Origin: Escherichia coli
GTDB taxonomy: Bacteria; Pseudomonadota; Gammaproteobacteria; Enterobacterales; Enterobacteriaceae
Strand: one strand, 5' to 3'
Assembly (NCBI RefSeq): GCF_017348835.2
Contig: NZ_CP071375.1
DNA length: 64,000 nucleotides
In this document: positions 1 to 64,000 of the stretch, piece after piece
Position numbering within the stretch: the stretch's first letter is position 1
Layout: each line of letters begins with the position of its first letter
Notes under the pieces: model-generated
The model's input: the letters and a program-made list of their open reading frames with translations, nothing else
Databases searched by the model: none
Told to the model about the DNA's origin: nothing
Made by a program: the position numbers and the translations under genes

Positions 1-15383: not shown

Positions 15384-16270
15384 TGGTTCGGTAAAATCCT
15401 CCAGAACGCCTCAATCAGCGGCTCATGCAGCCGCTTTTTCTGCGCACACACGCCCAGTTCAAACGGCGTTTTCTCATCGCTGCGCTCTAAAATCATCACG
15501 CGGTTACGCACCGGTTCTGGGCTGTTTTCCAGCACCACTTCCGGCAACAATGCCACGCCACAGCCGAGCGCCACCATCGATACCATCGCTTCATGCCCGC
15601 CAACCGTGGCGTAAATCATCGGGTTGCTGATTTTATTGCGTCGAAACCACAACTCAATGCGGCGGCGTACTGGCCCCTGATCGGCCATGATAAACGGTAC
15701 CGTTGACCAGTCCGGCTTCTCTACCGAGACCTGATTACGCACCGGGCAGGGCAGCGCGGGCGCAATCAGCACTACCGCCAGATTCTCCAGCATCGAAAAC
15801 GCCACAGCGCCGGGTAGCGTCTCCGGTTTCCCGGCAATCGCCAGATCCGCTTCGCCAGTGACCACCTTTTCCATTGCATCTGCCGCATCACCAGTGGTGA
15901 GTTTAATCTCCACCGACGGGTGTTCCGCGCGGAAGCGATCCAGAATCGGCGGCAGATGGCTGTAGGCAGCAGTCACCGAGCAGAAGATATGTAATTCGCC
16001 AGAGAGCGACGGCCCTTGCTGATCGATGGTGTGGCGCAGCTGCTGATACTGCAACAGCGTTTGCTGGGCGAAAACGCGCAGCTCTTCGCCCGCTTCCGTC
16101 AGCGTTACCGTGCGGTTATCGCGCACAAATAGCGGCTGACCAAGATCTTCTTCCAGGCGCTGAATCTGCCGTGAGAGCGTGGATGGGCTAACGTGCATCG
16201 CCCGCGCGCTGCGGCCAAAATGGCGGCTTTCCGCCAGATGCAGGAAGGTTTTCAGATCGCGTAAATCCAA
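15380..16270 (-). CDS. ilvY: LysR-family regulator IlvY, apparent TTG start
   Basis: LysR HTH ([44 protein letters not shown]); track ORF extends 28 codons upstream but the conserved N-terminus begins at the TTG codon (plus-strand caa at 16268-16270). Confidence 0.8.
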
Positions 16271-16419
16271 TGGCGCAGCCCTCAATGTTGACGTTGCAGA
16301 AATTGCAATGTGACGTTGTGAATATATCAATTTCCGCAATAAATTTCCTGTCATATAGTGAATTCAATCTCGCAAACGCGAACCGAACAATAAGAAGCAC
16401 AACATCACGAGGAATCACC

Positions 16420-17895
16420 ATGGCTAACTACTTCAATACACTGAATCTGCGCCAGCAGCTGGCACAGCTGGGCAAATGTCGCTTTATGGGGCGCGATGAA
16501 TTCGCCGATGGCGCGAGCTACCTTCAGGGTAAAAAAGTAGTCATCGTCGGCTGTGGCGCACAGGGTCTGAACCAGGGCCTGAACATGCGTGATTCTGGTC
16601 TCGATATCTCCTACGCTCTGCGTAAAGAAGCGATTGCCGAGAAGCGCGCGTCCTGGCGTAAAGCGACCGAAAATGGTTTTAAAGTGGGTACTTACGAAGA
16701 ACTGATCCCACAGGCGGATCTGGTGGTTAACCTGACGCCGGACAAGCAGCACTCTGATGTAGTGCGCACCGTACAGCCACTGATGAAAGACGGCGCGGCG
16801 CTGGGTTACTCGCACGGTTTCAACATCGTCGAAGTGGGCGAGCAGATCCGTAAAGATATCACCGTAGTCATGGTTGCGCCGAAATGCCCTGGCACCGAAG
16901 TGCGTGAAGAGTACAAACGTGGATTCGGCGTACCGACGCTGATTGCCGTTCACCCGGAAAACGATCCGAAAGGCGAAGGTATGGCGATCGCTAAAGCATG
17001 GGCGGCAGCAACCGGTGGTCACCGTGCGGGCGTGCTGGAATCGTCCTTCGTTGCGGAAGTGAAATCTGACCTGATGGGCGAGCAAACCATCCTGTGCGGT
17101 ATGTTGCAGGCTGGCTCTCTGCTGTGCTTCGACAAGCTGGTGGAAGAAGGCACCGATCCGGCATATGCGGAAAAACTGATTCAGTTCGGCTGGGAAACCA
17201 TCACCGAAGCGCTGAAACAGGGCGGCATCACCCTGATGATGGACCGTCTCTCTAACCCGGCGAAACTGCGTGCTTACGCGCTCTCTGAACAGCTGAAAGA
17301 GATTATGGCACCGCTGTTCCAGAAACATATGGACGACATCATCTCCGGCGAATTCTCCTCCGGCATGATGGCGGACTGGGCCAACGATGATAAGAAACTG
17401 CTGACCTGGCGTGAAGAGACCGGCAAAACCGCGTTTGAAACCGCGCCGCAGTATGAAGGCAAAATCGGCGAGCAGGAGTACTTCGATAAAGGCGTACTGA
17501 TGATCGCGATGGTGAAAGCGGGCGTTGAGCTGGCATTTGAAACCATGGTTGATTCCGGCATCATCGAAGAATCTGCTTACTATGAATCACTGCACGAACT
17601 GCCGCTGATTGCCAACACCATCGCCCGTAAGCGTCTGTACGAAATGAACGTGGTTATCTCTGATACCGCCGAGTACGGTAACTATCTGTTCTCTTACGCT
17701 TGTGTGCCGTTGCTGAAACCGTTTATGGCAGAGCTGCAACCGGGCGACCTGGGTAAAGCTATTCCGGAAGGCGCGGTAGATAACGCGCAACTGCGTGATG
17801 TGAACGAAGCGATTCGCAGCCATGCGATTGAGCAGGTAGGTAAGAAACTGCGCGGCTATATGACAGATATGAAACGCATTGCTGTTGCGGGTTAA
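16420..17895 (+). CDS. ilvC: Ketol-acid reductoisomerase
   Basis: Start trimmed to [28 protein letters not shown] (491 aa); divergent from ilvY. Confidence 0.92.
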
Positions 17896-17911
17896 TAGCG
17901 ATTCAGAGTTC

Positions 17912-17936
17912 AAGGCCTTCTCCTGGAGAAGGCCTT
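17912..17936. terminator. Hairpin between convergent-looking ilvC end and ppiC end
   Basis: aaggccttctcc-tgg-agaaggcctt perfect stem; no clear T-run, so terminator function uncertain. Confidence 0.4.
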
Positions 17937-17940
17937 ACTG

Positions 17941-18246
<306 letters not shown>

Positions 18247-18320
18247 TCAGGCGGCGATTTTAGCATGATCCGCAGATGCTAACGTAATTGTCAGTCAGGG
18301 AGGGGCTGGTACATATATGG

Positions 18321-18342
18321 CAAAAGCCCGGAAAATCCGGGC
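18321..18342 (-). terminator. Putative terminator downstream of the PemK-like ORF
   Basis: Stem gcccgg/ccgggc (18326-18342) with T-run on the minus strand (plus caaaa 18321-18325). Confidence 0.4.
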
Positions 18343-18420
18343 TTCGCAGGTCCCTCAAGGGGAGAAAACTTAGGGCCTCTATGGGCTACAAAGTCATTAT
18401 CAGGGATGGTGATTTTATTG

Positions 18421-18870
18421 TCAATTTATGAGCGATATGGCATTGATTGACTTGATGACCGCCCTCTGTATGTCTGCAACCAACTCATGTGGCAAACATT
18501 GATTAAGATATCCTCTGTAAGTTCTTGCTCTGTTTAATCTGTTTCGACTGACTTGTTGTACCAGGTCGGCTTTGGCCCAACGAATCTGCTGATCAAAGAA
18601 TTGCAGGTCATTGATAATATTACTGGCTATTTCAACATGCATTCCACGATTTAACTTGTCATGGTCGCGAGTGGTTGATAATGGAACGACGATACATGCG
18701 TTGCCATTAATTTTTCCGTTGAGCACGACAACTAACCTGTTTTTTATCATTTCAGGAGGAATGCGGCCATCGTAATACGTGGTGCTGAACGGTCCATTTT
18801 GGCTAACAGGATAGTTACCAAAGTTGCATTCCAGTATTTCACCAACCTTAGGGCTGAAATTAATCGCCAC
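18421..18870 (-). CDS. yifN: PemK/MazF-like toxin-fold protein, 149 aa with GTG start
   Basis: Track ORF 163 aa; strong SD (TAAGGAGAGG) sits 7 nt upstream of an internal GTG, giving MAINFSPKVGEILECNFG...; pattern GEI..V.F, RLVVVL, IVVPLSTT resembles Kid/PemK/MazF; symbol from memory of locus. Confidence 0.5.
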   Translation of the reverse strand: MAINFSPKVGEILECNFGNYPVSQNGPFSTTYYDGRIPPEMIKNRLVVVLNGKINGNACIVVPLSTTRDHDKLNRGMHVEIASNIINDLQFFDQQIRWAKADLVQQVSRNRLNRARTYRGYLNQCLPHELVADIQRAVIKSINAISLIN

Positions 18871-19086
18871 GAGTAAACCTCTCCTTAGTAAACTCTGAAA
18901 AAGTAATAACACAACGTTACGACCCGATATTTCCTAAGTCTAATGGATTCACGATGAACTCCGATTTCGGTTTTCTCTCTCTGATTTAAACATCCGCAGC
19001 CAACCGGTTAGCGGCTTACACGCGGTCACATTCAAATGCGATTCTGCTACAATCCTCCCCCCGTTCGAAGATTGAGCAATACACCT

Positions 19087-21108
19087 ATGCGTCTAAACCC
19101 CGGCCAACAACAAGCTGTCGAATTCGTTACCGGCCCCTGCCTGGTGCTGGCGGGCGCGGGTTCTGGTAAAACTCGTGTTATCACCAATAAAATCGCCCAT
19201 CTGATCCGCGGTTGCGGTTATCAGGCGCGGCACATTGCGGCGGTGACCTTTACTAATAAAGCAGCGCGCGAGATGAAAGAGCGTGTAGGGCAGACGCTGG
19301 GGCGCAAAGAGGCGCGTGGGCTGATGATCTCCACTTTCCATACGTTGGGGCTGGATATCATCAAACGCGAGTATGCGGCGCTTGGGATGAAAGCGAACTT
19401 CTCGTTGTTTGACGATACCGATCAGCTTGCTTTGCTTAAAGAGTTGACCGAGGGGCTGATTGAAGATGACAAAGTTCTCCTGCAACAACTGATTTCGACC
19501 ATCTCTAACTGGAAGAACGATCTCAAAACTCCGGCGCAGGCGGCGGCAGAGGCAAAGGGCGAGCGGGATCGTATTTTTGCCCATTGTTATGGGCTGTATG
19601 ATGCACACCTGAAAGCCTGTAACGTTCTCGACTTCGATGACCTGATTTTATTGCCGACGTTGCTGCTGCAACGCAATGAAGAAGTACGCGAACGCTGGCA
19701 GAACAAAATTCGCTACCTGCTGGTGGATGAGTATCAGGACACCAACACCAGCCAGTATGAACTGGTGAAACTGCTGGTGGGCAGCCGCGCGCGCTTTACC
19801 GTGGTGGGTGACGATGACCAGTCGATCTACTCCTGGCGCGGTGCACGTCCGCAAAACCTGGTGCTGCTGAGTCAGGATTTTCCGGCGCTGAAGGTGATTA
19901 AGCTTGAGCAGAACTATCGCTCTTCCGGGCGTATTCTGAAAGCGGCGAACATCCTGATCGCCAATAACCCGCACGTCTTTGAAAAGCGTCTGTTCTCCGA
20001 ACTGGGTTATGGCGCGGAGCTAAAAGTATTAAGCGCGAATAACGAAGAACATGAGGCTGAGCGCGTTACTGGCGAGCTGATCGCCCATCACTTCGTCAAT
20101 AAAACGCAGTACAAAGATTACGCCATTCTTTATCGCGGTAACCATCAGTCGCGGGTGTTTGAAAAATTCCTGATGCAAAACCGCATCCCGTACAAAATAT
20201 CTGGTGGTACGTCGTTTTTCTCTCGTCCTGAAATCAAGGACTTGCTGGCTTATCTGCGCGTGCTGACTAACCCGGACGATGACAGCGCATTTCTGCGTAT
20301 CGTTAACACGCCGAAGCGAGAGATTGGCCCGGCTACGCTGAAAAAGCTGGGTGAGTGGGCGATGACGCGCAATAAAAGCATGTTTACCGCCAGCTTTGAT
20401 ATGGGCCTGAGTCAGACGCTTAGCGGACGTGGTTATGAAGCATTGACCCGCTTCACTCACTGGTTGGCAGAAATCCAGCGCCTGGCGGAGCGGGAGCCGA
20501 TTGCTGCGGTGCGTGATCTGATCCATGGCATGGATTATGAATCCTGGCTGTACGAAACATCGCCCAGCCCGAAAGCCGCCGAAATGCGCATGAAGAACGT
20601 CAACCAACTGTTTAGCTGGATGACGGAGATGCTGGAAGGCAGCGAACTGGATGAGCCGATGACGCTCACCCAGGTGGTGACGCGCTTTACTTTGCGCGAC
20701 ATGATGGAGCGTGGTGAGAGTGAAGAAGAGCTGGATCAGGTGCAACTGATGACTCTCCACGCGTCGAAAGGGCTGGAGTTTCCTTATGTCTACATGGTCG
20801 GTATGGAAGAAGGGTTTTTGCCGCACCAGAGCAGCATCGATGAAGATAATATCGATGAGGAGCGGCGGCTGGCCTATGTCGGCATTACCCGCGCCCAGAA
20901 GGAATTGACCTTTACGCTGTGTAAAGAACGCCGTCAGTACGGCGAACTGGTGCGCCCGGAGCCGAGCCGCTTTTTGCTGGAGCTGCCGCAGGATGATCTG
21001 ATTTGGGAACAGGAGCGCAAAGTGGTCAGCGCCGAAGAACGGATGCAGAAAGGGCAAAGCCATCTGGCGAATCTGAAAGCGATGATGGCGGCAAAACGAG
21101 GAAAATAA
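19087..21108 (+). CDS. rep: ATP-dependent DNA helicase Rep
   Basis: Start trimmed to [31 protein letters not shown] (673 aa); UvrD/Rep superfamily 1 motifs. Confidence 0.92.
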
Positions 21109-21112
21109 TCAA

Positions 21113-21147
21113 GGCCGGAAAAGATGCGTCAGCATCGCATCCGGCAC
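21113..21147. repeat. REP-like palindromic element
   Basis: gccggaaaagatgcgtcagcatcgcatccggca; same core as REP copies at 42636-42742. Confidence 0.5.
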
Positions 21148-21154
21148 TTACTCA

Positions 21155-22639
21155 TTAATGCACTTCCAGCGGCCAGTGGACATAGCTCTGCCACTGGCTT
21201 TCCTGAGCAATAATCTCTTTACCCAGCGGATGTTGGGTTAGCCAACCGTGCGGAAGCGTCAAGGTCAACAGTTCATGGTTAGCCTGTAATGTCATCTCTG
21301 GCACGAGATCGTCACGGCGACGGCTGGCAAAAATGATAGCCAGGCGGAGTAAACGGCAGAGTTGTTCTGCGACGCGCGGCGGTACGGCATTTTGCTGATG
21401 CAGCGATGAGAGATCGACCGGATTAGTCTGGTTGAGCAGTAGCGTCGCCAGCAATTTTTTCTGTGCGGGGGTAAAACCGGGAAGATCCAGATTACGCACC
21501 AGATAAGCAGCGTGTTGCGGCGCTTGTTTGAAGTCAACGCTCAGGCCGATTTCATGAAGCTGACAGGCGCTGATGAGCAAATCGCGGCTTATTGCTTCAA
21601 GATGCCATTCGTTTTCCACCTGATCGAAGAAGTTAGCCGCAACTTTGGCTACGCGCTGTGCCTGATCAATATCGATCATAAAGCGGCGTTGAATATTACG
21701 CAGCGTACGGCTGCGAATATCCTGCTCGACGGCCAGATGCAACATGCCGTAGACCAGGCCTTCACGCAGCGCACCGCCCGCCAGGGTCATACACTGAATA
21801 TTCAGTTCGGTAAAAATGGCGATCAGGATCGCCAGACCACTCGGGAACACTAACGCACGTTCCAGCGTCAGCCCGTCAATCTCTAGCTCTTCCAGCCGAC
21901 CGCAATGAATGGCGCGTTGTTTCAGTTGCTGCAACTTTTCCAGGGTAATGCGTTCATCCATCCCCTGTGCCATCATGATTTCCTGTAGCGCCTGCACGGT
22001 GCCGGAAGCGCCAACGCACACTTTCCAGCCGTGATACCGTAATTCATCGGCAACCGGACGTAACACTTCGCGTGCCGCTTTTTCTGCAGCATCAAAATTT
22101 TCCTGCCCCAGATTACGATCGGCAAAATAGCGTTCCAGCCAGGTGACGCAGCCCATCGACAGGCTAAACAACGAGGTGGTTTGTGCACCCGTGCCGGTTA
22201 CCAGTTCAGTACTGGCTCCGCCTATATCCACCACCAGGCGCTGATCGGCACCACCAGTGGTGTGAGCAACGCCCTGATAAATCAGACGTGCTTCCTCTTC
22301 ACCGCTGATCACCTGTACCGGACAACCGAGAATTTCCTGCGCTTTGGCAATAAAATCACCCGCATTGACGGCAAGGCGTAACGTCGCCGTAGCGACAACG
22401 CGAATTTGCGAGGGAGGAATATCTTGCAGACGTTCAGCAAACAGGCGCAAACATTGCCAACCGCGCTCCATTGCTTCATTGGAGAGGGCATTTTCGCTAT
22501 TCAGGCCAGCAGCCAGACGCACTTTGCGTTTTATTCGCGTCAGCGTCTGGATGCTTCCAGCCACCTCGCGCACAACCAGCATATGAAAACTATTCGAACC
22601 GAGATCAATGGCTGCATACAGCGACGAGGTGGAACCCAT
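21155..22639 (-). CDS. gppA: Guanosine pentaphosphate phosphohydrolase / exopolyphosphatase family
   Basis: Start trimmed to [23 protein letters not shown] (494 aa); Ppx/GppA fold. Confidence 0.9.
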
Positions 22640-22684
22640 ACTCTTCATCCTTCAATCTGTCTCTGTGTTGGCTGCATTCTTTCA

Positions 22685-22716
22685 CCTGAATCACTTACTA
22701 CAGTAAGTGATTCAGG
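22685..22716. repeat. Perfect inverted repeat, 15-bp arms with 2-bp centre
   Basis: cctgaatcacttact-ac-agtaagtgattcagg read directly between rhlB stop and gppA start. Confidence 0.9.
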
Positions 22717-22772
22717 ATTCATTCTCTTGCCATCTTGATACAGTTTGAATGATTTTGAGTATGACATTTTAT

Positions 22773-24038
22773 TTAACCTGAACGACGACGATTACGCGGA
22801 GCGCCAGTACGACGCGGACCATTGCCTGTACGCGGGCGCGTGAGGCGCAGCGGTTTTGGCAGATCGGTCATCAATGCGTCCGGATTGTATTTGCTTACCG
22901 GAATTGAGTGACCAATATAGGTCTCAATAGCAGGCAAATTCAATGCATACTCTTCACACGCTAGGCTAATAGAGTGACCGCTTGCGCCTGCGCGACCTGT
23001 ACGACCAATACGGTGAACGTAATCTTCACAGTCATCGGGTAAATCGTAGTTAAAGACGTGCGTCACTGCCGGAATATGCAAACCACGCGCGGCAACGTCG
23101 GTGGCAACCAGAATATCCAGATCGCCACGGGTAAATTCATCAAGAATACGCAGACGTTTTTTCTGCGCGACATCGCCTGTCAACAAACCGACACGATGAC
23201 CATCTGCCGCCAGGTGGCCCCAGATCTCTTCACAACGGTGTTTGGTATTGGCGAAAATAATCGCTCTGTCTGGCCACTCTTCTTCGATCAGCGTTTGCAG
23301 CAAACGCATTTTTTCTTCGTTAGAAGGGTAGAAAAGTTCTTCTTTAATACGGTGGCCCGTTTTCTGTTCCGGTTCCACTTCAATATATTCGGCATTGTTC
23401 ATCTGCTCGAACGCCAGTTCACGTACCCGGTACGAAAGCGTGGCGGAGAACAGCATGTTGAGGCGCTGGTTTGCAGGCGGCATACGGCGGAACAGCCAGC
23501 GGATATCTTTAATAAAGCCTAGATCGTACATGCGATCGGCTTCGTCCAGTACCACTACCTGAATGGCACCGAGGTTAATGTGGTTCTGCTTGGCGTAGTC
23601 AATTAAACGACCCGTGGTGCCAATCAGAATGTCAACGCCGCTTTCCAGCACTTTCAGCTGTTTGTCGTAGCCATCACCACCGTAAGCCAGACCCAGCTTC
23701 AGGCCGGTAGCTTCCGCCAGCGGTTCTGCGTCGGCATGGATCTGCACGGCAAGTTCACGCGTCGGTGCCATAATTAAGGCACGCGGTTGATTCACCTTGC
23801 GATCGGCAATCGCAGGATGAGAGAGAAGATAATGAAACGTTGACGTAAGAAACGCCATCGTTTTCCCGGTACCGGTTTGCGCCTGCCCGGCTACGTCACG
23901 ACCCGCCAGCGTCAGCGGAAGGGCCAGTGCCTGAATGGGCGTACAGTTATGAAACCCTTTTTTTTCAAGGGCTTCTACAACCTTCGGATGCAGGGCGAAG
24001 TCGGAAAACTTCTGTTCTGTTAAATGTGTTTTGCTCAT
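22773..24038 (-). CDS. rhlB: DEAD-box RNA helicase RhlB
   Basis: 421-aa [39 protein letters not shown]... with DEAD motif. Confidence 0.92.
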
Positions 24039-24168
24039 AGTGTGGTAGAATATCAGCTTACTATTGCTTTACGAAAGCGTATCCGGTGAAATAAAGTCAA
24101 CCTTTAGTTGGTTAATGTTACACCAACAACGAAACCAACACGCCAGGCTTATTCCTGTGGAGTTATAT

Positions 24169-24498
24169 ATGAGCGATAAAATTATTCACCTGACTGACGA
24201 CAGTTTTGACACGGATGTACTCAAAGCGGACGGGGCGATCCTCGTCGATTTCTGGGCAGAGTGGTGCGGTCCGTGCAAAATGATCGCCCCGATTCTGGAT
24301 GAAATCGCTGACGAATATCAGGGCAAACTGACCGTTGCAAAACTGAACATCGATCAAAACCCTGGCACTGCGCCGAAATATGGCATCCGTGGTATCCCGA
24401 CTCTGCTGCTGTTTAAAAACGGTGAAGTGGCGGCAACCAAAGTGGGCGCACTGTCTAAAGGTCAGTTGAAAGAGTTCCTCGACGCTAACCTGGCGTAA
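24169..24498 (+). CDS. trxA: Thioredoxin 1
   Basis: Start trimmed to [41 protein letters not shown] (109 aa), WCGPC active site. Confidence 0.95.
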
Positions 24499-24638
24499 GG
24501 GAATTTCATGTTCGGGTGCCCCGTCGCTAAAAACTGGACGCCCGGCGTGAGTCATGCTAACTTAGTGTTGACTTCGTATTAAACATACCTTATTAAGTTT
24601 GAATCTTGTAATTTCCAACGCTTCCCGTTTTATCTTAA

Positions 24639-24740
24639 ATGCGAAGTGAACAGATTTCTGGCTCGTCACTCAATCCGTCTTGTCGTTTCAGTTCTGCGTA
24701 CTCTCCTGTGACCAGGCAGCGAAAAGACATGAGTCGATGA
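24639..24740 (+). CDS. rhoL: rho operon leader peptide (33 aa)
   Basis: atgcgaagtgaacagatttctggctcg... encodes MRSEQISGSSLNPSCRFSSAYSPVTRQRKDMSR upstream of rho. Confidence 0.75.
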   Translation: MRSEQISGSSLNPSCRFSSAYSPVTRQRKDMSR

Positions 24741-24824
24741 CCGTAAACAGGCATGGATGATCCTGCCATACCATTCACAACATTAAGTTCGAGATTTACC
24801 CCAAGTTTAAGAACTCACACCACT

Positions 24825-26084
24825 ATGAATCTTACCGAATTAAAGAATACGCCGGTTTCTGAGCTGATCACTCTCGGCGAAAATATGGGGCTGGAAAACC
24901 TGGCTCGTATGCGTAAGCAGGACATTATTTTTGCCATCCTGAAGCAGCACGCAAAGAGTGGCGAAGATATCTTTGGTGATGGCGTACTGGAGATATTGCA
25001 GGATGGATTTGGTTTCCTCCGTTCCGCAGACAGCTCCTACCTCGCCGGTCCTGATGACATCTACGTTTCTCCTAGCCAAATCCGCCGTTTCAACCTCCGC
25101 ACTGGTGATACCATCTCTGGTAAGATTCGCCCGCCGAAAGAAGGTGAACGCTATTTTGCGCTGCTGAAAGTTAACGAAGTTAACTTCGACAAACCTGAAA
25201 ACGCCCGCAACAAAATCCTCTTTGAGAACTTAACCCCGCTGCACGCAAACTCTCGTCTGCGTATGGAACGTGGTAACGGTTCTACTGAAGATTTAACCGC
25301 TCGCGTACTGGATCTGGCATCACCTATCGGTCGTGGTCAGCGTGGTCTGATTGTGGCACCGCCGAAAGCCGGTAAAACCATGCTGCTGCAGAACATTGCT
25401 CAGAGCATTGCTTACAACCACCCGGATTGTGTGCTGATGGTTCTGCTGATCGACGAACGTCCGGAAGAAGTAACCGAGATGCAGCGACTGGTAAAAGGTG
25501 AAGTTGTTGCTTCTACCTTTGACGAACCCGCATCTCGCCACGTTCAGGTTGCGGAAATGGTGATCGAGAAGGCCAAACGCCTGGTTGAGCACAAGAAAGA
25601 CGTTATCATTCTGCTCGACTCCATCACTCGTCTGGCGCGCGCTTACAACACTGTTGTTCCGGCGTCAGGTAAAGTGTTGACCGGTGGTGTGGACGCCAAT
25701 GCCCTTCATCGTCCGAAACGCTTCTTTGGTGCGGCGCGTAACGTGGAAGAGGGCGGCAGCCTGACCATTATCGCGACGGCGCTTATCGATACCGGTTCTA
25801 AAATGGACGAAGTTATTTACGAAGAGTTTAAAGGTACAGGCAACATGGAACTGCACCTCTCTCGTAAGATCGCTGAAAAACGCGTCTTCCCGGCTATCGA
25901 CTACAACCGTTCCGGTACCCGTAAAGAAGAGCTGCTCACGACTCAGGAAGAACTGCAGAAAATGTGGATCCTGCGCAAAATCATTCACCCGATGGGCGAA
26001 ATCGATGCAATGGAATTCCTCATTAATAAACTGGCAATGACCAAGACCAATGACGATTTCTTCGAAATGATGAAACGCTCATAA
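24825..26084 (+). CDS. rho: Transcription termination factor Rho
   Basis: Start trimmed to [41 protein letters not shown] (419 aa). Confidence 0.95.
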
Positions 26085-26101
26085 ATTTGTCTTATGCCAA
26101 A

Positions 26102-26134
26102 AACGCCACGTGTTTACGTGGCGTTTTGCTTTTA
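26102..26134 (+). terminator. Rho-independent terminator after rho
   Basis: aacgccacgt-gttt-acgtggcgtt hairpin followed by T-rich tract. Confidence 0.6.
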
Positions 26135-26323
26135 TATCTGTAATCTTAATGCCGCGCTGGCGATGTTAGGAAAATTCCTGGAATTTGCTGGCATGTTATG
26201 CAATTTGCATATCAAATGGTTAATTTTTGCACAGGACAGGTGGGTTCGGAACGGACTTTCCCTTCTGAATAAAGGTCTTCGTGGTTATACTTCTGCTAAT
26301 AATTTTCTCTGAGAGCATGCATT

Positions 26324-27427
26324 GTGAATTTACTGACAGTGAGTACTGATCTCATCAGTATTTTTTTATTCACGACACTGTTTCTGTTTTTTGCCCGTAA
26401 GGTGGCAAAAAAAGTCGGTTTAGTGGATAAACCAAACTTCCGCAAACGTCACCAGGGATTGATACCTCTCGTTGGGGGGATTTCGGTTTACGCAGGGATT
26501 TGCTTCACGTTCGGAATTGTCGATTACTATATTCCGCATGCATCTCTCTATCTCGCTTGTGCCGGTGTGCTTGTTTTCATTGGCGCGCTGGATGATCGTT
26601 TTGATATCAGCGTAAAAATCCGTGCCACCATACAGGCCGCTGTTGGCATTATTATGATGGTGTTCGGCAAACTTTATCTCAGTAGCCTGGGTTATATCTT
26701 TGGCTCCTGGGAGATGGTGCTCGGACCGTTTGGTTACTTCCTGACGCTATTTGCCGTCTGGGCGGCCATTAATGCGTTCAACATGGTTGATGGCATTGAT
26801 GGCTTGCTGGGCGGGTTGTCCTGCGTCTCGTTTGCAGCAATCGGTATGATTTTGTGGTTCGACGGGCAAACCAGCCTCGCAATCTGGTGCTTTGCGATGA
26901 TCGCCGCCATCCTGCCATACATCATGCTTAACCTTGGTATCCTGGGTCGCCGCTACAAAGTCTTTATGGGTGATGCGGGCAGTACGCTGATTGGTTTTAC
27001 CGTGATCTGGATCCTGCTCGAAACGACCCAGGGCAAAACCCATCCCATCAGCCCGGTTACCGCTTTGTGGATAATCGCCATTCCGCTAATGGATATGGTG
27101 GCGATTATGTACCGTCGCCTGCGTAAAGGCATGAGCCCATTCTCTCCTGACCGGCAGCATATTCACCATTTGATCATGCGTGCCGGGTTTACTTCCCGCC
27201 AGGCGTTTGTGCTGATTACCCTTGCCGCAGCACTGCTCGCTTCCATTGGCGTGCTGGCAGAATATTCTCATTTTGTCCCGGAGTGGGTCATGCTGGTGCT
27301 CTTTTTGCTAGCATTCTTCCTCTATGGATATTGCATTAAGCGTGCCTGGAAAGTTGCTCGCTTTATTAAGCGCGTAAAACGCAGACTGCGTAGAAATCGT
27401 GGTGGCAGCCCCAATTTAACCAAATAA
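26324..27427 (+). CDS. wecA: UDP-GlcNAc:undecaprenyl-phosphate GlcNAc-1-phosphate transferase
   Basis: 367-aa polytopic membrane ORF; first gene of ECA cluster. Confidence 0.9.
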   Translation: MNLLTVSTDLISIFLFTTLFLFFARKVAKKVGLVDKPNFRKRHQGLIPLVGGISVYAGICFTFGIVDYYIPHASLYLACAGVLVFIGALDDRFDISVKIRATIQAAVGIIMMVFGKLYLSSLGYIFGSWEMVLGPFGYFLTLFAVWAAINAFNMVDGIDGLLGGLSCVSFAAIGMILWFDGQTSLAIWCFAMIAAILPYIMLNLGILGRRYKVFMGDAGSTLIGFTVIWILLETTQGKTHPISPVTALWIIAIPLMDMVAIMYRRLRKGMSPFSPDRQHIHHLIMRAGFTSRQAFVLITLAAALLASIGVLAEYSHFVPEWVMLVLFLLAFFLYGYCIKRAWKVARFIKRVKRRLRRNRGGSPNLTK

Positions 27428-27435
27428 ATGAGGAT

Positions 27436-28485
27436 GTGATGACACAACCAATGCCTGGGAAACCGGCCGAAGACGCTGAAAATGAACTGGATATTCGTGG
27501 GTTGTTTCGTACCTTGTGGGCTGGGAAGCTATGGATTATTGGCATGGGGCTGGCGTTTGCGTTAATCGCGCTGGCGTATACGTTTTTTGCTCGTCAGGAG
27601 TGGAGCTCGACGGCGATTACCGATCGTCCAACGGTGAATATGCTGGGGGGATATTACTCGCAGCAGCAATTTTTGCGTAACCTGGATGTCCGTTCAAACA
27701 TGGCTTCTGCCGACCAACCATCGGTCATGGACGAAGCCTATAAAGAGTTTGTTATGCAACTGGCCTCGTGGGATACCCGCAGAGAGTTCTGGTTGCAAAC
27801 CGACTATTACAAGCAGCGGATGGTGGGCAACAGCAAAGCCGATGCGGCGTTGCTGGATGAAATGATTAACAACATCCAGTTTATCCCCGGAGACTTTACC
27901 CGCGCGGTCAATGACAGCGTGAAGCTTATTGCCGAAACCGCGCCTGACGCTAATAACCTGTTACGTCAGTATGTTGCTTTTGCCAGCCAGCGTGCAGCCA
28001 GCCATCTGAATGATGAGCTGAAAGGCGCATGGGCGGCACGCACCATCCAGATGAAAGCTCAGGTGAAGCGTCAGGAAGAGGTGGCGAAAGCCATCTACGA
28101 CCGCCGGATGAACAGCATTGAGCAGGCGCTGAAAATTGCTGAGCAGCATAATATTTCGCGCAGTGCGACAGATGTGCCTGCCGAGGAATTACCTGATTCA
28201 GAAATGTTCCTGCTTGGGCGTCCAATGCTCCAGGCTCGACTGGAAAATTTACAGGCCGTCGGTCCGGCCTTTGATCTCGACTATGATCAGAATCGGGCCA
28301 TGTTAAACACCCTGAATGTTGGTCCAACCCTGGATCCGCGTTTTCAGACCTATCGCTATTTGCGTACGCCGGAAGAACCGGTAAAACGCGATAGCCCACG
28401 TCGTGCCTTCCTGATGATTATGTGGGGCATTGTCGGGGGGCTGATCGGGGCTGGTGTCGCATTAACCCGCCGTTGCTCGAAATAG
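27436..28485 (+). CDS. wzzE: ECA polysaccharide chain-length modulator
   Basis: 349-aa ORF with N- and C-terminal TM segments (Wzz fold). Confidence 0.88.
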
Positions 28486-28540
28486 CAACACTGCTGCGGT
28501 GAGCGCAAAGGCGCTCGCCGCTTATTCGAAGAGAATCGAT

Positions 28541-29671
28541 GTGAAAGTACTGACTGTATTTGGTACGCGCCCGGAAGCCATCAAGATGGCTCCGTTGGTG
28601 CATGCGTTGGCAAAAGATCCTTTTTTTGAGGCTAAAGTTTGCGTCACTGCGCAGCATCGGGAGATGCTCGATCAGGTGCTGAAACTCTTTTCCATTGTAC
28701 CTGACTACGATCTCAACATAATGCAGCCAGGACAGGGCCTGACAGAGATAACCTGTCGGATTCTGGAAGGGCTAAAACCTATTCTTGCCGAGTTCAAACC
28801 AGACGTCGTGCTGGTTCACGGCGATACGACGACGACGCTGGCAACCAGCCTGGCGGCGTTTTATCAGCGTATTCCTGTTGGTCACGTTGAGGCTGGTTTA
28901 CGCACGGGCGATCTCTATTCGCCGTGGCCGGAAGAGGCTAACCGTACATTGACCGGGCATCTGGCGATGTATCACTTCTCTCCAACCGAAACTTCCCGGC
29001 AAAACTTGCTGCGTGAAAACGTTGCGGATAGCCGAATCTTCATTACCGGTAATACTGTCATCGATGCACTGTTATGGGTGCGTGACCAGGTGATGAGCAG
29101 CGACACGCTGCGTTCAGAACTGGCGGCAAATTACCCGTTTATCGACCCCGATAAAAAGATGATTCTGGTGACCGGTCACAGGCGTGAGAGCTTCGGTCGT
29201 GGATTTGAAGAAATCTGCCATGCGCTGGCAGACATCGCCACCACGCACCAGGACATCCAGATTGTCTATCCGGTGCATCTCAACCCGAACGTCAGAGAGC
29301 CGGTCAATCGCATTCTGGGGCATGTGAAAAATGTCATTCTGATCGATCCCCAGGAGTATTTACCGTTTGTCTGGCTGATGAACCACGCCTGGCTGATTTT
29401 GACCGACTCAGGCGGCATTCAGGAAGAAGCGCCTTCGCTGGGGAAACCGGTGCTGGTGATGCGCGATACCACTGAGCGTCCGGAAGCGGTGACGGCGGGT
29501 ACGGTGCGTCTGGTAGGCACGGATAAGCAGCGAATTGTCGAGGAAGTGACGCGTCTTTTAAAAGACGAAAACGAATATCAAACTATGAGCCGCGCCCATA
29601 ACCCGTATGGTGATGGTCAGGCATGCTCTCGCATTCTGGAAGCGTTAAAAAATAATCGGATATCACTATGA
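28541..29671 (+). CDS. wecB: UDP-N-acetylglucosamine 2-epimerase, GTG start
   Basis: Conserved N-terminus begins at GTG ([20 protein letters not shown]), 376 aa. Confidence 0.88.
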
Positions 29672-30930
29672 GTTTTGCGACCATTTCTGTTATCGGACTG
29701 GGTTACATCGGGCTGCCTACAGCAGCAGCGTTTGCCTCACGGCAAAAACAGGTGATTGGTGTCGATATCAACCAACACGCGGTTGATACCATCAATCGTG
29801 GCGAAATCCATATCGTCGAACCTGATTTGGCGAGCGTAGTAAAAACTGCCGTAGAAGGCGGTTTTTTACGAGCGAGCACGACGCCAGTTGAAGCGGATGC
29901 CTGGCTGATTGCTGTGCCCACGCCGTTTAAAGGCGATCATGAGCCAGATATGACCTACGTTGAATCGGCTGCTCGCTCCATTGCGCCAGTGCTGAAAAAA
30001 GGCGCGCTGGTGATCCTTGAATCCACCTCGCCGGTGGGGTCAACCGAGAAGATGGCAGAATGGTTAGCAGAGATGCGTCCAGATCTCACTTTCCCACAGC
30101 AGGTGGGCGAGCAGGCGGACGTCAACATTGCTTACTGCCCGGAACGCGTGTTACCGGGCCAGGTTATGGTCGAGCTGATTAAAAACGATCGCGTGATTGG
30201 TGGTATGACGCCGGTTTGTTCGGCCCGCGCCAGCGAACTGTACAAAATTTTCCTCGAAGGTGAGTGTGTCGTCACTAACTCGCGGACGGCGGAAATGTGT
30301 AAGCTCACCGAAAACAGCTTCCGCGATGTGAATATCGCTTTTGCTAATGAATTGTCGCTGATTTGTGCCGATCAGGGGATTAACGTCTGGGAACTGATTC
30401 GCCTGGCGAATCGTCACCCTCGCGTTAATATTCTTCAGCCTGGCCCTGGCGTGGGCGGTCACTGCATTGCTGTTGATCCGTGGTTTATCGTGGCACAGAA
30501 CCCCCAGCAGGCGCGGCTTATCCGTACCGCGCGCGAAGTGAACGATCACAAACCGTTCTGGGTTATCGATCAGGTGAAAGCGGCGGTGGCTGATTGCCTG
30601 GCGGCTACCGATAAACGCGCCAGTGAACTGAAAATCGCCTGCTTTGGTCTGGCGTTTAAACCGAATATTGATGACCTGCGCGAAAGCCCGGCGATGGAAA
30701 TCGCTGAACTGATCGCCCAGTGGCATAGCGGCGAAACTCTGGTTGTTGAGCCTAACATCCACCAGTTGCCGAAAAAACTGACCGGGCTTTGTACTCTGGC
30801 GCAGCTTGATGAGGCGCTGGCAACGGCAGACGTGCTGGTGATGCTGGTCGATCATAGTCAGTTCAAAGTTATCAATGGCGACAATGTCCATCAGCAGTAT
30901 GTCGTCGATGCCAAAGGAGTCTGGCGCTGA
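29668..30930 (+). CDS. wecC: UDP-N-acetyl-D-mannosamine dehydrogenase
   Basis: 420-aa ORF with N-terminal Rossmann GLGYIGLP. Confidence 0.9.
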
Positions 30931-31997
30931 TGAGAAAAATTCTGATAACAGGTGGTGCCGGGTTTATTGGCTCGGCGCTGGTGCGTTATATCATCAACGA
31001 AACGAGCGACGCGGTGGTAGTGGTCGATAAGCTGACCTACGCCGGAAACCTGATGTCGCTGGCACCGGTCGCGCAAAGCGAGCGCTTTGCCTTTGAGAAA
31101 GTTGATATCTGCGATCGGGCAGAACTGGCACGCGTATTCACTGAGCATCAGCCAGACTGTGTCATGCATCTGGCAGCCGAAAGCCATGTTGACCGTTCTA
31201 TTGACGGCCCGGCAGCGTTTATTGAAACCAACATTGTCGGGACTTATACATTGCTTGAAGCGGCGCGGGCTTACTGGAATGCGCTAACGGAAGATAAAAA
31301 ATCAGCGTTCCGTTTTCATCATATCTCCACTGACGAAGTATATGGTGACCTGCACTCGACGGATGATTTCTTCACCGAAACCACGCCGTATGCGCCGAGC
31401 AGCCCTTATTCCGCGTCAAAAGCCAGCAGCGACCATCTGGTGCGCGCCTGGCTGCGGACCTATGGTCTGCCGACGCTTATCACCAACTGCTCGAATAACT
31501 ACGGTCCTTATCACTTTCCGGAAAAACTGATCCCGCTGATGATCCTCAACGCGCTGGCGGGTAAACCGCTGCCGGTATATGGCAACGGGCAGCAAATCCG
31601 TGACTGGCTGTATGTTGAAGATCACGCCCGCGCGCTGTATTGCGTGGCGACCACCGGGAAAGTCGGTGAAACCTATAATATTGGTGGTCACAACGAGCGT
31701 AAGAATCTCGATGTTGTGGAAACCATTTGCGAGCTGCTGGAAGAACTGGCTCCGAACAAGCCGCACGGCGTGGCGCACTATCGTGACCTGATCACCTTTG
31801 TCGCTGACCGTCCAGGGCATGATCTGCGTTATGCCATTGATGCTTCGAAAATTGCCCGTGAACTTGGCTGGCTGCCGCAGGAAACCTTTGAAAGTGGAAT
31901 GCGTAAAACGGTGCAGTGGTATCTGGCTAATGAAAGCTGGTGGAAGCAGGTGCAGGACGGCAGCTATCAGGGCGAGCGTTTAGGTCTGAAAGGCTAA
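30930..31997 (+). CDS. rffG: dTDP-glucose 4,6-dehydratase
   Basis: 355-aa [25 protein letters not shown]... Confidence 0.9.
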
Positions 31998-32015
31998 TTT
32001 TCAGCGGAGGCAAAC

Positions 32016-32897
32016 ATGAAAGGTATTATCCTGGCGGGCGGTTCCGGTACCCGATTGCATCCGATTACGCGCGGCGTATCGAAGCAACTGTTGCCGATTT
32101 ACGATAAGCCAATGATTTACTATCCGCTGTCGGTGCTGATGCTGGCCGGTATCCGCGAAATTCTCATCATCACTACGCCGGAAGATAAAGGTTATTTCCA
32201 GCGCCTGCTGGGTGACGGCAGTGAGTTCGGTATCCAGCTGGAATATGCCGAACAGCCCTGTCCGGACGGTCTGGCGCAGGCCTTTATCATCGGTGAAACC
32301 TTCCTCAACGGTGAACCTTCTTGTCTGGTGCTGGGTGATAACATCTTCTTCGGTCAGGGCTTCAGTCCGAAGCTGCGTCATGTTGCGGCGCGCACGGAAG
32401 GGGCGACGGTATTTGGCTATCAGGTGATGGACCCGGAACGCTTTGGCGTCGTGGAGTTTGACGACAATTTCCGCGCTATCTCGCTGGAAGAAAAGCCAAA
32501 ACAGCCGAAGTCAAACTGGGCGGTGACCGGACTTTATTTCTACGACAGTAAAGTCGTGGAGTACGCAAAGCAGGTGAAGCCGTCGGAGCGTGGTGAACTG
32601 GAGATTACCTCCATCAACCAGATGTACCTCGAGGCGGGCAACCTGACCGTTGAACTGCTCGGGCGCGGATTTGCCTGGCTGGACACTGGCACTCACGACA
32701 GCCTGATTGAAGCCAGTACCTTTGTGCAGACAGTAGAAAAACGCCAGGGCTTTAAGATTGCCTGCCTGGAAGAGATCGCCTGGCGTAACGGCTGGCTCGA
32801 TGACGAGGGTGTGAAGCGTGCTGCCAGTTCATTAGCGAAAACTGGCTACGGCCAATATCTGCTGGAGTTACTTCGTGCCCGTCCGCGCCAGTATTGA
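32016..32897 (+). CDS. rffH: Glucose-1-phosphate thymidylyltransferase
   Basis: 293-aa [42 protein letters not shown]... Confidence 0.9.
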
Positions 32898-33549
32898 GCC
32901 ACTAACCTGGGAAAACGCCTTCTTTGGTGTTAACAGCGCCATCGTGCGCATTACGTCTGAAGCACCGCTCCTGACGCCAGACGCGTTAGCGCCGTGGTCA
33001 CGGGTGCAGGCCAAAATTGCGGCATCAAATACGGGTGAACTGGATGCCCTGCAACAGCTGGGATTCTCCCTGGTAGAAGGTGAAGTTGATTTGGCGCTAC
33101 CCGTGAACAATGCCAGTGATAGCGGTGCTGTAGTGGCACAAGAGACCGATATTCCCGCATTACGTCAGTTAGCCAGCGCCGCATTTGCGCAAAGCCGTTT
33201 TCGTGCGCCGTGGTATGCGCCTGACGCCAGCAGTCGCTTTTATGCACAGTGGATTGAAAATGCCGTGCGCGGCACCTTTGATCATCAATGTCTGATTTTA
33301 CGTGCGGCGTCCGGCGATATTCGCGGCTATGTCTCTTTACGGGAACTCAATGCGACAGATGCGCGAATTGGCCTGCTGGCTGGACGCGGTGCAGGTGCTG
33401 AGCTGATGCAAACGGCGCTAAACTGGGCGTATGCTCGCGGTAAAACAACTTTGCGGGTGGCGACCCAGATGGGCAACACCGCCGCGCTTAAACGATACAT
33501 ACAAAGTGGTGCGAATGTAGAAAGCACCGCGTACTGGTTATACAGGTGA
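32875..33549 (+). CDS. wecD: dTDP-fucosamine acetyltransferase (GNAT), GTG start
   Basis: 224-aa ORF overlapping rffH end; start codon GTG at 32875. Confidence 0.8.
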
Positions 33550-33553
33550 TCAC

Positions 33554-34684
33554 ATGATTCCATTTAACGCACCGCCGGTGGTGGGAACCGAACTCGACTA
33601 TATGCAGTCGGCAATGGGTAGCGGCAAACTGTGTGGCGATGGCGGTTTTACCCGTCGCTGCCAGCAGTGGCTGGAGCAACGTTTTGGCAGCGCCAAAGTG
33701 TTACTGACGCCATCCTGCACCGCTTCGCTGGAGATGGCGGCGCTGCTGCTCGATATCCAGCCTGGCGATGAAGTGATCATGCCGAGCTACACCTTTGTCT
33801 CCACCGCCAATGCCTTTGTGCTGCGTGGCGCGAAAATCGTCTTTGTGGATGTTCGCCCGGACACCATGAACATCGACGAAACGCTGATTGAAGCGGCGAT
33901 CACCGACAAAACGCGCGTTATCGTGCCGGTCCATTACGCGGGTGTGGCCTGCGAAATGGACACCATTATGGCGTTGGCGAAAAAGCATAATCTGTTTGTG
34001 GTGGAAGATGCCGCTCAGGGCGTGATGTCCACTTACAAAGGGCGTGCACTGGGAACCATTGGTCATATTGGCTGCTTTAGCTTCCATGAAACCAAAAACT
34101 ACACGGCGGGCGGTGAAGGCGGCGCGACGCTGATTAACGATAAAGCGTTGATCGAACGAGCCGAGATCATCCGTGAAAAAGGCACTAACCGCAGCCAGTT
34201 CTTCCGTGGTCAGGTCGATAAATATACCTGGCGCGATATTGGCTCCAGCTATTTGATGTCCGATCTGCAAGCTGCGTACCTGTGGGCGCAACTGGAAGCA
34301 GCGGATCGTATCAACCAGCAACGTCTGGCGCTGTGGCAAAACTACTACGATGCGTTAGCGCCTCTGGCGAAAGCCGGGCGTATCGAGCTGCCGTCGATTC
34401 CCGATGGCTGCGTACAGAACGCGCATATGTTCTACATTAAACTGCGGGATATTGATGACCGGAGCGCGTTGATTAACTTTCTGAAAGAAGCGGAAATCAT
34501 GGCGGTGTTCCATTACATTCCGCTGCACGGTTGCCCTGCGGGGGAACGCTTTGGTGAGTTCCACGGTGAAGATCGCTACACCACCAAAGAGAGCGAGCGC
34601 CTGCTGCGCCTGCCGCTGTTCTACAACCTGTCGCCCGTCAATCAGCGTACGGTAATTGCGACTTTGTTGAACTACTTCTCCTGA
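33554..34684 (+). CDS. wecE: dTDP-4-keto-6-deoxy-glucose aminotransferase (DegT/PLP family)
   Basis: 376-aa ORF. Confidence 0.9.
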   Translation: MIPFNAPPVVGTELDYMQSAMGSGKLCGDGGFTRRCQQWLEQRFGSAKVLLTPSCTASLEMAALLLDIQPGDEVIMPSYTFVSTANAFVLRGAKIVFVDVRPDTMNIDETLIEAAITDKTRVIVPVHYAGVACEMDTIMALAKKHNLFVVEDAAQGVMSTYKGRALGTIGHIGCFSFHETKNYTAGGEGGATLINDKALIERAEIIREKGTNRSQFFRGQVDKYTWRDIGSSYLMSDLQAAYLWAQLEAADRINQQRLALWQNYYDALAPLAKAGRIELPSIPDGCVQNAHMFYIKLRDIDDRSALINFLKEAEIMAVFHYIPLHGCPAGERFGEFHGEDRYTTKESERLLRLPLFYNLSPVNQRTVIATLLNYFS

Positions 34685-34685
34685 T

Positions 34686-35936
34686 ATGTCGTTGGCAAAA
34701 GCGTCCTTGTGGACGGCGGCCAGTACACTGGTCAAGATTGGTGCCGGGTTACTGGTCGGTAAGTTGCTGGCGGTGTCATTTGGTCCGGCGGGGCTTGGGC
34801 TGGCGGCAAATTTCCGCCAGTTGATTACCGTGCTCGGCGTGCTTGCCGGGGCTGGCATCTTTAACGGTGTAACCAAATACGTTGCCCAGTACCATGATAA
34901 TCCCCAACAGCTGCGCCGCGTGGTCGGCACTTCATCAGCGATGGTACTTGGCTTCTCTACGCTGATGGCGCTGGTTTTTGTGCTGGCAGCTGCGCCAATC
35001 AGCCAGGGATTGTTTGGTAATACCGACTATCAGGGGCTGGTGCGTTTAGTGGCGCTGGTGCAAATGGGGATCGCCTGGGGCAACCTGTTACTGGCGCTGA
35101 TGAAAGGCTTTCGCGATGCCGCAGGTAATGCGTTATCGCTGATTGTTGGCAGCTTGATTGGCGTTCTCGCGTACTACGTCAGTTACCGTTTGGGCGGTTA
35201 TGAAGGGGCGTTGCTGGGTCTGGCGCTGATTCCCGCGCTGGTGGTGATTCCTGCCGCCATCATGTTGATCAAACGTGGTGTCATCCCGTTAAGCTATCTG
35301 AAACCCAGCTGGGATAACGGTCTGGCAGGGCAGTTGAGCAAATTTACGCTCATGGCGTTGATTACGTCGGTGACCTTGCCTGTTGCTTACATCATGATGC
35401 GCAAACTGCTGGCAGCGCAGTATAGCTGGGATGAAGTGGGGATCTGGCAAGGGGTGAGCAGTATTTCCGATGCCTACCTGCAATTTATTACGGCATCGTT
35501 CAGCGTATATTTGCTGCCCACGTTGTCGCGGCTAACGGAAAAGCGCGATATCACCCGGGAAGTGGTTAAATCGCTAAAATTCGTCTTACCGGCAGTGGCG
35601 GCGGCGAGTTTTACCGTCTGGTTGCTGCGTGATTTTGCTATTTGGCTGCTGTTGTCGAATAAATTTACCGCTATGCGCGATCTCTTTGCCTGGCAGTTAG
35701 TGGGTGATGTGTTAAAAGTGGGCGCTTATGTCTTTGGTTATCTGGTGATCGCCAAAGCGTCACTGCGGTTTTATATTCTGGCGGAAGTCAGCCAGTTCAC
35801 TTTATTGATGGTATTTGCCCACTGGCTAATCCCTGCGCATGGTGCACTGGGCGCGGCGCAGGCATATATGGCAACTTATATCGTCTATTTTTCTCTTTGT
35901 TGTGGCGTGTTTTTACTCTGGCGTAGGCGGGTATGA
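34686..35936 (+). CDS. wzxE: ECA lipid III flippase
   Basis: 416-aa polytopic membrane ORF. Confidence 0.85.
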
Positions 35937-37012
35937 CTGTACTGATTCACGTACTGGGATCGGATATCCCTCACCATAACCGAACCGTTCTGCGGTTTTT
36001 CAACGACGCGCTGGCCGCGACGAGCGAGCACGCGCGCGAGTTTATGGTTGTTGGCAAGGACGACGGCTTAAGTGATAGCTGTCCGGCGCTTTCTGTGCAA
36101 TTTTTCCCTGGGAAAAAAGCGCTGGCGGAAGCGGTCATCGCGAAAGCAAAAGCTAACCGTCAGCAGCGTTTTTTCTTCCACGGTCAGTTCAATCCCAAAC
36201 TGTGGCTGGCTTTGCTGAGTGGTGGCATTAAGTCCCGCCAGTTTTTCTGGCATATCTGGGGGGCAGATCTGTATGAGCTTTCCAGTGGTTTGAGATATAA
36301 GCTTTTTTACCCGCTACGTCGCCTGGCGCAAAAGCGAGTCGGCTGTGTATTTGCCACCCGCGGTGATTTGAGCTTTTTTGCCAAAACGCATCCAAAGGTG
36401 CGGGGCGAACTGCTGTACTTCCCGACGCGGATGGACCCTTCTCTCAATACGATGGCGAACGATCGGCAACGTGAAGGGAAAATGACCATTTTGGTGGGGA
36501 ACTCCGGCGACCGCAGCAATGAGCATGTCGCCGCCTTACATGCCGTTCATCAGCAATTTGGCGATACGGTAAAAGTGGTGGTGCCGATGGGATATCCGCC
36601 TAATAACGAAGCGTACATTGAGGAAGTTCGTCAGGCGGGGCTGGAGTTATTCAGCGAAGAAAATCTGCAAGTTCTGAGCGAAAAACTGGAATTTGACGCC
36701 TATCTGGCGCTACTTCGTCAGTGCGATCTCGGTTACTTTATTTTTGCCCGCCAGCAGGGCATTGGTACGCTGTGCTTACTGATTCAGGCGGGCATTCCTT
36801 GTGTGCTTAACCGGGAAAATCCGTTCTGGCAGGATATGACGGAACAGCATTTGCCGGTGCTGTTTACTACCGACGATCTCAACGAGGATATTGTGCGTGA
36901 AGCGCAGCGCCAGTTGGCGTCGGTGGATAAAAACACCATTGCCTTCTTTAGCCCTAACTATCTACAAGGCTGGCAGCGGGCGTTGGCGATTGCCGCCGGG
37001 GAGGTCGCATGA
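35933..37012 (+). CDS. wecF: TDP-Fuc4NAc:lipid II Fuc4NAc transferase
   Basis: 359-aa ORF. Confidence 0.85.
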
Positions 37013-38361
37013 GTCTGCTGCAATTCAGTGGCCTGTTTGTGGTCTGGCTGCTCTGCACGCTGTTTATTGCCACGCTGACCTGGTTTGAGTTTCGCCGTGT
37101 GCGCTTTAACTTCAATGTCTTCTTTTCATTGCTGTTTTTGCTCACCTTTTTCTTCGGCTTCCCGCTGACCAGCGTGCTGGTATTTCGCTTTGATGTTGGT
37201 GTCGCGCCGCCAGAAATCTTGTTGCAGGCGTTGCTTTCTGCGGGCTGCTTCTACGCGGTTTACTACGTCACCTACAAAACCCGCCTACGCAAACGCGTTG
37301 CTGATGTACCGCGCCGTCCGCTGTTTACCATGAACCGCGTGGAGACCAATCTTACGTGGGTGATCCTGATGGGTATCGCGCTGGTAAGCGTCGGCATCTT
37401 CTTCATGCACAACGGCTTTTTGCTGTTCCGGCTTAACTCCTACAGTCAGATCTTCTCCAGTGAAGTCTCCGGCGTGGCGTTAAAACGCTTCTTTTACTTT
37501 TTCATCCCGGCGATGCTGGTGGTCTACTTTCTGCGCCAGGACAGCAAAGCGTGGCTGTTTTTCCTCGTCAGCACGGTCGCCTTTGGCTTGCTGACTTATA
37601 TGATTGTCGGCGGCACTCGCGCCAATATCATCATCGCATTCGCTATCTTCCTGTTTATTGGCATTATTCGCGGCTGGATTTCGTTGTGGATGCTGGCGGC
37701 GGCGGGCGTGCTGGGGATTGTTGGCATGTTCTGGCTGGCGCTAAAACGCTATGGAATGAATGTGAGCGGCGATGAAGCGTTCTATACGTTTCTCTATCTC
37801 ACTCGCGACACCTTCTCGCCGTGGGAGAATCTGGCGTTGCTGTTGCAGAACTACGACAACATCGACTTCCAGGGCCTGGCTCCAATTGTCCGCGATTTCT
37901 ATGTCTTTATCCCTTCCTGGCTGTGGCCGGGTCGCCCGAGTATGGTGCTGAACTCCGCCAACTACTTTACCTGGGAAGTGCTGAATAACCACTCCGGACT
38001 GGCGATCTCGCCTACGCTTATAGGCTCACTGGTGGTGATGGGCGGCGCGTTGTTCATCCCGCTCGGGGCGATTGTGGTTGGACTGATCATCAAATGGTTC
38101 GACTGGCTGTATGAGCTGGGCAACCGCGAGACTAATCGCTATAAGGCTGCGATATTGCACAGTTTCTGCTTTGGGGCGATCTTCAATATGATCGTGCTGG
38201 CACGTGAAGGGCTGGATTCGTTTGTCTCACGCGTAGTCTTTTTTATCGTGGTCTTCGGCGCATGTCTGATGATCGCAAAACTGTTGTACTGGCTTTTTGA
38301 AAGCGCCGGGCTCATTCATAAACGTACAAAATCATCGCTCCGGACGCAGGTTGAAGGATAA
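37009..38361 (+). CDS. wzyE: ECA polymerase
   Basis: 450-aa polytopic membrane ORF. Confidence 0.85.
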
Positions 38362-38363
38362 CA

Positions 38364-39104
38364 ATGAATAACAACACCACGGCACCGACCTATACGCTGC
38401 GTGGCTTACAGTTGATTGGTTGGCGTGATATGCAGCATGCCCTCGATTATCTGTTTGCTGACGGGCAGCTTAAGCAGGGAACGCTGGTTGCCATTAATGC
38501 TGAAAAAATGCTGACCATTGAAGATAACGCTGAGGTCAGGGAGCTAATTAACGCTGCCGAATTTAAATATGCGGATGGCATCAGCGTTGTACGTTCAGTA
38601 CGTAAAAAGTACCCGCAGGCGCAGGTTTCCCGCGTTGCCGGTGCCGATCTCTGGGAAGAGCTGATGGCGCGCGCAGGCAAAGAAGGGACGCCGGTATTTC
38701 TTGTGGGCGGTAAACCTGAAGTGCTGGCGCAAACTGAAGCTAAACTGCGCAACCAATGGAATGTGAATATCGTTGGCAGTCAGGATGGTTATTTTAAACC
38801 CGAGCAGCGTCAGGCGCTGTTTGAACGCATTCATGCCAGCGGAGCGCAAATCGTCACCGTTGCGATGGGATCGCCAAAGCAGGAGATCTTCATGCGCGAC
38901 TGCCGTCTGGTGCATCCAGATGCGCTGTATATGGGCGTTGGCGGGACTTACGATGTTTTCACCGGTCACGTAAAACGCGCACCGAAAATCTGGCAAACGC
39001 TGGGACTGGAGTGGCTCTACCGCCTGCTTTCGCAGCCGAGCCGCATTAAGCGTCAGCTTCGTTTGCTGCGTTATTTACGCTGGCACTACACCGGCAACCT
39101 CTGA
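38364..39104 (+). CDS. wecG: UDP-ManNAcA transferase
   Basis: 246-aa ORF, last gene of ECA cluster. Confidence 0.88.
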
Positions 39105-39122
39105 TTTTCCTCTCTTTGTAAA

Positions 39123-39160
39123 GCGACGGAGTGGTCACTCCGTCGCCTGTCTGCTTTTTT
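39123..39160 (+). terminator. Rho-independent terminator after the ECA operon
   Basis: gcgacggagtg-gtca-ctccgtcgc hairpin then ctgtctgctttttt. Confidence 0.65.
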
Positions 39161-39294
39161 ATTACACAAAGCATTCAAATTTTTAATGCTTTATTTGCCA
39201 TTTCTCCTGAATTACGAAAACATTCGCAACACTCGATGTACCCATAACGATAACCGGTAACACCGGAAAGCATGCAAACACAACACGAGGATTT

Positions 39295-40680
39295 ATGGCA
39301 GATAACAAACCAGAGCTACAGCGTGGGCTGGAAGCTCGACATATCGAACTCATCGCCCTGGGGGGCACCATTGGCGTCGGCCTGTTTATGGGGGCCGCCA
39401 GTACCCTGAAATGGGCCGGGCCATCCGTATTGTTGGCCTATATCATCGCCGGGCTGTTCGTCTTTTTCATCATGCGTTCAATGGGCGAAATGTTGTTCCT
39501 CGAACCGGTTACCGGTTCGTTCGCCGTTTATGCGCATCGTTATATGAGCCCGTTCTTTGGCTATCTCACCGCCTGGTCTTACTGGTTTATGTGGATGGCC
39601 GTGGGGATCTCTGAAATCACCGCCATTGGCGTTTATGTCCAGTTCTGGTTCCCGGAGATGGCGCAGTGGATACCCGCATTGATCGCAGTGGCGCTGGTGG
39701 CGTTGGCGAATCTGGCGGCGGTGCGGTTGTACGGCGAAATCGAGTTCTGGTTCGCGATGATCAAAGTCACCACGATTATCGTGATGATTGTCATTGGCCT
39801 GGGCGTGATTTTCTTTGGCTTTGGCAATGGCGGGCAGTCGATTGGTTTTAGCAATCTCACAGAGCATGGCGGTTTCTTTGCGGGTGGCTGGAAAGGGTTC
39901 CTGACCGCGCTGTGTATTGTGGTGGCGTCCTACCAGGGCGTGGAGCTGATTGGCATTACTGCCGGTGAAGCGAAGAATCCGCAGGTGACGCTGCGCAGTG
40001 CCGTAGGCAAGGTGCTGTGGCGGATCCTGATTTTCTACGTAGGCGCGATTTTCGTTATCGTCACCATCTTCCCGTGGAATGAAATAGGCAGCAACGGCAG
40101 CCCGTTCGTACTGACTTTTGCCAAAATCGGTATTACCGCAGCGGCGGGCATTATCAACTTTGTGGTGCTGACGGCTGCGCTCTCTGGCTGTAACAGCGGC
40201 ATGTACAGTTGCGGACGTATGCTCTACGCACTGGCGAAAAACCGTCAGTTACCGGCGGCGATGGCGAAAGTTTCCCGTCACGGCGTACCGGTTGCGGGTG
40301 TGGCAGTATCTATTGCTATTCTGCTAATTGGCTCATGCCTGAACTACATCATTCCCAATCCGCAGCGTGTGTTTGTCTACGTCTACAGTGCCAGCGTGCT
40401 TCCGGGGATGGTGCCATGGTTTGTGATATTGATAAGCCAGCTGCGTTTTCGGCGTGCACATAAAGCGGCGATTGCCAGCCATCCGTTCCGCTCAATCCTG
40501 TTCCCGTGGGCCAACTACGTAACAATGGCATTCCTGATTTGCGTTTTGATCGGCATGTACTTTAATGAAGATACGCGTATGTCGCTGTTTGTTGGCATCA
40601 TCTTTATGCTGGCGGTGACGGCGATTTATAAAGTTTTTGGGCTTAATCGCCACGGGAAAGCGCATAAACTGGAGGAATAA
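39295..40680 (+). CDS. yifK: APC-family amino acid permease
   Basis: 461-aa 12-TM ORF. Confidence 0.88.
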
Positions 40681-40782
40681 GCAACAAAACGCACAAACCG
40701 TAACCAAACGCGCAATTTATTTAAAAAGGGACTAGACAGAGGGGTGGGAAGTCCGTATTATCCACCCCCGCAACGGCGCTAA

Positions 40783-40859
<77 letters not shown>

Positions 40860-40916
40860 TTTAGTCCCGGCGCTTGAGCTGCGGTGGTAGTAATACCGCG
40901 TAACAAGATTTGTAGT

Positions 40917-40993
40917 GGTGGCTATAGCTCAGTTGGTAGAGCCCTGGATTGTGATTCCAGTTGTCGTGGGTTCGAATCCCATTAGCCACCCCA
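40917..40993 (+). tRNA. hisR: tRNA-His (anticodon GUG, extra 5-prime G)
   Basis: ggtggctatagctcagttggtagagccctggattGTGattcc...ccacccca. Confidence 0.93.
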
Positions 40994-41013
40994 TTATTAG
41001 AAGTTGTGACAAT

Positions 41014-41100
41014 GCGAAGGTGGCGGAATTGGTAGACGCGCTAGCTTCAGGTGTTAGTGTCCTTACGGACGTGGGGGTTCAAGTCCCCCCCCTCGCACCA
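41014..41100 (+). tRNA. leuT: tRNA-Leu (anticodon CAG)
   Basis: gcgaaggtggcggaattggtagacgcgctagcttCAGgtg... long variable arm, 87 nt. Confidence 0.93.
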
Positions 41101-41142
41101 CGACTTTAAAGAATTGAACTAAAAATTCAAAAAGCAGTATTT

Positions 41143-41219
41143 CGGCGAGTAGCGCAGCTTGGTAGCGCAACTGGTTTGGGACCAGTGGGTCGGAGGTTCG
41201 AATCCTCTCTCGCCGACCA
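41143..41219 (+). tRNA. proM: tRNA-Pro (anticodon UGG)
   Basis: cggcgagtagcgcagcttggtagcgcaactggtttGGGacc...cgccgacca. Confidence 0.93.
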
Positions 41220-41225
41220 ATTTTG

Positions 41226-41254
41226 AACCCCGCTTCGGCGGGGTTTTTTGTTTT
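41226..41254 (+). terminator. Rho-independent terminator of the tRNA operon
   Basis: aaccccgc-ttcg-gcggggtt then tttttgtttt. Confidence 0.7.
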
Positions 41255-41365
41255 CTGTGCATTTCGTCACCCTCCCTTCGCAATAAACGCCCGTAATAAC
41301 TCATTGCCCCACGGTATGATTTCGCCCTTAACGTATTGAAGGATGACTTCAGGCAAGGAGCGACC

Positions 41366-42601
41366 ATGCTGCAACAGGTTCCAACGCGTGCTTTTCATGT
41401 GATGGCGAAACCGAGCGGTTCCGATTGTAATCTGAACTGTGACTACTGTTTTTATCTCGAAAAACAATCCCTTTACCGCGAAAAGCCAGTCACGCATATG
41501 GACGATGACACGCTGGAAGCGTATGTCCGTCACTATATCGCTGCCAGCGAACTGCAAAACGAAGTGGCTTTTACCTGGCAGGGCGGCGAACCAACGCTAC
41601 TCGGGCTGGAGTTTTACCGCCGTGCCGTAAAGTTACAGGCGAAATACGGTGCTGGCAGGAAGATAAGTAACAGCTTCCAGACTAACGGCGTGCTGCTCGA
41701 TGATGAATGGTGTGCATTTCTGGCAGAAAATCATTTTCTTGTTGGGTTATCGCTGGATGGTCCGGCTGAGATCCACAATCAATATCGCGTGACCAAAGGC
41801 GGCAGACCCACGCATAAACTGGTGATGCGTGCCCTGACGCTGCTGCAAAAACATCATGTCGACTATAACGTGCTGGTCTGCGTTAATCGCACCAGCGCGC
41901 AGCAACCGTTGCAGGTATATGATTTTTTGTGCGATGCGGGAGTGGAATTCATCCAGTTTATTCCGGTGGTCGAGCGCCTGGCTGATGAAACGGCTGCCCG
42001 CGAAGGACTGAAATTGCATGCGCCTGGTGATATTCAGGGGGAACTGACGGAATGGTCGGTGCGCCCCGAGGAGTTCGGTGAATTTCTGGTGGCGATATTC
42101 GACCACTGGATTAAACGCGACGTCGGCAAGATTTTCGTGATGAATATCGAATGGGCGTTTGCCAATTTTGTCGGTGCGCCGGGTGCGGTTTGCCATCATC
42201 AGCCAACCTGTGGGCGCTCGGTGATTGTTGAGCACAACGGCGACGTTTACGCCTGCGATCACTATGTTTATCCGCAATATCGACTGGGGAATATGCACCA
42301 GCAAACAATTGCAGAAATGGTAGATTCTCCGCAGCAGCAGACTTTTGGTGAAGATAAATTTAAGCAGTTACCGGCGCAGTGTCGCAGTTGTAACGTGTTA
42401 AAAGCATGTTGGGGAGGCTGCCCGAAACACCGCTTCATGCTCGATGCTAGCGGTAAACCGGGGCTGAATTATTTGTGTGCCGGATATCAGCGTTATTTCC
42501 GCCATCTACCGCCATATCTTAAAGCTATGGCTGATTTGCTGGCGCACGGTCGTCCGGCCAGCGACATTATGCATGCGCATTTGCTGGTGGTGAGTAAGTA
42601 A
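41366..42601 (+). CDS. aslB: Anaerobic sulfatase-maturating enzyme homolog (radical SAM)
   Basis: Start trimmed to MLQQVPTRAFHVMAKPSGSDCNLNCDYCFY (CxxxCxxC radical SAM motif). Confidence 0.88.
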   Translation: MLQQVPTRAFHVMAKPSGSDCNLNCDYCFYLEKQSLYREKPVTHMDDDTLEAYVRHYIAASELQNEVAFTWQGGEPTLLGLEFYRRAVKLQAKYGAGRKISNSFQTNGVLLDDEWCAFLAENHFLVGLSLDGPAEIHNQYRVTKGGRPTHKLVMRALTLLQKHHVDYNVLVCVNRTSAQQPLQVYDFLCDAGVEFIQFIPVVERLADETAAREGLKLHAPGDIQGELTEWSVRPEEFGEFLVAIFDHWIKRDVGKIFVMNIEWAFANFVGAPGAVCHHQPTCGRSVIVEHNGDVYACDHYVYPQYRLGNMHQQTIAEMVDSPQQQTFGEDKFKQLPAQCRSCNVLKACWGGCPKHRFMLDASGKPGLNYLCAGYQRYFRHLPPYLKAMADLLAHGRPASDIMHAHLLVVSK

Positions 42602-42635
42602 AAAAGCGGCCATTTTGTGGCCGCCTGCGGTTGAT

Positions 42636-42742
<107 letters not shown>

Positions 42743-42768
42743 AGGCAGATCTCAGCGATAGCGCCGAC

Positions 42769-44424
42769 TTAATCAGATTTAATCTGCGCGCGTGGTGGAT
42801 ATTTTTTCAGGATCTCCATATACGCGTGCATTTCGGTCTGTAGCGGTACACCCATCGGAATATGGCGCACGCCGATAGAGTCGCTCTCCTGCGGATCGGT
42901 GTAGAGGTTAAACACCGACGATCCGGCTGTTTGCATTACTGTGCCGGTGAATCCACCCTGATATCCGCTCTGAGTATAAGCGTAAGGTTGCTGAATCAGG
43001 ACGTGATACTTGAATTCATCCATACGCACAGCAGCGAGTTTACCGTTGAGGAAGTAGTGCTCGGCCTTACGGTTAGACTGACCATTTGTTCCCAGGAAGA
43101 AAGATGTCTGGTCCACACCATCGATAAAGGTGGTTTTCGGCACTAAATTCGCGACTTTCGCGCCAGGATGCCCCGCCAGATCCAGTGCTGTTGGGAAGAG
43201 ATCTGCCAGATCAACAATGCCGTCAGATTTACGCGGTTGGATCATGCCTTTCCAGTACACGAAAGTTGGAACGCGAACGCCGCCTTCCCAGGTAGACCCT
43301 TTCGCACCACGGAACGGTGTGCGACCGTGCGGAGGCACTTCGGCTTCCGGACCGTTATCGGAGGTAAAGACAATAAGCGTGTTATCCAACTGACCGTTTT
43401 TCTCCAGCGTTTTGTAGAGATTAGCGAACACATCGTTCATCTCCACCATGCAGTCGCCATACGAGGTGCGTGCCGGAGAACTTCCCGCATATTTGGCGTT
43501 CGGGTAGTTATCGAAGTGACAGCCGCGCGTACCGTAATATAAGAAGAAAGGTTTATCGCTCTTCGCCATCTTGTCGAGGAACTTAACGCCATATTCCATC
43601 CAGCGTTGATCCAGGTCTTCCATATATTTCGGCGTAATGTCAGCAATGGCCTCCTGTTCGCCGCCGCGTACAGCATGAACATCATCTTTGCTAAATGGTA
43701 ATTGCTTGATGTATTCAGAACGGTCCGGACTCAGGGCGACTTCCGGGTTGACGTGAACATCGCGCCATTCGGTGTACATATCAGACACCGAGTTAAAGCC
43801 ACGGAAATCATCAAAGCCAACGTTCTGCGGCTGCGACTCTTTGTTTTCCCCCATATGCCATTTCCCGATAGCCTGGGTGACGTAGCCCTGATCGTGCAGC
43901 AACTGCGGCAGCGTGGTTAACCCTTGCAGCCCGCCCGGTTGCCCGTACATTGGCGGCATCAGAATGCCGTGGTGGATGGAGTATTGTCCGGTGAGAATGG
44001 TGGCGCGGGTTGGGGAAGAGCTTGGTTGAGAATACGCCGAAGTTAAAATCAGCCCCTGGCTGGCAACGGCGTCGATATCTGGTGTAGGGTTACCCACCGC
44101 CACGCCGCCACCGTTAAAACCGACGTCCATCCAGCCCACATCGTCCAGCAAGAAAACAACCACATTCGGTTTCTTACCGGTTTTTTTCTCAAGTTCTGCC
44201 AGCTTCTGCTGGGTTTCTTTATCCTGCGCCGGATGCTGCATTACTGGCATCATATTGTCGGCAATAGTGGTCGCCGGTTTAACCAGATACTGGTTTGGGT
44301 GATCGTATCCGGCAAAGCCTTTGCGTGCGGTGGCAGTTGACGGGGTATCTGCTGCGCTGGCCATGAGAGGAAGAGCGGCGGCGACAGCAACAACAAGACG
44401 TTTGGGTGAAAACGAAAATTCCAT
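42769..44424 (-). CDS. aslA: Arylsulfatase
   Basis: 551-aa ORF with signal peptide and sulfatase fold. Confidence 0.88.
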
Positions 44425-44848
44425 GCAAAATGCTCCGGTTTCATGTCATCAAAATGATGACGTAATTAAGCATTGATAATTGAGATCCCTCTCCCTGACA
44501 GGATGATTACATAAATAATAGTGACAAAAATAAATTATTTATTTATCCAGAAAATGAATTGGAAAATCAGGAGAGCGTTTCCAATCCTACCTCTGGCGCA
44601 GTTGATATGTAAGGCAGGTTTATTATATCGCGTTGATTATTGATGCTGTTTTTAGTTTTAACGGCAATTAATATATGCGTTATTAATTGAATGAATTTTA
44701 TCATTCATAATAAGTATGTGTAGGATCAAGCTCAGGTTAAATATTCACTCAGGAAGTTATTACTCAGGAAGCAAAGAGGATTACAGAATTATCTCATAAC
44801 AAGTGTTAAGGGATGTTATTTCCCGATTCTCTGTGGCATAATAAACGA

Positions 44849-45055
44849 GTAGATGCTCATTCCATCTCTTATGTTCGCCTTAGTGCCTCATAAACTCCGG
44901 AATGACGCAGAGCCGTTTACGGTGCTTATCGTCCACTGACAGATGTCGCTTATGCCTCATCAGACACCATGGACACAACGTTGAGTGAAGCACCCACTTG
45001 TTGTCATACAGACCTGTTTTAACGCCTGCTCCGTAATAAGAGCAGGCGTTTTTTT
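44849..45055 (+). ncRNA. glmZ: GlmZ small RNA (activator of glmS translation)
   Basis: gtagatgctcattccatctcttatgttcgcc ... ends in terminator gcctgctccgtaataagagcaggcgttttttt; 207 nt; matches GlmZ as I recall it and lies between aslA and hemY. Confidence 0.75.
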
Positions 45056-45102
45056 ATGTATCAGGAAGGCCCCGGAGGTGCTTGCCTCCGGGTGAGAAGG
45101 AA

Positions 45103-46299
45103 CTACTGTGGTGGGTTGTTCTGCAACGTTAACATCAAACCGTCGCGACGCATCGCTGCAGCTTCTTCCGGCTTGTGCAGTCTGTCCAGCGCGTCGGCAA
45201 GCCATGCGTAATCGTAGGCGTCCGGACGTTGTTTCAGCGCTGCGCGGAAGGCGAGCGATGCTTCCTGCCATTCTCCGTGCTTCATCAGTGACTGGCCCAG
45301 TGTGCTCCACAACAGCGGGCGATCGCCGACGTTTTTGATTTGCTGGCGCAGCACTTTTTCCAGCTGTTCCGGATTGTTTGTTTTCAGTCGAGGAATCGGC
45401 AGCAGTAGGCGATCGTCGTACTGGCGTTTCAGGCCATCGATGATAATTTGCTGGGCAGTATCATGATCGTCACATTCAATAAGATGTTCCGCCATTGCCA
45501 CCTGCAACGCTACCTGATGACGCGTTTTCCGGCTTTGGTTTTTCCACCAGTTACGCAAACCTTCGCTACCGTTATCGGCACGCGCCTGATCCATCAGGCC
45601 AATCCATGCCTGTTGTTCCAGCATTGCACGATGTTCTTCATCACCAACATGGGCTTTCGCCATTGATGGGATAATATCCAGCAGCGAACTCCATGCACCT
45701 GTGCGGATATACGCCTGTTCCGCCAGACGTAATACTTCCGGATGGCGTGGCGTAACTTCCAGCAGCTTATCCACGCCGTGGCGTGCAGCATGGTTTTCAT
45801 TACGGGCCAGTTGCAGACGTACACGGGTGATTTCTACCGGAATGGTGTCATTGCCGGCCAGCTCCGCTGCGCGTTCCAGATGTTGGTTGGCGCGCGCTTC
45901 ATCACCACGTTGTTGCGCGGCTTCGGCAGCCAGTAGATAGTTCACCACCGGTTGTTCAGCGTGATCGGCATTTTTCGCCATCAGCTTTTCAACTTGCTGA
46001 TAATCGCCTTCCGCCAGTTTCAGCAGCGCCTGTTCGGTCTGCTTACGTGCACGGCGACGCTTACGCCCGACAAACCACCCACGGGTGTGCGCGCCAGTGC
46101 GGAAGATCCGCCGCAGTAGCCACTCAATGGCAAACAGCACTACCATCGCCAGAATCAATATGATCGCCAGGCCCGTGACGCTGGTTTCGATATTGTAGTT
46201 GTCGGTCTGGATCAGCACATAACCCTGATGACCGGCAATCATCGGGCCAACCACGATCCCCGCAATCAGCAACACAAAGAGCAATAACACTTTTAGCAT
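45103..46299 (-). CDS. hemY: HemY, TPR-containing inner-membrane protein of the hem operon
   Basis: 398-aa ORF. Confidence 0.88.
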   Translation of the reverse strand: MLKVLLLFVLLIAGIVVGPMIAGHQGYVLIQTDNYNIETSVTGLAIILILAMVVLFAIEWLLRRIFRTGAHTRGWFVGRKRRRARKQTEQALLKLAEGDYQQVEKLMAKNADHAEQPVVNYLLAAEAAQQRGDEARANQHLERAAELAGNDTIPVEITRVRLQLARNENHAARHGVDKLLEVTPRHPEVLRLAEQAYIRTGAWSSLLDIIPSMAKAHVGDEEHRAMLEQQAWIGLMDQARADNGSEGLRNWWKNQSRKTRHQVALQVAMAEHLIECDDHDTAQQIIIDGLKRQYDDRLLLPIPRLKTNNPEQLEKVLRQQIKNVGDRPLLWSTLGQSLMKHGEWQEASLAFRAALKQRPDAYDYAWLADALDRLHKPEEAAAMRRDGLMLTLQNNPPQ

Positions 46300-46301
46300 G
46301 G

Positions 46302-47507
46302 TTATTCTCCTTGCGGCGCGGCTGCCGGAGTATCAGCTTGCGGTGCAGGTGCAGGTGCAGGTGCAGGTGCAGGTGCAGGTTTAGCTTCCGTTGTCCCCGC
46401 TGCCGGTTGTGCCAGCAGGTTACGCACGCGAGTCTGCATCAGTTTTTCCAGCATCGCCTGGCTTTGCAGGGTTTCCGGAAGATCCATCGAGATATTTTGC
46501 TGGCTTAACTGGTCCACCTCGTCGAGGAACGCTTTGGTGGTGGCATCATCAGTATCGTAGTAAGCACGTACCCAGGTGGAGACGTTCTCCAGCGCCTGGC
46601 GATAAGTCTCTTGCTGGTGACGCGGTACAGCTTGTGCTGCGACCAGCAGGCGAGAGCGAATATTTTCGCGCAGATAGATATCCTGATTTGGCGCTAACAG
46701 CGGTACGGCGGTGTCATCACGACGGCGAATCGTAATGAAGTTGTCCATAAAGTTCTGCCAGCTTTTTTGCAGATTGATACGCCATTCGCTGATGGAACTG
46801 GAAAGCTCTTCACCGTCGGAATCCATCGGCGAACCATCGCTGTCATTATCGGCCAGACGCAGGTTATCTACCTGATTTGAAAGCTGATTAAGCTTAAGGA
46901 TGATGCCGTCATAATCCACCTGCGATACTGCTGAAAGGCTGGCGATATCATCGGTAATTGCCCTACGAACGGTAATCAGACTCGGGTCATTCATATCCGC
47001 CAGGCTGGCGTCTGCACTTTTCAGCAACGCTGCAGCGGTCGTGACGTCCTGATCGCTCCACAGCTTCCGTCCGGCGAGTTTCACCAGAAAATCGGCCTGA
47101 GCCAGCAGCCAGGTTTTAGCATCGCTGCCGGAAATTGTGGCGACCTTTTGTTGGACTTCATCCAACTGTTTTGCCAGCGTTTCTTGCTGACGATTCGCCT
47201 GCTTAAGTTGTGCAGCTTGTTGCTTAATAATGCCTTCCAGCTCGGCTTTTTGGCTCTCCTGGGCTTTTTGCAATGCCGTCAGTTGGTTAGCCAGGGCATC
47301 GCTGGTGGCGGTCTGATTGACGGCCTGTTGTTTACCCCAGCCATACAAACCGACGCCCGCCGCCAGAGCAATAGCGATAGCCACCGCGCTGAGAATCAAT
47401 GCGGTATTGTTCTTACTCTTTTTTTCTGTTGCGACAGGTTGTGACGTGGTGTCCACGGCCTCCCTGGTCTCTTCAACCACGGCGGAGGTTTTTTCTTGTT
47501 CCGTCAT
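46302..47507 (-). CDS. hemX: HemX, membrane protein of the hem operon
   Basis: 401-aa ORF with coiled-coil region and C-terminal (PA)n tract. Confidence 0.85.
46340..46380. repeat. Tandem hexanucleotide repeat (about 6.5 copies of GGTGCA/TGCACC) inside hemX
   Basis: gcggtgcaggtgcaggtgcaggtgcaggtgcaggtgcaggt read directly; encodes [13 protein letters not shown] on the minus strand. Confidence 0.9.
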
Positions 47508-47528
47508 TATGGCTTCCTGTTATGAGAG

Positions 47529-48269
47529 TTATTGTAATGCCCGTAAAAGCGCATCGTTGTCAGCGTTATCGGCGACCTTAATGTCTTGCCAGCCCAGTTC
47601 CCGGGCGAGTTTCGCCAAACGCTCACTGACGACCAATAGTCGACAGTGTAGTAACCAGTGCTCACGATACCATTGTGGGATCAGCGACCAGAGTTGCTGC
47701 AACATTTCACCGCTGGTAACAACGACCGTCGTCACCTCGCGGGATTGCCAGCGCATCGCTTCTTCTGCACCATCGTAATGGATTGCGCATCGTTGATAAC
47801 ATTCACAAAAAGTGACCTCAGCACCGCGCGCCGTCAGGGTATCCCCAATTAGCTCACGACCGCCATTGCCACGTAATATCAGCGCACGTTTGCCCGCAAT
47901 ATTTTGTAATTCAGGTAATTGTAGCAAGACTTCGCTGATTTCCCGATCCTGTGGGTAGAGAATCTTCTGTCCGCTTACGGTATGTAGCGCCAGTGCGGTG
48001 GTGCGTCCAATGGCGAAATAAGTAGGTAGTTGGGGCCATTTACGATCTTGCTGATGCAGCTGTGATTGGGCAAAAGCAACCGCGTGTTGCGAGAGGGCAA
48101 ACAACAGATCGCTCTCCCCCAGCGCTGCCAGTTGATCAGCAAGTTGCGGTAATTGTCGACCCGGAGAAAACTCAATCAGCGGAAAATGCCAGGCCACCTG
48201 CCCCAGTGTGCGCAGACGGCTCACTAACTCTTCTCCAGCGGGAGACGGGCGGGTGACAAGGATACTCAT
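47529..48269 (-). CDS. hemD: Uroporphyrinogen-III synthase
   Basis: 246-aa ORF. Confidence 0.88.
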
Positions 48270-49207
48270 GCCGGGGCGTCTCCGTTATAGACTTCAGCGA
48301 GGATCTCGCGCGCGCCGTTATTCAGTAGCTCTTCTGCCAGCGAAATCCCCATTTGTTCGGCATCTTGCGGCGCACCGCGGCGTTCACCGCGAATAATCTG
48401 CGAACCGTCCGGCGCGCCGACCAGTGCACGCAGCCAGATTTCGCCATCAATAAGCTCGGCGTAGCTACCAATTGGCACCTGACATCCGCCTTCGAGACGG
48501 GTATTCATGGCGCGTTCTGCGGTAACGCGCAGTGCAGTTTCGTGGTGATTCAGCGCGGCAAGCAGCTCGCGAGTGCGTGCATCATCAAGGCGGCATTCAA
48601 TACCCACCGCACCTTGCCCTACCGCCGGAAGAGAAATCTCGGGTGGCAACGCGGCGCGAATACGTGACTCCAGACCTAAACGTTTTAGTCCGGCTACGGC
48701 AAGAATGATGGCATCGTATTCGCCGTTATCCAGTTTGCTCAGGCGAGTGCCGACGTTGCCGCGCAGGGAGCGGATAATCAGATCCGGGCGGCGTTCAGCC
48801 AGTTGGCACTGGCGACGTAAACTGGACGTCCCGACGATACTGCCTGCCGGTAACGCATCCAGACTGTCATAGTTATTGGACACAAAGGCATCGCGAGGAT
48901 CTTCACGCTCACAAATAGTGACCAGTCCCAGACCTTGCGGGAATTCAACCGGCACATCTTTCATTGAGTGTACGGCGATATCGGCGCGATTTTCGAGGAG
49001 CGCGACTTCCAGCTCTTTTACAAATAAGCCTTTTCCGCCTACTTTCGCCAGCGGCGTATCAAGAATCACATCGCCGCGCGTCACCATCGGTACCAGTTCA
49101 ACGACCAGGCCCGGATGGCTCGCCATCAACTTGTCTTTGACATAGTGTGCCTGCCAGAGTGCAAGTGGGCTTTGGCGTGTGGCAATTCTTAAAACATTGT
49201 CTAACAT
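48266..49207 (-). CDS. hemC: Porphobilinogen deaminase (hydroxymethylbilane synthase)
   Basis: Start trimmed to [23 protein letters not shown] (313 aa). Confidence 0.9.
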
Positions 49208-49593
49208 GCTTGTTACCGTCATTATCATCCGTGGTCCATCCTAACATCCTTGCCAGAGTGATGTCAGTGTTGTGGTGAAACGTAGACGCCTGCGCAAACC
49301 GTAAAATGAGGTCTGGCAGTGGATCCTGACAGGCGTTTCACGCCGTCGTAATAAGGAATTTACAGAGAATAAACGGTGCTACACTTGTATGTAGCGCATC
49401 TTTCTTTACGGTCAATCAGCAAGGTGTTAAATTGATCACGTTTTAGACCATTTTTTCGTCGTGAAACTAAAAAAACCAGGCGCGAAAAGTGGTAACGGTT
49501 ACCTTTGACATACGAAATATCCCGAATGCCGCGTGTTACCGTTGATGTTGGCGGAATCACAGTCATGACGGGTAGCAAATCAGGCGATACGTC

Positions 49594-52140
49594 TTGTACC
49601 TCTATATTGAGACTCTGAAACAGAGACTGGATGCCATAAATCAATTGCGTGTGGATCGCGCGCTTGCTGCTATGGGGCCTGCATTCCAACAGGTCTACAG
49701 TCTACTGCCGACATTGTTGCACTATCACCATCCGCTAATGCCGGGTTACCTTGATGGTAACGTTCCCAAAGGCATTTGCCTTTACACGCCTGATGAAACT
49801 CAACGCCACTACCTGAACGAGCTTGAACTGTATCGTGGAATGTCAGTACAGGACCCGCCGAAAGGTGAGCTTCCAATTACTGGTGTATACACCATGGGCA
49901 GCACTTCGTCCGTAGGGCAAAGTTGTTCCTCTGACCTGGATATCTGGGTCTGTCATCAATCCTGGCTCGATAGCGAAGAGCGCCAGTTGCTACAACGTAA
50001 ATGTAGTCTGCTGGAAAGCTGGGCCGCCTCGCTGGGTGTGGAAGTCAGCTTCTTCCTGATTGATGAAAACCGCTTCCGTCATAATGAAAGCGGCAGCCTG
50101 GGGGGCGAAGATTGTGGCTCCACCCAGCATATACTGCTGCTTGACGAATTTTATCGTACCGCCGTGCGTCTCGCCGGTAAGCGTATTCTGTGGAATATGG
50201 TGCCGTGCGACGAAGAAGAGCATTACGACGACTATGTGATGACGCTTTACGCGCAGGGCGTGCTGACGCCAAATGAATGGCTGGATCTTGGTGGCTTAAG
50301 CTCGCTTTCTGCTGAAGAGTACTTTGGTGCCAGCCTTTGGCAGCTCTACAAGAGTATCGATTCCCCATACAAAGCGGTGCTGAAAACACTGCTGCTGGAA
50401 GCCTATTCCTGGGAATACCCGAACCCACGTCTGCTGGCGAAAGATATCAAACAGCGTTTGCACGACGGCGAGATTGTATCGTTTGGCCTCGATCCGTACT
50501 GCATGATGCTGGAGCGTGTTACTGAATACCTGACGGCGATTGAAGATTTCACCCGTCTGGATTTAGTACGTCGCTGCTTCTATTTAAAAGTGTGCGAAAA
50601 GCTCAGCCGTGAACGCGCCTGCGTAGGCTGGCGTCGCGCAGTGTTGAGCCAGTTAGTGAGCGAGTGGGGTTGGGACGAAGCTCGTCTGGCAATGCTCGAT
50701 AACCGCGCTAACTGGAAGATTGATCAGGTGCGTGAGGCGCACAACGAGTTGCTCGACGCGATGATGCAGAGCTACCGTAATCTGATCCGCTTTGCGCGTC
50801 GCAATAACCTTAGCGTCTCCGCCAGTCCGCAGGATATCGGCGTACTGACGCGTAAACTGTATGCCGCGTTTGAAGCATTACCAGGTAAAGTGACGCTGGT
50901 AAACCCGCAGATTTCACCCGATCTCTCGGAACCGAATCTGACCTTTATTTATGTGCCGCCGGGCCGGGCTAACCGTTCAGGTTGGTATCTGTATAACCGC
51001 GCGCCAAATATTGAGTCGATCATCAGCCATCAGCCGCTGGAATATAACCGTTACCTGAATAAACTGGTGGCGTGGGCATGGTTTAACGGCCTGCTGACCT
51101 CGCGCACCCGTTTGTATATTAAAGGTAACGGCATTGTCGATTTGCCTAAGTTGCAGGAAATGGTCGCCGATGTGTCACACCATTTTCCGCTGCGCCTACC
51201 TGCACCGACGCCAAAAGCGCTCTACAGCCCATGTGAGATTCGCCATCTGGCGATTATCGTTAACCTGGAATATGACCCGACAGCTGCGTTCCGCAATCAG
51301 GTGGTGCATTTTGATTTCCGTAAGCTGGATGTCTTCAGCTTTGGCGAGAATCAAAATTGCCTGGTAGGTAGCGTTGACCTGCTGTATCGCAACTCGTGGA
51401 ACGAAGTGCGTACGCTGCACTTCAACGGCGAGCAATCGATGATCGAAGCCCTGAAAACTATTCTCGGCAAAATGCATCAGGACGCCGCACCGCCAGATAG
51501 CGTGGAAGTCTTCTGTTATAGCCAGCATCTGCGCGGGTTAATCCGTACTCGCGTGCAGCAACTGGTTTCTGAGTGTATTGAACTGCGCCTTTCCAGCACC
51601 CGCCAGGAAACCGGGCGTTTCAAGGCGCTGCGCGTTTCTGGTCAAACCTGGGGGTTGTTCTTCGAACGCCTGAATGTATCGGTACAGAAACTGGAAAACG
51701 CCATCGAGTTTTATGGCGCTATTTCGCATAACAAACTGCACGGCCTGTCAGTGCAGGTTGAAACCAATCACGTCAAATTACCGGCGGTGGTAGACGGCTT
51801 TGCCAGCGAAGGGATCATCCAGTTCTTTTTCGAAGAAACGCAAGACGAGAATGGCTTTAATATCTACATTCTTGACGAAAGCAACCGGGTTGAGGTGTAT
51901 CACCACTGCGAAGGCAGCAAAGAGGAGCTGGTACGTGACGTCAGTCGCTTCTACTCGTCATCGCACGACCGCTTCACCTACGGCTCAAGCTTCATCAACT
52001 TCAACCTGCCGCAGTTCTATCAGATTGTGAAGGTTGATGGTCGCGAACAGGTGATTCCGTTCCGCACCAAATCTATCGGCAACATGCCGCCTGCCAATCA
52101 GGATCACGACACGCCGCTATTACAGCAGTATTTTTCGTGA
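49594..52140 (+). CDS. cyaA: Class I adenylate cyclase, TTG start codon
   Basis: 848-aa ORF beginning TTG TAC CTC TAT ([29 protein letters not shown]...). Confidence 0.92.
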
Positions 52141-52179
52141 TGAACGTGCCGGAAAGCGAGGCTTATCCGGCATGCAATC

Positions 52180-52500
52180 TTAGCGGAAACTGACTGTTTC
52201 ACCCGCCTGCTGCGTCGCTGCCTGTTCCAGCAAATCCCAGAAGGTTTCGCCGCTGCGATCGCAAATCCACTCATCGCCTTTCAGATCAAAATGGTAGCCG
52301 CCTTGTTTGGTTGCCAGCCATACCTGGTGCAGCGGCTCCTGGCGGTTGATAATGATTTTGCTGCCATTCTCAAAGGTAATGGTCAGCACGCCGCCGTTGA
52401 TTTCGCAGTCGATATCGCTGTCGCCATCCCAGTCGTCCAGGCGTTCTTCAATGGTCAGCCAGAGTTGATCAGCCAGGCGATGAAATTCACTGTCGTTCAT
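52180..52500 (-). CDS. cyaY: Frataxin homolog CyaY
   Basis: 106-aa [46 protein letters not shown]... Confidence 0.9.
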
Positions 52501-52962
52501 TGTTGTATCCTGTTTTTAAGTGATGGCGGCAGTATAGCGGCATGGGGGCAGGGCTTCAAAGTTTGCACCTCTGCGGCTGCGTTCCGGCACGATTCATCCG
52601 TCACCGGAATAATGATGTCTCTGTGTAGCGAAAGATTTGTCTCTTCATTAGGGCGCAGTTACACCACGCCTTTCCCTGTTTCTGGTAAACATTATGATCA
52701 GGTTTACCGAGCGAGCATCCTCACGCTGACGGAACTAAAAAAGCCAACAAACAAACCACATTGCGATAGTGCATAAAGCCATCCTGGCGCGAGGTGACGA
52801 TCACGAAACTACCAGCAAAACATAAATCCCCACGAGTAAGCGTTATACTCGCAGCATTTCCTCACTTTTCAGACTTCATAAAGAGTCGCTAAACGCTTGC
52901 TTTTACGCCTTCTCCTGCGATGATAGAAAGCAGAAAGCGATGAACTTTACAGGCAATCCATA

Positions 52963-53166
52963 ATGAAAAACGTGTTTAAGGCACTTACTGTATTACTTAC
53001 TCTCTTCAGCCTGACGGGTTGCGGTCTGAAAGGTCCGCTCTATTTCCCGCCTGCAGATAAAAACGCGCCACCGCCGACCAAACCGGTAGAGACTCAAACG
53101 CAATCCACGTTGCCGGATAAAAACGATCGCGCCACTGGCGATGGTCCATCCCAGGTGAATTACTAA
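52963..53166 (+). CDS. yifL: Small lipoprotein (lipobox LTGC)
   Basis: 67-aa ORF MKNVFKALTVLLTLFSLTGCGLKGPLYFPP... upstream of dapF. Confidence 0.75.
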   Translation: MKNVFKALTVLLTLFSLTGCGLKGPLYFPPADKNAPPPTKPVETQTQSTLPDKNDRATGDGPSQVNY

Positions 53167-53202
53167 AAGTCAGTTTCTGTACCCGCGTGATTGGAGTAAA
53201 TG

Positions 53203-54027
53203 ATGCAGTTCTCGAAAATGCATGGCCTTGGCAACGATTTTATGGTCGTCGACGCGGTAACGCAGAATGTCTTTTTTTCACCGGAGCTGATTCGTCGCCT
53301 GGCGGATCGGCACCTGGGGGTAGGGTTTGACCAGCTGCTGGTGGTTGAGCCGCCGTATGATCCTGAACTGGATTTTCACTATCGCATTTTCAATGCTGAT
53401 GGCAGTGAAGTGGCGCAGTGCGGCAACGGTGCGCGCTGCTTTGCCCGTTTTGTGCGCCTGAAAGGGCTGACCAATAAGCGCGATATCCGCGTCAGCACCG
53501 CCAACGGGCGGATGGTTCTGACCGTCACCGATGATGATCTGGTCCGCGTAAATATGGGCGAACCCAACTTCGAACCTTCCGCTGTGCCGTTTCGCGCTAA
53601 CAAAGCGGAAAAGACCTATATTATGCGCGCCGCCGAGCAGACAATCTTATGCGGCGTGGTGTCGATGGGAAATCCGCATTGCGTGATTCAGGTCGATGAT
53701 GTCGATACCGCGGCGGTAGAAACGCTTGGTCCTGTTTTGGAAAGCCACGAGCGTTTTCCGGAGCGAGCCAATATCGGTTTTATGCAAGTGGTTAAGCGCG
53801 AGCATATTCGTTTACGCGTTTATGAGCGTGGGGCAGGAGAAACCCAGGCCTGCGGCAGCGGCGCGTGTGCGGCGGTTGCAGTAGGGATTCAGCAAGGTTT
53901 GCTGGCCGAAGAAGTACGCGTGGAACTCCCCGGCGGTCGTCTTGATATCGCCTGGAAAGGTCCGGGTCACCCGTTATATATGACTGGCCCGGCGGTACAT
54001 GTCTACGACGGATTTATTCATCTATGA
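53203..54027 (+). CDS. dapF: Diaminopimelate epimerase
   Basis: Start trimmed to [17 protein letters not shown] (274 aa). Confidence 0.92.

Positions 54028-64000: not shown

Follow-up and report, generated by a model that had tools for sequence, protein, structure and literature searches.

The yifN gene and a small RNA (sRNA) gene just downstream of it form a genetically linked pair. With modest confidence we interpret them as one conserved two-gene toxin-antitoxin module of a type III-like, protein-RNA kind, whose toxin is of the MazF/PemK family. The sRNA is most likely the missing antitoxin of YifN, which it would neutralise. That the pair establishes a new protein-RNA toxin-antitoxin family, in which a stand-alone, promoter-bearing two-hairpin sRNA restrains a MazF/PemK RNase and both protein antitoxin and repeat array are missing, is a more tentative proposal that we consider quite possible. 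No description of the yifN-sRNA pair was found in the openly searchable literature.

The yifN locus and its occurrence

In the window (the whole stretch of DNA analysed, 64 kb) the reading frame of yifN was intact, and the gene order at the locus was that of E. coli, ilvC-ppiC-yifN-rep. Coordinates of the features discussed here are given in Table 1. A sequence-only reading of this region had reported a PemK/MazF-like pattern, a GTG start codon preceded by a strong Shine-Dalgarno sequence and a distance of 198 bp to ppiC, and all three descriptions were borne out. The motifs VGEILECNF, RLVVVL and IVVPLSTT were present in the protein. The GTG start was backed by the homologues, all of which begin with M(A/P)INF, and the ppiC start at position 18222 leaves 198 nt between the two genes. 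On the other side, the ATG of rep lies about 216 nt upstream of yifN.

Table 1. Features of the yifN-sRNA locus, in window coordinates
Feature	Coordinates	Strand	Description	Basis
yifN coding sequence	18421..18870	-	149 aa; GTG start codon, TGA stop codon (18423-18421); putative MazF/PemK-fold endoribonuclease	Translation, Pfam, AlphaFold2 with Foldseek, RefSeq annotation
yifN Shine-Dalgarno sequence	18878..18886	-	AAGGAGAGG, 7 nt 5' of the GTG	Read directly from the sequence
sRNA gene, candidate partner of yifN	~18311..18391	-	About 75-80 nt; covariance model match 18317-18391; corresponds to the 79-nt K-12 transcript ecr3777(d+)	Covariance model, conservation, covariation, PMC4681348
sRNA promoter, -35	18419..18424	-	TTGACA; the yifN stop codon TGA lies inside the hexamer	Promoter scan; layout repeated in many homologous loci
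sRNA promoter, -10	18396..18401	-	GATAAT	Promoter scan
sRNA hairpin 1	18375..18386	-	Stem GCC/GGC, loop CAUAGA	RNAalifold; 96.6% paired, GC to CG swaps in both directions
sRNA hairpin 2	18351..18363	-	Stem UCCC/GGGA, loop CUUGA	Covariance model alignment; double changes in 3 of 4 pairs
sRNA intrinsic terminator	18317..18345	-	9-bp GC-rich stem, loop AUUUU, U-rich tail	94.6% paired; compensatory changes in 6 of 9 pairs

RefSeq names the product of yifN "type II toxin-antitoxin system PemK/MazF family toxin". The yifN coding sequence was present in 4015 of 5426 complete E. coli genomes, as was the sRNA (likewise 4015), and the K-12 copy of yifN is a frameshifted pseudogene. About 26% of E. coli genomes lacked the module, and in these ppiC and rep are separated by 86 bp. 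Besides the chromosome of about three quarters of E. coli genomes, its carriers were IncP-7, IncX/F and small Pasteurellaceae plasmids and integrative and conjugative elements (ICEs); named plasmids included the catabolic pCAR1, hly-bearing IncX/F plasmids and lnu(C) plasmids of Glaesserella. Where yifN is carried by a small plasmid or a mobile element, it stood directly 3' of Rep or primase genes. Among the homologous loci compared, the ppiC-yifN-rep order was shared beyond E. coli by Superficieibacter only, and conservation of the region 5' of yifN likewise did not extend beyond Superficieibacter. A phage origin was unsupported, with three weak yifN matches among 50,697 phage records; both matches of viral contigs to a 17-mer of the sRNA were not true copies of the RNA.

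The YifN protein

The profile search suggested by the sequence-only reading gave a significant match to the Pfam-A family PF02452 (PemK_toxin; E = 1.5e-10), covering residues 38-141 of YifN against model positions 15-108/109, and the homologues carried the same precomputed PemK_toxin domain. An AlphaFold2 model of YifN (pLDDT 79.6) had as its best Foldseek matches MazF-mt1, MoxT and the MazF proteins of S. aureus and B. subtilis (E 2e-5 to 1e-3, TM 0.66-0.79). PDB matches 1 to 42 of this model were solved MazF proteins (E 2e-5 to 7e-3, target TM 0.59-0.79), and CptN came 43rd. The predicted fold of YifN is thus the SH3-like barrel of MazF and Kid. Sequence searches of the PDB with a single sequence or a profile returned no meaningful match to YifN, and the solved MazF structures were missed by sequence. 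Neither NCBIfam nor PADLOC gave a match.

Comparison with orthologs and with MazF/Kid reference proteins indicated an intact catalytic signature. Residues E40, R45 and S65 of YifN align with MazF E24, R29 and T52. R45 also aligns with R25 of BsMazF and with the corresponding Arg of Kid, and S65 with the catalytic T52/T48. E40, R45 and R111 were invariant even when E. coli MazF, B. subtilis MazF and Kid were included. Within the YifN family, 20 residues were invariant though the sequences are only 40-85% identical, and conservation of this kind indicates strong purifying selection. Since E40, R45 and S65 are among these residues, the suggestion of the sequence-only reading that yifN might be an orphan or degenerate toxin is unsupported; the gene moreover has a conserved sRNA partner downstream.

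YifN is about 40 aa longer than MazF and Kid and carries three insertions, one of which, about 20 aa long, falls in the beta1-beta2 loop. It belongs to a small separate clade, represented by 30 clusters at E<=1e-30 among 1.84 billion representatives. From its family and modelled fold, YifN is a putative sequence-specific endoribonuclease, and by the same token a putative toxin. Literature searches found no published test of its endoribonuclease activity or of growth arrest.

Absence of a protein antitoxin

The same reading had noted that no antitoxin ORF adjoins yifN, and this held both in the window and in 40 homologous loci. No small ORF plausible as an antitoxin was present in the 198-nt or the ~216-nt flank. 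A MazE/PemI/AbrB-type or other protein antitoxin gene adjoined yifN in 0 of the 40 loci, many of which had no small same-strand ORF nearby at all. The genomic contexts of the homologues were mutually unrelated, and no family of neighbours recurred in more than three loci, those three reflecting synteny within one genus.

Several candidates were considered and rejected. Small ORFs 5' of yifN in four loci (L028-L030 and L035) were spurious GC-rich frames. The upstream ORFs of three others (L039, L047 and L050) appeared by eye, without profiles, to be replication-initiator or HTH-like genes, and they were mutually unrelated. An 83-aa gene upstream of yifN in some Pseudomonas islands was absent from others.

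A small RNA gene downstream of yifN

The sequence-only reading had treated the spacer of 198 nt as empty and had named, as the finding that would speak against it, a missed partner antitoxin overlapping the gene. Such a partner was found in part: an sRNA gene lies in the spacer with its promoter over the yifN stop codon, but its product is an RNA and not a protein, and that it acts as an antitoxin is a matter of interpretation. The 5' end of the sRNA is 31 nt past the yifN stop codon. Covariance model R1 matched it with 79.1 bits (E = 6e-23), the sole match in the window. RNA-seq of K-12 has yielded a 79-nt RNA whose 5' end was mapped; it comes from the same strand, in the interval that separates ppiC from yifN/yifO, and is among the Northern-blot examples in that study (PMC4681348).

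The sigma-70 promoter of the sRNA was near-consensus, with a scan score of 11/12 and a 17-nt spacer. It stood at a fixed distance from the conserved 5' end of the sRNA in 42 of 42 non-redundant loci, and the spacer sequence was unconserved. The terminator of the sRNA probably also stops read-through from yifN.

Covariation supported the structure in Table 1: 90.8% of alignment cells were paired and compensatory changes were seen in 11 of 16 pairs, a result matched by none of 500 shuffles, while slid controls gave 25-67%. A MAFFT alignment gave a similar outcome. The E. coli sRNA folded with -27.8 kcal/mol (z -2.8); its 5' hairpins, of only 3-4 bp, were thermodynamically undistinctive (z about 0). 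The long hairpin CCCUAAG/CUUGAGGG of the E. coli minimum-free-energy fold is not maintained in Pseudomonas; the two short covarying hairpins were preferred to it. Some lineages have three hairpins instead of two. Hairpin 1 takes the form CGG-CUUAGA-CCG on the Glaesserella plasmids, and in a more distant relative (P0146) the loops are GNRA tetraloops, so conserved loop sequence cannot be a universal recognition element. The consensus hairpin GCC-CUUGA-GGC is the same as the apical hairpin of helix 26 in 16S rRNA. A check of this resemblance in the window gave it as the only exact match, but short k-mer matches did not exceed chance expectation. As a lead only, this raises the bolder corollary that the sRNA hairpins might mimic the cellular target of the toxin.

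The sRNA belonged to no family described in Rfam 15 at permissive thresholds, the best overlap being rnk_pseudo with 19.8 bits (E 1.8) against a gathering score of 55, and it was annotated in none of the 4015 E. coli genomes.

Linkage of yifN and the sRNA

The covariance model recovered the sRNA in all 37 genome loci with a full-length YifN homologue (L017-L053; Gamma- and Betaproteobacteria), and also on plasmids and ICEs. The linkage persisted though the flanking genes differ and the YifN proteins are only 40-85% identical. The 72 nt past yifN had 75-90% nucleotide identity in loci whose proteins were only 45-70% identical. The sRNA was not always directly downstream: it was convergent in Shewanella, and in Massilia and Herbaspirillum it lay on the opposite strand some 800 nt upstream, always with its own promoter.

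The linkage also held in reverse. Among 122 metagenome and viral stretches chosen solely by a 17-mer of the sRNA, 18 contained the true RNA. All 18, from metagenomes, had yifN just upstream, as opposed to none of the 104 chance stretches. One E. coli locus lacking yifN (L002) was searched with the covariance model, and no match was found. The sRNA was present as one copy per genome.

A broken yifN beside an intact sRNA was common, being found in K-12 (the frameshift), in about 12 of 40 sampled E. coli genomes, in Serratia (L031) and in Rahnella (L053). An intact yifN without the sRNA was never seen in the loci and genomes examined. The protein gene is thus broken and the sRNA never, an asymmetry of decay that fits a toxin-antitoxin pair. 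The 91-nt sRNA stretch was at least 99% identical to the window copy (in effect identical) in 3162 of 4015 E. coli genomes, and the coding sequence reached at least 99% in 177 of 4015. Judging from this comparison, an sRNA that stays unchanged beside a frameshifted yifN, and is better conserved than the coding sequence, could have a function independent of YifN.

Interpretation of the pair

In the module that we favour, a strong constitutive sigma-70 promoter of its own would drive the sRNA, which would presumably also be carried on each read-through transcript of yifN, because both end at the same terminator. It would bind YifN directly, and its short hairpins and conserved single-stranded flanks could match the two sites of a MazF-type dimer. 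Binding would block the RNase, as the RNA antitoxins of type III systems do. The sRNA would be kept in excess by its near-consensus promoter and by a weak start codon of the toxin gene (several lineages use GTG or TTG). Loss of the plasmid or ICE, or shut-off by a phage, would end transcription; the sRNA, if labile, would then decay, and the freed YifN would cleave cellular RNA. The module may therefore act as a sensor of transcription shut-off for plasmid maintenance or phage defence. The toxicity of YifN, its binding and neutralisation by the sRNA, and the lability of the sRNA are inferred here.

The conservation of the sRNA, which remains at least 99% identical to the window copy in E. coli lineages with a frameshifted yifN and exceeds that of YifN, would also suit a dedicated ribonucleoprotein that is not a toxin-antitoxin system. 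The sRNA would then have a cellular or plasmid-related role of its own, as a regulator or effector, and YifN would be a protein that binds, processes or stabilises it, or a non-toxic RNase of narrow specificity. Linkage and covariation suit any obligate RNA-protein partnership, and the position of the gene behind Rep and primase genes on small plasmids and mobile elements is compatible with such a role. We nevertheless consider this reading unlikely, though it carries some weight: YifN retains the full MazF catalytic signature, addiction or defence modules typically have such a patchy spread across plasmids, ICEs and indel islands, and pseudogenisation that affects the protein and never the sRNA is expected of a toxin and its antitoxin. 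The two-way linkage itself largely refutes the view of YifN as a type II toxin, solitary or degenerate, that has lost its antitoxin or has it encoded elsewhere, the RNA being an unrelated ppiC leader or a yifN 3' UTR with terminator. The RefSeq label, the fact that the sRNA precedes ppiC in the same orientation, and the former assignment to ppiC of an RpoD SELEX peak in the yifN-ppiC spacer all pointed that way. However, the sRNA accompanies yifN homologues in dozens of unrelated contexts without ppiC, has its own conserved promoter and remains linked even when inverted or moved. The YifN family is conserved, not degenerate, and 40 loci lack an adjoining protein antitoxin, which leaves this reading highly improbable.

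Type I RNA antitoxins are common in E. coli, and the C/U-rich segment UUUUCUCCCC of the sRNA could in principle pair with the Shine-Dalgarno sequence, so that base-pairing with yifN mRNA would block translation or cause decay. Such control is very unlikely here, the sRNA being conserved far beyond any part of the mRNA and not encoded antisense to yifN. The duplex energy with the cognate translation-initiation region was no better (-20.5 kcal/mol) than with non-cognate or shuffled partners (-21.1 and -19.8 kcal/mol), and the longest Watson-Crick match to the mRNA averaged 6.7 nt for cognate and 7.0 nt for non-cognate pairs. A stable 79-nt K-12 transcript with a mapped 5' end, a conserved promoter and terminator, and covariation that maintains RNA pairing argue in turn against an element acting at the level of DNA, such as a recombination or attachment site or an insulator-terminator on a mobile yifN cassette. 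A single copy per genome is not that of a dispersed repeat, and an unsystematic look noticed no flanking inverted or direct repeats. That the module behaves as a mobile indel, absent from about a quarter of E. coli genomes with the short ppiC-rep gap in its place, and sits in accessory regions of ICEs and plasmids would fit such an element, yet we regard it as extremely improbable.

The gene is widespread, and pipelines label it a type II toxin though it has no such antitoxin. If the sRNA is the antitoxin, the pair would be a fourth, architecturally distinct protein-RNA toxin-antitoxin family and the first on classical MazF/PemK toxins. It would then be part of the chromosome of the most intensively studied bacterium, in which the sRNA has been detected but never explained, and yifN, a named E. 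coli gene, would gain a mechanism. Annotated "orphan" toxins could then hide RNA partners, which bears on how solitary MazF-like toxins are tolerated, and the covariance model of the sRNA offers a means of finding such partners. The presence of the module on catabolic and virulence/resistance plasmids could matter for plasmid stability and curing.

Comparison with known systems

With the type III systems ToxIN, CptIN and TenpIN the yifN module shares the combination of an endoribonuclease of Kid/MazF-like fold (predicted for YifN) with a small non-coding RNA in place of a protein antitoxin, an RNA expected in excess of the toxin, and occurrence on plasmids, mobile islands and, patchily, chromosomes. 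[quoted passage not shown] Unlike these toxins, YifN belongs to the Pfam PemK_toxin family rather than to ToxN, CptN or TenpN, and PADLOC did not match it. The conserved residues of TenpN (D28/R36/Y38/R55/H60; PMC12283969) were absent as a signature from the invariant residues of YifN. An identity of yifN with TenpN was considered, Photorhabdus carrying both, and rejected: the conserved residues and the layout of the locus differ, and only 24 E. coli tenpN loci are reported.

The layout is also distinct. Published type III loci have an upstream tandem repeat array and a terminator between RNA and toxin, neither of which is found at yifN; Tandem Repeats Finder detected no ToxI-like repeat array at positions 18100-19150. 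The yifN sRNA is instead a single stand-alone gene downstream of the toxin, whose stop codon is overlapped by the sRNA promoter. Two small hairpins take the place of pseudoknot repeats, and release of the sRNA would need no processing by the toxin. Measured against the type III definition of Blower et al. 2012, the locus thus lacks a repeat array with upstream RNA and a ToxN, CptN or TenpN toxin, and shares the genetic coupling of RNA and toxin.

The type II systems MazEF, PemIK (Kis-Kid) and ChpBIK have in common with YifN the Pfam family, the fold, the catalytic Arg, the Thr/Ser and the upstream Glu. They differ in that a co-transcribed protein antitoxin gene adjoins the toxin, and none adjoined yifN in 40 loci; YifN is also longer, with insertions, and forms its own small clade. 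The complementarity between antitoxin RNA and toxin mRNA that defines type I was not found at yifN. The plasmid location of yifN beside replication genes recalls parD (kis-kid) of plasmid R1. For the proposed mechanism an analogy is offered by CsrB/RsmZ, in which a small RNA with repeated short hairpins and conserved sequence in the loops or flanks titrates a dimeric RNA-binding protein, CsrA, away from its targets in the cell. CsrA is unrelated to YifN and the yifN sRNA lacks GGA-loop motifs, whereas the RNA and protein genes of the yifN pair are coupled and move as one module.

The yifN gene and its product

In the window, yifN lies in the chromosomal gene order ilvA-ilvY-ilvC-ppiC-yifN-rep-gppA and carries the RefSeq label 'type II toxin-antitoxin system PemK/MazF family toxin'; in K-12 MG1655 it is a frameshifted pseudogene. 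The sequence-only reading had described a PemK/MazF-like protein with a GTG start and an SD sequence. This was borne out by translation, by the AAGGAGAGG before the start and by a match to the Pfam PemK_toxin profile (PF02452, E 1.5e-10). No matches to YifN were found in NCBIfam or PADLOC. GTG or TTG start codons are used by yifN in several lineages. Use of an upstream GTG in the same frame, at 18912, would lengthen the N terminus by 14 residues (MLLLFQSLLRRGLL, window 18871-18912, minus strand), and Ribo-RET detected translation initiation at the annotated start and at one upstream site (bioRxiv 520783). Since homologues begin at the position equivalent to 18870, the extension is not conserved.

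YifN homologues are proteins of about 150 aa with a patchy distribution (IMG name 'uncharacterized protein YifN (PemK superfamily)'). They were found in Enterobacterales (Superficieibacter, Serratia, Pantoea, Photorhabdus, Xenorhabdus and Chimaeribacter), in other Gammaproteobacteria (Pseudomonas, Shewanella, Xanthomonas and Legionellaceae) and in Betaproteobacteria (Roseateles, Cupriavidus, Herbaspirillum and Massilia). They form a small, distinct family, with 30 matches at E<=1e-30 and 501 at E<=1e-3 among 1.84 billion cluster representatives. Twenty residues are invariant among sequences that are 40-85% identical, indicating strong constraint. No solved structure was detectable by sequence search, and the best structural matches to an AlphaFold2 model of YifN (pLDDT 79.6) were MazF proteins, with CptN and CcdB ranking lower. 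In a comparison with E. coli MazF, B. subtilis MazF and Kid, E40, R45 and R111 were invariant and S65 aligned on the catalytic T52/T48 of the MazF proteins. Unlike these three, YifN has an insertion of about 20 aa in the beta1-beta2 loop and two more insertions. Its profile, predicted fold and catalytic residues place YifN in the PemK/MazF family, and it looks like an active RNase rather than a decayed one.

Gene neighbourhoods and the search for a protein antitoxin

Re-reading the window confirmed that no small ORF flanks yifN and that 198 nt separate it from ppiC, as had been claimed. The neighbourhoods of the homologues are mutually unrelated (Table). Clustering of the ORFs (35 aa or longer) that lie within 1.5 kb of 40 homologues gave no family present in more than three loci, and those that recurred reflected same-genus synteny. 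Many loci had no same-strand small ORF next to the yifN homologue. The few ORFs that abut homologues were rejected as spurious frames or were replication-initiator-like by eye only.

On small plasmids and mobile elements a replication gene directly precedes the homologue at four loci (Table), a placement that recalls parD (kis-kid), which adjoins the R1 replicon. The Pseudomonas module is embedded in some 15 small genes of unassigned function, all on the same strand, that form a conserved run (loci L003-L007; L016, pCAR1.2 80041-92487), common to this IncP-7 plasmid and chromosomal islands. The run also holds an orphan N6-methylase, a GNAT acetyltransferase and a Ser/Thr phosphatase, and adjoins a tyrosine integrase.

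A small RNA gene next to yifN

The 201-nt spacer separating yifN from ppiC was compared with all fetched loci using blastn. Query positions of about 35-107 showed 75-90% identity directly downstream of nearly every yifN homologue, despite proteins only 45-60% identical and unrelated flanks. This segment is a small RNA (sRNA) gene (Table). The yifN TGA stop codon sits within the -35 hexamer of the sRNA promoter, an overlap that recurs in many homologous loci, and the promoter ends 7 nt before the conserved G. The promoter was present at a fixed distance in 42/42 non-redundant loci and its spacer sequence was not conserved. Having its own promoter at every locus, the RNA stands as a gene in its own right rather than just the yifN 3′ UTR.

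Features of the yifN locus and neighbourhoods of yifN homologues (window positions unless a fetched locus, L, is named)
Feature	Position	Strand	Description
yifN CDS	18421-18870	-	149 aa on translation, GTG start, AAGGAGAGG before start
sRNA promoter	18424-18396	-	TTGACA-17 nt-GATAAT, 11/12 consensus matches
sRNA gene	about 18311-18391	-	conservation and covariance-model match
sRNA hairpin 1	18375-18386	-	GCC-CAUAGA-GGC, preceded by 5′-GUA
sRNA spacer between hairpins			CCUAAG(U)n
sRNA hairpin 2	18351-18363	-	UCCC-CUUGA-GGGA
sRNA 3′ part			CCUGC, then 9-bp GC-rich terminator stem, U-rich tail
Weak promoter-like sites (two)	18221-18294	-	CTGACA-18-GATCAT, between sRNA terminator and ppiC
Glaesserella p1613	L014 520-2357		primase-type Rep, 3-nt gap to yifN homologue
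Shewanella	L039 22-723		Rep-like fragment before yifN homologue
Massilia, Herbaspirillum	L047 3406-4642; L050 3459-4645		HTH replication-like protein before yifN homologue
6-kb Glaesserella plasmids			yifN straight after primase/Rep gene
Pseudomonas ICEs, IncP-7 plasmid pCAR1.2			yifN within run of small unknown genes, integrase nearby
Serratia			yifN beside lipoprotein and MerR genes
Roseateles			yifN beside WYL regulator
E. coli plasmid (IncFIA/IncFIC/IncX1 type, hly-bearing)			yifN between IS91 copies

The structure was supported by covariation. In a MAFFT alignment 86% of cells were paired, with double changes in 9 pairs; 0/500 shuffles were as good and slid controls reached 28-68% paired. 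The alignment of 39 covariance-model hits was 90.8% paired with compensatory changes in 11/16 pairs, although a model-fitted alignment is biased towards the structure of its model. The Glaesserella plasmid RNA (hairpins CGG-CUUAGA-CCG and CGG-CAUAGA-CCG, then a terminator) is the same design with stems swapped. Being so short, the 5′ hairpins do not stand out thermodynamically (z about 0), which fits an RNA that takes its shape from a protein. Three GCC/GGC-type hairpins, not two, occur in the Roseateles and Rubrivivax RNAs (L042 4535-4642; L044 4535-4641), and one Herbaspirillum locus carries the whole sRNA gene twice in tandem (L050 2980-3221).

The sRNA matched no Rfam family. Romero et al. 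2014 (PMC4681348) listed a 79-nt 'ecr3777(d+)' between ppiC and yifO/yifN, all three encoded on one strand, and included it in the set of RNAs that they studied on Northern blots. In the searchable literature we found no discussion of a function for yifN or the RNA, and no earlier account of the two as a pair. Published SELEX data for the RpoD holoenzyme show a peak in the ppiC-yifO spacer, attributed to the CTGACA-18-GATCAT motif. The sRNA promoter is much stronger than the two ppiC-proximal sites and lies 130-200 nt upstream of them; it may contribute to the peak and may add to ppiC transcription via read-through.

Linkage of the RNA and yifN

The covariance model of the sRNA (CM R1) matched 37/37 genome loci with a YifN homologue (L017-L053; E 1e-26 to 1e-8). 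It matched once in the window and found no RNA in an E. coli locus lacking yifN. In Shewanella, yifN and the RNA gene converge; in Massilia and Herbaspirillum the RNA gene sits some 800 nt upstream of yifN on the opposite strand, and in one case it is present twice. For the reverse test, 122 metagenome and viral stretches were pulled by a 17-mer from the RNA. Eighteen were true RNA matches, all with a YifN ORF immediately upstream (18/18); such an ORF accompanied none of the 104 chance 17-mer stretches. That yifN and the sRNA form an obligate pair is well supported, and we hold it to be very probable. The suggested 'orphan or degenerate toxin' gives way to a conserved yifN-sRNA module.

Presence and decay in E. 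coli

The yifN CDS was found in 4015/5426 complete E. coli genomes and the RNA likewise in 4015/5426; no genome annotates the RNA. The module is a presence/absence polymorphism, with about 1410/5426 genomes lacking it. In module-free genomes the ppiC-rep gap is 86 bp and the rep promoter region differs (window ~18239-19080 versus 4024-4109 of L002, a locus without yifN). Outside E. coli, the ppiC-yifN-rep position was found only in Superficieibacter.

Among evenly sampled E. coli genomes with yifN, about 30% (12/40, K-12 derivatives included) carry a 449-nt copy frameshifted by a 1-nt deletion (L001 1722-2170). A frameshifted or truncated yifN beside an intact RNA was found in K-12, in these ~12/40 E. 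coli and in several gut metagenome contigs, as well as in Serratia (L031) and Rahnella (L053). None of the loci and genomes examined had an intact yifN but no RNA. This pattern of decay is that expected of a toxin and its antitoxin. One caveat concerns conservation: in 3162/4015 genomes the RNA segment of 91 nt shares 99% identity or more with the window copy and is in effect the same sequence, whereas the CDS reaches at least 99% identity to the window's yifN in only 177 of 4015, and RNA conservation persists in lineages with dead yifN. Conservation beyond that of the CDS speaks for a role of the RNA in addition to, or instead of, that of an antitoxin.

Mode of action

Antisense control of yifN by the sRNA is unlikely, as neither duplex energies nor longest complementary runs were better in cognate sRNA-mRNA pairs than in controls (for energies, non-cognate or shuffled pairs). 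The leading mechanism, which we judge somewhat probable, is a protein-binding antitoxin: the sRNA would bind YifN directly and neutralise it, as in type III systems. We infer that YifN is toxic, that the RNA binds it and that the RNA is labile. RNA excess would be reached by a route other than that of type III. Each yifN transcript reaching the shared terminator would carry one RNA copy, the near-consensus sRNA promoter would supply more, and the GTG/TTG starts may be part of the same layout.

The consensus sRNA hairpin GCC-CUUGA-GGC occurs exactly in Pseudomonas hairpin 1 and Roseateles hairpin 2, and E. coli hairpin 2 (CCC-CUUGA-GGG) is a variant. The same sequence is the apical hairpin of 16S rRNA helix 26 (1151-1161, plus strand), its only exact match in the 64-kb window. 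The sRNA might mimic an rRNA target of YifN; the likeness is a mere lead, since such short matches are within chance expectation.

Comparison with known systems

More distant PemK-like relatives (P0146, P0178, P0217; alphaproteobacterial and planctomycete loci, 28-34% identity: L056, L058, L059, L060, L066; L189-L191) also lack a protein antitoxin. By eye, hairpin-plus-terminator RNAs lie downstream of the gene, with a promoter that overlaps the stop codon as well as a 5′ hairpin and a conserved (G)CUUnUAAGAC or GCC/GGC motif; in one relative the same GCC/GGC stems are capped by GNRA loops. The toxin-plus-RNA arrangement may thus reach beyond the core family.

Type II systems are defined by an adjacent protein antitoxin, which the yifN module lacks. 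Type III toxins share the Kid/MazF-like fold predicted for YifN; however, type III systems are recognised operationally by a tandem repeat array followed by a terminator and then the toxin, an order that the yifN locus does not have, and YifN belongs to none of ToxN, CptN and TenpN. The closest architectural precedent is one published toxIN locus whose repeats follow the toxin gene, and by analogy the yifN-sRNA module would work most like a type III system.

Follow-up and report, generated by a model that had tools for sequence, protein, structure and literature searches.

ERIC/IRU elements are imperfect palindromes of ∼127 bp, which carry short terminal inverted repeats and one conserved central inverted repeat (PMC2229807; PMC6066780); TA at the termini is among the features listed in Table 1 of PMC2229807. 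As summarized in PMC2229807, the elements are cotranscribed, fold into long RNA stem-loops and affect mRNA stability. Their insertion is also reported to duplicate a TA target site. In Yersinia, ERIC elements are reported to have orientation-dependent effects on the stability of the flanking transcripts; in the model that goes with these effects, translating ribosomes prevent the folding of the element, with one RNase E site exposed (De Gregorio et al. 2005, as described in PMC2229807 and PMC3184786).

Imperfect inverted repeats are also substrates of a known mutational process. In E. coli, quasipalindrome template switch occurs when a stalled nascent strand is templated by the other arm of the repeat, which makes the repeat 'perfect or more perfect' (PMC7202029). 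Mutations of this type are represented by the work of Ripley (1982), by the thyA hotspot and by the lacZ QP reporters of the Lovett laboratory (PMC7202029), and evolutionary correction of imperfect to perfect inverted repeats in proteobacteria has been described by Lavi et al. 2018 (PMC5941160).

The two subjects meet between rhlB and gppA. According to PMC9239193, the two genes are cotranscribed in E. coli, and in Dickeya they make up a single unit. In V. cholerae, rhlB-gppA is an operon with a 7-bp gap, as confirmed by RT-PCR; the contrary guess for E. coli, namely that gppA is monocistronic and has its own promoter in the rhlB-gppA spacer, can be found in the same paper (PMC7552824). Here, we analyzed one perfect palindrome located in this spacer. 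Very probably, the palindrome is an ERIC core, one arm of which was rewritten by a template switch in a minority of E. coli, and it is present as an RNA stem-loop in the rhlB-gppA mRNA. Both the repeat family and the mutational mechanism are known; only the perfected allele and the locus-specific relay arrangement described below are new.

The palindrome is the core of an ERIC element

The window analyzed in this study is one 64-kb stretch of E. coli DNA. The region of interest is 100% identical to E. coli O145 strain RM9872, and the gene names were taken from the RefSeq annotation of that identical record. Both genes are on the minus strand: rhlB, the upstream cistron, occupies positions 22773–24038, and gppA, the downstream cistron, occupies positions 21155–22639. 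The spacer is 133 nt in length. Between the rhlB stop codon and the gppA start codon, at positions 22685–22716, the plus strand of the window reads CCTGAATCACTTACT-AC-AGTAAGTGATTCAGG; the two 15-nt arms are 100% complementary and flank a 2-nt center. A sequence-only reading of the window had already reported a perfect palindrome with 15-bp arms and a 2-bp center at this place, after the rhlB stop and before the gppA start, and both the arms and the CDS coordinates agree with it. In RNA form, the palindrome gives one 14-bp stem with a 4-nt loop. No perfect inverted repeat whose arms are ≤10 nt apart is longer in the whole window; in 20 shuffles of the window, the longest arm was 8–10 nt. The identical 32-mer is present in 133 independent complete E. 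coli genomes (of 5,426; ∼2.5%), once in each, and the sequence is therefore not an assembly artefact.

One ERIC/IRU element has the palindrome as its central inverted repeat. The element (positions 22637–22763, minus strand) is ∼127 nt in length, has the termini CATACTC...GAGTATG and fills the whole rhlB-gppA intergenic region. One outer imperfect inverted repeat, whose 27-nt arms (22637–22663 and 22737–22763) are 78% complementary, brackets the palindrome. The 129-nt rhlB-gppA element shares 70% identity with the E. coli repeat in the pgk-fbaA intergenic region; the match runs end to end over 126 nt. The pgk-fbaA copy in turn agrees at 43 of 44 positions with a 44-mer derived from the ERIC1R and ERIC2 primers, the sequences of which are both printed in 246 papers. 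The primer core matches the K-12 rhlB-gpp copy at 32 of 40 positions and the window allele at 28 of 40.

The copy number is also that of a dispersed repeat family. With the pgk-fbaA copy as query, the median number of matches in an E. coli genome is 13 (range 3–21); with the rhlB-gppA element as query, 1–5 places are matched per genome, the pgk-fbaA copy among them. The pgk-fbaA repeat also matches plasmids, and its hits cover Salmonella, Klebsiella, Citrobacter, Enterobacter, Rahnella, Pantoea and Vibrio (at least 10 genera). Alignment with five paralogs from four genera revealed common termini, ATACTC...GAGTAT, and a common core; the terminal inverted repeats of the rhlB-gppA element, (C)ATACTC...GAGTAT(G), have TA at the termini, as in the paralogs. 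When the 64-kb window was scanned with an ERIC profile, no further copy came up.

In size, termini and RNA stem-loop, the rhlB-gppA element is like the ERIC/IRU family as described by De Gregorio et al. 2005 and by Wilson and Sharp 2006, both as cited in PMC2229807, and its length, termini and long stem-loop are consistent with that description. The likeness extends to the conserved central inverted repeat, to the intergenic, cotranscribed position beside a stop codon, to the multi-copy occurrence in Enterobacteriaceae and Vibrio, and to presence/absence polymorphism at orthologous sites, which is seen for the rhlB-gppA copy too. Two features set it apart. Different from the family consensus and from all other copies examined, which keep a block of mismatches, the core in the window is a perfect palindrome with 15-bp arms; and the rhlB-gppA copy provides the Shine-Dalgarno (SD) sequence and the start codon of the downstream gene together with a conserved through-reading ORF.

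At the gathering and E-value thresholds, Rfam offered no family for the hairpin; the only hits were chance matches to miRNA and plastid hairpins and one sub-threshold match to V_AS5 (Vibrio RNA AS5, RF02818). In the latter, model positions 1–129 were aligned to window positions 22641–22764 on the minus strand with 24.7 bits. The rhlB-gppA element resembles V_AS5 in its long-hairpin architecture and in the full-length coverage of the model; however, the score is well under the gathering score of 96, and membership was rejected. The match probably reflects an ERIC-like nature of that Vibrio RNA.

The sequence-only reading had treated the palindrome as a free-standing site, a view that was to be given up if the sequence belonged to a known repeat family. 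By the pgk-fbaA match, the copy number and the paralog alignment, it belongs to ERIC/IRU and is the core of a repeat of ∼127 bp. The palindrome is thus ordinary repeat-family DNA, and there is no case for pursuing it as a new regulator site.

Filled and empty rhlB-gppA junctions

To compare orthologous junctions, one genome per species was scanned with GppA, which gave 80 loci. In 54 species the site is empty: the gppA ATG follows the rhlB stop codon after 3–11 nt, as in TAA-GAAAAT-ATG. In 23 species the site is filled; the spacer is 88–205 nt in length and contains the same ERIC element in the same orientation. Other Escherichia, some Citrobacter, Salmonella enterica subsp. diarizonae, one Kluyvera, Klebsiella, one Raoultella and one Lelliottia are among the filled species. 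As 54 species have the empty junction and 23 the filled one, the element represents an insertion between two tightly coupled genes. Comparison of the empty and filled sites yielded no unambiguous TA target-site duplication; the junctions have diverged.

Filling is patchy within genera. S. enterica subsp. diarizonae is filled and arizonae is empty; Kluyvera genomosp. 1 is filled and three other Kluyvera are empty; Raoultella terrigena is filled, R. ornithinolytica and R. planticola are empty. Such a distribution implies repeated gain, loss or horizontal exchange at one site.

Some filled junctions are further modified. In Raoultella terrigena and Enterobacter sp. 10-1 (loci L056 and L058:1290–1494), the 3′ half of the ERIC element carries one 72-nt G+C-rich insertion, and the spacer is 205 nt in length; this insertion may be a second small element nested in ERIC. 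In K. pneumoniae (L063:245–368) and one Klebsiella MAG (L048:1361–1482), the termini are ERIC-like (ATGCCATACGC ... GATGAAGAGTATG) and the frame is open over 35–37 codons; the interior between them is unrelated G+C-rich sequence, and the ERIC core has apparently been replaced.

A 40-codon ORF runs through the element

The ERIC element and the palindrome within it are traversed by one 40-codon ORF (positions 22645–22767, minus strand). The ORF opens with an ATG 5 nt after the rhlB stop codon and closes with a TGA 5 nt before the gppA ATG; in the empty-site species, it is the gppA ATG itself that sits 3–11 nt after the rhlB stop. Of the 23 filled loci, 17 keep the frame intact and end it at the same point. 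In 20 of the 23, frame 0 has no stop but the terminal one, and the other frames contain up to five stops. Independent indels in the ORF preserve the frame: −21 nt in E. albertii, −45 nt in two Citrobacter and +30 nt in Intestinirhabdus. With the 72-nt insertion of R. terrigena and Enterobacter sp. 10-1, the through-ORF closes after 19 codons. In the pgk-fbaA paralog, the corresponding frame is closed by TAA; openness of the frame is therefore specific to the rhlB-gppA locus. The perfect allele alters two codons of the ORF (DE to ES).

The K-12 version of this exact peptide is present among the putative translated sequences of one PIRT-Seq study, a screen with a reporter transposon, as CDS171; it was supported by 164 reads and was not tag-validated, and the study makes no connection between CDS171 and ERIC (PMC12350097, S.Table 2). 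The Ribo-RET supplement of Stringer et al. has no entry for the 40-codon ORF.

Ribosomes translating the ORF would open the stem-loop and then hand over to gppA. In the simplest reading, the ORF would be a translational relay, by which the coupling of gppA to rhlB survives the insertion of the hairpin. In known systems of translational coupling via short bridging ORFs, the ORF likewise starts a few nucleotides after the upstream stop and ends a few nucleotides before the downstream start, and the SD of the downstream gene is likewise hidden in a stem, which a translating ribosome would melt. Different from those systems, the relay at the rhlB-gppA junction is deduced from the arrangement, with CDS171 as the only experimental hint. 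The Yersinia proposal is also different: as described in PMC2229807, the outcome put forward by De Gregorio et al. 2005 was that the upstream transcript decays through RNase E rather than that translation is passed on to the gene downstream. The rhlB-gppA locus illustrates the accommodation of a mobile repeat between two tightly coupled genes: an ORF is kept through the repeat, and the start codon and SD come from the terminus of the repeat. What ERIC elements do, which is still poorly understood, can thus be put to the test at this locus.

The A-run between the rhlB stop and the ORF ATG (22768–22772) varies by 2 nt among E. coli, as seen by comparison with positions 3859–3865 of locus L001. 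The spacer is 133 or 135 nt in length accordingly, and the distance from the rhlB stop to the next ATG is 5 or 7 nt; this variation is probably due to homopolymer slippage.

The perfect core is a derived allele

The element of K-12 differs from that of the window in one arm of the core: the transcript 5′ arm is CCCGATGAGCTTACT in K-12 and CCTGAATCACTTACT in the window, and the other arm is identical. Among the 5,426 complete E. coli genomes, 1,639 carry the K-12-type core, which includes O157:H7, and 1,852 carry the O111-type core (...GAGCATACT...); these two commonest cores, both imperfect, account for 64% of the genomes. The mismatches of the imperfect core comprise one conserved 3×3 internal loop (U.U, G.A, A.G) plus one G-U pair. 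The mismatch block is carried by all six other E. coli variants sampled, and the core is imperfect in 16 of 17 orthologs from seven genera and in all five paralogs. Because paralogs, orthologs and other E. coli alleles are imperfect and the perfect form is rare, the perfect core is derived.

The rewritten arm, which corresponds to the transcript 5′ arm, is located at positions 22702–22716. Positions 22708, 22709, 22710, 22711 and 22714 differ from the K-12-type core, and position 22706 differs in addition from the O111-type core. The other arm (22685–22699), the inferred template, is identical in perfect and imperfect E. coli alleles. It contains the E. coli-specific TTCAGG, which is TTCGGG or TTTGGG in other species. 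The changes are strongly clustered: the perfect allele and K-12 are separated by 5 substitutions within 7 bp, whereas their alignment as a whole has 41 differences over 5,308 bp; from the O111/YJ6 haplotype, the perfect allele differs at 6 of 9 bp (22706–22714) and at no other position of the 201 bp compared.

Carriers of the perfect core include O145:H28 strains, among them the match of the window, strains labelled ST361 and one pigeon/poultry group. To weigh a single origin of the allele against a recurrent one, we used 8 local haplotypes and two 1-kb similarity searches. Five of the carriers show 25–73 differences among themselves in 5.3 kb, and their local haplotypes are varied; the four-gamete test fails for the perfect allele with sites located 119 and 224 bp away. 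Such a mix could come from short-tract recombination after a single origin or from recurrent mutation.

RNA structure and transcript context

The whole spacer is predicted to fold as one long RNA stem-loop, with an MFE of −52.9 kcal/mol and a z-score of −4.95 against shuffles. The consensus fold of 17 orthologs contains 32 pairs, 6 of which show compensatory changes. The translation-initiation region of gppA is located in the 3′ terminal arm of the ERIC element (22637–22652, minus strand), with the SD AAGGA at 22648–22652 and the ATG at 22637–22639; both in the predicted structure and in the 17-ortholog consensus fold, this SD is base-paired with the 5′ arm of the element.

The alleles differ in predicted strength. 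The folding energy of the core RNA hairpin is −9.1 kcal/mol for the K-12-type, −5.2 kcal/mol for the O111-type and −21.2 kcal/mol for the perfect core; for the whole element RNA, the values are −33.9, −29.7 and −46.6 kcal/mol, respectively. The perfect allele is thus predicted to stabilize the core hairpin by ∼12 kcal/mol compared to the K-12-type.

The element is intergenic within a transcription unit, as rhlB and gppA are on the same strand; the support for cotranscription comes from the K-12 literature, not from the window strain. Downstream of the hairpin, the mRNA strand reads UGAAAGAAUG and contains no U-run. The terminator consensus scan flagged only the antisense plus strand, where the stem has 6 G-C pairs among 14 and the T-rich tail is interrupted. 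In the supplement of PMC7815308, the K-12 Term-seq minus-strand 3′ ends of this region are located after gpp (3962698) and inside rhlB (3965375), and two condition lists give none for the spacer (3964230–3964364). An intrinsic terminator was rejected on the missing U-run and on the absence of a spacer 3′ end from those lists; the sequence-only reading had likewise held that the palindrome is not a typical intrinsic terminator. Its suggestion of an RNA processing or stability hairpin finds partial support: a hairpin in the mRNA fits the cotranscription and folding reported for ERIC elements, although it is not a stand-alone element. Within the bicistronic rhlB-gppA mRNA, the element would act, if at all, as an RNA stem-loop, not as a DNA operator or a terminator.

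In strains with the perfect allele, the strengthened hairpin might serve as an RNA 3′-end element, which would cause pausing or termination, or block 3′-5′ exonucleases, leaving a stable rhlB-only mRNA and an uncoupled gppA. The fall of the core energy from −9.1 (or −5.2) to −21.2 kcal/mol is in its favor, and so is the modulation of flanking transcript stability reported for Yersinia ERIC (PMC2229807, PMC3184786). However, no U-run follows the stem on the mRNA strand, the K-12 Term-seq lists, which bear on the imperfect allele, hold no 3′ end in the spacer, and the hairpin lies inside a seemingly translated ORF, whose translation would melt it. With these points set against the folding energies, we regard such a 3′-end function as unlikely. 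The default reading is that the perfect allele would be a tolerated, near-neutral mutational by-product.

Origin of the perfect arm

The arrangement of the changes points to the way in which the perfect arm was made. All 5 changes relative to K-12, and all 6 relative to the O111-type, are in one arm, and each is the exact complement of the other arm. A simulated templated copy of arm 22685–22699 gives 22702–22716 exactly. One of the changes turns a G-U wobble into A-U, which RNA pairing has no need for, and the C to T change at 22714 pairs with the A that is peculiar to the right arm of E. coli itself (TTCAGG). Since the T at 22714 pairs with this E. coli-specific A, the donor was the own arm of the element, not another ERIC copy; and since the G-U pair was already acceptable and 22714 matches the A of the own arm, DNA templating is favored over stepwise selection for RNA pairing. 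As judged from sequence comparison, the perfect arm most likely arose by a quasipalindrome template switch at replication, apparently in a single step.

In the proposed mechanism, the nascent leading strand would copy arm 22685–22699 and the spacer, then fold back (or cross the fork), so that arm 22685–22699 templates 22708–22714. After the templated tract the strand would realign, and 7–9 nt would have been rewritten as the exact complement. The predicted DNA hairpin energies are −3.3 kcal/mol for the 5-bp apical stem of the K-12-type core, −0.9 kcal/mol for the O111-type and −13.9 kcal/mol for the perfect core; the apical DNA stem of 5 bp that would prime the fold-back is available to the K-12-type core but not to the O111-type. 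The GC skew of the window is positive, so the plus strand is the leading strand and the rewritten arm would be made second on it. In K-12, oriC is located ∼39 kb counter-clockwise of the rhlB-gppA locus.

The rhlB-gppA core shares with the described quasipalindrome mutations (Ripley 1982; the thyA hotspot and the lacZ QP reporters; PMC7202029) the conversion of an imperfect into a perfect inverted repeat by a clustered multi-nucleotide change in one arm, whose bases are dictated by the other arm; a short apical stem is available as primer in the K-12-type core. Different from the reporter systems, the rhlB-gppA case is a natural polymorphism inside a mobile-element-derived repeat and an mRNA, deduced from population data. 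The mutational mechanism is already known and is here met with as a natural polymorphism. The locus provides a clean natural example of a quasipalindrome that became a perfect palindrome in E. coli populations, and it can be read there which state is ancestral, which arm was the template and how the change is oriented with respect to replication, which makes the locus useful for modelling multinucleotide mutations.

The perfect stem could also have been built stepwise, through selection for compensatory substitutions that stabilize the RNA, and compensatory pair changes do occur elsewhere in the hairpin (6 of 32 pairs in the ortholog alignment). We consider this highly improbable, as one arm holds every change and the other is untouched, one of the changes swaps an acceptable G-U for A-U, and the 3×3 internal loop is otherwise conserved across genera and paralogs. 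No partial allele was present among the sampled variants, and the two commonest cores are a full 5 or 6 changes away. The search for intermediates covered 13 sequenced variants and three allele counts, with ∼1,800 genomes of other cores outside it, and the identity bands of the genome searches are too coarse to exclude intermediate alleles strictly.

Even less probable is a DNA operator, at which the perfect palindrome would bind a dimeric regulator of gppA (or rhlB). A dimeric protein-binding site had been suggested by the sequence-only reading; the long perfect dyad symmetry immediately upstream of gppA and the promoter predicted in the E. coli rhlB-gppA spacer (PMC7552824) agree with it. 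However, the symmetry is derived and present in 133 of the 5,426 genomes, the common alleles and the ancestral core being asymmetric, and the sequence is repeat-family DNA. The promoter/terminator scan found no sigma-70-like promoter on the gene strand of the spacer, and the two genes are reported to be cotranscribed (PMC9239193). Searching the 64-kb window for the half-site with ≤3 mismatches returned only the two arms and four weak 3-mismatch matches; regulon-like recurrence was not seen in the window. As the symmetry is not conserved, the scan gave no promoter-like site in the spacer and no further half-sites occur in the window, a conserved dimeric operator was rejected. In general, perfect short genomic palindromes can be young mutational products, not selected binding sites.

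Replacement of the arm through gene conversion from another ERIC copy in the genome is scarcely credible: ∼13 detectable copies per E. coli genome could recombine, but the other aligned copies carry CCCCAGGAGCTTAC-type arms, not CCTGAATCAC, the new arm complements the right arm of the locus itself, including the locus-specific TTCAGG, and the 32-mer occurs at the rhlB-gppA locus only.

For the template switch, recurrent origin is plausible because its product is deterministic. A bolder version would take the ERIC element as a domesticated relay and its core as a template-switch hotspot, which flipped more than once (in unrelated lineages such as O145:H28 and ST361-like strains); with each flip, a much stiffer hairpin would stand in the way of the ribosome and measurably change the GppA level and hence the pppGpp/ppGpp balance. 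We see only a small chance that this version is correct.

Other features of the window

Three other perfect inverted repeats in the window are longer than any found in the shuffles. They are located at position 58600 (14-nt arms, 5-nt spacer), at position 26100, just after the rho ORF (12-nt arms, 4-nt spacer), and at position 17912 (12-nt arms, 1-nt spacer). In the convergent rep-gppA spacer, positions 21113–21174 on the minus strand gave one weak naRNA4/REP-like match of 26 bits, which is below threshold; the gpp 3′ end in the K-12 Term-seq lists of PMC7815308 (3962698) falls in the region corresponding to these positions. Upstream of trxA, positions 24099–24198 on the plus strand match the Rfam family TrxA_thermometer (RF02773) with 78.8 bits, compared to a gathering score of 58.

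Follow-up and report, generated by a model that had tools for sequence, protein, structure and literature searches.

The small RNA GlmZ controls the synthesis of GlmS, a key enzyme of cell-envelope synthesis, and in Escherichia coli its gene stands back to back with aslA, which has been linked to invasion by E. coli K1. This arrangement raises the question of what the long stretch of AT-rich DNA between the two genes does, and which of them it serves. We addressed this question in 64 kb of E. coli DNA (that is, the whole stretch analysed, hereafter the window), in which the spacer occupies positions 44425–44848 (424 bp, 33% G+C, no strand assigned), given that the aslA open reading frame extends to 44424 and GlmZ starts at 44849. 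The original prediction of a 424-bp AT-rich divergent region upstream of glmZ is confirmed, as the G+C content of the spacer is 0.33 compared with a mean of 0.52 for the window, and AT-richness this high is reached in just 0.5% of the 424-bp segments scanned across the 64 kb. The surrounding gene order (aslB–aslA–glmZ–hemYXD, with hemY next after glmZ on the minus strand) is identical to that of K-12 MG1655; the K-12 spacer (NC_000913.3, 3986008..3986431; RefSeq annotation) has the same length of 424 bp and differs from that of the window at just two positions, 44581 and 44678, neither of which lies in the glmZ promoter. The locus is single-copy; of 5426 complete E. coli genomes, 5406 contain the spacer, with identities that fall into two main bands (at least 99% and 90–95%).

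For comparison, a scan anchored on hemY, with each species represented by a single genome, yielded 80 enterobacterial loci. These include five non-coli Escherichia lineages (E. albertii, E. whittamii and three more, of which two bear the label 'E. coli' in their records), whose spacers are 423–428 bp long and 75–81% identical to that of the window, with AslA proteins that are 96.5–98.7% identical and glmZ genes that are 98–99% identical. The identity at fourfold-degenerate sites (0.55–0.78 in aslA, 0.65–0.73 in hemY and about 0.68 overall) served as a neutral yardstick for the identity values of individual segments, which are listed together with the coordinates of all features in Table 1.

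Table 1. Features of the aslA–glmZ spacer and its two neighbouring genes, in window coordinates
Feature	Position	Strand	Description
aslA	42769..44424	-	Open reading frame; arylsulfatase AslA, 551 aa; divergent neighbour of glmZ
aslA-proximal leader	44425..44495	-	Most conserved part of the spacer; identity 0.86–0.99 across Escherichia
Palindrome window	44525–44544	none	Escherichia identity 0.84
Perfect A/T-only palindrome	44528..44544	none	AAATAAAT-T-ATTTATTT; 8+1+8 inverted repeat
Candidate -10 TAGGAT and predicted leader start	44565–44594	-	Escherichia identity 0.88
Candidate aslA promoter	44584..44613	-	-35 CTTACA 44613->44608, 18-nt spacer, -10 TAGGAT 44589->44584
Candidate aslA -35	44605–44624	-	Escherichia identity 0.96
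Conserved block upstream of the candidate aslA promoter	44632..44654	-	aslA-sense TAAAAACAGCATCAATAATCAAC; identity 0.94 across Escherichia
Hypervariable segment	44695..44782	none	Escherichia identity 0.46–0.67, at or below neutral level; 0.46–0.61 over 44705–44784
glmZ-proximal block, -66..-1	44783..44848	+	Positional alignment with other Enterobacteriaceae glmZ promoter regions
glmZ σ70 promoter	44813..44842	+	-35 ATGTTA 44813–44818, 15-nt spacer, TGg 44834–44836, -10 CATAAT 44837–44842
glmZ	44849..45055	+	Small RNA gene; Rfam RF00083, 218 bits, full length; equals K-12 glmZ b4456

The glmZ promoter and the block around it

At the glmZ end, the hexamer CATAAT, which ends 6 nt upstream of the GlmZ 5′ end at 44849, had been proposed as a -10 element, and this is borne out: it is the -10 of the published σ70 promoter (PMC3045617). 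Positions 44813–44842 exactly match the mutationally verified Escherichia/Klebsiella-type glmZ promoter ATGTTA-N15-tggCATAAT (PMC3045617), and compared with the same locus in K-12, motif and start site are identical and the promoter is without any difference. Göpel et al. (Nucleic Acids Res 2011; PMC3045617) found that the activity of glmZ'-lacZ stayed intact in 5′ deletions from -424 to -40 and, in K-12, was abolished by truncation to -20 or by mutation of the -35 or -10 element. In the same study, deletion of glrR or rpoN had no effect on E. coli glmZ, GlrR did not bind a glmZ fragment spanning -424..+32 in electrophoretic mobility shift assays (EMSA), and no σ54, GlrR or IHF motifs were seen upstream of Escherichia glmZ; the authors concluded that one constitutive σ70 promoter drives the E. 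coli gene (PMC3045617). The further proposal that the long AT-rich part of the spacer also controls glmZ is contradicted by this dispensability of DNA upstream of -40 and by the negative GlrR assay (PMC3045617). A natural variant, E. coli PSS-16, in which an IS1 element abuts -50 and the rest of the spacer is deleted together with the 5′ half of aslA, has kept both the glmZ promoter and glmZ intact despite this IS1-linked deletion, and is consistent with a short, self-sufficient glmZ promoter. The AT-rich remainder of the spacer, beyond its last 40 bp, most likely belongs to the poorly expressed aslA.

Our own scans agree with the published absence of σ54-type elements. In a search for the -24/-12 element TGGCAC-N5-TTGCA, TGGCA was absent from the -24 position of glmZ both in the window and in all five of the other Escherichia species, and it is present there in 42 other enterobacterial loci. 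GlrR sites (TGTCN10GACA) number zero in the 424 bp at up to two mismatches, with 2.4 expected by chance, the nearest look-alike being TGTC-N11-GACG at 44444–44462, with a spacing of 11 instead of 10. A simple promoter scan of the spacer returned three matches, compared with 1.9 expected, and missed the real glmZ promoter; its match TTGAGA-16-GATGAT, which is the 'glmZ promoter' guessed in a genomic SELEX paper (PMC3946193), was rejected as not being the real one.

The glmZ-proximal block can nevertheless be compared with σ54-type relatives position by position. The alignment of -110..+10 of glmZ from 23 species is nearly gapless, and Escherichia, Klebsiella/Raoultella, Pseudocitrobacter and σ54-type Citrobacter have a pattern in common at equal distances (that is, CAGAAnnnTC..CAAT.., at about -66..-50 relative to the glmZ start, followed by a GATGywA -35 and TGTGnnATAAT). 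On the basis of this cross-genus alignment, the 66 bp beside glmZ look like an ancestral-type promoter region that, in Escherichia, would be without its former -24 element. Whereas the Escherichia/Klebsiella-type and σ54-type upstream regions were described as dissimilar (PMC3045617), the alignment here suggests positional homology over about -66..-1. The promoters of the σ54/GlrR(QseF)/IHF type (glmY and glmZ of Yersinia and Salmonella, and E. coli glmY) have the start site, TGTGnnATAAT and a GATGyAA-like -35 at distances like those in the window; unlike them, the spacer has no -24 TGGCAC, no TGTCN10GACA activator sites (three of which, at 90–250 bp upstream, would be expected of the σ54/GlrR type) and no IHF consensus site. 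Unlike σ54-type glmY/glmZ, moreover, E. coli glmZ is not bound by GlrR and does not respond to rpoN or glrR mutations (PMC3045617).

Identity to the five other Escherichia is 0.88–0.93 over 44785–44824 and 0.77–0.78 over 44815–44844, such that glmZ-proximal conservation reaches past the minimal -40 promoter. Within the block, -66..-41 has been kept even though reporter activity does not depend on it. A preprint from 2024 predicted an AraC motif within -100..+10 of glmZ, and a plasmid reporter of this motif showed an effect in casamino-acid medium, the direction of which was inconsistent in the follow-up (PMC11230228). Considering this preprint together with the conservation of -66..-41, some regulation of glmZ may still be exerted from just upstream of -40. 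An inverted repeat around the glmZ -35 was also considered as a conserved element and rejected, given a mean arm length of 4.5 compared with 3.9 under the null; its arms are ATAACA/TGTTAT in Escherichia, and Klebsiella and Raoultella have other arms.

The aslA leader, its candidate promoter and H-NS

The aslA-proximal leader, the most conserved part of the spacer, carries a ribosome-binding site (GGAG, 44436->44433) and an inverted repeat (GTCATCA-AAA-TGATGAC, 44445–44461) that has undergone a symmetric double change in E. albertii and is broken in the divergent (93–94%) E. coli haplotype (for example, KGu016). The leader segment closest to the aslA ATG is also conserved in Pseudocitrobacter, and the upstream regions of aslA in E. 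coli and Pseudocitrobacter show overall homology (local score 67, z = 8.8), preserved best in the surroundings of the ribosome-binding site, TAAAAAC(A/C)GCA..AATAATCAA, and CTTACA and TAGGAT 18 nt apart.

The original prediction placed regulatory sites for both genes in the divergent region, and for aslA this holds in so far as the region must contain the aslA promoter and is bound by RNA polymerase in vitro: in the genomic SELEX of Shimada et al., aslA/glmZ is one of 177 divergent spacers to which RpoD holoenzyme bound (PMC3946193). For glmZ, such a role of the long AT-rich part is not supported, as described above. From the conservation pattern we infer that CTTACA-18-TAGGAT is the best candidate for the aslA promoter, albeit a weak one. 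Among nine σ70-like candidates on the aslA strand, it is the only one in which both hexamers are 100% conserved in the five other Escherichia and the intervening spacer is at neutral divergence (0.66), and Pseudocitrobacter faecalis has CTTACA and TAGGAT at the identical 18-nt spacing. It has 8 of 12 consensus matches, which is below the promoter-scan threshold, and predicts transcription of aslA from near 44577 with a leader of about 150 nt; no experimental aslA transcription start was found in the published data sets searched. Other candidates are AAAACA-19-TATAAT (44652->44622) and a promoter guessed computationally, TTAACA-18-TGTAAT (44809->44780; PMC3946193). Support from Kluyvera-type aslA upstream regions was discarded; MAFFT placed their TTTACA-16-TATAAG at the position of the candidate, yet in pairwise comparison these regions show no similarity to E. 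coli (z about 0). The conserved block further upstream (44632–44654), which is recognizable in Pseudocitrobacter as TAAAAACCGCAATAATAATCAAAG, might serve as an UP element or bind an activator.

Two tracts of 22–27% G+C (44485–44574 and 44635–44724) flank an island of 45% G+C that holds the candidate aslA promoter. AT-rich promoter regions that are silenced by H-NS from flanking nucleation tracts include those of proU, bgl and hdeAB, and the aslA–glmZ spacer resembles this type in being AT-rich and divergent, with a weak candidate promoter between two very AT-rich tracts; it differs in that its matches to the high-affinity H-NS motif are not enriched over composition-matched shuffles. For this motif, the nucleation motif TCGATAAATT that Lang et al. 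reportedly described in 2007, the spacer has one site at up to two mismatches (44540–44549, minus strand) compared with 1.5 expected in such shuffles. In parallel SELEX in vitro, the aslA/glmZ spacer was marked 'HNS' (that is, it includes an H-NS-binding site; PMC3946193), and mutation of hns derepresses the adjacent gene aslB 13-fold (PMC2984483). Taken together, the layout of the AT-rich tracts, the SELEX mark and the derepression of aslB suggest that aslA is silenced by H-NS from the flanking tracts, and a part for the AT-rich spacer in the control of aslA, most likely through H-NS, thus appears plausible. Scans of the spacer with the CRP and Fis consensus sequences found nothing above chance.

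The A/T palindrome and competing readings of the spacer

The A/T element at about 44529–44546 that had been described as near-palindromic is real and in fact perfect, its true position being shifted by 1–2 nt (Table 1). Relative to the candidate aslA promoter it is on the downstream side, within the AT-richest tract beside aslA (44485–44574, G+C 0.22–0.27). Of 2,000 dinucleotide-preserving shuffles, 5.1% contained a perfect repeat whose inverted arms were 8 nt or longer and no more than 3 nt apart, so the palindrome alone is borderline. Counting every perfect inverted repeat with arms of 7 nt or longer, the spacer contains four distinct ones (a tally of five in the inverted-repeat test, in which the palindrome is scored twice, compared with 0.6 expected; p about 0.007), and the other three are E. 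coli-specific. Conservation across related genomes, proposed originally as the touchstone for these elements, separates them: the -35 and CATAAT of the glmZ promoter are invariant in six E. coli and five other Escherichia species, whereas the palindrome, which does not vary among the six E. coli sampled and is also complete in E. albertii and E. whittamii, has uncompensated changes in three of the five other Escherichia lineages, and in the homologous spacer of Pseudocitrobacter its region has been deleted or has diverged.

The A/T tracts had also been likened to IHF sites, and a full version of this idea would have them, the palindrome above all, act as IHF-type architectural sites that control aslA and glmZ, as at the σ54 promoters of glmY and, in other species, of glmZ. 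E. coli glmY does require IHF, and a Yersinia glmZ promoter fragment is bound by it (PMC3045617); within the spacer, one-mismatch matches to the IHF consensus number four compared with 1.7 expected (p = 0.09), one of which (TATCAATGCTTAA, 44466–44478, minus strand) lies in the best-conserved block. However, the perfect consensus WATCAANNNNTTR does not occur in the 424-bp spacer, and the palindrome, which matches on both strands, lacks the C of WATCAA in each match as its single mismatch. Given also that no such motifs were found upstream of Escherichia glmZ and that DNA beyond -40 is dispensable (PMC3045617), that the σ54 promoter that IHF would serve is absent, and that Pseudocitrobacter lacks the palindrome and three Escherichia lineages carry uncompensated changes in it, we consider this role for IHF quite improbable, and the palindrome is best read as an AT-rich substrate for H-NS rather than a specific site for IHF or another regulator. 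A related proposal, in which the aslA-proximal block is a decayed GlrR ABS2 plus IHF1 module (TGTC-N11-GACG at 44444–44462, followed by TAATTAAGCATTGATAAT), draws on a local score of 35 between 44429–44477 and the glmZ upstream region of Salmonella enterica arizonae (ABS2 TGTCTCTATTTGGTGACG with an adjacent IHF-consensus site), a score that is comparable to that of the E. coli–Klebsiella promoter alignment, with equal orientation; some σ54-type species (for example, those at our loci L021, L059, L075 and L077) match the same place. Yet across 42 σ54-type species, the mean best score against the block is 20.4, compared with 18.1 ± 1.0 under the null, equal or higher scores are reached with other 80-bp tiles of the spacer, and S. 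diarizonae reaches only 19; the half-site spacing is 11 rather than 10, and GlrR did not shift the fragment -424..+32 in EMSA (PMC3045617). The block adjoins the aslA start codon and is kept in Pseudocitrobacter, for which an aslA leader is the simpler explanation, and the vestigial module at 44429–44477, having failed the 42-species and other-tile controls, was rejected as very unlikely.

It could instead be argued that, apart from the two core promoters, the spacer has no sequence-specific function at all, with a composition set by origin and mutation bias and a palindrome that arose by chance. The borderline shuffle frequency of the palindrome (5.1%) and the E. coli-specific nature of the other three inverted repeats fit this view, as do the hypervariable segment at 44695–44782, which evolves at or below the neutral level and contains a polymorphic 15-bp duplication, the natural isolate in which an IS1-mediated deletion has removed most of the spacer, and the use of the spacer in laboratories as a cassette insertion site, as in a recent LacI study (PMC13069688). 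Against it stand several blocks that are 0.9–1.0 identical across species in which fourfold sites are only 0.55–0.78 identical, some of them recognizable in another genus, the retention of the spacer in 5406 of 5426 genomes, and the reported binding of H-NS and RNA polymerase in vitro (PMC3946193); on this balance, a purely neutral spacer is unlikely. The duplication itself (ACTCAGGAAGTTATT then ACTCAGGAAGcaaag, 44747–44776) is E. coli-specific and present as a single copy in strain SWHEFF_69, and the direct repeat ACTCAGGAAG x2 was rejected as a pair of binding sites, being this polymorphic tandem duplication in the fastest-evolving segment. Likewise rejected as a regulator site was the inverted repeat ATTGGAAA-N12-TTTCCAAT (44558–44585), which is perfect only through a T->C change at 44581 that is absent from the eight other Escherichia sequences aligned and that at least O157:H7 TR01 has as well. 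It is scarcely credible that the spacer encodes a small protein or small RNA that has escaped annotation: two short open reading frames exist (44521..44643, plus strand, 40 aa, starting with GTG; and 44567..44704, minus strand, 45 aa), but both are unconserved in other Escherichia (start codons lost, premature stops and a 2-nt indel). An Rfam search of the spacer gave no match even at E <= 10, the predicted fold of the aslA leader is no better than that of shuffles (z = -1.39), the portion of the Term-seq data available for aslA and glmZ places no 3′ end inside the spacer, and a sequence scan for terminator-like sites found none apart from the glmZ terminator. The hidden-gene proposal was rejected on the lack of conservation, of an Rfam match and of a stable fold.

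A probable composite origin of the spacer

The gene neighbourhoods of relatives suggest how the two ends may have come together. In Salmonella, Klebsiella and Superficieibacter, the argX–hisR–leuT–proM tRNA cluster runs directly into the glmZ upstream region; the proM–glmZ spacer measures 306 bp in Salmonella, where it has GlrR sites, and 176 bp in K. pneumoniae, where it has none. Citrobacter and Enterobacter have the same thrP-like permease gene just beyond the glmZ upstream region, which points to the same proM–glmZ layout in these genera. In Escherichia, Pseudocitrobacter, Kluyvera and one further genus, aslB–aslA lies between proM and glmZ, and all of these aslA-adjacent lineages are without the σ54 promoter and GlrR sites and have spacers of 30–35% G+C.

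On this basis, we favour, with a probability of about 0.65, the reading that the spacer is composite, combining the constitutive promoter of glmZ at one end with an aslA leader and promoter that were brought in with aslBA and are silenced by H-NS from the AT-rich tracts. The glmZ end is a 40-bp constitutive σ70 promoter that needs nothing further upstream, as the published experiments show, and that, judging from its alignment with the overlapping σ54/σ70 promoters of other enterobacteria, has lost the -24 TGGCAC and all GlrR enhancer sites. The remaining ~355–380 bp would represent the leader and promoter region of aslA, which may have arrived when the aslB–aslA pair came to lie between proM and glmZ. 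H-NS would nucleate on the tracts of 22–27% G+C and keep aslA silent under laboratory conditions, and the A/T palindrome would form part of the AT-rich tract downstream of the candidate aslA promoter.

A bolder scenario is possible but doubtful. The placement of aslB–aslA may have cut Escherichia glmZ off from its GlrR/σ54 enhancer and left the σ70 half of the promoter, with the same outcome reached independently or by transfer in Kluyvera and Pseudocitrobacter; the spacer, bound by H-NS, might then buffer a silent gene from a constitutive small RNA promoter, with -66..-41 as a condition-specific regulator site.

In summary, the finding is an ordinary one, as the glmZ part was already known and published, and the minor additions to it are those that we infer. 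Little is at stake for glmZ, given that its promoter in E. coli is already experimentally constitutive and independent of the AT-rich DNA upstream. For aslA, the composite reading offers small additions, namely a testable candidate promoter and a layout in which this promoter is flanked by putative H-NS tracts. For Escherichia glmZ, it offers a likely evolutionary reason for the loss of GlrR/σ54 control, in that aslBA sits at the place of the former enhancer.

Inverted repeats in the aslA–glmZ spacer

The features located in and beside the 424-bp aslA–glmZ spacer are listed below by window position. The inverted repeat at 44445–44461, which could act as a leader hairpin or as a dimer site, is preserved in Escherichia albertii through a symmetric double change (GACATCA...TGATGTC) and is broken at two positions in the divergent (93–94%) haplotype of E. 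coli seen, for instance, in strain KGu016. A further perfect inverted repeat, ATTGGAAA-N12-TTTCCAAT, arises in the window from a T-to-C change at 44581, where eight other aligned Escherichia sequences have T and the O157:H7 strain TR01 also has C; this case shows that chance readily creates such repeats in the spacer. The sole other stretch of the window that matches the spacer in AT-richness spans approximately 61700–62700 (lowest 424-bp G+C, 0.31 at 61893) and, going by the offset from K-12 coordinates, should lie near yigG.

Features in and beside the aslA–glmZ spacer
Feature	Window position	Description
Inverted repeat GTCATCA-AAA-TGATGAC	44445-44461	20 nt upstream of the aslA start codon
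15-bp tandem duplication ACTCAGGAAGTTATT / ACTCAGGAAGcaaag	44747-44776	
Block ACAGAATTATCTCATAACAAGTGTTAAGGG	44783-44812	-66 to -37 of glmZ; conservation ~0.9 across Escherichia
glmZ terminator hairpin	45021-45050	53 nt from the hemY stop (region 45021-45102)

Conserved and variable sequence around glmZ

The glmZ-proximal block is conserved despite the published dispensability of this region in deletions (PMC3045617). It overlaps the aslA promoter that was guessed computationally in a genomic SELEX study of the RpoD holoenzyme (TTAACA-18-TGTAAT; PMC3946193), and in Klebsiella and Raoultella it is resembled by CCAGAATAGTCCCAATTCC, found at the same distance from glmZ. The tandem duplication, which other Escherichia species lack, falls where the spacer evolves fastest and is polymorphic within E. 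coli, with a single copy in one sampled strain, SWHEFF_69 (L004). At the other end of glmZ, the distance between the terminator and the hemY stop, together with a minus-strand 3′ end in a published Term-seq data set (K-12 position 3986647, approximately window 45064; classed there as hemY-primary and antisense to glmZ), shows that the hemY and glmZ transcripts are convergent and have nearby ends.

Natural variants of the spacer in genomes labelled E. coli

Spacer identity to the window is at least 90% in all but 2 of 5,423 matching complete E. coli genomes, and about 20 of 5,426 genomes fall short of 80% coverage. In strain PSS-16 (L003; NZ_AP027713.1, 1500–3050), IS1A adjoins position -50 of glmZ; the element has removed the 5′ half of aslA together with the remainder of the spacer, leaving glmZ and its core promoter intact. 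Two genomes titled Escherichia coli, SCPM-O-B-8794 (L008) and E69 (L013), have spacers only 75–78% identical to that of the window and are probably cryptic-clade Escherichia species.

Placement of aslB-aslA and the glmZ enhancer

The placement of aslB-aslA (window region 40783–44848) was compared across loci L014, L061, L057, L031, L038 and L012. Only in Escherichia, Pseudocitrobacter, Kluyvera and one further genus does the pair separate the tRNA gene proM from glmZ, and every lineage with this arrangement is missing the GlrR/sigma54 enhancer of glmZ. Both aslBA and the enhancer are lacking from Klebsiella and Raoultella, whose proM–glmZ spacer is 176 bp; in Salmonella, the enhancer is present and the spacer is 306 bp.

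What the first reader, a model, noticed from the sequence alone, without database searches (positions are those of the whole stretch)
46340..46380. Hexanucleotide tandem repeat encoding a (Pro-Ala)n tract in hemX
About 6.5 tandem copies of a 6-nt unit encode [13 protein letters not shown] near the HemX C-terminus. Such simple-sequence tracts are slipped-strand hotspots and may vary in copy number between strains, changing the length of a flexible linker.
Basis: seen in the sequence. Interest (0 to 1): 0.25.

Follow-up and report, generated by a model that had tools for sequence, protein, structure and literature searches.

The report
Known E. coli typing repeat in hemX
The six-base repeat near the end of the E. 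coli hemX gene is real and varies in copy number between strains, but it is a long-known marker (CVN014 / EHC-1) that laboratories already use to fingerprint E. coli isolates, so it is ordinary.

Summary
A perfect (GGTGCA)x6.5 array lies at window 46342-46380. On the minus strand it reads (CCT GCA)x6 + CCG and encodes [13 protein letters not shown], residues 377-389 of the 401-aa HemX.

The predicted strain-to-strain variation is also correct. Two systematic samples (118 of 5,425 complete E. coli genomes) give 1 to 13 copies, with Nei diversity 0.885. Individual genomes extend the range to 17 copies and to a natural deletion of the whole array.

It is not new. The published primers of MLVA locus CVN014 (generic E. 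coli MLVA) and of EHC-1 (Japanese EHEC MLVA) both match exactly on either side of the array. The literature calls CVN014 the most variable locus of its scheme.

The tract lies in a 38-residue C-terminal tail, after the Pfam HemX domain (130-363) and after the last predicted helix (ends at 366). The tail is modelled as low-confidence coil and is not conserved in distant homologues. It is therefore a disordered tail rather than a linker between two domains.

The unit is 6 nt, so every allele stays in frame and there is no on/off switching. Predicted accessibility of the hemY ribosome-binding site does not change with copy number.

Best reading: a near-neutral slippage-driven microsatellite, already known. 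Interest is low.

The parts
46342..46380 (-). Perfect hexanucleotide array: (GGTGCA)x6.5 on the + strand, A+(CCTGCA)x6+CC on the coding strand. This is the VNTR known as CVN014 / EHC-1.
46341..46379 (-). Codons for HemX residues 377-389, [13 protein letters not shown]: six CCT-GCA pairs plus CCG.
46302..47507 (-). hemX coding sequence (401 aa plus stop). The Pfam HemX domain covers aa 130-363. A predicted transmembrane-plus-stalk helix covers aa 36-126.
   Evidence: annotation under the match.
46305..46418 (-). C-terminal tail of HemX (aa 364-401). It is Pro/Ala-rich, modelled as coil from residue 367 at low confidence (10-residue block means 61-44 from residue 371), and not conserved in distant homologues.
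46257..46280 (+). Binding site of the CVN014 forward primer (TCCCCGCAATCAGCAAMACAAAGA), exact match, inside hemY.
   Evidence: Primer from PMC8143711; match.
46384..46403 (-). Binding site of the CVN014 reverse primer (GCAGCRGGGACAACGGAAGC), exact match. The amplicon 46257-46403 is 147 bp, and (147-111)/6 gives allele 6.
46317..46334 (+). Binding site of the EHC-1 reverse primer (CGCGGCTGCCGGAGTATC), exact match.
   Evidence: Primer from PMC10062581 S5 Table; match.
46408..46427 (-). Binding site of the EHC-1 forward primer (GTGCGTAACCTGCTGGCACA), exact match.
46297..46312 (-). hemX-hemY junction. The Shine-Dalgarno AAGGAG of hemY lies in the last hemX codons, followed by the TAA stop, CC and the hemY ATG. 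The array ends 29 nt upstream of this Shine-Dalgarno sequence.

Best explanation
This is the E. coli variable-number tandem repeat known as CVN014 (Lindstedt generic E. coli MLVA) and EHC-1 (Japanese EHEC MLVA). It is a pure 6-nt microsatellite, CCTGCA, inside the 3' end of hemX. Copies are gained and lost by replication slippage (slipped-strand mispairing). Because the unit is two codons, every change adds or removes one Pro-Ala pair and keeps the reading frame. The tract sits in a disordered, unconserved, length-tolerant C-terminal tail of the membrane-anchored protein HemX, predicted to be periplasmic. Length changes are therefore tolerated and are probably close to neutral, so the locus drifts quickly and is useful for strain typing. 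Shown here: the identity of the locus, its polymorphism, in-frame behaviour, position after the last folded element, and natural loss of the tract. Inferred: slippage as the mechanism, near-neutrality, and periplasmic location of the tail.
For: Identity. Both CVN014 primers and both EHC-1 primers match exactly on either side of the array. The amplicon size fits the published CVN014 formula and gives allele 6.

Polymorphism. In 118 systematically sampled genomes the copy counts are 1:1, 2:21, 3:5, 4:7, 5:18, 6:20, 7:13, 8:6, 9:6, 10:7, 11:7, 12:4, 13:3, with Nei D 0.885. Sequence-verified perfect arrays have 1, 6, 12 and 17 copies.

Speed relative to point mutations. Genomes with identical flank scores carry 6-13 copies (rows H75-H82; rows H134-H142). 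O157:H7 genomes carry 5, 7 or 12.

Literature. CVN014 is called 'the most variable locus' of GECM-10 (PMC3877011). It has Nei D 0.83 and alleles 4-15 in non-O157 STEC (PMC3519732). It accounts for most single-locus variants within ST131 (PMC3407997).

Length-dependent instability, as expected for slippage. For EHC-1 in O157, clades whose mode is 5 or 6 have 81-86% of isolates at the mode, while clades whose mode is 11 or 12 have 45-60% at the mode and ranges of 3-14 (PMC10062581 S3). Slipped-strand mispairing is the accepted mechanism for 6-bp E. coli VNTRs (PMC3777172). The array strands can also form imperfect hairpins as single-stranded DNA: -5.9 and -7.3 kcal/mol at 6.5 copies, -14 at 12 copies.

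Tolerance. The Pfam domain ends at residue 363. The AlphaFold2 model (91-sequence alignment, mean pLDDT 83) has its last helix at 348-366 and then coil, with 10-residue block means 61, 59, 56 and 44 from residue 371. Tails of 134 family representatives have a median length of 18 aa (IQR 9-39) and no conserved motif. Strain NCTC11023 has lost the whole array plus 15 nt and keeps an intact frame.
Against: Neutrality is inferred, not measured. No isogenic comparison of alleles exists in the material I could reach. The same hexamer array occurs at the orthologous position in Citrobacter. This could mean that a Pro-Ala tract is favoured rather than merely tolerated. No allele above 17 copies was seen. 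That could reflect selection against long tails or just a contraction bias. Most allele counts were derived from alignment spans, with only six E. coli genome sequences read directly, and the genome collection is biased toward clinical isolates.
Confidence: 0.9

Rival explanations
1. Adaptive length tuning. The Pro-Ala tract is a semi-rigid spacer, like those of OmpA, TonB or the E2 lipoyl linkers. Its length would set how far the HemX C-terminal end reaches in the periplasm, and selection would favour different lengths in different lineages.
For: Pro/Ala-rich tails with (PA)n or (PAA)n tracts recur at the same place in Escherichia and several Citrobacter species. Lineages have characteristic modal copy numbers.
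Against: Only 12 residues follow the tract, and no folded element or conserved motif lies beyond it. Distant homologues mostly have short or unrelated tails. Salmonella has no array. One natural isolate lacks the tract entirely. Copy number varies widely among genomes with identical flanking sequence. Lineage-specific modes are also expected from shared ancestry alone.
Confidence: 0.06
2. Regulatory role at the RNA level. Array length would change mRNA structure upstream of hemY and so tune hemY translation, or the HemX:HemY ratio, through translational coupling.
For: The array ends 29 nt upstream of the hemY Shine-Dalgarno sequence, which lies inside the last hemX codons. The stop codon and the ATG are 2 nt apart. 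The array RNA can pair with itself.
Against: In partition-function folding with 0-20 copies, the predicted unpaired probability of the hemY Shine-Dalgarno sequence (0.00) and AUG (0.64) did not change at all. The array pairs with itself, not with the ribosome-binding site. Terminating hemX ribosomes would unwind this region anyway. No promoter-like or terminator-like site lies nearby.
Confidence: 0.03
3. Phase-variable contingency locus. Copy-number change would switch hemX on and off, as in the simple-sequence contingency genes of Haemophilus or Neisseria.
For: It is a highly mutable simple-sequence repeat inside a coding region.
Against: The unit is 6 nt, so slippage never shifts the frame. 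All retrieved pure-array alleles (1-17 copies) and the deletion allele keep the hemX frame, which is annotated as an intact CDS in each record. The array is not in a promoter.
Confidence: 0.005
4. The apparent variation is an assembly or sequencing artefact of a low-complexity tract.
For: One assembly (P276M) shows an imperfect array together with a frameshifted hemY, which suggests sequence errors.
Against: Fragment-sizing PCR studies from several countries, independent of any assembly, report the same range of alleles at this locus. The length differences are exact multiples of 6 nt in 118 of 120 sampled rows; the two exceptions are both strain P276M.
Confidence: 0.005

Closest known systems
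CVN014, locus of the generic E. coli MLVA (GECM-7/GECM-10; Lindstedt et al. 2007, Lobersli et al. 2012, as cited in PMC8143711, PMC3877011, PMC5217547)
   Same: It is the same locus. Both primers match exactly at 46257-46280 and 46384-46403. The unit is 6 bp and the offset is 111 bp, which gives allele 6 for this window. The allele range and high diversity match the published values.
   Different: Nothing differs at the DNA level. None of the MLVA papers held in the library names hemX as the gene: searches for 'hemX' with 'VNTR' or 'MLVA' returned only an unrelated Salmonella paper.
EHC-1, locus of the Japanese EHEC O157/O26/O111 MLVA system (Izumiya et al. 2010 primers, listed in PMC10062581 S5 Table)
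   Same: It is the same array, amplified with different primers that match exactly at 46317-46334 and 46408-46427. Published O157 alleles (modes 5, 6, 7, 11, 12) agree with the 5, 7 and 12 copies seen in O157:H7 genomes here.
   Different: Only the primer positions differ: the amplicon here is 111 bp, against 147 bp for CVN014. I found no paper in the library stating that EHC-1 and CVN014 are the same locus. That equivalence rests on the primer matches made here.
Other 6-bp VNTRs of E. coli O157:H7 (O157-3, -9, -10, -17, -19, -25, -37)
   Same: They have the same unit length, the same presumed slipped-strand mechanism, and mutation behaviour that depends on array length (PMC3777172).
   Different: They lie at different genomic sites. 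Several are restricted to O157 or give null alleles. The hemX array was found in 5,425 of 5,426 complete E. coli genomes.
Pro/Ala-rich spacers in bacterial envelope and multienzyme proteins (OmpA hinge, TonB, E2 lipoyl-domain linkers). This comparison comes from general knowledge.
   Same: Alternating Pro-Ala composition, which is expected to give an extended, non-globular segment.
   Different: Those segments join two folded or functional parts. Here the tract is followed by only 12 unconserved residues and no folded element, and it can be deleted in nature.

Membership tests
MLVA locus CVN014 | Flanked by the two published CVN014 primer sequences in convergent orientation | tested here: met
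   Forward primer matches exactly at 46257-46280 (+) and reverse primer at 46384-46403 (-). Each is the only match in the window and none is expected by chance.
MLVA locus CVN014 | 6-bp repeat unit with a 111-bp non-repeat offset in the amplicon | tested here: met
   The amplicon is 147 bp, which equals 111 + 6x6. The formula (PS-111)/6 comes from PMC8143711.
MLVA locus CVN014 | Copy number polymorphic among E. coli isolates | tested here: met
   1-13 copies in 118 sampled genomes, plus 17 copies and a null allele elsewhere; Nei D 0.885.
MLVA locus EHC-1 | Flanked by the two published EHC-1 primer sequences | tested here: met
   Exact matches at 46408-46427 (-) and 46317-46334 (+).
Slipped-strand microsatellite (VNTR) | Head-to-tail pure repeats of a short unit, with alleles that differ by whole units | tested here: met
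   TRF reports 100% matches. Span differences are multiples of 6 nt in 118 of 120 sampled rows. Retrieved arrays are perfect.
Slipped-strand microsatellite (VNTR) | Mutation by replication slippage, measured directly (rate per generation, dependence on mismatch repair, independence from RecA) | not testable with these tools
   Only indirect support. Variability rises with array length in O157 clades, and slipped-strand mispairing is the mechanism accepted in the literature.
Phase-variable contingency locus | A repeat change shifts the reading frame or alters promoter spacing, so that expression switches on and off | tested here: not met
   The unit is 6 nt and lies inside the ORF. All retrieved pure-array alleles and the deletion allele stay in frame. 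No promoter-like site is present.
Inter-domain Pro/Ala linker | Connects two folded domains | tested here: not met
   The Pfam HemX domain ends at residue 363. The last predicted helix ends at 366. Residues 367-401 are modelled as coil, with block-mean pLDDT falling from 61 to 44 after residue 370. Only 12 residues follow the tract.
HemX family (Pfam PF04375) | Significant match to the family profile above the gathering score | tested here: met
   E 3.9e-108, 360.9 bits against a cut-off of 25.9, covering profile positions 2-235 of 236.
Uroporphyrinogen-III C-methyltransferase (the RefSeq product name) | A methyltransferase domain or fold | tested here: not met
   Pfam finds no methyltransferase family. 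There is no sequence relative in the PDB. The model is all-helical and has no significant structural match in the PDB. The literature describes HemX as a distant Mic60 homologue.

The most novel reading that the evidence does not exclude
The length of the HemX Pro-Ala tail might not be neutral. HemX is described as a distant homologue of the crista-organising protein Mic60, and loss of hemX lowers gentamicin sensitivity (PMC12282077). The fast-mutating tail could therefore act as an in-frame 'tuning knob' that adjusts a periplasmic interaction, or HemX/HemY output, and so adjusts respiration-linked traits between lineages. The recurrence of the same array in Citrobacter would then reflect selection for evolvability at this site.
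Probability: 0.05. Interest if true: 0.45.

Novelty: already known. Interest (0 to 1): 0.08.

Why it matters
The practical value is already realised. This array is one of the most discriminating markers in two E. coli MLVA schemes used for outbreak tracing. Three small additions come from this work. (i) The link between the marker names and the gene and protein context: the array lies in the disordered C-terminal tail of HemX, 29 nt upstream of the hemY ribosome-binding site. (ii) The demonstration, from primer matches, that CVN014 and EHC-1 are the same locus. (iii) The observation that the same tail carries 6-nt or 9-nt Pro/Ala repeat arrays in Citrobacter. None of this changes how the locus is understood. 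If tail length had a phenotype it would be a modest example of in-frame repeat tuning in a poorly characterised envelope protein.

Tried and rejected
1. Full-text searches for 'hemX' with 'VNTR' or 'MLVA' returned only a Salmonella paper that mentions a hemX SNP. The link to MLVA had to be made through primer sequences.

2. The native 259-nt query gave split or partial alignments for alleles that differ a lot from 6 copies (rows H51-H60). I replaced it with repeat-less queries, so that the span in each genome gives the array length directly.

3. I looked for the locus under O157 names. PMC3768571 gives no primers, and Vogler et al. 2006 (PMC1482962) is not held in the library. Whether the array also carries an 'O157-n' name remains unknown.

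4. I tested whether copy number alters hemY ribosome-binding-site accessibility. Folding with 0-20 copies showed no change, so I rejected this.

5. I scanned for promoter-like or terminator-like sites around the array and found none.

6. I looked for a solved structure or structural relative of HemX to place the tail and found none significant.

7. I considered and rejected a frameshift phase-variation reading, because the unit is 6 nt.

8. I considered an antisense ORF (46391-46735, + strand). It does not include the array and has no support, so I did not pursue it.

Full report
**1. The observation**

Window 46342-46380 holds a perfect tandem array. Tandem Repeats Finder gives period 6, 6.5 copies, 100% matches, no indels, score 78 and unit GGTGCA (sequence).

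The array lies inside a minus-strand ORF, 46302-47507, of 401 aa. That ORF matches Pfam HemX (PF04375) at E 3.9e-108. RefSeq annotates the matching place as hemX in the listed genomes, and 5,425 of 5,426 complete E. coli genomes have a match.

On the coding strand the array reads AAA (CCT GCA)x6 CCG and encodes [15 protein letters not shown], residues 377-389, 12 residues before the stop.

It is the only array in the 64-kb window with period >=4 and >=4 perfect copies. About 6e-14 such arrays would be expected by chance.

**2. Does copy number vary?**

It varies a great deal. A megablast of the native 259 nt already showed matched spans of 235 to 325 bp in steps of 6.

To measure this cleanly I removed the array from the query. 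Two repeat-less queries (440 nt and 324 nt) each align to both flanks in 5,425 genomes, so span minus query length gives the array length. Each search listed 60 genomes taken at even steps down the ranking.

Of the 120 rows, 118 differ from the query by an exact multiple of 6 nt. The pooled counts are:

| Copies | Genomes |
|---|---|
| 1 | 1 |
| 2 | 21 |
| 3 | 5 |
| 4 | 7 |
| 5 | 18 |
| 6 | 20 |
| 7 | 13 |
| 8 | 6 |
| 9 | 6 |
| 10 | 7 |
| 11 | 7 |
| 12 | 4 |
| 13 | 3 |

The median is 6 and Nei diversity is 0.885.

I fetched seven regions and read them directly:
- Strain M23917 has a perfect array of 1 copy.
- AUSMDU00014361 and O157:H7 Z1811 each have 12 copies.
- Strain A1, from an echidna, has 17 copies.
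- NCTC11023 has lost the whole array plus the next 15 nt, leaving ...[12 protein letters not shown] in frame.
- P276M, the odd row in both samples, has an interrupted array and a frameshifted hemY. This looks like poor assembly.

Genomes whose flanks score identically still carry anything from 6 to 13 copies (rows H75-H82; rows H134-H142). O157:H7 genomes carry 5, 7 or 12 copies. The array therefore changes much faster than the surrounding sequence.

**3. It is a known marker, under two names**

The library papers on generic E. coli MLVA name a 6-bp locus, CVN014, as the most variable of the scheme (PMC3877011; PMC3519732, Nei D 0.83 and alleles 4-15; PMC5217547; PMC3407997).

PMC8143711 prints the primers and the sizing formula (PS-111)/6. 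The forward primer matches the window exactly at 46257-46280 (+) and the reverse primer at 46384-46403 (-). The amplicon is 147 bp, which gives allele 6.

The copy numbers in O157:H7 genomes also resembled the published values for locus EHC-1 of the Japanese EHEC MLVA (PMC10062581 Table 2). Its primers, from S5 Table, match exactly at 46408-46427 (-) and 46317-46334 (+). CVN014 and EHC-1 are therefore the same array, and both are the array in this finding.

The EHC-1 data show the length dependence expected of slippage. O157 clades whose mode is 5 or 6 have 81-86% of isolates at the mode. Clades whose mode is 11 or 12 have 45-60% at the mode, with ranges of 3-14.

Slipped-strand mispairing is the mechanism accepted for 6-bp E. 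coli VNTRs (PMC3777172). As single-stranded DNA the array can also form an imperfect hairpin through its TGCA palindromes: -5.9 and -7.3 kcal/mol at 6.5 copies, and -14 kcal/mol (z = -5.2) at 12 copies. This could stabilise slipped intermediates, but that is inference.

**4. Where the tract sits in the protein**

The Pfam HemX domain covers residues 130-363. An AlphaFold2 model built on a 91-sequence alignment of family representatives has mean pLDDT 83. It shows three parts:
- a long helix at 36-126 (membrane anchor plus stalk);
- a helical domain whose last helix is 348-366;
- no secondary structure in 367-401, with 10-residue block means 61, 59, 56 and 44 from residue 371.

In 134 family representatives the stretch after the position equivalent to residue 363 has a median length of 18 aa (IQR 9-39). 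It is low-complexity and has no conserved motif.

The tract is therefore part of a disordered, lineage-specific C-terminal tail, not a linker between two domains. Lysines before the membrane helix suggest an N-in topology, which would put the tail in the periplasm. That is an inference I did not test.

**5. Relatives**

Close relatives carry the same kind of tract at the same place.
- The Citrobacter freundii complex has (GCA CCT)x5, and protein variants with 3, 4 or 5 PA pairs exist.
- C. rodentium has x4.
- C. sedlakii instead has a 9-nt unit, GCA CCT GCC (PAA), in 1-3 copies, giving proteins of 394, 397 and 400 aa.
- The Salmonella sequences in the hit list (P0054, P0093) have no array.

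The last codons (...APQGE) are conserved. They contain the hemY Shine-Dalgarno sequence.

**6. Alternative readings**

*A frameshift on/off switch* is excluded by the 6-nt unit. All retrieved pure-array alleles and the deletion allele are in frame.

*An effect on hemY translation* was tested by partition-function folding of the hemX-hemY junction with 0-20 copies. The unpaired probability of the hemY Shine-Dalgarno sequence (0.00) and AUG (0.64) did not move, and the array pairs with itself. No promoter-like or terminator-like site is nearby.

*Adaptive tuning of tail length* cannot be excluded and gets some support from the recurrence in Citrobacter. Several results make it unlikely:
- no folded element or conserved motif lies beyond the tract;
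- a natural deletion allele exists;
- Salmonella lacks the array;
- copy number scatters widely on identical flanks.

*An assembly artefact* is excluded by the PCR fragment-sizing literature.

**7. Context of HemX**

RefSeq still names the product 'uroporphyrinogen-III C-methyltransferase'. No methyltransferase domain is detected. There is no sequence relative in the PDB. The all-helical model has no significant PDB structural match.

A preprint describes HemX as a distant Mic60 homologue that lacks the mitofilin domain. A CRISPRi study reports that a hemX deletion is less sensitive to gentamicin. Neither paper mentions the tract.

**8. Verdict**

The feature is a well-known, routinely used VNTR, so novelty is nil and interest is low.

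Remaining uncertainties:
- near-neutrality is inferred, not measured;
- allele frequencies come from a sample of a clinically biased collection;
- most allele sizes come from alignment spans, with only six E. coli genome sequences read directly.

Noticed in passing
L009 (NZ_LS483297.1, E. coli NCTC11023), locus 440-515: A natural null allele. The whole CCTGCA array and the next 15 nt (PQADT) are deleted in frame, leaving ...[16 protein letters not shown] on this strain would give an amplicon shorter than the zero-repeat offset.
   Followed up: yes
L006 (Citrobacter freundii complex), L008 (C. rodentium), L007 (C. sedlakii); 3' end of hemX in each: The same hexamer (GCACCT/CCTGCA) is tandemly repeated x5 and x4 at the orthologous site in Citrobacter. 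C. sedlakii instead has a 9-nt unit, GCACCTGCC (Pro-Ala-Ala), in 1-3 copies (394/397/400-aa proteins). The HemX tail looks like a recurrent repeat hotspot and a possible VNTR marker in Citrobacter.
   Followed up: partly
window 46302-47507 (hemX): The RefSeq product name 'uroporphyrinogen-III C-methyltransferase' is not supported. There is no methyltransferase domain, the predicted structure is all-helical and membrane-anchored, and there is no PDB relative by sequence or fold. A preprint calls HemX a distant Mic60 homologue.
   Followed up: partly
window 46297-46312 (hemX stop / hemY start): The hemY Shine-Dalgarno AAGGAG lies in the last hemX codons, and the stop and ATG are 2 nt apart. In mRNA folding the Shine-Dalgarno sequence is predicted fully paired (unpaired probability 0.00), which suggests that hemY depends on translational coupling to hemX.
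   Followed up: partly
protein P0001 (485 aa, single ENA contig): A HemX variant with an 84-residue internal tandem duplication whose junction falls in the Pro-Ala tract (…EAKPA|HQEETYRQ…). Its second tract is interrupted (PAPAPAPTPAPAPAP). It could be a real duplication seeded at the repeat or a misassembly.
   Followed up: no
L004 (NZ_CP044293.1, E. coli P276M): An interrupted array (…CCTGCTGCA…CCACCTGCA…) next to a hemY annotated as frameshifted with an internal stop. This is probably assembly error rather than biology.
   Followed up: partly
window 46334-46339 (codons just 3' of the array on the coding strand): A common polymorphism directly after the array: GCT (QADT, this window and O157:H7) versus GGT (QGDT, strains A1, AUSMDU00014361, M23917).
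   Followed up: no
E. coli genome collection: One of 5,426 genomes has no match to the hemX-hemY junction. A few genomes have two places, and one place is on a plasmid.
   Followed up: no
window 1941-5538 and 40783-41219: tRNA-Glu, then tRNA-Asp and tRNA-Trp (an arrangement typical of an rRNA operon), and a tRNA-Arg/His/Leu/Pro cluster. Together with hemCDXY these fit the K-12 rrnC to cyaA region of the chromosome (map position recalled from general knowledge, not tested).
   Followed up: no
window ~46794-46841 (HemX residues 223-238): An acidic Asp/Ser-rich loop (…[15 protein letters not shown]…) inside the HemX domain is modelled at low confidence (pLDDT below 50 at 223-227). It is a second probably flexible segment.
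   Followed up: no
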